The position numbers were made by a program, and so were the translations under genes. A stretch of 32,000 nt of DNA, from NCBI GenBank assembly GCA_024275415.1, contig JAJRZD010000024.1, forward strand, positions 30,001 through 62,000, written 5' to 3'. Shown in pieces: positions 1 to 32,000 of this stretch (the first letter of the stretch is position 1; each line of letters opens with the position of its first letter). Under the pieces are notes generated by a model, which saw nothing but the letters and a program-made list of their open reading frames with translations, made no database searches and had not been told where the DNA came from. The DNA is from an archaeon. Its GTDB lineage: Archaea; Asgardarchaeota; Thorarchaeia; Thorarchaeales; Thorarchaeaceae.

Positions 1-3000
1 TCTTCCCGTTCCCATAGGTTGATGCAATAATCACTGGCCCACCAGAGTCCATCGCAATGACAGACATATTCGATGGAACACCGACCAAGTGTCCATTAGA
101 GTTGACACTGGTGCTTATAGCATTGGGTATCGACACCAATGGATGCCCAGGATCGAGAAGGACGAAAGCAGATGTTGCCTCAGATTGGAATTTGATGTCC
201 CAAGGTAGCCATGAGATATCCTGTGATGCACCGACGATGACAATGACACCACCATTGTAGATGAACTCAGAGAGAGGTTCTGCGTTCGCTACGAGGTCAT
301 CCGAAAGGTAGGTAAGTGCCGACGGCTCGATGACAACAGTCTTTCGTAAATCGAGAAGTTTCAAGAAGTCTGAGAAGTTTGCTGATTCATAGTAGTCGAA
401 CTCTACAGACAATGAAGCGAAACCGTCTGGTAGATAATTGCTGCGCCCTAGAGCTGCAACTGAAGTGACTCCACGTCCGGGGATATGTCCAGACAGATCC
501 AAGGCAGATGGATTCACTGCACTGATTCTGGGATGAGTCGAGGGATTGTATAGAACGATGTCAGGGTCTCCGAAAAGAACCTGCTGATTTCCATAGTCAT
601 TGGGATCGCCTGATTGGGGATTAGTATAGTCATATGAGATTGCTGTCACAGCGTATGCTAGGGAATCCCCTGTCGTGTTACCCTCACCAAGTGACTCGGT
701 AAATAAGATGGAAAGAAGGCCAGCTGCTCTGAAATACACAGTACGGGGAGATGCTACGACTGCGACTGCACCATGCTCCATTAGCATGATTGGTAACTCA
801 GATCCTCCCAAGAGGCACGCAGTAACGACCACTATGGGGGAGCCGATATTCCCTATAGATTGCTCAAGATCCTGCGTGTTTCGGATTATATGATGATTGC
901 TCTCAGGTTCATACACAACAGGATTGACAAGACCCTTGCCATCAATATCCAGAACGCCCTCTTGTTCCTGCCCGTAAGGAATGTCCTCATCCCGCAATGA
1001 GAAAACACCAGGGCCATTTGGACGCTGAGGTGGGTCTGTCGGGGATTCTGTGAGGGTTCCATGTGTGCTGAGCGACCAAAATGCCACCTGTGAAGCAATC
1101 CCCCCATAGACTTCATTCACACCTACGTGGGGACTTATTGTGAAACCAGCATCCTCTAACGGCCCAACGGTTCCGCTAATCTGCTGTATAATATGGGTTT
1201 CCCCGAAATTATCGACATAAGGAGTGGAGTTGAGTGTATAGGCATATAATGTCAGTAATGCTGTGTCTGCGTTATCTGATGTGCGGAAAAGGAAGCGGTG
1301 TAGTGCAGCCCTGTTTATCATTGCTGCCGCGATACGTACATCCTTTGTTGGTATCCTGCCACTGGCAAAATGGCTTTGCAGTGACCTGTCAAAGCTCACC
1401 TTGACCAGATCTGGTGGGGATATTATTATAGCACTCTGGGTCATTGATTCGTGGAATGCACCTCTCGTATCAAGAAATGATTTGGTAGAGCTTGCAGAAT
1501 ACTGCATCGAATACTTGTTGGGTATCCGTTCATCATACCAACCATTCTCGGCTCTAGTAGTAAATTGAGCCACCACGAAAATCTCAATGTCAGGCCCAAT
1601 CTGATACGGAGCCCAAGTTTCTTCAGCACGGGTAGTGACCAGATTATCAGAGCCACACAGAGAATATATTGATGCACCGTGAGACGCAGCAGAGTATGCA
1701 GCAGGAGCAAAAAGCTCATTGCCTCTGCCCAACGGTACTGTCAGAACGACGTCCATCTCTCCAGAAAGTGTATGAATCATGTTTGTCACTGCTGCATAGC
1801 TGCTCATTACGCTAACGAAGAACGAATCATTCAGTTCATCAACAACGGATTGTGCATGATAGTTCGCTGGATCCACGAAGATAAGGGTGGTAGCTCCTAA
1901 TTGCTCCAGTGCCCACGTAGTTATTGAAGGAACAGCATCATTGTACACATAGAGCAGAGGGGCGTTCAGGAGAGAGGCAAGAACTGCACCATTCGCAGCA
2001 GACTCCAAAGTAGGCTGTAAATCTGCAGGAAGAGTTTCTACGTCCCACTCGATGTTGACGTTGTTGGTTTCTGCAGTGGGATCCACCCAAGCACCAACTA
2101 TTGTCCACGCGCCACTCATGGGGTAAGGCATCTGCATGGACTTGAAGCCAGCTCCTCCGAAGATGCTCTCGGCTGGAGACCACATGATTAGACGACCAGT
2201 GGGGTCGATAAGCGCAAAGTTCAGGGTGGTTCCAGCATTGTCCCATGTGGCACTGATGTTCAGCCACTTAGCTCTATCAGGTACATTGATTGTTTCGGAA
2301 AACCCGGGATAGTATGTAAGAAAACCATTAATCGCAATGTCACGTGTTATTTGCGATTGTGGTTTCATGATCATGGTCCATTCGCCTGCAGTAGTGATGG
2401 GATACCAGAAATAGAGAGGAAGAGGACGGTCAATATAGCCAAGTCCGGTGTTCCGTTCAAATATCACTTGTCGATAGACCGAATAATCGACGGGTCTACC
2501 TAGGGGATCTTCAAGTCTATGCGTGAATATCTCACTCCCAGTCCAATTGAACGCGCCCTCCATCCAGCCAACACCAGCGGGAGGAGTAAACGTAATTCCC
2601 GTTTCCGTTGTGGAACTCACAGTTGCAGCCACTTGATAAGAGCTGATGCTGGCACCATTGAATGTGTATGAAGCCGAACCAGAGCTTGTGGTTGGATTTG
2701 CAAATGAGTCCTTAGCAAGAGCAAGAACAACTGTATCAGCGTATCTCCAGTCATTCAAGGCAATCTTGGCTGCTACCTCAGCAGAAGTGGCACCCTTGAT
2801 CTGAGGGTATACTTTTGTTTCAGTCAGGTCTTGAATCTCCCTGATTTCAGAGAAGGGCATGTCGCCAATAGTAATTACTTCTGAAATCCCGTTGTCTGGA
2901 GAGAGGTAGGCTTTCCAATCCTCCAGAAGCCAATTCTCTGAATCAGTCCCACCTGTATAGAGTAGCGGTGAGATGTACTTGGTTCCACCTGCATAGAAGA

Positions 3001-3241
3001 TGGAACTTGGAATCGCCGCAATGTAGGAGAAGTCATCAACATAGGAGGACGGATCATCTGACACGAAGGTGACCCTGCTAACTGGTGTTGGTGTATCTGG
3101 AACATCGCTGAGTTGCATGATTCCATTCGACTCAGCCCACGGAACACTGGCATAACGTTGTATTTCAAACGAAAGCGGAAGAATGAGCGTAGGAAGCATA
3201 AGAAAGAGAATGGCACATGAAACGGCGAGTATCCTGTACAT
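1..3241 (-). CDS. Large secreted/membrane-anchored protein with CWB2-like motif and C25 (gingipain-like) cysteine peptidase domain; 3' end outside window
   Basis: Hand-translated continuous minus frame from ATG 3241 (or TTG 3250) to the window edge; absent from the ORF track because it has no stop in the window. Hydrophobic N-terminus MYRILAVSCAILFLMLPTLILP, ESAANGAVLASLLNAPLLYV, and C25-like motifs STHG, VTACLLG, GAVAVVASPRTVY, VLFGDP. Confidence 0.7.
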   Translation of the reverse strand, partial: MYRILAVSCAILFLMLPTLILPLSFEIQRYASVPWAESNGIMQLSDVPDTPTPVSRVTFVSDDPSSYVDDFSYIAAIPSSIFYAGGTKYISPLLYTGGTDSENWLLEDWKAYLSPDNGISEVITIGDMPFSEIREIQDLTETKVYPQIKGATSAEVAAKIALNDWRYADTVVLALAKDSFANPTTSSGSASYTFNGASISSYQVAATVSSTTETGITFTPPAGVGWMEGAFNWTGSEIFTHRLEDPLGRPVDYSVYRQVIFERNTGLGYIDRPLPLYFWYPITTAGEWTMIMKPQSQITRDIAINGFLTYYPGFSETINVPDRAKWLNISATWDNAGTTLNFALIDPTGRLIMWSPAESIFGGAGFKSMQMPYPMSGAWTIVGAWVDPTAETNNVNIEWDVETLPADLQPTLESAANGAVLASLLNAPLLYVYNDAVPSITTWALEQLGATTLIFVDPANYHAQSVVDELNDSFFVSVMSSYAAVTNMIHTLSGEMDVVLTVPLGRGNELFAPAAYSAASHGASIYSLCGSDNLVTTRAEETWAPYQIGPDIEIFVVAQFTTRAENGWYDERIPNKYSMQYSASSTKSFLDTRGAFHESMTQSAIIISPPDLVKVSFDRSLQSHFASGRIPTKDVRIAAAMINRAALHRFLFRTSDNADTALLTLYAYTLNSTPYVDNFGETHIIQQISGTVGPLEDAGFTISPHVGVNEVYGGIASQVAFWSLSTHGTLTESPTDPPQRPNGPGVFSLRDEDIPYGQEQEGVLDIDGKGLVNPVVYEPESNHHIIRNTQDLEQSIGNIGSPIVVVTACLLGGSELPIMLMEHGAVAVVASPRTVYFRAAGLLSILFTESLGEGNTTGDSLAYAVTAISYDYTNPQSGDPNDYGNQQVLFGDPDIVLYNPSTHPRISAVNPSALDLSGHIPGRGVTSVAALGRSNYLPDGFASLSVEFDYYESANFSDFLKLLDLRKTVVIEPSALTYLSDDLVANAEPLSEFIYNGGVIVIVGASQDISWLPWDIKFQSEATSAFVLLDPGHPLVSIPNAISTSVNSNGHLVGVPSNMSVIAMDSGGPVIIASTYGNGK

Positions 3242-3321
3242 CTTCTTCAATTGAAAGGTCTCCTTTGCAGTTCCTGCATAGTTACAAGAGAATGCAAAAA
3301 GAGTTTTCCTGCATGGTACAT

Positions 3322-4191
3322 TTACTCGATATCTGTGAACTCTAACAGGTCCTCATCAACCTCATCAATGCCATCATCAAGAACCTCTGGCAATGCATCG
3401 CGAATGTCGTCGATATCCTTACGTAGACGCCTCCGCGTAGACTTTGGGATGTCCCACATCTTTTGCTCGGCTCGGTCAAGAACCTCTCGTGCAATATCAT
3501 ATATTTCAGAGTCAAGATAACATTGTGCAGCTTCTACGAAGCACTCGGCGGCCTTCTTCTGATTCCCTTTCATCTCTGCGATATCACCGATGAGGGACAA
3601 TGCATCTGCAATACCGGCCTTGTCGTCCATCTGGCGGTATAATGCAAGGGCCTTCTTGAAGGTCTTGTTGGCGGTTTCGTAGTCTTCCTTATCAGCGTAG
3701 GCACTACCAAGATCCATCAGGGTGCTGGCGATTCCTTGTTCATTATTGGCCTTCTTGTAGGCTCTTTGTGCCTGTTTGAACAATGCAACACCACCTTCAA
3801 AGTCACCTTTGCCAAGAGTTGCAAGCGCTAGTCCGTAGGTCGCATCAGCGACACCATCTTGATTGTCCAGCTTCTTGAAGAGATCCATAGCACTCTTGCA
3901 TGTGGTGACTGCCTCGTCCCACTGTTCAAGATTGATTTGTGCGACCCCTAGATTGTACATCGTATCACTAATGCCAGTCGCGTCCTGTAGATCCTCATAG
4001 ATCTTCATTGCCTTCTCAAAACAAGGCAATGCCTCATCGTATTCGGCTACAGACATATAGACATTGCCGGCTGCGTTGTATACTTTCCCAGCAAAGTCCA
4101 GTTCATTGGACTCTTCTGCCTTCTTAGCCTGTTCAAGCAGTTGTATTGGATCCATTTCATCAAGCGGACTTTCTTCCGTCAATGCTTGCAC
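3322..4191 (-). CDS. Tetratricopeptide-repeat protein with acidic C-terminal tail
   Basis: Repeated ~40-aa TPR-like units (A..YNxAGxVY, MYNLGVAQ, TYGLALAT, LMDLGSAY, LSLIGDIA); tail DDGIDEVDEDLLEFTDIE. Confidence 0.85.
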   Translation of the reverse strand: MQALTEESPLDEMDPIQLLEQAKKAEESNELDFAGKVYNAAGNVYMSVAEYDEALPCFEKAMKIYEDLQDATGISDTMYNLGVAQINLEQWDEAVTTCKSAMDLFKKLDNQDGVADATYGLALATLGKGDFEGGVALFKQAQRAYKKANNEQGIASTLMDLGSAYADKEDYETANKTFKKALALYRQMDDKAGIADALSLIGDIAEMKGNQKKAAECFVEAAQCYLDSEIYDIAREVLDRAEQKMWDIPKSTRRRLRKDIDDIRDALPEVLDDGIDEVDEDLLEFTDIE

Positions 4192-4245
4192 CTCAGTGGT
4201 ATTAGACGAGATTTAGCATCGGGCTTTTGAATCCTTCTGCTCATG

Positions 4246-4956
4246 CTATTTTCGCATTACGAGTACAGGGTTTTCGAGAAGCGGACGAACTGAGTCATTT
4301 ACTGAGAACTCCTCATCGCCAACTTGGACTGTAAGTAATTTCCTTAGTTCGAAGCGTCTTAGATACCCAACAGCCTGTTCGCGTGAAATGTTCAAATCTC
4401 CCATCAGCTTGGTAAGTCCATCTGGTGCTCCACTATATTGTGCGAATTTCGAGAACACTGAACTCCACTGCATCATACTAAGATACAGTAGTGTCCTGAG
4501 CATGTTATCGACATTCTTACCGGTCTTTGCAGATACAGGTATCACTGGAAGTCCAGCAAGAAATCGCATACTGTTTCGGAGCTGGTCAACATGGCGGGAT
4601 TCTTCGAGGTCTTGTTTATTTGCTGCAACAACACATGGTACACCAGGGAGGAAGAAAGCCACTTCTCTAAAGAACAGCTTGGCACGAGCATCAGACTCTG
4701 CGTCGACCGAGTCCACAACAAAGACGATTCCATCAGCACCAGAGCTAAGAATCTTGCGCATCGTCCTGAACCGCAGCAGTCCTGGTGTTCCAAATAGGAA
4801 TACGTTTAGACCGTCAATATTCGCCAACCCGTGATCCATTGCGATAGTTGTCCCTCGACGCTCGATATTGATACAAGCACCATTTGTGATATGATGGATC
4901 ATGGCGCTCTTTCCTGACTCGTAGGGGCCTGTCACGACAATCTTCATGCGAACCAT
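4246..4956 (-). CDS. MglA/ATP_bind_1-type small GTPase with probable C-terminal winged-helix domain
   Basis: G1 GPYESGKS, TTIAMDHG, G3 GTPGLLRF, G4 NKQD, G5 SAK; C-terminal LTKLMGDLNISREQAVGYLRRFELRKLL looks like an HTH. Confidence 0.85.
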   Translation of the reverse strand: MVRMKIVVTGPYESGKSAMIHHITNGACINIERRGTTIAMDHGLANIDGLNVFLFGTPGLLRFRTMRKILSSGADGIVFVVDSVDAESDARAKLFFREVAFFLPGVPCVVAANKQDLEESRHVDQLRNSMRFLAGLPVIPVSAKTGKNVDNMLRTLLYLSMMQWSSVFSKFAQYSGAPDGLTKLMGDLNISREQAVGYLRRFELRKLLTVQVGDEEFSVNDSVRPLLENPVLVMRK

Positions 4957-5241
4957 TGCCTCTTAGTTTTGTTGCAAATTCTATTGTTGTGACACATGAA
5001 CATACATTGTAAGTCCTTTGTGTATCCAACTAAAGTAACTTGCATTCTTTCTTGTGCTAACACTCGTTAAATGGTTTGTCGTTTCAAACTCCGAGGAATT
5101 CCTTCGTAATCACAAATGCGCATTGAGAAAAACCCAGTGTTTTTAGTACATGACTCGCTTCATTTTAGGGATATTCCTTACATCAGCCATAGAAAAAAGA
5201 CAACTGAAACTGGTGAGAGACCGGCTGCTTGCACAGCTGTC

Positions 5242-5278
5242 CTCCACTCTTTACCCCTCTCGGGTTTGAAGAGCATCA
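5242..5278 (-). promoter_or_regulatory. Candidate SECIS element overlapping the selD stop codon
   Basis: Minus-strand RNA UGAU-GCUCUU-C-AAA-CCC-GAGA-GGG-GUA-AAGAGU-GGAG: UGA/GA quartet, 6-bp helix, unpaired AAA, CCC/GGG mini-stem. Folded by eye. Confidence 0.55.
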
Positions 5279-6319
5279 GGGGAACTCGGTCTCGATGAAC
5301 TGGATGCCTTCGGCGAACCTAGCGACAGGTTCGTCATCGGGCTTGGTCACATTGCCTATCTGCCAGCAGGGAAGACCTTTTTCACGCAACAGTTCAGTAA
5401 ATTGGATTACGTCAGAAGGATCAACAAACACTAGCATTCCGCCAGCTGTTTCAGCCCCATATCCTTCAGCTAGTCTATGTCCAAAGTACTGGGCAAGCTC
5501 GGGCGTTCCACGGATTACTGGAACCCGATCGATAATTATGCCAACACAGCTTAGCGCTGCCACATTGTTAGCATGTCCGAGCAGTCCAAACCCAGTTACA
5601 TCTGTCGCTGCATGAACGCCGACCTTCTGCATCGCTAAAGCCACTTCCTGGTTGCTCTGTGTCATTAGCCGGATTGCGATGTCTTGCATCCAGACTAGCT
5701 CTGGTTCGCTGAACCTCTCAAGGAGAGAATCCCGCTTTTCGTCCTGCAAGTCACGATAGGATCTCATGGCAGGCTGAATCCCTAGAGGTTTTGTCAAAAG
5801 GACAGAATCGCCAGGTTTCGCTCCAGATGAATATATCACGGAATCAGGGGTTGTGATGCCAAGTGCAATCCCGCCAAATACAGGGACAGGGTTCTTGATG
5901 GTCTGTCCGCCGGATAGTGTCCCTCCAATCTCGTCCATGAAGGCACTCATCCCCTTCAAGATACCTACGGGGATATATTCAGGGATATCCTTGGGATAAG
6001 CCAAGAATGCTTGCAGGGACACGATATCAGTAGCGCCCATGGCAAACACATCATTTGTGGCATTGCAAGCCACAATCTTGCCCTGTACGAATGGATCATC
6101 ATGGATTGGGGTGAACACATCCACATTCTCGATGATTGCAGTATGTTCGTTTACAATGCGTACAATGGCATCATCACCAATGAGGTTATTACAGCTTGCA
6201 TCAAGAGGAAGAAGGCCTGCTTGTTGAAGGAGACGTGTTAGGTCATCCTGCTTTACCTTGCAGCTTCAGCCATGAGTAGAAACCAATGCAGTAAGCCGTA
6301 CATCAGGCACTTTTTGCAT
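5276..6319 (-). CDS. selD: Selenide, water dikinase (selenophosphate synthetase), selenoprotein with Sec at codon 18 (TGA 6266-6268); 347 aa
   Basis: ATG 6319 preceded by AAGGAGGT. Translation MQKVPDVRLTALVSTHG-U-SCKVKQDDL...GDDA...NVDVFTPIHDDP joins in frame to ORF 5276..6124, which has NATNDVFAMG, LLTKPLG, TDVTGFGLLGH and ETAGGML. Confidence 0.96.
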
Positions 6320-6338
6320 CAGACCTCCTTTTCTTTGT

Positions 6339-6415
6339 GAGCTATCAGCTCCGCCCCTGCACGGAGTGTTCCGCTATATAACATTCTTGGCAACTCCACT
6401 TCATAATCCTTATAG
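6339..6415. promoter_or_regulatory. Divergent selD/rtcB promoter region with TATA-like boxes and structured selD leader
   Basis: TTATATAG on minus strand near 6374-6381 upstream of selD; CTTATA near 6410 upstream of rtcB; hairpins CTCCG/CGGAG (6349-6366) and GAGCT/AGCTC (6339-6351). Confidence 0.45.
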
Positions 6416-6461
6416 GAACCAAAACTGAGGGTGAGAGTGTTCAGACGCAAGGTGAATCATT

Positions 6462-7907
6462 TTGCGAGTAGAGAGAATTGCCGATCACATCTTCGAGATA
6501 CCGAAAGGAACCAAACCATGGATGAGAGTACCATCACGAATATTCGCATAGGAGATGTTGGTTGAAAAAATGCGGCAGGACAAGACATTCCTGCAATCTG
6601 TAAATACTACTGCCTTACCAGGGATATACAAGTACAGTATCGTACTTCCTGATGGACATCAAGGTTATGGCTTCCCCATAGGAGGAGTCGCTGCAGTTGA
6701 TTATGAGTCTGGAGTCATTTCACCAGGAGGAGTCGGATATGATATCAATTGTGGAGTTCGGGTTCTAAGAACAAATCTGAATATCAGCGATGTCCGCGAC
6801 AAGATCAAGGATCTTGTGAACCAGCTCTGGAATGATATCCCAACGGGGGTGGGAAAGAAAGGCGCCATTCATCTAAGCGGGAATAAGGGAGTTGATGAGG
6901 TTCTAGAGGGCGGAGCTGAATGGGCAGTCGAAAGTGGCTATGGATGGACAAAGGATCTTGACCATCAAGAAGCAAATGGCAGGATTGAGTTGGCTGATGC
7001 CAGCAAGGTTTCATCGCAGGCAAAAAAGAGAGGTTTCTCACAGATAGGAACATTGGGGTCAGGGAATCATTTCTTGGAGATCCAAGTTGTGGATCAAGTG
7101 TATAACGAAGAAGCCGCCAAGGCGATGGGAATCACAGGTGAAGGACAGATAATGGTCATGATTCACAGTGGGTCTCGTGGATTGGGACATCAGGTATGTG
7201 GGGATTACATAAAAATCATGACCGCCGCCATGCGAAAATACAACTTGGAGCTTCCGGATCGCGAGCTGTGTAGTGCACCCACCACATCCCCAGAGGGACA
7301 AGACTACCTTGGTGCTATGAGTGCAGCCGCAAATTATGCCTTTGCGAACCGTCAGTCCATGATGCATTGGGCAAGGGGATCTTTTGCAAAGGTCATGAAC
7401 TCCTCACCGGAAGACCTCGATATGGGCCTCATCTATGATGTGGCTCACAATATGGGTAAAGTGGAGGAACACGAGATTGATGGAAAGCGCCGAAAGGTAG
7501 TAGTACATCGCAAAGGTGCGACCCGCGCGTTCCCACCCAATCATCCCGAAACACCCACTGCATACAAAAATATCGGACAGCCTGTGATCATCCCGGGAAC
7601 CATGGGCACTGCGTCGTACATTCTAGTCGGTGACCAGAGAGGAATGGATTTGACTTTTGGGTCAACTGCACATGGCGCAGGGAGATTCATGAGCCGTTCA
7701 AGGGCAAAGAAGACTTACTTTGGGAAAGAAGTAAAAAGCGACCTAGCAAGTCAGGGAATCATAGTAAAGGCTACCTCTGGAATGGTCATTGCAGAAGAAG
7801 CACCTGGTGCGTACAAGGACGTAGATGAGGTCGTCAATGTGTCAGATGCGGTCGGGATCGCAACAAAGGCAATCAGACTTCGACCTCTAGGAGTCATCAA
7901 GGGATAG
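6462..7907 (+). CDS. rtcB: RtcB RNA ligase, 481 codons, interrupted by in-frame TAG at codon 30 (6549-6551)
   Basis: GGTGA SD (6451-6455), then TTG 6462: LRVERIADHIFEIPKGTKPWMRVPSRIFA*EMLVEKMRQDKT, the archaeal RtcB N-terminus. Downstream PDGHQGYGFPIGG, GYDINCGVR, GTLGSGNHFLE, HSGSRG, HRKGAT, STAHGAGR, EEAPGAYKD, ending KG*. Confidence 0.95.
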
Positions 7908-8828
7908 ATTGGGCGTGTCCCTCTCACGGGCTGCAATATCAACAAGAACCAAAGAGATCCCAAATAGGATGATACCAAATCCCACAAACGTTTGTAGTGT
8001 CGGAATCTCTCCCAGAAAGATTGCAGCGAGAAGTGTAGCTCCTATTGGTTCGCCCAAGACAGCTGCAGATACGACATACGCTGGCACAAGCGTAAGAAGA
8101 TAGTTGTTTACGGAATGACCCAGTGCAGTAGGAAATATCGCCAGGGCTATGAATATCAAAATCTCGATAGTATCAAGTACGATGACATTGATGCCCAATA
8201 GGAAGCACTGTGCAAGGGTGACAACAGAGGCGGTCAGATAGATGCTTGTCGTGTACAGTGAGATTGGAAGCCCTTTGGCATATTTGCGACCTCCGATGAA
8301 ATAGACGGCAAGGAAAAGTCCTGCAAGTAATGCAAGCATATCGCCTGCAAGTGCGCTAGAACCGACGGCTTCCCAGTCACTCCATGCAAGGAAAGCTGCT
8401 CCTGCAACCGCAACAAGAATGCCAGACCAAGACTTCTTTCCAAGAGATTCTCCGAGGACAGCTGTTGATAGGATGGCTGTAAAGATAGGCGAAGTGTTCA
8501 CAAGAACCACACTTGCCGCGACCGTGGTCATGAAGAGAGATGTGAACCAAGTTGAGAAATGGAACGAGAGAACAATCCCTATTACCACAAGCCAATACCA
8601 GTTCTTTCGTACGAGATGGCGCTCTTCCTTTTTGAAGTCTTTACGGGCGATGCCCAAGGAAGCCATTACAATGGCACCATACAGGGTTCTCCAGAAAACA
8701 ATCACTAGCGGTTCAGAATGGCTGAATCGAATCAAAATGCTTGCAGAAGAAACCATAGCCACCGAAAAGACCAGTATTGCGAGGACTTTGACTTGGTTTG
8801 ATTCATTTGATGGGGGATACACCTCCAT
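7887..8828 (-). CDS. EamA/DMT family transporter
   Basis: About 10 hydrophobic helices; motifs TSVAASVVLVNTSPIFTA-like, GDMLAL, EPIGATLLAAIFLGE; overlaps rtcB 3' end by 21 bp convergently. Confidence 0.9.
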   Translation of the reverse strand: MEVYPPSNESNQVKVLAILVFSVAMVSSASILIRFSHSEPLVIVFWRTLYGAIVMASLGIARKDFKKEERHLVRKNWYWLVVIGIVLSFHFSTWFTSLFMTTVAASVVLVNTSPIFTAILSTAVLGESLGKKSWSGILVAVAGAAFLAWSDWEAVGSSALAGDMLALLAGLFLAVYFIGGRKYAKGLPISLYTTSIYLTASVVTLAQCFLLGINVIVLDTIEILIFIALAIFPTALGHSVNNYLLTLVPAYVVSAAVLGEPIGATLLAAIFLGEIPTLQTFVGFGIILFGISLVLVDIAARERDTPNLSLDDS

Positions 8829-8840
8829 GATGAACCACCA

Positions 8841-9341
8841 TTATGAGGGAGTGCTATACCCACAAAGAACACATTGTTTTTCTCCGCCGACAGTCTTCAT
8901 AATCTGGGAATCACATGACGGACAATCTTGAATCATAAGGCTTGAAACATCGATTTCATTGAGAAACTGTTCTGCATCTGCCACATCGTCATATTCGAAT
9001 AGCGCTTTTCCGTCAGCACCGACAACCATCTTTGATAGGCGGTTTGCATCCTTGCTTCTGAAAAGCAAGATTGGAATTCTCAACAGGATGGCTAGCATTA
9101 TTTCCATACCCACTCCGAGAGAGGGGTTGGAAACTTCAGCGATTAACACATCACTTTTTCGGACATAATCCACATCGCGACTGTAAATCTCCACAGGCTC
9201 TGCTGGCCCCAAGAATTGAGGAGCGAAGACTGAGATTCCTTTGGACTCGAGAGTCTGAACGACCATCTCGTAAAAGCTGTCCTTTCTCAAGTTCGAATGG
9301 ATTATAGGGCCTGATAGATAAACTAGTACCAACACAATCAC
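8841..9341 (-). CDS. Nucleoside 2-deoxyribosyltransferase/DNPH1(Rcl)-like hydrolase with C-terminal zinc ribbon
   Basis: VYLSGPI, RDVDYVRKSDVLIAEVSNPSLGVGMEI; C-terminal CPSC...CVLC. Confidence 0.8.
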   Translation of the reverse strand: MIVLVLVYLSGPIIHSNLRKDSFYEMVVQTLESKGISVFAPQFLGPAEPVEIYSRDVDYVRKSDVLIAEVSNPSLGVGMEIMLAILLRIPILLFRSKDANRLSKMVVGADGKALFEYDDVADAEQFLNEIDVSSLMIQDCPSCDSQIMKTVGGEKQCVLCGYSTPS

Positions 9342-9366
9342 CTAGATACTGGTTATGACCAGAGAG

Positions 9367-9720
9367 TTATCCACTGCGTTCATTGGAGGATGAAAGCAAA
9401 TCTCTTGTTTGGGGGATTGTCCCGTCATCATCGACTACTTCAATCTTTCCAGACCGGCCAAGTGAGAGTTGCATCTTCCCTTGCCATTCTTTTGCCCACC
9501 CATTGGTGATTCGAACTACCTTGCCAGCGGAGAGACCCTCGCCTTCTCTAAATCCCCATAGCGAAAGTATAGCAGTACCGCTATCGTCAGCAACCAGAAC
9601 CTCTGTCAATTGGGTCTTCCGTCCACTCTTGGTCGTAATTATTCTTGCAGGGGCTACAGATACGATCCGTACAACAAGTTCAGAAACGTTCTTCCCAATT
9701 TCCACTTCATTTAGCTTCAA
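9367..9720 (-). CDS. ssb: Single OB-fold single-stranded DNA-binding protein
   Basis: VRIVSV...TKSG...VADDSGTAILSLWG...GKVVRITNGW...QLSLGRSGKIE, typical of archaeal single-OB SSB/RPA. Confidence 0.85.
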   Translation of the reverse strand: MKLNEVEIGKNVSELVVRIVSVAPARIITTKSGRKTQLTEVLVADDSGTAILSLWGFREGEGLSAGKVVRITNGWAKEWQGKMQLSLGRSGKIEVVDDDGTIPQTRDLLSSSNERSG

Positions 9721-9790
9721 TTACTGAAACCTCTAACCCCTTAGAGAATGAGGTTCCAAATCAGTCTTTTGTACTGGTACAAAAAAGACT

Positions 9791-11455
9791 CTACTTTAAT
9801 GCATCTTCCTCTTCAGCCATCACAGCGAATAACTCATCGAGTGCATCAAGATCCTTTTCTATGTCTTCGGGTTCATCCTCGTTCAGACCGGCCATGCCCT
9901 CGTCAGGAGCGCCCAGAATAGTTTCAAGCTCTCGCAACGCCTCGTCCGCAATCTCAGAATCAGTTAGAGGTCTGTCATCCTCAGAAAGGGTTTCCTCACT
10001 TGAGAATGCCTCTAATGCATCATCTAAATCTTCCTTGGACACTCGGTCTATTTCAGCAGAAATGATATCATCTGCATCCAGTGCCTCTGAGATGATGTCT
10101 TTTGCCATCTGCGTCGATTCATCCAGACGAGAAGAGGATGGAGCTTCGTGATCCTCTGGGAGGTGGTCATCGACTACAGTAGATTGTGTGTCAGGACCGA
10201 TGGTTGGGGCGGTTTCAACGGATTCAGCCGGGGATGGTTCAAGATGGGAGGGCGTACTGGCCTCGATTGTTGTGTCCAGTCCTACCTCGTCTTTCCGGGC
10301 AAGAGCAGTATCATGGAATTCCACACGAGGAGCCGGAGTTTCTACCGAAACAACAGAAGGGCTGATGGGAGATTCATCATATTCGTCATCATCAACTTCG
10401 ATCTCTTCTATGATCTCATAATCATCGCCAAGCTCATCAGGGCTGATGATATGTCCATCTTCATCAACATAGACCTCTTCATACTATTCCTCTTCGTCTT
10501 CCTCTAAGGATCCAAGTTCGACTCTCGTTTCACGGAGTTCATGTTCGCTCATTGCTTCTGCAGCTTCATGAGTAAACTTGAGCAGTTCCGAAGCAGGAAG
10601 GTCTGGGAGTGCAACACCGACATATTGTGCCGCCGCATTCATAAGAATCCGGAGCATCTCGTCCCTTCTTGATGTGTCAATCGCCACCATCGGATATGTA
10701 GGAATGCCAAGAATCTTTTGCACCACCTCTGGGCGCATCGCATTGGGCTTGTCCTGTTTGTTTGCTAATGCAAACACGGGCACTTTCGGAGCATCACGCT
10801 TGATAAGCTTAAGGATATCCTTACTAATGATAACATTTCGGAGTGACGAGTCACATACAAGAAAAATGACATCTGCACCATGGAAATAGAATTTCCACAG
10901 GTTCCTGAATCGTTCCTGACCTGCAAAGTCCCAGAGAACCAGGGAGTAGTTCCCGAATCGGATATTCTCGACAGTTTCTAGGTTCAATGCAATTGTTGGA
11001 ACATATTGGAGTGGAGGTGTATCGCCCATCAAAAGATGTAGTGTGGTCGTCTTTCCCACACCGCCCTCTCCAACAAGCGCGATTTTCAGTCGCGTAATAA
11101 CAGAGTTCTCGATAATCTCCTCGTATTGTTCTAGTAGCGTCTGTAGCCCAGATTTCACAAGTTTGGATTTAAGTGCCTTAAGAGCTGCCTCCAAGCGTTC
11201 TCCAATAGACGATTCGTCTTCGCCCTTGTCAGTCACGAACACAAGAACCACATCAGACACAAGGTCTCTTGCGTGGAACTTGTCATCACCGATAATCAAT
11301 GGAAAGTTTGCCAGAGATGCATCTTCAGCTCGAAGATCCTCTCGGGTCTTGATGAATTCCAGCAAATCGTTTTGTTCCACTTCAACTGGCCAATATTGTG
11401 TTGATGCGAGAATCTCATTAGTCGAGATTCTTACGAGGTATGTGTTGTGAATCAC
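9791..11455 (-). CDS. Longin-like domain + Arf-like small GTPase + long acidic tail; tail joined across an in-frame TAG (10484-10486). 323 aa if terminated, 554 aa if read through
   Basis: N-terminus MIHNTYLVRISTNEILASTQYW; G1 GEGGVGKT, PTI, WDFAGQERFRNLWKFYF, NKQD. ORFs 10484..11455 and 9791..10324 share a frame with no other stop: ...LEEDEEE*YEEVYVDEDGHIISPDELGDDYEIIEEIEVDDDEYDESP...RVEFHDTAL. Confidence 0.85.
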
Positions 11456-11519
11456 TACAAGTCACCAGGCTATGATTGAGGTTCATTCCGCGTTCTACTA
11501 CACTTCTTTCAGGGATTGC

Positions 11520-11804
11520 TTATGAGATAATTGTGTGTGTTGTTGCATACACTACTATTGTAGGAAAAATGTTGTGTGTGATGTTGGAAAACGGAACCAC
11601 AGGCGTGGCTCCGCATCCGTGGATTGCCGTCGTACTGAATACATGGAAGAAATCAGTTATGCGCAAGTTGGGAATTACTTCCCGGGGACCAATGCGTAGA
11701 AACTCAATAGGGACCGTAAACCGTGTGTGTTGCGAATGCGAGTTCCTATGACGGGGATCCATGTACTCAACACAATTGGCGTGATGCAAGAGATTCTTTT
11801 GCAT
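11520..11804 (-). CDS. Possible small hypothetical protein (unverified)
   Basis: 94-aa ATG ORF co-oriented with flanking genes in an otherwise empty ~430-bp gap; no recognisable motif. Confidence 0.25.
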   Translation of the reverse strand: MQKNLLHHANCVEYMDPRHRNSHSQHTRFTVPIEFLRIGPREVIPNLRITDFFHVFSTTAIHGCGATPVVPFSNITHNIFPTIVVYATTHTIIS

Positions 11805-11889
11805 ATGAACTTTCCTAGTCTTGAAATAACGAACAAGTGTTCAATATATTGGAACCAGCAGGAATGAATAGTGCGTTCGTCAGAATCAT

Positions 11890-13029
11890 CTACCGCGGGA
11901 AGTTATCTCGCAGGAGGCGAAGGTGCTGATGTACCATCTCCCTGAGCCGAGGGTCGTCTGGGGTCTTCTCAAGATCCTCAATCAATGTGCTGAGGAAATA
12001 CTCGGGGAAGAAGAGGCGAACCCGGATATCGTTAAGCAAGAAAAGCCATTTGTCATATTCGCCTGATGGTCCCTTTCTTCGCTTCTCAGTCACTACACGA
12101 TACTTTTTCAACATCTGAATGGCCTGCTTGAGATCCTTTGGAGGGATTCCCAAAGTGGCTTCCAGTTCGGAGATATTTGTGGGTTGTCTGCGTAGCACAG
12201 TAAGAATGTCATAAGCATCGGGGTCTGCCAATATCTGAGCCACAGCCACTGTATCCTCGGGGGTCTTTTGCCATTCGGTCAGGAATTCAAGTACCTCTGT
12301 CTTATACTCTGCTGCAAGCTCAGGATCAAGAACCGAGGTTGCAGATTCCATTGAAACCAGAGGTGGAGCTCTGAATACCTCAAGGTCTTTAATCATGAAA
12401 ACGCAACTCCGTCCAATCTCATCTACCCACTCAGTCTTGACCAGTCCAAGTTCTTCGAAGGGAGCAATGATTGAATCGATGCTTACACTCGGAAGACCTG
12501 TGACCATCTTCAACCATTCCTCAAGATCCTCTTTGGTGATACCACCCTTCCATAGTTTTGGAAACACCGCACGAGATACCTCATCAGAGAATAATCGGGC
12601 AAGACGAGACTCATCAGCCATCCCGGCTAGCCGGATAATCCTCCGGTAGGTATTGTCAAGCTCTGTTTGTAGCTCGGCATCAGTCATCGAAACGACTGCA
12701 TTTGTTATAGGAGAAACGACTGATGTAATAGCAGCCTCGTACATCTTTGCATCCTCTGAGGGGGTCAATAGCAAGGAGATACAATACTGCTCTTCTTCAC
12801 GTACGACTCCTGTATAGTAGGATGCAACGTTATACTCCTCACCCCCAATGCGGATGCTAAGCGATGCAAATCCCGCAGTCGCTTCGCCCATCGCATGGGA
12901 CGTAAAGATTCTCATAATCTCCGTATTGAGATCCTCTTGATAATAATCAGCAAAATCACTTGGCACCTTTGCTTTCAGCACAGCACCAATCTTCGAGTCC
13001 CAATCAATAAGCAACATTGCGACAGGCAT
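11890..13029 (-). CDS. Longin/uDENN-like N-terminal domain + winged-helix C-terminal region
   Basis: N-terminal LLIDWDSKIGAVLKAKVP resembles the uDENN/longin start (FD...G..l...yP), followed by VASYYTG...YCISLLL strands; C-terminal ArsR-like ILTVLRRQPTNISELEATLGIPPKDLKQAIQMLKKYRVV. Confidence 0.65.
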   Translation of the reverse strand: MPVAMLLIDWDSKIGAVLKAKVPSDFADYYQEDLNTEIMRIFTSHAMGEATAGFASLSIRIGGEEYNVASYYTGVVREEEQYCISLLLTPSEDAKMYEAAITSVVSPITNAVVSMTDAELQTELDNTYRRIIRLAGMADESRLARLFSDEVSRAVFPKLWKGGITKEDLEEWLKMVTGLPSVSIDSIIAPFEELGLVKTEWVDEIGRSCVFMIKDLEVFRAPPLVSMESATSVLDPELAAEYKTEVLEFLTEWQKTPEDTVAVAQILADPDAYDILTVLRRQPTNISELEATLGIPPKDLKQAIQMLKKYRVVTEKRRKGPSGEYDKWLFLLNDIRVRLFFPEYFLSTLIEDLEKTPDDPRLREMVHQHLRLLRDNFPR

Positions 13030-13166
13030 CTTTCCAACTTCTCCGGTCCCATCTAATTGGCTTGTGCGGAGCTATTCCTTAGTACGTTTGCTGTAGTGCT
13101 CCTAAAAAAGCTTGTCACTAATTGCTCCTCTTTTTGGTGGTCAAATATGGAAAATCTCCGCATGCT

Positions 13167-13826
13167 TCAATTCTCTTCATGTACGTTCTTAGTTAAATAT
13201 GTGCGTATGTGCTGGAATACTGTATCTACAACCTCGTCTATCGTTTTGGTGGCATCAACCACAACATAGTTGCCTGTATCATTTTGTGACATATCAAGAT
13301 AGGCATTCCTGACAAGGAGAAGTCGTTCATATTGTTCGAACTGTTCGTTCTTCTTGGCACGACTCCCTGTGACTCGTGAAAGACCTTGTTCGACTGGGAT
13401 ATCGAGGACGAAGATGATGTCAGGTTCGGGAGCTGCGATATCTTCGCGATTCTTTTGGAGTATTTGCTGCCAAGACAGTCCTGTACTCGTTGACTGGTAT
13501 GCACCTGTTGCAAAGAAATAACGATCCATTAACACAACCTTACCGGCTCGTAGAGAAGGCAGAATACGATTCTCAATATTCCATTCTCTATCCTTTATGA
13601 AAAGATCCAACTCCTCTTGAGGCGACAACTCACCTGCTGGAGACCTCTGACGTATCTCGACACCCCATCGACTTTCGCTTGTTGGTTCCCTGAGTCTAAC
13701 GACATCAAAGGACCTGGCTGTCAGCCTTGTTTCGATGATGTCACACACTGTGGTCTTTCCTGCCCCATCAATCCCCTCTAGAACAAAGAGATATCCAGGA
13801 TAGGGTCGTTGCCGTTCTGATGTCAC
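13167..13826 (-). CDS. tmk: Thymidylate kinase
   Basis: FVLEGIDGAGKTT, REP, VLMDRYFFATGAYQ, PEPDIIFVLDIP, VVDAT. Confidence 0.95.
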   Translation of the reverse strand: MTSERQRPYPGYLFVLEGIDGAGKTTVCDIIETRLTARSFDVVRLREPTSESRWGVEIRQRSPAGELSPQEELDLFIKDREWNIENRILPSLRAGKVVLMDRYFFATGAYQSTSTGLSWQQILQKNREDIAAPEPDIIFVLDIPVEQGLSRVTGSRAKKNEQFEQYERLLLVRNAYLDMSQNDTGNYVVVDATKTIDEVVDTVFQHIRTYLTKNVHEEN

Positions 13827-13913
13827 TTAGCAAAGTCTCCTCAATATCATCGGTGAGTTGCCAAAATGAGATTTGTTTTAGATGCTTCGGTGCCATATAG
13901 CAGGATTTAGGTC

Positions 13914-13926
13914 AAAAACAGGCTCT
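13914..13926 (+). repeat. 13-bp direct repeat AAAAACAGGCTCT, left copy (right copy 17005-17017)
   Basis: Exact match; left copy is immediately followed by TGT (IS481-type end). Confidence 0.75.
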
Positions 13927-14631
13927 TGTAAGGTAACAAAACATTTGAAACAAGTGGGAGTCATAGGAAACCATCACATGTAAACGTGATCAGAATGATG
14001 GATCCCGTGACTCACCGAGAACGGATTGTCAAGTAGTCCCTTAAGCGACCTGTGACTGCCACATCCATAGTGTTCGGTGTATCGAGGTATTCTAGCTACC
14101 GTTGGTGCAAGGCCTACGTTGAAGGAGGACGAAAAGGTCTACGTCCCAGATCCACGGCACCTCGTAACTCAAGGATCCTCCTGACCGACTCGCTCAGGCA
14201 GAGGATTCTCCGACACAGAGGACTGGGGTATAATCCTTTGGAGATCAAGGCCCTGTCGAGGAGGGAAGGGACAAGGATCTCGCACATGACGGTCTACCGT
14301 TTCCTGAAGGGCAGGGGTCTTGTGAGTCCCCAGAAACAGAAGAATGAGTGCCTTCCAGAGGTGGTGCATAGAAGACCGAGTACAGTACATCCTGGCCAGG
14401 AGGGATCATCCCCAGACCCTGGGAAAGGTGGAGAGGATCCACCGGACGATACAGGACGAGTGTGAGCGGATGGGAAAGGAGTTGGACAAGTACATCAAGT
14501 ATTACAACAAAGAACGTCCACATGCGTCTTGGGATATCGCACACCCTGGGAGCTGTACGACACTCCAAGGAGGTATGGAACACCATGTTAAAATGAAGGA
14601 TGTCCCAGACGTCATGTTGCCCTGTCCTACA
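13927..14631 (+). mobile_element. Degenerate IS481-family insertion sequence
   Basis: Starts TGT (13927), ends ACA (14629-14631); imperfect subterminal inverted repeats (AAGGTAACAAAACATTTGAAAC vs AGGGCAACATGACATCTGGGAC, 15/22). Confidence 0.75.
13995..14560 (+). pseudogene. IS481-family transposase pseudogene (end approximate)
   Basis: HTH part VSRYSSYRWCKAYVEGGRKGLRPRSTAP...ISHMTVYRFLKGRGL, in-frame TAG at 14034, frame switch near 14345, then HPQTLGKVERIHRTIQDEC...YYNKERPH; first DDE aspartates are missing. Confidence 0.85.
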
Positions 14632-14650
14632 TCTCCTGTGATTCCTCATC
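14581..14650 (+). repeat. 70-bp direct repeat copy 1 (IS right end plus 19 bp)
   Basis: 65/70 identical to 16934-17003; last 40 bp identical. Confidence 0.95.
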
Positions 14651-14683
14651 TGCTTTCTTGTAGCCAAAAACATTAAGCGTATT

Positions 14684-15358
14684 GTGAATCAATTAATTCG
14701 TAGAAGCATGATGACACGAAATAGAATCGTGGTTAGCATTCTTATTGTGATTATACTGGTTGCCTTTGGAGCCATAGTAGTTCTTGTCGGTAACCAGAGA
14801 AGGTCTTCGTCCAATCTCAGTTGGAATGTAGAGGTTGGGGAGAGCTTCATCTATGAGGTCGAATGTTTCTACTGGGACTCTAGCAGTAATGATTCCGTAT
14901 TTGCACAGTTGGCATTATTAAACCACACACACATTAGGATGGAAATTGTGAGCCTTCCACAAATCCCATCTGAGATTGATAGAAGTATTTTCTCAACAGA
15001 AGTTATCAATCACACAAAGGCCCACTGCTCATTTGAGAATAACAGTGAACTTCCAGTGAACTACTACGATGATATAAATCAGTTGTTGTCATCCAGTATT
15101 CTTCCAGTTGGGGACTGGTACTTGTTAGACTGGTGTTTTGCTGATGAAACTAGTGAAGCGTTCTATCCTGGAACATATATTTCAAAACTTCAAATGAACC
15201 ACTTCACGATAGGTTACGAGCTATGGGCTGGTGATGCTCTTCTTGAATGGTCAGCAAATGTCACATTGGAGGATGGAATTCCTCAAGCTGCATTCATTGA
15301 TAGAGATTTCATTTCTGTGGGACTGCATTATATTATACAACTTGTTCTGCTTTCGTAA
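14684..15358 (+). CDS. Hypothetical exported protein with N-terminal TM anchor (island cargo)
   Basis: IVVSILIVIILVAFGAIVVLVG helix, then WNVEVGESFIYEV; no catalytic motif recognised. Confidence 0.75.
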   Translation: MNQLIRRSMMTRNRIVVSILIVIILVAFGAIVVLVGNQRRSSSNLSWNVEVGESFIYEVECFYWDSSSNDSVFAQLALLNHTHIRMEIVSLPQIPSEIDRSIFSTEVINHTKAHCSFENNSELPVNYYDDINQLLSSSILPVGDWYLLDWCFADETSEAFYPGTYISKLQMNHFTIGYELWAGDALLEWSANVTLEDGIPQAAFIDRDFISVGLHYIIQLVLLS

Positions 15359-15476
15359 GATTAACTTGCTAGGAGATATTCTTTGAAGATTGAGCCTAAA
15401 AGCTCAACACAATTAGTGTCTGTTTCTCATAGACTTGTGCGGTTCACACAGAGTTCGATTGATTATCCTCCTAACG

Positions 15477-16908
15477 TCACCATCCAGGAAAGAAATTCAG
15501 GCTCCAATGATGAGCACAATACCAGGGTGCTTCATTTACGTTATACCCTGCAGCTATGTAAGCTTCGTGCATACAGCAGTAGATATTGTCACAATAGTCT
15601 TCACCGCCGCTCGGGTCGTAGTCGATGATGTTAATATGATGGCCGTATTCATGCATGCCTATAGTTCTTCTGAATGACGCTATTGTTGGTGCGCTAAACT
15701 GAGAAGCATAGTCAATCATGATTTGATCATGCATAAGAATTCCTCCAGTCTGATAGAACCCATAATGGACACCTAATACTCCCTCCCATTTCTGGCCATT
15801 TACGTAAATGTAATGCGCAAATAACATCCACTCATATTTGAGAACATCGTTCTTGTGAAAGAAATACTGTTCCGAAGATATTGCCACCCTGGAGATGAAG
15901 TACCTAATGTCATGTCCAGATTTCGGTGGTTGGTGTAGTCACTGCCTGAGATTTGGCTAGAGAGGAAGAAATCAGCTCTTTTGTAACCATGAACAATGTA
16001 ATAGCTCTCAAGATACTGCAAGTCTGATGATGAAGGAGCGTGGCCAGTGAAATAGTCAACTTCAACCCAGCCAGCTTCGTGATGAGGTTGATTCACGACA
16101 ATTCTTCGATATCCCGGGGACTCAACTGAATCGCTGTAAGTCAGTTTCAATGTATGAGTTGAGTCATATGCGTAGTCGCCTAGGTCTAGTTGATATGACC
16201 ACTCGCCATTAGGCACGAATAGCGTTTGTTTAAGTTGATCATCCAGATATACATACATTGTGAATGGAGCTCCCCAAGTACCTGGATTCGCACCGTGGCT
16301 TATAGTTAGGTCAAGCCTGTCATCTGGGCCACACCTTATCCGGTATTCAAACTCTGGAGCAGTGATATCAGCAGGAAAAGACTCACTGGTAATGTCTTGA
16401 GGTGCATCATATTCATCATAGACCCAGAAGTAGTCCATTCTCCATTGATGCTCTTGCCATCCGCACCAATTGATTTGGAGGGTTATTGTGTGAATACCAT
16501 GCCACCAGATGAAAGGAGTTGTTATGTCGCCATGAAAGCCACTTGAGCCTATAACAGCAGAATAAATCTCAGTTCCATCTAAAAAAACCTTGAAGGCCCT
16601 GCTATAAATATCAGTATCACGGGTTAGCTGTATGTGGATCTTATAATAGCCGCCAAAGAAACCAGGATGTTGAGCATCGAACTTGAAGGTCAGTTTCGAA
16701 TAACCTGTTTTAATGAACCAATGCCCATCCTTTGCAGGAGTTAGTGGGGTTGCTTCGTTGTCATAACCTTCGGGATTCGATGCAACAACTGCCATATCGG
16801 AAGAACCAGTGTTGCGTTGCTTTAGTATGATGTTTTTCCTCTGTTCTTCCTCTTTCATATTCACTTCATTGAGCACGAAGATGCTGCCATTTTCCACAGT
16901 GTAGTTCA
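15477..16908 (-). pseudogene. Extracellular-type zinc metalloprotease with beta-rich N-terminal domains; single -1 frameshift near 15870-15885, 5' end probably truncated
   Basis: ORF 15800..17005 (N-terminal ~25 aa are repeat-derived) switches to ORF 15477..15887 carrying MHEYGHH and C..IYCCM...YC; inserting one T gives ...WQYLSEQYFFHK. Confidence 0.7.
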
Positions 16909-16933
16909 TGTCTGTATTTAGGTGTCGTCGTAG

Positions 16934-17003
16934 CACCATGTTAAAAGGGAGGGGGTCCCAGATGTCATGTTGCCCTGTCCTACATCTCCTGTGATTCCTC
17001 ATC
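16934..17003 (+). repeat. 70-bp direct repeat copy 2
   Basis: 65/70 identical to 14581-14650; followed by the AAAAACAGGCTCT repeat. Confidence 0.95.
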
Positions 17004-17309
17004 AAAAAACAGGCTCTGAAAAACCTCTTATACTAATAATGTATTGATAGAAACCGTGTTTGGGGATCTTTGCATGGGATATAGCACTATCAGGTAAAGG
17101 ATCATTTCGATTCTCCGGTGGATAGCTGATGGGATACGCCCCATGTTTGAAAGACTGCGAAAGCGATATGCATGAGTTCTCAGTTATCGCATTCCGTCGA
17201 ATTTTACCCGTTATGGGTCAAAGGTCCCCTTGCAGTGTTTTCGTGTCCCGTCAGCCCACACTTTGAGCACATGATATGACGACAGTATCTTTTTATTTAA
17301 CCGGTCAAG

Positions 17310-17326
17310 TAGGATAACATATCCTA
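17310..17326. promoter_or_regulatory. Inverted repeat TAGGATA-ACA-TATCCTA, candidate operator
   Basis: Perfect 7-3-7 palindrome just downstream of an AT-rich TTTTATTTAA box, ~80 bp upstream of a wHTH gene. Confidence 0.4.
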
Positions 17327-17407
17327 GTAAGTAGTTTTCACTGCTAGCAGGGCAAGAGAGAATGATAAAAGAGGATAGTGGATTGAACTCACGGAGATTG
17401 CGATACG

Positions 17408-18043
17408 GTGTCTTGGGTACAGGAATTGATTGAGATTGCAAGAGCAGCGGATGGGAGAGTGGCACCAACATTCGGGCCTCATCACATAGCTGTGGCACTA
17501 ACCATGATAGGAAGAGAGCAACCGATTGGGAGATACGAGCTGTGCGAACGGATGTCAGTCGGTGAGGGAAGCGCAAGAACTCTTTTGAAACGGCTGAAGG
17601 ATGCAAGATATATCAAAGCAAAAGGAAGAGAGGGGCAGATGTTGACAGGGAAGGGTGTCCGTCTATTCGAGAAAATCACAGTAGATGTGCCATTAGGATT
17701 GAAACTCGACCTGCGAGAAATTGTGATTCATCAACACGCATTCTCATATCTAGTGAAAAGAAAAGCCAGCAAGGTTACTGATGGGCTGAGGCAACGTGAT
17801 GAGGCTATAATCCGGGGAGGAGTAGGCAAGGCTGGTGCAACGACACTGATCCAGAAGAACGGGTTGCTGTATCTACCTCCGAACGACTACAACATACTTA
17901 ACGAGTATGAACATGATGCCCTCCTAATCACAGAGAGCCTTAGGGTCGAAGATGGCGACGTTGTTGTCATCGGAAGTGCAGACAGTGAGAACCTAGCACG
18001 AGAGGTTTCCATGGCTGCAGTCTTGACCTTGTTTGAGGAATAG
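17408..18043 (+). CDS. Archaeal winged-helix protein (DUF4443-type C-terminal domain)
   Basis: GRVAPTFGPHHI...PIGRYELCERMSVGEGSARTLLKRL...LTGKG; DGLRQRDEAIIRGG..GATTL; DGDVVVIGSAD. Confidence 0.8.
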   Translation: MSWVQELIEIARAADGRVAPTFGPHHIAVALTMIGREQPIGRYELCERMSVGEGSARTLLKRLKDARYIKAKGREGQMLTGKGVRLFEKITVDVPLGLKLDLREIVIHQHAFSYLVKRKASKVTDGLRQRDEAIIRGGVGKAGATTLIQKNGLLYLPPNDYNILNEYEHDALLITESLRVEDGDVVVIGSADSENLAREVSMAAVLTLFEE

Positions 18044-18045
18044 AC

Positions 18046-18867
18046 ATGCAGAGCGACATATACGGCAACGTGCCTAGCATCGTCATTGATGTGCATGAAA
18101 CCGGCGGAAAAGGAATGAACGCTGTAAAGCATCTGATGAGTATATTAGACAAGGAGAATGTCCGATACGTCATCAAGAAGATACCCATTGGTGATGTGCT
18201 AGGACCAGAGGGAGTTGTCGTTGAAAGGAAGACCGTGAATGATCTTGTCAATACATTGAAAGGTAGCTCTTCAGGAGTGCCTCGGCTAACCAGACAACTC
18301 GATGCATTACTACAATATGAAAAGCCCTATGTCCTGATAGAGAATATCCTTGCAATTCGCAGAAATCCAATGAAGGGCTGTATCTATGTTCCGTTCTCCA
18401 CGAAAAGAACCAAGAACAAGCCATTTTTTGTCACAATGGAACGAGCAAGCTTCATTCATCCTAGCTCATTAGATGCATTAATTGCAAGCATCGAAGAAAG
18501 AGGGATTGGAGTGTTGAGAGGGTTCAACGCAATGCATTCCGCAGGACTTCTCTTTGGGGTTCTTTCTAGTGAAGAGGCGTTGAGAGAGAAGAAAGGACAA
18601 CGACTGCCTGTGATCAGAACTCGAAAGGGCTCTGGAAATCAGAACGAGAGCCAGGAATTCTTCATTGCAGGATTGCCCCGGATTAATGTGGTAAGGGCTA
18701 AGGAACTTCTTGAGAAATACGGCACCCCTTATGAAACCCTGATGAGGGTGGATGAGTGGGGAGATATTCCAGGGATCGGAGCGAAGACGATTGCAGCAGC
18801 AAAGAAAATCCTCTTTTCACAATATGTGACCGAAGACCACGACTCTGCCAAGAAAACGGATGGTTAG
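18046..18867 (+). CDS. Short-form XPF/ERCC4 structure-specific endonuclease with HhH2 domain
   Basis: VIDVHE, IGDV, VVERKTVND (ERKxxxD), C-terminal IAGLPRINVVRAKELL...IPGIGAKT; no helicase domain. Confidence 0.85.
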   Translation: MQSDIYGNVPSIVIDVHETGGKGMNAVKHLMSILDKENVRYVIKKIPIGDVLGPEGVVVERKTVNDLVNTLKGSSSGVPRLTRQLDALLQYEKPYVLIENILAIRRNPMKGCIYVPFSTKRTKNKPFFVTMERASFIHPSSLDALIASIEERGIGVLRGFNAMHSAGLLFGVLSSEEALREKKGQRLPVIRTRKGSGNQNESQEFFIAGLPRINVVRAKELLEKYGTPYETLMRVDEWGDIPGIGAKTIAAAKKILFSQYVTEDHDSAKKTDG

Positions 18868-18927
18868 ACGCCACCACGATATTTTTAAAAGCTCAAAGTA
18901 TTCTCCAGTCATAGAATAGTTGAAACG

Positions 18928-20025
18928 GTGAACATCATGGGAGAAGTACGTGTTGCCATCGCAGGTCTCGGTAACTGTGCATCTGCACTTATCCAAGGGA
19001 CTCACTATTATCGACATGCCAAGGCTGAAGATGAAGTCCCAGGGCTTATGCATGTTGATTTTGGTGGCTATTATCCAAAAGACATCAAGTACGTCGCAGC
19101 ATTTGATGTGAACAGGAATAAGATTGGCTTGGACATCGCAGAGGCAATATGGGTCGAGCCAAACTGCTGTGCTGTTTTCGCACCTGATGTGCCAAAGACT
19201 GGCGTGAAAGTCCTTCCGGGTCCAATATCTGATGGCGTCGCTCCGCACATGAGAGAGTCTTTCTTCACATATGATGAGAACGAGGTAGAACCAGTAGATG
19301 TAGCCGAAGAGTTGCGCAGAGCAAAGGCAGACATGCTCATATCATATCTCCCAGTAGGAAGTGCTGATGCCGCACGAATCTATGCCGATGCCGCAATCGA
19401 GGCAGAGGTTGGCTTCATCAACGCATTTCCTGAATTCATCGTATCAGACCCTAACAGCCCCCATGCCCAGGCTTTCGAGAAGAAAGGGATTCCTGCTGCA
19501 GGTGATGATATCAAGAGCCAACTGGGCGCAACGATACTTCATCGGGTGTTGGCACAGCTCTTTGACAAAAGAGGTCTGATCCTAGAGAACACCTACCAAC
19601 TGAACATCGGGGGGAACACTGACTTCGAAAACATGCAAGTCGAGAACCGACTCAAGTCCAAGAGGATTAGCAAGACTGAAGCCGTCACCAGTTGTGTAGA
19701 CTATGAACTCCCAACAAAGATTGGACCAAGCGATTATGTCCCATTCCTTGAGGACAACAAGGTCTGTTACATCAGTATGCGGTCAAAGGCTTTTGGAGAC
19801 CTCCCACTTGATCTTGATTTGAAACTATCAGTTCAGGACTCACCGAACAGTGGTGGGGTGATTATCGATGTGGCACGCGCTGTCAAGATCGCTCTGGATA
19901 GGGGGGTAGGCGGCGAACTGTCCAGTATCAGCTCGTACAGTTTCAAGCACCCACGATATCAGATTGACGACTTCGAAGCACGGAAACGGGTTGATGAATT
20001 CATCGAGGGGAAGCGAGAGAGGTAA
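18928..20025 (+). CDS. ino1: Myo-inositol-1-phosphate synthase
   Basis: VAIAGLGNCASALIQG, SYLPVGS, GDDIKSQLGAT, YQLNIGGNTDFENM, SKRISKT, EDNK, DSPNSGG, SYSFKHP. Confidence 0.97.
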   Translation: MNIMGEVRVAIAGLGNCASALIQGTHYYRHAKAEDEVPGLMHVDFGGYYPKDIKYVAAFDVNRNKIGLDIAEAIWVEPNCCAVFAPDVPKTGVKVLPGPISDGVAPHMRESFFTYDENEVEPVDVAEELRRAKADMLISYLPVGSADAARIYADAAIEAEVGFINAFPEFIVSDPNSPHAQAFEKKGIPAAGDDIKSQLGATILHRVLAQLFDKRGLILENTYQLNIGGNTDFENMQVENRLKSKRISKTEAVTSCVDYELPTKIGPSDYVPFLEDNKVCYISMRSKAFGDLPLDLDLKLSVQDSPNSGGVIIDVARAVKIALDRGVGGELSSISSYSFKHPRYQIDDFEARKRVDEFIEGKRER

Positions 20026-20165
20026 TCGCTGGTATTGAGATAGTGCCTTCCGATTGAAGGCGCCATCCCATTTCTTTTTGCTCTAGCATTGACACTTGAC
20101 GCAATAAAAACCAAGGGTGCGCCATCTTTAAACAAAAGAATTTTTGATGGCGCATTTGTTCCAGA

Positions 20166-21302
20166 CTAGATTCCAGTGAAACTATCAACCGTCTTCTGGT
20201 CTAATCGTTTGATCACTTCGACAACCAACTGCACTGCTGCTTCCACGTCGCCCAAATCAAGGATGCCATGATGCGAGTGGATATAGCGGGTAGGAATCCC
20301 AAGGAACAAGGAAGGAGCACCCATTCCAGCCAAGTGAATCTGTCCGGCATCGGTGCCTCCAGCAGGAAGAAACGCGGCTTGATGTTTGATACCCACCTCT
20401 TCAGCTACCTCAAGGACAAACTTCCTCAAGCGAGGGTTAGGAATCATCGAGCCATCACCAGCTGATATTGCCACTCCTTTACCCATTTTCTGGACAAGTC
20501 CCTTTGAACCAGGCGAATCTCCAGAGATATCGACATCTAGTGCAAAGCCAATATCAGGTTGAATCATCTGAGCAGAGGTCTTGGCGCCACGGAGACCTAC
20601 CTCCTCCTGCACCGTTGACACCGCATAGACTGTGTTAGGATGCTCGATGTTCTCTTCTGCAAGTCGCCGGAGGGCCTCCAATATGATGAACACTCCGATA
20701 CGATCGTCGAATGCCTTGGCAGAAACAAGGGTGACCTCGACAGTCTTCTCCTCGGCATCCTTATCATCCTCATCTTTCTCCTTGCGCTCACGTTTCATAG
20801 TCCGGAAATACGAAAGCGGTACAGCAGGATCTCCTACACGTATGCCCAGCGCCTCCACCTCTTTCTTCGATGAGCAGCCAATGTCAATGTACATCTTGTC
20901 TTTTGTCACTACCTTGCTGCGTTCCTCTGGCGAAAGCACATGTGGGGGTGGTGCCCCTATCACACCGACGATCTTGTCACCTCCCTTGAAGGGACGTATG
21001 ACAACCTCCTGTGTGAGAAGTGTCTGATCCCACCATCCGCCCAATTGATGGAATTTAAGGTAGCCCTCTTTTGTGATTTCTTTGATGACGAAACCAATCT
21101 CGTCCACATGCCCAGCGAGCATGATTTTTGGTCCCGAGTTCCCCTTCTTGAACACGACGGAACCGAGCCTATCGAACAGAATCTCATCGGCAAATTGTTT
21201 CCCATACTCGTGCGCGATTCTCTGAGCCTCTGATTCGTGTCCACTGGGACCGAAGGCATTGCAGAGGTTTTCTAGGAATTTGATATCAAGTGTGTTAACC
21301 AT
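20166..21302 (-). CDS. M42 family metallo-aminopeptidase (TET-like); start probably ATG 21302
   Basis: GPSGHE, IMLAGHVDEIG, LGGWW, MYIDIG, KAFDDRIG, TVQEEVGLRGA, GGTDAG, PTRYIHS. Confidence 0.93.
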   Translation of the reverse strand: MVNTLDIKFLENLCNAFGPSGHESEAQRIAHEYGKQFADEILFDRLGSVVFKKGNSGPKIMLAGHVDEIGFVIKEITKEGYLKFHQLGGWWDQTLLTQEVVIRPFKGGDKIVGVIGAPPPHVLSPEERSKVVTKDKMYIDIGCSSKKEVEALGIRVGDPAVPLSYFRTMKRERKEKDEDDKDAEEKTVEVTLVSAKAFDDRIGVFIILEALRRLAEENIEHPNTVYAVSTVQEEVGLRGAKTSAQMIQPDIGFALDVDISGDSPGSKGLVQKMGKGVAISAGDGSMIPNPRLRKFVLEVAEEVGIKHQAAFLPAGGTDAGQIHLAGMGAPSLFLGIPTRYIHSHHGILDLGDVEAAVQLVVEVIKRLDQKTVDSFTGI

Positions 21303-21388
21303 CAACAACCATCTCAAATCATGGGTTTGTGATAGTTTGAACAATAGGTAGCGACTATAGTGTGTTTTGGTCAGTACAACGCTGGCTA

Positions 21389-21919
21389 TCAGACAGTTGA
21401 CTGCGCCAGCATATAGAACGCTTCCTCGATATTCTGCCCAGTGAGCGCGCTAGTTTCAAGGTAGGCGACCAGACCGTTCTCCTCCACAAACTGCTCACCC
21501 ATCTCAGTAGTGATTACTCTTTCATCGGCAAGATCAATCTTATTGGCAAGGAGGATGATGGGGATCCGCATACCCAATGCGGAATCAGTTTCTTCGAGCC
21601 ATCGTGGCAATTCCAGCCATGTGTTTTTACGGGTCACATCAAAAACGAGTAGTGCACCCTTTGAGCCCTTGTAGTAGCTCTTTCTGATGAAATCAAATCG
21701 ATCCTGACCTGCGAGATCCCACACAAGTAATTTGACCTTGACATCCGATCCAGCCTGAGATTTCACTGATACCGTCTTGACGGCGAATTGAGAGCCGATG
21801 GTAACGATGTATTGGTCTGAGAATTTCTGAGTCAAGAAGCGGTTCACGATTGCAGTCTTACCACTCCCACCAGCTCCTATCATACATACCTTTCTCATGT
21901 AGTCAAAAGATTCGCTCAT
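21389..21919 (-). CDS. Rab-like small GTPase
   Basis: GAGGSGKT, YIVTIGSQF, KLLVWDLAGQDRF, YYKGS, LVFDVT, NKID, ETSALTG. Confidence 0.93.
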   Translation of the reverse strand: MSESFDYMRKVCMIGAGGSGKTAIVNRFLTQKFSDQYIVTIGSQFAVKTVSVKSQAGSDVKVKLLVWDLAGQDRFDFIRKSYYKGSKGALLVFDVTRKNTWLELPRWLEETDSALGMRIPIILLANKIDLADERVITTEMGEQFVEENGLVAYLETSALTGQNIEEAFYMLAQSTV

Positions 21920-22111
21920 TCTGGGTTGTCCTCTTGATTATAGATTTTGAAAGCGTTCCAAAGTTCCCTGCCGAGGGAGTGGTTCCGCTGTATTTAGGCT
22001 TTTTCGGAGTAGATACCTGACTTGTATGGCGCGTTCCAGATAAATGAAACGTTCGTGTACGAAGGGATTATATCGGAATGTCCGCTTTCAGCAGTTGCCG
22101 GGAGGATTATA

Positions 22112-22300
22112 ATGAACCTGATTACCGTCAAGATGAGCGAAATTTACGTGAAAGGATTAGATAGACTGGTAGAGATGGGAATGTACCCTTCACGGAGTGA
22201 AGCAATTAGGGTGGCAATCAGGGATCTTTTGATGAAAGAACTCTGGCCAATCGAAGGTCTCCCTGGCAGATTGGGCAAAGAGGACGACCAGATCGAATAG
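22112..22300 (+). CDS. Ribbon-helix-helix regulator (CopG/Arc/MetJ; CdrS-like), 62 aa
   Basis: GGAGG at 22101-22105 then ATG 22112; MNLITVKMSEIYVKGLDRLVEMGMYPSRSEAIRVAIRDLL. Confidence 0.85.
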   Translation: MNLITVKMSEIYVKGLDRLVEMGMYPSRSEAIRVAIRDLLMKELWPIEGLPGRLGKEDDQIE

Positions 22301-22385
22301 GCACCCTGTTGTACCACACCCGAAAGAATGATTAGGACAGGATTCTGCACGGATACATGACACGCTACATGGAGGACATTCGCAA

Positions 22386-22898
22386 TTGAATATTCGAATC
22401 CTATTCAAGAGTTTCAAGTTTGCATTTCGTGCTCGGAAACGTGTATTCTCATTCATAGTCATCTATGCAATGCTGTACGTATTTGTCGCAAAAGGCATTG
22501 ACCTATTGGGAGTCCCATCGCTACTGATGGCATTCATAGTAGCCACCATATATGCCATCCTTATAGCTCAATTCCGTCGCAGGGATATCGCCATCCTGAA
22601 ATGTGTTTCTTGGAGTAATTCAGAGATACTGCTCCTTTTGATTGGAGAGGTAATTCTTGTATCATTCACGGCATTCCTGATTGTATTTCAACTGAGTGTA
22701 GAGATACTAGGACTGATGGCCTATTTTGGAACCATTGGCACTGCATTGTTCACAGACATCTATAATGCGATTGCAATCGAGGCAGGGCCCATGGCCACTA
22801 CATTGTTCTACATCATCATCCTTCAGATTCCGGGACTGGTGCTGGCACAGCTAAGGGCAATGAGCATCCCGCCTATGAAGGCTCTTAGGGAGGAATGA
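22386..22898 (+). CDS. Minimal FtsX/MacB-like ABC permease
   Basis: Four hydrophobic segments; RRRDIAILKCVSWSNSEILLLLIGE and AMSIPPMKALREE match the FtsX-family C-terminal pattern; GGAGG before TTG. Confidence 0.85.
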   Translation: MNIRILFKSFKFAFRARKRVFSFIVIYAMLYVFVAKGIDLLGVPSLLMAFIVATIYAILIAQFRRRDIAILKCVSWSNSEILLLLIGEVILVSFTAFLIVFQLSVEILGLMAYFGTIGTALFTDIYNAIAIEAGPMATTLFYIIILQIPGLVLAQLRAMSIPPMKALREE

Positions 22899-22902
22899 TA
22901 AC

Positions 22903-23589
22903 ATGGCAAATCCAATAATCAGGCTTGAGGGTGTAGACAAAGAGTATGGTAGGGGAAAGAACACTGTTGCCGCACTGAAGAACATCAACTTGGAAATTCA
23001 GCCAGGCGAGTTCATCGCCGTAGTTGGACCTTCGGGTTGTGGGAAGTCCACGTTATTGCATGTGATGGCAGGACTTGAACAGCCATCTGATGGGAGGATA
23101 TTGCTCGACGGTGTGGATGTCACACTGATAAGCGAACGCGACCTCCCAAAGGTGAGAGCACAGAAGATTGGTTTCGTCTTTCAGTCATTCCTCTTAATCG
23201 AGGATCTGACAGCATATGAGAACATTGAAGCCGTCCTGTGGCCAATCGAGGAGTACAACAAGGAAAAGCAGGAATCAATGACACTTGATGTCCTTCGTGA
23301 GGTGGATATGCTTGAGCGTAGAGACCATCGTCCGTTGCAGCTTAGCGGGGGAGAACAGCAACGTATAGCAATCGCCCGCGCATTGGTCAATAGTCCTCCA
23401 ATTCTTTTCTGCGACGAGCCTACTGGAAATCTTGACTCGGGGACTGGAGATACAATCATGAAACTGATTGCACGACTGAACCGAGAACGAAAGATGACTG
23501 TTGTGCTGGTCACACATAATGAAGAATTGACAAAATATGCAAAGCGTGTTGTCCGGATGAGAGATGGTGCAATCACATCGATTAAGTAG
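22903..23589 (+). CDS. ABC transporter ATP-binding protein (LolD/MacB/FtsE family)
   Basis: GPSGCGKST, IGFVFQ, LSGGEQQRIAIARAL, CDEPTGNLD, VTHN. Confidence 0.95.
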   Translation: MANPIIRLEGVDKEYGRGKNTVAALKNINLEIQPGEFIAVVGPSGCGKSTLLHVMAGLEQPSDGRILLDGVDVTLISERDLPKVRAQKIGFVFQSFLLIEDLTAYENIEAVLWPIEEYNKEKQESMTLDVLREVDMLERRDHRPLQLSGGEQQRIAIARALVNSPPILFCDEPTGNLDSGTGDTIMKLIARLNRERKMTVVLVTHNEELTKYAKRVVRMRDGAITSIK

Positions 23590-23620
23590 GGGCCGCCAGT
23601 ACGGCGGTGCCCCCTTTTTT
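23589..23620 (+). terminator. GC-rich hairpin followed by T7
   Basis: GGGG-CCGCC-AGTAC-GGCGG-TG-CCCC-TTTTTTT immediately after the ABC ATPase stop. Confidence 0.75.
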
Positions 23621-23675
23621 GAAATTAGGCTAGATGCTAATTATTATAGGCATAGCGCGTGGAGTGCCATTTGTG

Positions 23676-24506
23676 ATGGAGAAAGCTGAATGCAAACACT
23701 TGCTGGACAAAGCCGAAAAAGAGGCAAAGCAAGGCAATAATGAAACATCCGCAGAGTTGTTTGTGTCAGCGGCTAAATGTTGGTCCAGATGGGAGTTTTT
23801 TAGCAAGGCGGCAAAGGCTTACGAACGAGCTTACGAGCACGCGATGCTGGCACACAAATATGCAGAAGCAGCTGAAAGTATGAAATCTGCAGGGTATTGT
23901 TGGATCCGAGAGAGCGAGCATGAGAAATTTGAGGTGGACTATCAGATTGCGTCTGAGGCATACATCTATGCTGCTGAGGAAGAAAAAAATCCTGTCAGAT
24001 TTGTTGATGGGGCATTCTGTGCCATAGTCGGTGGAGACTTGGAGCTAGCTCGTCAATTGATACATGCTGCGGCAGAAACAACGAAGGGTAAAGCCAAGGA
24101 GATGATCAATCTTTGCCTGATGCTCAATGAGTATCATTTTGGAGATGCAGACATGTATATTGAAGCTGCACTGACGCGAGTCTTAGATAGAAATGCGATA
24201 AAGGAGATTCGTGAGATGTTTTTCCTGTCCTTTGCGGCTTTTGTCCGTTCATCGTTGGAGTCTGAAGTTGCAGTGACTGTCAATAGCCTCTCTGAAAGCA
24301 CCGGACTCGATAAACATAAAGTAAGACAGATGGTTAATCGGGGGATTGTACAGGGACATATCCCAGCTTATTTGGATCAGGATTCGGAGGAGTTGGTGAT
24401 TGATAGCGACCGCTTGGATCTTTCGGATCTCCGAAGAAGGAAACGACCAATTCTCAGCAGGGATCTACGTGACCCTGGCGCATGGGACATGCAACTTGAT
24501 GATTGA
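23676..24506 (+). CDS. SNAP-like/TPR helical repeat protein with PCI-like winged-helix C-terminus; start probably ATG 23676
   Basis: AEKEAKQG...SAELFVSAAKCW...KAAKAYERA...EAAESMKSAG helical hairpins; C-terminal VTVNSLSESTGL...MVNRGIVQGHIPAYLDQDSEELVI. Confidence 0.6.
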   Translation: MEKAECKHLLDKAEKEAKQGNNETSAELFVSAAKCWSRWEFFSKAAKAYERAYEHAMLAHKYAEAAESMKSAGYCWIRESEHEKFEVDYQIASEAYIYAAEEEKNPVRFVDGAFCAIVGGDLELARQLIHAAAETTKGKAKEMINLCLMLNEYHFGDADMYIEAALTRVLDRNAIKEIREMFFLSFAAFVRSSLESEVAVTVNSLSESTGLDKHKVRQMVNRGIVQGHIPAYLDQDSEELVIDSDRLDLSDLRRRKRPILSRDLRDPGAWDMQLDD

Positions 24507-24654
24507 ATGGTGAGGGGCTATGCTAGTTCACGCATGCAAGATTAAAATTGGAGTGCTTACTCGGTAGTGTATACCATAAGGCAGGAGTCGGTGCATATCG
24601 TCGAAAGCATTTTTAGTACGATTGCGTCACTGACTACCTGCATAAACGGCAACT

Positions 24655-24885
24655 ATGGGTGTAAAACTAATGAAAGACGGGCTGAAATGGCTTCAATGTC
24701 CTGTATGTAAGGAAACGATATCATGGCAGGTTCCGAAGGAAGCTCTAAAGGGAGTGAAGCGGTTTCCAGCGCCAGTAATCATCAAACATCATGATCACTA
24801 TATTATCTGTTATATGGACAGTCACTTCCAGCTGGCCGATACAGAAGCTGCATTATCGTGTGTCGAAGGTAGCTCTCGGAAATAA
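24655..24885 (+). CDS. Small putative zinc-binding protein
   Basis: CPVC plus HHDH; 76 aa. Confidence 0.65.
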   Translation: MGVKLMKDGLKWLQCPVCKETISWQVPKEALKGVKRFPAPVIIKHHDHYIICYMDSHFQLADTEAALSCVEGSSRK

Positions 24886-24896
24886 GTCATTTCGTT

Positions 24897-25439
24897 TTAC
24901 GAGTCCAGCCCGTTGTCAAGTGCCCATTCCAGAACTTGTGCAGCCTGTGTGCTTGAAATTCCCCAAATTTGTAACTTGTTGATGAGTTCTCGGATACCAT
25001 CGACCCAGTCCTTGAGAAGATCACGTATTCGAAAGACGACATTAGCGTTCTCTGACTCCTTTAGTATAGACAAGAACTTGGTGACAAGGCTCTGCGAGAA
25101 GACAAGAATTGTTTCAAGTCGAGCAATCCACTCTTCACGAGGCAGACCGGTCAATGTCTGTGCCACTGAAAGGTGGTAATCATACTGCGTAGCGAAGTAT
25201 CTGAGACGCCAGCTCAGGAATTCAATCAGTAGTGTTCGATAGGCATCGCTTGGCGCAGTCCTCATAAGAAGTAGCAAGAATCGTTCGGTCATCTCATCTG
25301 CCGACACACTGGCTTCGTAGAATTGAGCCATTGCCTGTTGGTACTGACCATTGGACAAACTCTTTTCTGCATCATGCGCGGCATTCTTGAACTTCTGAAC
25401 GAGGGATCTAGTAGAGTCGAGTTCATAGTTAGGGGTCAC
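24897..25439 (-). CDS. Hypothetical all-helical protein
   Basis: 180-aa ORF starting 2 bp after the upstream stop; amphipathic helical composition. Confidence 0.7.
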   Translation of the reverse strand: MTPNYELDSTRSLVQKFKNAAHDAEKSLSNGQYQQAMAQFYEASVSADEMTERFLLLLMRTAPSDAYRTLLIEFLSWRLRYFATQYDYHLSVAQTLTGLPREEWIARLETILVFSQSLVTKFLSILKESENANVVFRIRDLLKDWVDGIRELINKLQIWGISSTQAAQVLEWALDNGLDS

Positions 25440-25441
25440 CG

Positions 25442-25879
25442 TTACTTTGCACCTCCTTTCGTAACACCATACTCGTCTCCCGTAAGATAGACAGTTTCCA
25501 CCTCGTGGACAACATCTAAGCTACGAAGCCATGCAATGAACTCTTCAATTTTGTCCTTGTCTTGGATAGCGAAGTAGCCCTCCCACAAGCATGAATCCTC
25601 TAGCGGGCAGAACCCAGTTGAATGAAGCAATCGGATATCGGATTGACGAATCCTCGCATAAAGTATGTGGGATGCTTCGGTGAATGAGCCCAGATCTAAC
25701 GAAACGCGGACATGAACTGTGAAATTGGAGATTATTGGTATCACGCGCAAGAAGCCGCTCCTAGAACGTATTATGAGTACCTCGGATTTGTCCTGTAACC
25801 CAATTGCATTGAGGTGTTGTTTTATACTAATCATGCCGTCTGTTATTTTTGAAACCGACCCCTCAGTTAGTTGTTTCAT
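25442..25879 (-). CDS. Hypothetical protein, possible AbrB-like N-terminus and ACT-like C-terminus; start ATG 25879
   Basis: ATG overlaps upstream TGA (ATGA); GMISIKQHLNAIGLQDKSEVLI, then beta-alpha-beta-beta-alpha-beta pattern ending LRSLDVVHEVETVYL. Confidence 0.55.
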   Translation of the reverse strand: MKQLTEGSVSKITDGMISIKQHLNAIGLQDKSEVLIIRSRSGFLRVIPIISNFTVHVRVSLDLGSFTEASHILYARIRQSDIRLLHSTGFCPLEDSCLWEGYFAIQDKDKIEEFIAWLRSLDVVHEVETVYLTGDEYGVTKGGAK

Positions 25880-26145
25880 ACATTCCATCCTACTAGTTCT
25901 TTCAAAACTTTGCTGCCATATTGTGTCTTGAGATATCGCCCCTTCTCGATGCGTATCAGTCCTAAGGTGGATAACAGGGGAATCTTTACCGCCAGACACG
26001 ACTTGCTTATGGTTCCCAACCGGGTGATATCAGCATTTGTCTGGCATCCCTGAAAGATAAGAGTGAGTATTTCAATCCCAAGTTCACCTAGGAGGTATCC
26101 AATGGTTGAGATGTCCAATCTCTTTTCTAGTTCACTGGGACCCAT
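25876..26145 (-). CDS. Small winged-helix protein
   Basis: EILTLIFQGCQTNADITRLGTISKSCLAVKIPLLSTLGLI...YLKTQYGSKVL. Confidence 0.7.
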   Translation of the reverse strand: MGPSELEKRLDISTIGYLLGELGIEILTLIFQGCQTNADITRLGTISKSCLAVKIPLLSTLGLIRIEKGRYLKTQYGSKVLKELVGWNV

Positions 26146-26207
26146 TTCAGGTTTGTATATTAACTATATGCGGAAAAAGAAAGCTGCGATGTCCTCTAAG
26201 AGAGCAC

Positions 26208-27185
26208 CTATCTTTCAAGGGGGGGCGGGTTGTTCACTTTGAAGTAGTCGGATGCACTTGCCCAGTGTTGAAAGTCTGGAGATGGAGGTGCGTTTCTATA
26301 CAGTTGTGCTCTTTTTGCCTCTAACGCATTGACAGGACGTCCAGCCAATTCTGCCATTGTAAGAACCTCATTTGCGTTTGATTGAGACCCAGAAAACACA
26401 GGAGCCATCCACTGATCCCAGCCCTTAGCTCGCAAGAGATGATGATCAACAACCAGGTATCGGGTAGACTTTGCTAATTCCACTAACGAATGAAGTGCAT
26501 CTTGCTCGTCCGACCTTGTAAATTGTCTTAGGTAAATCGGGGGACCACCGACGATAATGACCTCAGCATTGAATGATAGGAGATACTCCAAGGTCAGTCG
26601 AGATATGGGCCCTTGCACATCGGGAGCGAACAGCACTCTCTTCGAGTCATAATCGATACATACCGCAAGCACGAAGCCAAGAGCGCTGCCTTCAGGCCCG
26701 TGTGACAAAGGATGTGAGAAGACCACCGTAGTTTCGTCGAACTTGAATTCCTTGCCGTCTGCAATTTCCAATATGGCACTGTTTGCAAGATCCTTTTCAA
26801 AATAGTATGCACGCCTTCGTTGCGAGGCGTTGATGTTCGTGCGGCCATCCTTCATCAGCACATGTTTCCCCCCATATATCCGGATTCTATCGTCAGGTGT
26901 ACTGAGATTGTATCTAAAATTCGTCGCACCAGGTCGTACATGGTCGAAATGATAGTGTGAAACAGTGATGATGTCGCACTCTCTTGCATGCACCTCAATC
27001 CTTGCAAGTGCCTCCTGCAATGCCTTGTATTCAAGGGGGTGAGGCTCGTAGGGATACCTGAAAGCCAATGCAGCAGATGCATCTAGGAGGACGGATACAT
27101 CGGGAGTGTCAATTCTTGTACAAAGAGAACGAACTCCCATGCTCTCTGCTGCTAGAGGCTGAATTTCGATATTCCCAAGTTTCAA
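26208..27185 (-). CDS. Metallo-beta-lactamase-fold hydrolase (UPF0282-like)
   Basis: PLAAESMGVRS, ITVSHYHFDH, LSHG, FAPDVQGP, VDHHLLR. Confidence 0.85.
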   Translation of the reverse strand: MKLGNIEIQPLAAESMGVRSLCTRIDTPDVSVLLDASAALAFRYPYEPHPLEYKALQEALARIEVHARECDIITVSHYHFDHVRPGATNFRYNLSTPDDRIRIYGGKHVLMKDGRTNINASQRRRAYYFEKDLANSAILEIADGKEFKFDETTVVFSHPLSHGPEGSALGFVLAVCIDYDSKRVLFAPDVQGPISRLTLEYLLSFNAEVIIVGGPPIYLRQFTRSDEQDALHSLVELAKSTRYLVVDHHLLRAKGWDQWMAPVFSGSQSNANEVLTMAELAGRPVNALEAKRAQLYRNAPPSPDFQHWASASDYFKVNNPPPLER

Positions 27186-27679
27186 TGCATGACCTCACGA
27201 TAGTAGTTAAGGTGGTATACCCCATCCTCTTGGACAAGCTCTGCCTCATGATACGCAAGGTTGTCGTGGGATTGGGAGTTGAATCGCTTGAACATCTCGT
27301 AGTCTGAAGGGAGGATTTTACCTTCCATGTCATTGATCTGGTCATGAGTGAAAAGCGCCATGTCTCCTTCTTGATGGGATGGGGTGAACGAGTCTATATG
27401 CGCGTCCCCAACAAAGATGATGAAATGTGCTTGCAACGAACCAGTGGGTGATACCAGTCGCTCAGACACAATGCCTTTCAGTGTATAGCCACTAATTGTG
27501 GTTGCACCAGTTTCTTCCATGACTTCCCTGATGGCAGCTGAAGGTATATGCTCCCCAATATCGACCTTCCCTCCAACCAAGCTCCAGAGATTCTCATATG
27601 GTGGATTTCTTCGTTTCAGGAGCAGGTATTTTTCATCCAAACGAAGGATAGTGATTGCGATAGGTATGATCTTTGTCAT
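27182..27679 (-). CDS. NUDIX hydrolase
   Basis: LLLKRRNPPYENLWSLVGGKVDIGEHIPSAAIREVMEETG (Nudix box); overlaps the MBL gene start by ATGA. Confidence 0.92.
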   Translation of the reverse strand: MTKIIPIAITILRLDEKYLLLKRRNPPYENLWSLVGGKVDIGEHIPSAAIREVMEETGATTISGYTLKGIVSERLVSPTGSLQAHFIIFVGDAHIDSFTPSHQEGDMALFTHDQINDMEGKILPSDYEMFKRFNSQSHDNLAYHEAELVQEDGVYHLNYYREVMH

Positions 27680-27792
27680 CGTACAAACCAGCGTGTAAGC
27701 TGCAATGTGCCTTACTGCTATAAATGATATCTGCGAACTTGAATACGAAAATTCTTAGCGTTTTTATCATGTTCTCAAACGGACGCATTACG

Positions 27793-29235
27793 ATGAGATT
27801 ATTGACCGATGACCTACGAGCAAAAGTGTTAAGCATCATTACACCGACTCAGAGTGAGATCGACCGCCAGCAGAAGACAATCGAAGAACTGACCATTGCA
27901 ATAGCATCCTATGCATCTGAACATGGTTATCAATACTCGTTTATTTTACCTCAGGGATCAACAGGGCAGAAGCAAACACAGTTGAGGGGGGCAAGCGATA
28001 TCGACCTTTTCATTGGAATCGATCCGAACGAGTACGAACACATATTGGCACTGCCAAGGAAACAAAGAAGCGCTGAACTTGATTCTTTGTTCGACCGTTT
28101 CATCAAGGAATGGTTCATTCCAGCACTCTCAAAGATTCCAGCCCAAGACATGAGAAAAACCTACTCGCAGCACCCCTACTTGTCGGCATCATATATGGGG
28201 AGCGATGTTGATGTGCTGGTCTGCTTCGATATTCCTGCTGAAAGAATCGCTAGTGAGGGGCCAATAACAGCTGTAGACAGAACTGTACATCATTCAGCAT
28301 ATGTTGCATCACGGTTGAATACTAGACTTCGTGACGACGTAAGAGTCCTAAAGTCTTTTGTCCGAGCATGTCACGCATATGGAGATGCTTGTGCTGTAGG
28401 ACAGATGGGCTTCACTGGGGTTTCACTTGAATTGCTTGTCATAAATCAGCAGGGATTAGAAGGGGCGCTGCAAAGAATCATAGATCTTAGAGAGAAGCCA
28501 CTAGACCCGCTTGGGAGAAGCAAAAAACAACTGCTTACGAAACTATCATTCAAGGATGATTTTGTGTTCATCATCGACCCCACAGATACCAGTCGGAATA
28601 TTGCCTCCAGCTTCTCTGAAAGAGCCTATAATTGGGTCAGTAGGAGAGCATACGAATTACTTGACGCAAAGGGGGATGAAACAAAAATCCTTGACATGGT
28701 AATTGAGAAAGCAATCCCTACCACTCCACCCCCAGACTGGCTTATTCCACATCTCTTCATTTTTGAAGTGTGTTCTGACGAGAGCAAACATTACACGGTG
28801 AACAGGGACAAGCTGTACAGGGTATGCCGAAGGATATCAAGGGAGATTTCCTTCGAAAGGACTGGTGAACCAAGGTTCGGACAGAACACCTTTGAGATCC
28901 TTCTCGAGGGAACACGGTTTGCGATAGGGTTCTTAGTCGAGAGAACTGACATTCCACATACCTATGCTCGACGTGGACCACCAGTTGGCTCATCAGGAAT
29001 GGATGCATTCATAGCCGCCCATAAAGGAGTCTATCAGAAAGAGGGATATCTGTGGGTAGATGCCAGACGAAAATGGGTCAATGTAAGAGAAATGATTAGG
29101 TCTATGATGACAGAGTATCTTCCTGCTGGGTTCATATTACAATCCGGTATTTCTGAAACAGGTTGGCGTATAGCCAATATCCTGTATCGAGTGATCTTGC
29201 CGTTGGAACGATTTCCTATCAAAGCAAGAGTTTAA
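27793..29235 (+). CDS. cca: Archaeal class I CCA-adding tRNA nucleotidyltransferase; start probably ATG 27793
   Basis: GST...LRGASDIDLF, YSQHPY, DVDVLVC, TAVDRTVHH, GFTGVSLELLV, IIDPTDTSRNIAS, RRGPP. Confidence 0.9.
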   Translation: MRLLTDDLRAKVLSIITPTQSEIDRQQKTIEELTIAIASYASEHGYQYSFILPQGSTGQKQTQLRGASDIDLFIGIDPNEYEHILALPRKQRSAELDSLFDRFIKEWFIPALSKIPAQDMRKTYSQHPYLSASYMGSDVDVLVCFDIPAERIASEGPITAVDRTVHHSAYVASRLNTRLRDDVRVLKSFVRACHAYGDACAVGQMGFTGVSLELLVINQQGLEGALQRIIDLREKPLDPLGRSKKQLLTKLSFKDDFVFIIDPTDTSRNIASSFSERAYNWVSRRAYELLDAKGDETKILDMVIEKAIPTTPPPDWLIPHLFIFEVCSDESKHYTVNRDKLYRVCRRISREISFERTGEPRFGQNTFEILLEGTRFAIGFLVERTDIPHTYARRGPPVGSSGMDAFIAAHKGVYQKEGYLWVDARRKWVNVREMIRSMMTEYLPAGFILQSGISETGWRIANILYRVILPLERFPIKARV

Positions 29236-29269
29236 GCAGACGAATGCTCATCTAGGTGAGGGACTACCT

Positions 29270-30340
29270 ATGACAATTGAAAAAGTAGCAATCGTGACTC
29301 ATCCGAAGGCATATCAGCATATGGCGCCATTCCCGAAACCAAACCTCGAAGCGTTTGAGGCACCTCTCAGGCTACAGATGATAGAGAGGTTTCTTGAAAC
29401 ACAAGACTGGTTGGGTTATGAGAATCTAAAAGCACCACGTGCTACCAAAGAAGATATTCTATGCGTTCATTCACCATACCTCTACGAATCAGTGCGAGTA
29501 ATGTCCCTACTGGGTGGAGGGAGTCTGGGTGAAGCAGCTCAGGCAAGCCCTGACCTGTTAAGGAACTCGCTGGCATCGGTAGGTGGTGCGATCAAGTCTG
29601 CAATACATAGCATCGAAAATAGTAGTGTACACGCGTTCTCATTGCTGAGGCCTCCAGGTCACCACGCATCAAGTTCGACACCTGCAGGTCTGTGTTTCTT
29701 CAACAATATCGCCATCGCTGTAAGAAAGATGATGCAGGAAAAAGGAATTGGAAAAGTCAGCATCCTAGACTTCGACGACCACTTTGGGAATGGAACATCT
29801 GAGATATTCTACGCCGACCCTTCTGTTCAGTACATAAGCGTCCACGAATATGACTATGAGAATTTTGGGCTTGGACACTATGAAGAGCATGGGTATGGCG
29901 ATGCAGAGGGCACGAACATCAACATTCCTCTGTTGGACGGAGCGTCTGATGAGATATACGAATATGCTCTTGAAAGAGTCGTAATCCCCCACATCCAATC
30001 ATTCGAGCCAGAAGTTATCGCAGTTTCAGCAGGGTTCGACCCACACTATGCAGACCCAGTTGGCAACATGAATATTGATAGCAGAACCTTTTGGAAACTA
30101 GGAATTGAGGTCAGACACCTGACAGAAAAACTGGATGTTAAGGGGTCATTCTCGGTGTTCGAAGGAGGGTACAATCCATTAGCAACCGGCCCATCAGCTG
30201 TAGCATATCTAACTGGGCTATTAGGAAAGGAAAAACCAAAACTAGAGGATCAAATCGAGAGGGAATCTTTTGAATCACTAGACAACGCAAACTTGGAGAT
30301 AATCGATATCGTGGCAGAGGAAATGGCAAAACATAGCTGA
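29270..30340 (+). CDS. Histone deacetylase-family (AcuC/class II-like) zinc deacylase
   Basis: RPPGHHA, GLCFFNNIAIA, DFDDHFGNGT, SAGFDPHYADP, FEGGYN. Confidence 0.95.
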   Translation: MTIEKVAIVTHPKAYQHMAPFPKPNLEAFEAPLRLQMIERFLETQDWLGYENLKAPRATKEDILCVHSPYLYESVRVMSLLGGGSLGEAAQASPDLLRNSLASVGGAIKSAIHSIENSSVHAFSLLRPPGHHASSSTPAGLCFFNNIAIAVRKMMQEKGIGKVSILDFDDHFGNGTSEIFYADPSVQYISVHEYDYENFGLGHYEEHGYGDAEGTNINIPLLDGASDEIYEYALERVVIPHIQSFEPEVIAVSAGFDPHYADPVGNMNIDSRTFWKLGIEVRHLTEKLDVKGSFSVFEGGYNPLATGPSAVAYLTGLLGKEKPKLEDQIERESFESLDNANLEIIDIVAEEMAKHS

Positions 30341-30419
30341 GCCCATTTGGCATCATGAACAAGATTTTAAGGGAACCTCCGAACTTCACGCCCGAATTAC
30401 TGCTCGCGGAAGTGTGTAT

Positions 30420-30707
30420 TTGGCTAAGAAACGTAAATCTGGAGGGCGCTCGAAAGGAGCGTCTGGTAAATCAAAGATGGTTCAATGTTCAAAGTGTGGA
30501 CGGATTGTTCCCTCAGACAAGGCTAAGAGAAAGACAAGACGTGTTTCATCAGTTGATCCTCAACTTGCTAGAGAATTGAGGCAACAGGGAAGTTACGTGC
30601 CCACAAAGATAGTGACTCACATATACTGCATTAGTTGTGCAGTACACACCGGAAAGGTACAGATCAGACAAGCATCAGACCGAAAGTCACACATACGTCG
30701 CCGTTAA
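30420..30707 (+). CDS. rps26e: 30S ribosomal protein eS26
   Basis: AKKRKSGGRSKG...VQCSKCGRIVPSDKAK...YCISCAVHTG..IR. Confidence 0.95.
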   Translation: MAKKRKSGGRSKGASGKSKMVQCSKCGRIVPSDKAKRKTRRVSSVDPQLARELRQQGSYVPTKIVTHIYCISCAVHTGKVQIRQASDRKSHIRRR

Positions 30708-30787
30708 AGAACCACACAATGAACGCCCATACGAAATCAAAAAGAACAGATTTGATCTTGGGATTTCATTCTTAGCTGGGACTCCAA

Positions 30788-31372
30788 ATGCATACATTCA
30801 TGACGATTCAGTTCCTAATGAGTTATCCTGACATCCCTACGGATGGAAAACTCATTCTCAAAGACCTACCAGGATCTGGCAAGCGAATAGATGTCCTTTG
30901 TCGTTGTCTAGCATCTGGTTTCGACTGGGGGATTGCAGACCTTGAGAGGATTAGAATTGAATTTGCTGTATTCCTGAAAGACGATATCACTCTATTTTTC
31001 TCGAAACCGAAGGAAGAAGGTACAAGGGGAGAAGTGTGGTGGGCACGGCAAATCCAAAACGCACTGCAGGGAAACCCTCCGAATTTTATTCGTGTGACGG
31101 ACAAGAACTTGCGAGAACATATTACCGATCTGCTTCAAAGGAACTACAAGATATTTGCTCTTGATGAAGACGGAGAGGAACTAGACGAGGCCGTAGACGT
31201 GGGTTCAGCACAATACAGTTTTATGTTGGGGAATCATCGTGGCTTCGACAAAATAGCCCAGAAGGTAATTAGAGAGCATCAATTACCATCTGTTTCACTG
31301 GGGACTCGCAGTTACCTAGGAAGCCATTGCGTGGCTACAATCATATCCAAATTCGAGTTGAGCGAAAGATGA
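30788..31372 (+). CDS. trmY: tRNA (pseudouridine54-N1)-methyltransferase, SPOUT family
   Basis: DLPGSGKRIDVLCRCL, LDEDGE, FMLGNHRGF, VSLGTRSYLGSHC. Confidence 0.85.
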   Translation: MHTFMTIQFLMSYPDIPTDGKLILKDLPGSGKRIDVLCRCLASGFDWGIADLERIRIEFAVFLKDDITLFFSKPKEEGTRGEVWWARQIQNALQGNPPNFIRVTDKNLREHITDLLQRNYKIFALDEDGEELDEAVDVGSAQYSFMLGNHRGFDKIAQKVIREHQLPSVSLGTRSYLGSHCVATIISKFELSER

Positions 31373-31719
31373 ATGAAAGGGAACAAGAAGAACCACGCCC
31401 AAGGGCAATGAATCGTTTGGTCAATAAGCTGACAAAAGAGATGCTCTGGATTTACATTCTTAGACTTCTACAGGAGCGCCCCCATTATGGATATGAAATC
31501 AAAGAGCTTGTCACAAAGCGATTCGGTTTCTCACCGGCCACTGTCAGTGGATATGCGATTATCTACCGACTTATGAAAGACGGACTGATTGGTGAACAGC
31601 GAAAAAGTGATTCTCCCCGTAAATACTATGAAATTACCTCCAAGGGCAGGACAGCCATGAAAGAGGCAAAAGAGTTTCTCAAATCAACGCTGGAGAAGGT
31701 CTTCGATATAACTGAATAG
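31369..31719 (+). CDS. PadR family transcriptional regulator
   Basis: LWIYILRLLQERPHYGYEI...YAIIYRLMKDGLI...RKYYEITSKGR; ATG overlaps trmY stop. Confidence 0.92.
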   Translation: MNEREQEEPRPRAMNRLVNKLTKEMLWIYILRLLQERPHYGYEIKELVTKRFGFSPATVSGYAIIYRLMKDGLIGEQRKSDSPRKYYEITSKGRTAMKEAKEFLKSTLEKVFDITE

Positions 31720-32000
31720 TCATTTGATCGTGATCTTGTCCAGGAGAGAAGCTTGTCGTGCAAGCAGGTCTTTGGCTTGGAAGTCAGTATCCGTACAATC
31801 GCGTTCAATGACTGCACTCGCTGCACTGGCAGCAAGGGACGCTCGCTCAAGCATGTTTTGTTCATGTAGCATGCCGACCACAAAAGCTCCCAAGAAAGCA
31901 TTAGAGGCCGCAAGAGGGTTTTTTGGTATTGTTCGCTCAATGGGCACAATATAGAATTCATCCTTATCATATATGGTGGCGCCGAGCGATGAAAACATTG
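31720..32000 (-). CDS. C-terminal part of a PfkB/ribokinase-fold protein (5' end outside window)
   Basis: LGATIY...NPLAASNAFLGAFVVGML...ASLAASAASAVIE follows the PfkB C-terminal pattern. Confidence 0.75.
   Translation of the reverse strand, partial: MFSSLGATIYDKDEFYIVPIERTIPKNPLAASNAFLGAFVVGMLHEQNMLERASLAASAASAVIERDCTDTDFQAKDLLARQASLLDKITIK

Follow-up and report, generated by a model that had tools for sequence, protein, structure and literature searches.

Structure of the locus

The window, by which we mean the whole 32,000-nucleotide stretch of DNA analyzed here, carries on its minus strand an open reading frame of 323 sense codons (11455..10487) that starts with a GTG at 11455 and ends in the residues LEEDEEE. 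This frame is closed by a TAG at 10486..10484 and then remains open for another 230 sense codons, beginning with YEEVYVDEDGH, until it reaches a TAA at 9793..9791. With the amber codon included, the full frame comprises 554 codons (323 + 1 + 230). Re-translation thus reproduced the arrangement and coordinates described in an earlier note on this DNA, which had reported the TAG at 10484-10486 and the 230 open codons down to 9791. The note had also described approximately 53 uncalled codons directly past the TAG; these match the distance to the earliest in-frame ATG, GTG or TTG, a GTG at 10324 that lies 53 codons downstream. The hexamer coding score was 0.39 upstream and 0.76 downstream of the TAG, the top such pair in the window, and beyond the TAG there were no additional stops or frameshifts in the tail of the gene. 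The features of the locus are as follows.

11093..11455, minus strand: N-terminal longin domain, residues 1-121, from the GTG start at 11455 (AlphaFold2 model and structure matches)
10601..11092, minus strand: small GTPase domain, Arf/Rag-like, residues about 122-285 (Pfam, G motifs and structure matches)
10487..10600, minus strand: helix and acidic run before the stop, residues 286-323, with the helix at 288-315 (translation, alignment and AlphaFold2 model)
10484..10486, minus strand: in-frame TAG, where the closest relative and two others have GAG (Glu); G>T on the coding strand
10376..10483, minus strand: tail module 1, residues 325-360 (ortholog alignments)
10151..10375, minus strand: variable, acidic, Pro/Ser/Thr-rich linker, residues 361-435, predicted to be disordered (18-33% identity to relatives; pLDDT about 30)
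9794..10150, minus strand: tail module 2, helical and C-terminal, residues 436-554 (invariant residues; helices at 446-553 with pLDDT 75-81)
9791..9793, minus strand: TAA, the ancestral stop of the full-length gene (the ends of orthologs align there)

The gene directly upstream (11890-13029, minus strand) encodes a 379-aa protein that weakly resembles a winged helix of the ArsR/HTH_20 type around residues 257-324. In three relatives it has 88-92% identity, and its synteny with the GTPase gene is kept in every case. It may encode a functional partner of the GTPase. Farther along, the region at about 13100-17300 had no synteny with the three relatives compared, and it includes what the earlier note read as an IS481-like remnant with an in-frame TAG near 14034.

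A longin domain joined to an Arf-like GTPase

Pfam analysis of residues 122-253 gave Arf as the best family (E = 8.8e-22; 77.8 bits against a cut-off of 22.3), followed by Roc (3.6e-19) and Ras (1e-14). The G1, G3 and G4 motifs are present in the translation as GEGGVGKT, DFAGQ and NKQD. There were no matches for a longin domain in the Pfam sequence search, and the identity of this domain rests on the predicted fold. In an AlphaFold2 model of the read-through protein, made with an input alignment of 62 sequences, residues 1-121 had a pLDDT of about 90 and were arranged as beta-beta-alpha-beta-beta-beta-alpha, which is the longin topology. Comparison of these residues using VIA-align gave a Z of 14.1 to the COPI delta/zeta longin domain (5mu7_B; rmsd 2.3, 113 residues aligned). 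Other matches were to the longin domains of the AP-3 small subunit (9c5c_M, Z 13.8) and VAMP7 (4afi_B, Z 12.2), and to synbindin (2zmv, Z 11.8). A fold of the N-terminal domain from the single sequence had a pLDDT of 48 and was too poor for use, and a feature search of the ESM-Atlas with residues 1-120 gave scores that were all below threshold.

The G domain matched the structures of Arf6, Arl13B, Sar1, HodArfR1 (8oul) and LokiRagO (8yl2) with Z of about 10-12; its switch region (residues 131-178) was modeled with low confidence (pLDDT below 50). The amphipathic, often myristoylated helix that forms the N-terminus of Arf proteins is absent, and the protein begins instead with the 121-residue longin domain. 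The name longin-Arf-like GTPase, which had been given to the protein from its sequence, therefore holds, based on the fold matches of the AlphaFold2 longin model, the Pfam assignment to Arf and the G1, G3 and G4 motifs. The source names of the homologs place the gene in Candidatus Thorarchaeota.

There are two longin-GTPase paralogs elsewhere in the assembly to which the window belongs (G000). One is a 656-aa form (G000:C115:26639-27538, minus strand) with a C-terminal region that is non-acidic and unrelated to the tail described below, and the second is short, at about 310-312 aa (G000:C107:17784-18674, plus strand). Both types, long and short, recur in nearly every relative.

The tail behind the TAG is conserved

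The acidic tail had no match in Pfam. Alignment of orthologs resolved it into two conserved modules separated by the variable linker. Module 1 follows directly behind the TAG and has the motif [VY]EE[VI][FY]VDE[DE]G[HR]II ... YE[IV][IV]EE, in which E326, G334 and Y346 are invariant in the 62 sequences. Module 2, of about 120 residues, has ten positions that are invariant in the same 62 sequences (A451, E457, L459, D462, E468, A480, A483, E488, E509 and L514). Because both modules have aligned counterparts in the tails of orthologs that lack the interruption, the open frame behind the TAG is, on the evidence of these alignments, not due to chance. The modules of the window were also as similar to those of other genera (identities of 0.48 and 0.355) as were the modules of intact relatives (0.49-0.53 and 0.345-0.365), so there is no sign of relaxed constraint behind the TAG.

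The interrupted frame is one gene in relatives of the same family

Using a six-frame search of 40 relatives, we found an ortholog in all 24 of the genomes from the same family. The open frames in these 24 genomes were 398-673 aa long and extended across the TAG site, where no stop was present; the shortest of them (L020) has masked residues. The only one with a stop anywhere was the ortholog in genome G016 (L017, contig C81), in which a TAA lies near residue 57, inside the longin domain and away from the TAG site. The 119 best database homologs were 544-675 aa long; their only 323-aa entry was the window's own protein, and we found no record of the exact 323-aa product on any other contig. None of the 24 same-family genomes and none of the 119 database homologs had a stop at the TAG column.

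Residues at this column are E, D, I or V, and the position is a non-conserved one in an acidic run. In the closest relative, which is of the same genus (L002), and in two from other genera (L007 and L003), the column is occupied by GAG followed by TAT, from which the window differs in the first base alone. By these comparisons, the amber codon splits a conserved longin-Arf-like GTPase gene of Thorarchaeota, the two pieces are one ancestral gene, and a single G>T change (GAG>TAG) that is private to the present assembly explains the stop. Two proposals of the earlier note are borne out here: that the two pieces represent one ancestral 554-aa protein, as every ortholog found is continuous across the site, and that the stop could be a recent nonsense change such as GAG>TAG, as GAG stands at the column in the closest relative and two others. 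The homolog search for the residue at codon 324, which the note had set out both as a check and as a test that could refute its idea, showed a sense codon in the relatives and a stop in none.

In-frame stops are scattered through the assembly

We surveyed the genome for stops that are flanked on either side by hexamer coding signal and lack a start close by, and removed adjacent genes that happen to be in frame. The counts for the three stop codons were roughly equal (TAG/TAA/TGA = 18/19/16 at one threshold). Four high-scoring candidates were rejected because in each case the two parts belong to distinct neighboring genes and not to a split one (L13e/HhH, AFOR/luciferase-like, HisRS/Memo and SBDS/Rrp4). 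In read-through translations, single Pfam domains spanned TAA (rpoB, TrxR, CN-hydrolase, M29, PAS kinase and SMC), TAG (KaiC) and TGA (pirin). In-frame stops of all three kinds are thus scattered through the assembly, at least eleven of them, essential genes included, and the assembly appears to carry dozens of single-base nonsense changes. These eleven genes are listed below with the stop codon and the corresponding residue and codon in orthologs.

rpoB (contig C117, locus L032; Rpb2 domain 6): TAA; invariant Ser in five uninterrupted relatives, TCA in three
TrxR, thioredoxin reductase (L039): TAA; Ser, TCN
CN-hydrolase (L036): TAA; Ser, TCA/TCT
rtcB (window 6462-7907, plus strand): TAG at 6549-6551, codon 30; invariant Ser, TCN, in five uninterrupted relatives
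M29 peptidase (L035): TAA; Glu/Asp, GAG/GAT
KaiC (L041): TAG; Asp, GAY
PfkB kinase (L033): TAG; Asp/Glu, GAC/GAA
Pirin (L046): TGA; Gly, GGA/GGT
Longin-Arf-like GTPase (window 9791-11455, minus strand): TAG; Glu, GAG
PAS kinase (L031): TAA; Pfam domain spans the stop
SMC (L045): TAA; Pfam domain spans the stop

The rpoB products of the five uninterrupted relatives are 1124-1199 aa long. RtcB is an RNA 3'-phosphate ligase that is required in tRNA splicing. The window has 28 genes that are syntenic with three relatives, among which only rtcB and the GTPase gene are split. Their two nonsense codons, both TAG and within 4 kb of one another, are more than the genome-wide density would predict. Sporadic nonsense codons are not unique to the present assembly, since in-frame stops were also seen in three relatives: the TAA in the GTPase ortholog of G016, and in-frame TGA codons in the CN-hydrolase and M29 genes of G005 and G013.

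Decoding of the amber codon

A stop codon with an intact tail behind it could be read through. The earlier note had proposed that amber readthrough yields short and long isoforms and so toggles the acidic tail, and had suggested a search for pyl genes or a tRNA with a CUA anticodon. No PylS (TIGR02367) was detected in the assembly, which is 92.9% complete, or in the 40 relatives, and a Methanosarcina control scored above the cut-off. The best match to PylB (TIGR03910) in the assembly was 30.9 bits against a cut-off of 348, and the matches were weak ones to radical-SAM proteins. Matches to RF00005 gave 31 tRNAs, which were decoded with ARAGORN and by hand; within this set, which is incomplete, there was no CUA anticodon. 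When we scanned by pattern for anticodon arms with CUA, two matches came up, neither of them tRNA-like. Many of the approximately 31 tRNA genes carry introns, some at non-canonical positions, and several intron-containing tRNAs are mislabeled by ARAGORN; for example, "Ser-CGA" calls decode by hand as Met-CAT and Leu-GAG.

The use of TAG in the rest of the genome was also informative. TAG is the terminator of 576 of the 1674 long open reading frames (34%), and therefore it has not been reassigned. Recoding specific to TAG was rejected, as both the hexamer survey and the Pfam checks showed in-frame TAA and TGA too. TAG stands for no single residue, since its counterpart in orthologs is Glu, Ser or Asp depending on the gene. 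We also considered suppression that inserts Ser. Ser is the residue replaced at four of the nine sites that were checked against orthologs, which is not significant against the 19% expected from the C>A spectrum, and the sites in GTPase, KaiC, M29, PfkB and pirin replace residues other than Ser.

Given these findings, it is very unlikely that the amber codon is subject to programmed or tolerated readthrough, by a suppressor tRNA or through a leaky context, that would give short and long isoforms with the tail toggled between them. The intact tail fits such a mechanism, as do the presence of TAG in both split genes of the window and the incompleteness of the detected tRNA set. Against it, a stop is present at the site in none of more than 140 orthologs, no single inserted residue fits the sites at which TAG interrupts genes, TAG is no more common in frame than TAA and TGA, a third of the long open reading frames end in TAG, and the detected tRNAs include no CUA anticodon. 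The isoform proposal fails for these same reasons: the relatives have no stop, neither PylS or PylB nor a CUA tRNA was found, TAG is a common terminator, and in-frame TAA and TGA likewise interrupt conserved or essential genes of this genome. Also highly improbable is a variant in which the TAG is real and partly read through, for example by a suppressor tRNA that inserts Ser or Glu and lies outside the incomplete set of detected tRNAs, so that the organism makes both a tail-less and a full-length longin-GTPase and tolerates scattered nonsense codons.

Pyrrolysine systems have been reported from some Asgard lineages, and this speaks for pyrrolysine at the TAG. We regard it as extremely unlikely that the TAG encodes pyrrolysine, given that PylS was not found in the assembly or in the 40 relatives, that PylB matches were below the cut-off, that no CUA tRNA was found and that the site, which lies in an acidic run, is not conserved and varies between Glu, Ile, Val and Asp.

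The assembly does have a tRNA-Sec (anticodon TCA; contig C69:8832-8922, minus strand), found by ARAGORN, and the window contains a selD-like gene with an in-frame TGA at about 5267-6265, as read in the earlier note. Selenocysteine decoding, unlike amber decoding, seems to be genuine in this organism.

The nonsense changes share a G:C>T:A signature

At all nine of the nonsense sites that were checked against orthologs, the stop can be reached by a single G:C>T:A transversion from a codon that specifies the residue present in orthologs. At six of the nine, the exact one-step codon is present in a relative; at the other three (KaiC, PfkB and rtcB), the one-step path has to pass through a synonymous or conservative codon (GAG or TCG) that was not observed. 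If all rates are equal, the chance that nine of nine sites would fall in the G:C>T:A class is about 1.4e-4; with the synonymous spectrum of the lineage itself it is about 1e-8. Over the nine sites, the residues replaced are of several kinds (Ser, Glu, Asp and Gly).

Oxidative damage, with formation of 8-oxoguanine, is known to cause G>T and C>A artefacts in sequencing libraries and in low-coverage metagenome-assembled genomes. Private C>A missense changes were not visibly in excess when the window was set against three relatives, G005 and G004 among them, a comparison in which divergence at approximately 5% of the conserved sites means that only a much higher error rate would be detectable. 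A mutator lineage without 8-oxoguanine repair found no support, as an OGG1-like gene is present and intact in the assembly.

What the TAG most likely is

We think it probable that the TAG reflects an error in the base or the consensus, an artefact of DNA damage, or else a change that arose very recently, without selection, in the few molecules that were sequenced, and that it is not a programmed recoding signal or isoform switch. No living population can have a fixed stop in rpoB or rtcB, and error is therefore the economical reading of the whole set, with the TAG in the GTPase gene included. The gene is the Thorarchaeota ortholog of a conserved protein of about 550-670 aa consisting of a longin domain, an Arf/Rag-like GTPase and a long acidic tail of two modules. 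One base differs in the present assembly, with TAG in place of GAG (Glu), a G:C>T:A step that fits the pattern of oxidative damage of the 8-oxoguanine type. The TAG is one of a set of scattered single-base nonsense changes, which would all stem from error, damage or a small number of unselected molecules. Most likely, the TAG is not a biological feature and the full-length protein of 554 aa is what the organism makes; as the cause of the stop, error or damage is more likely than a real allele.

The TAG could instead be a real, fixed nonsense allele. The organism would then make a tail-less longin-GTPase of 323 aa, and the 230 codons behind the stop would be a young untranslated remnant or would be weakly re-initiated at the GTG at 10324. 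Truncation at this position leaves both the longin domain and the GTPase domain intact, the same genomes have natural short paralogs of about 310 aa (such as the one on contig C107), and a single-base change suffices. We nevertheless consider a fixed allele improbable. The tail matches that of intact relatives in its conservation and carries no further lesion, so its loss would have to be extremely recent. The GTG at 10324 has no obvious ribosome-binding site, and a start there would drop tail module 1. The stops in rpoB and rtcB of the same assembly cannot be fixed, and error accounts more economically for all of them.

With an error or damage artefact as the preferred explanation, the locus is best annotated as a single gene of 554 codons in which one base is suspect. 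Scattered single-base stops of this kind split genes in automatic annotation and can pass for amber recoding, pyrrolysine use or isoform switches. Such caution matters in a lineage in which claims of this kind attract attention.

Comparison with known systems

The locus resembles genes decoded by pylTSBCD, or by classical amber suppressors of the supD type, in having an in-frame UAG within an otherwise intact gene. It differs from them in that neither PylS or PylB nor a CUA tRNA was found, the stops are not specific to TAG, and the replaced residues are heterogeneous. The resemblance to 8-oxoguanine artefacts is closer: a single G:C>T:A step separates each of the nine sites from an ortholog codon, genes were struck regardless of whether they are essential, and no loss of a repair gene was seen, the OGG1-like gene being intact. 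Such artefacts are usually found at low allele fraction, whereas the stops described here sit in the assembly consensus.

The protein can be compared with Asgard ArfR, represented by HodArfR1 (PDB 8OUL; bioRxiv 10.1101/2024.02.28.582541; PMC11914678), to which its G domain is similar (Z 10.7, 22% identity). Unlike ArfR, the present protein starts with a longin domain in place of a free N-terminal amphipathic helix, and for this reason it is unlikely that it uses the same Arf-type membrane switch.

Fusions of Rag/Arf-like GTPases to longin or roadblock domains have been described in Asgard archaea (Tran et al., PMC10933270). Like them, the present protein has a longin fold at its N-terminus and an Arf/Rag-like G domain behind it, and its ortholog group differs in adding an acidic tail of 230-350 aa with two conserved modules. 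As far as we know, this conserved two-module tail of the Thorarchaeia longin-Arf-like GTPase has not been described. Whatever the nature of the TAG, the tail may be a regulatory or partner-binding appendage, hitherto undescribed, on an Asgard longin-Arf-like GTPase, and its conservation in Thorarchaeia is a modest positive result for the study of how Asgard GTPases are regulated.
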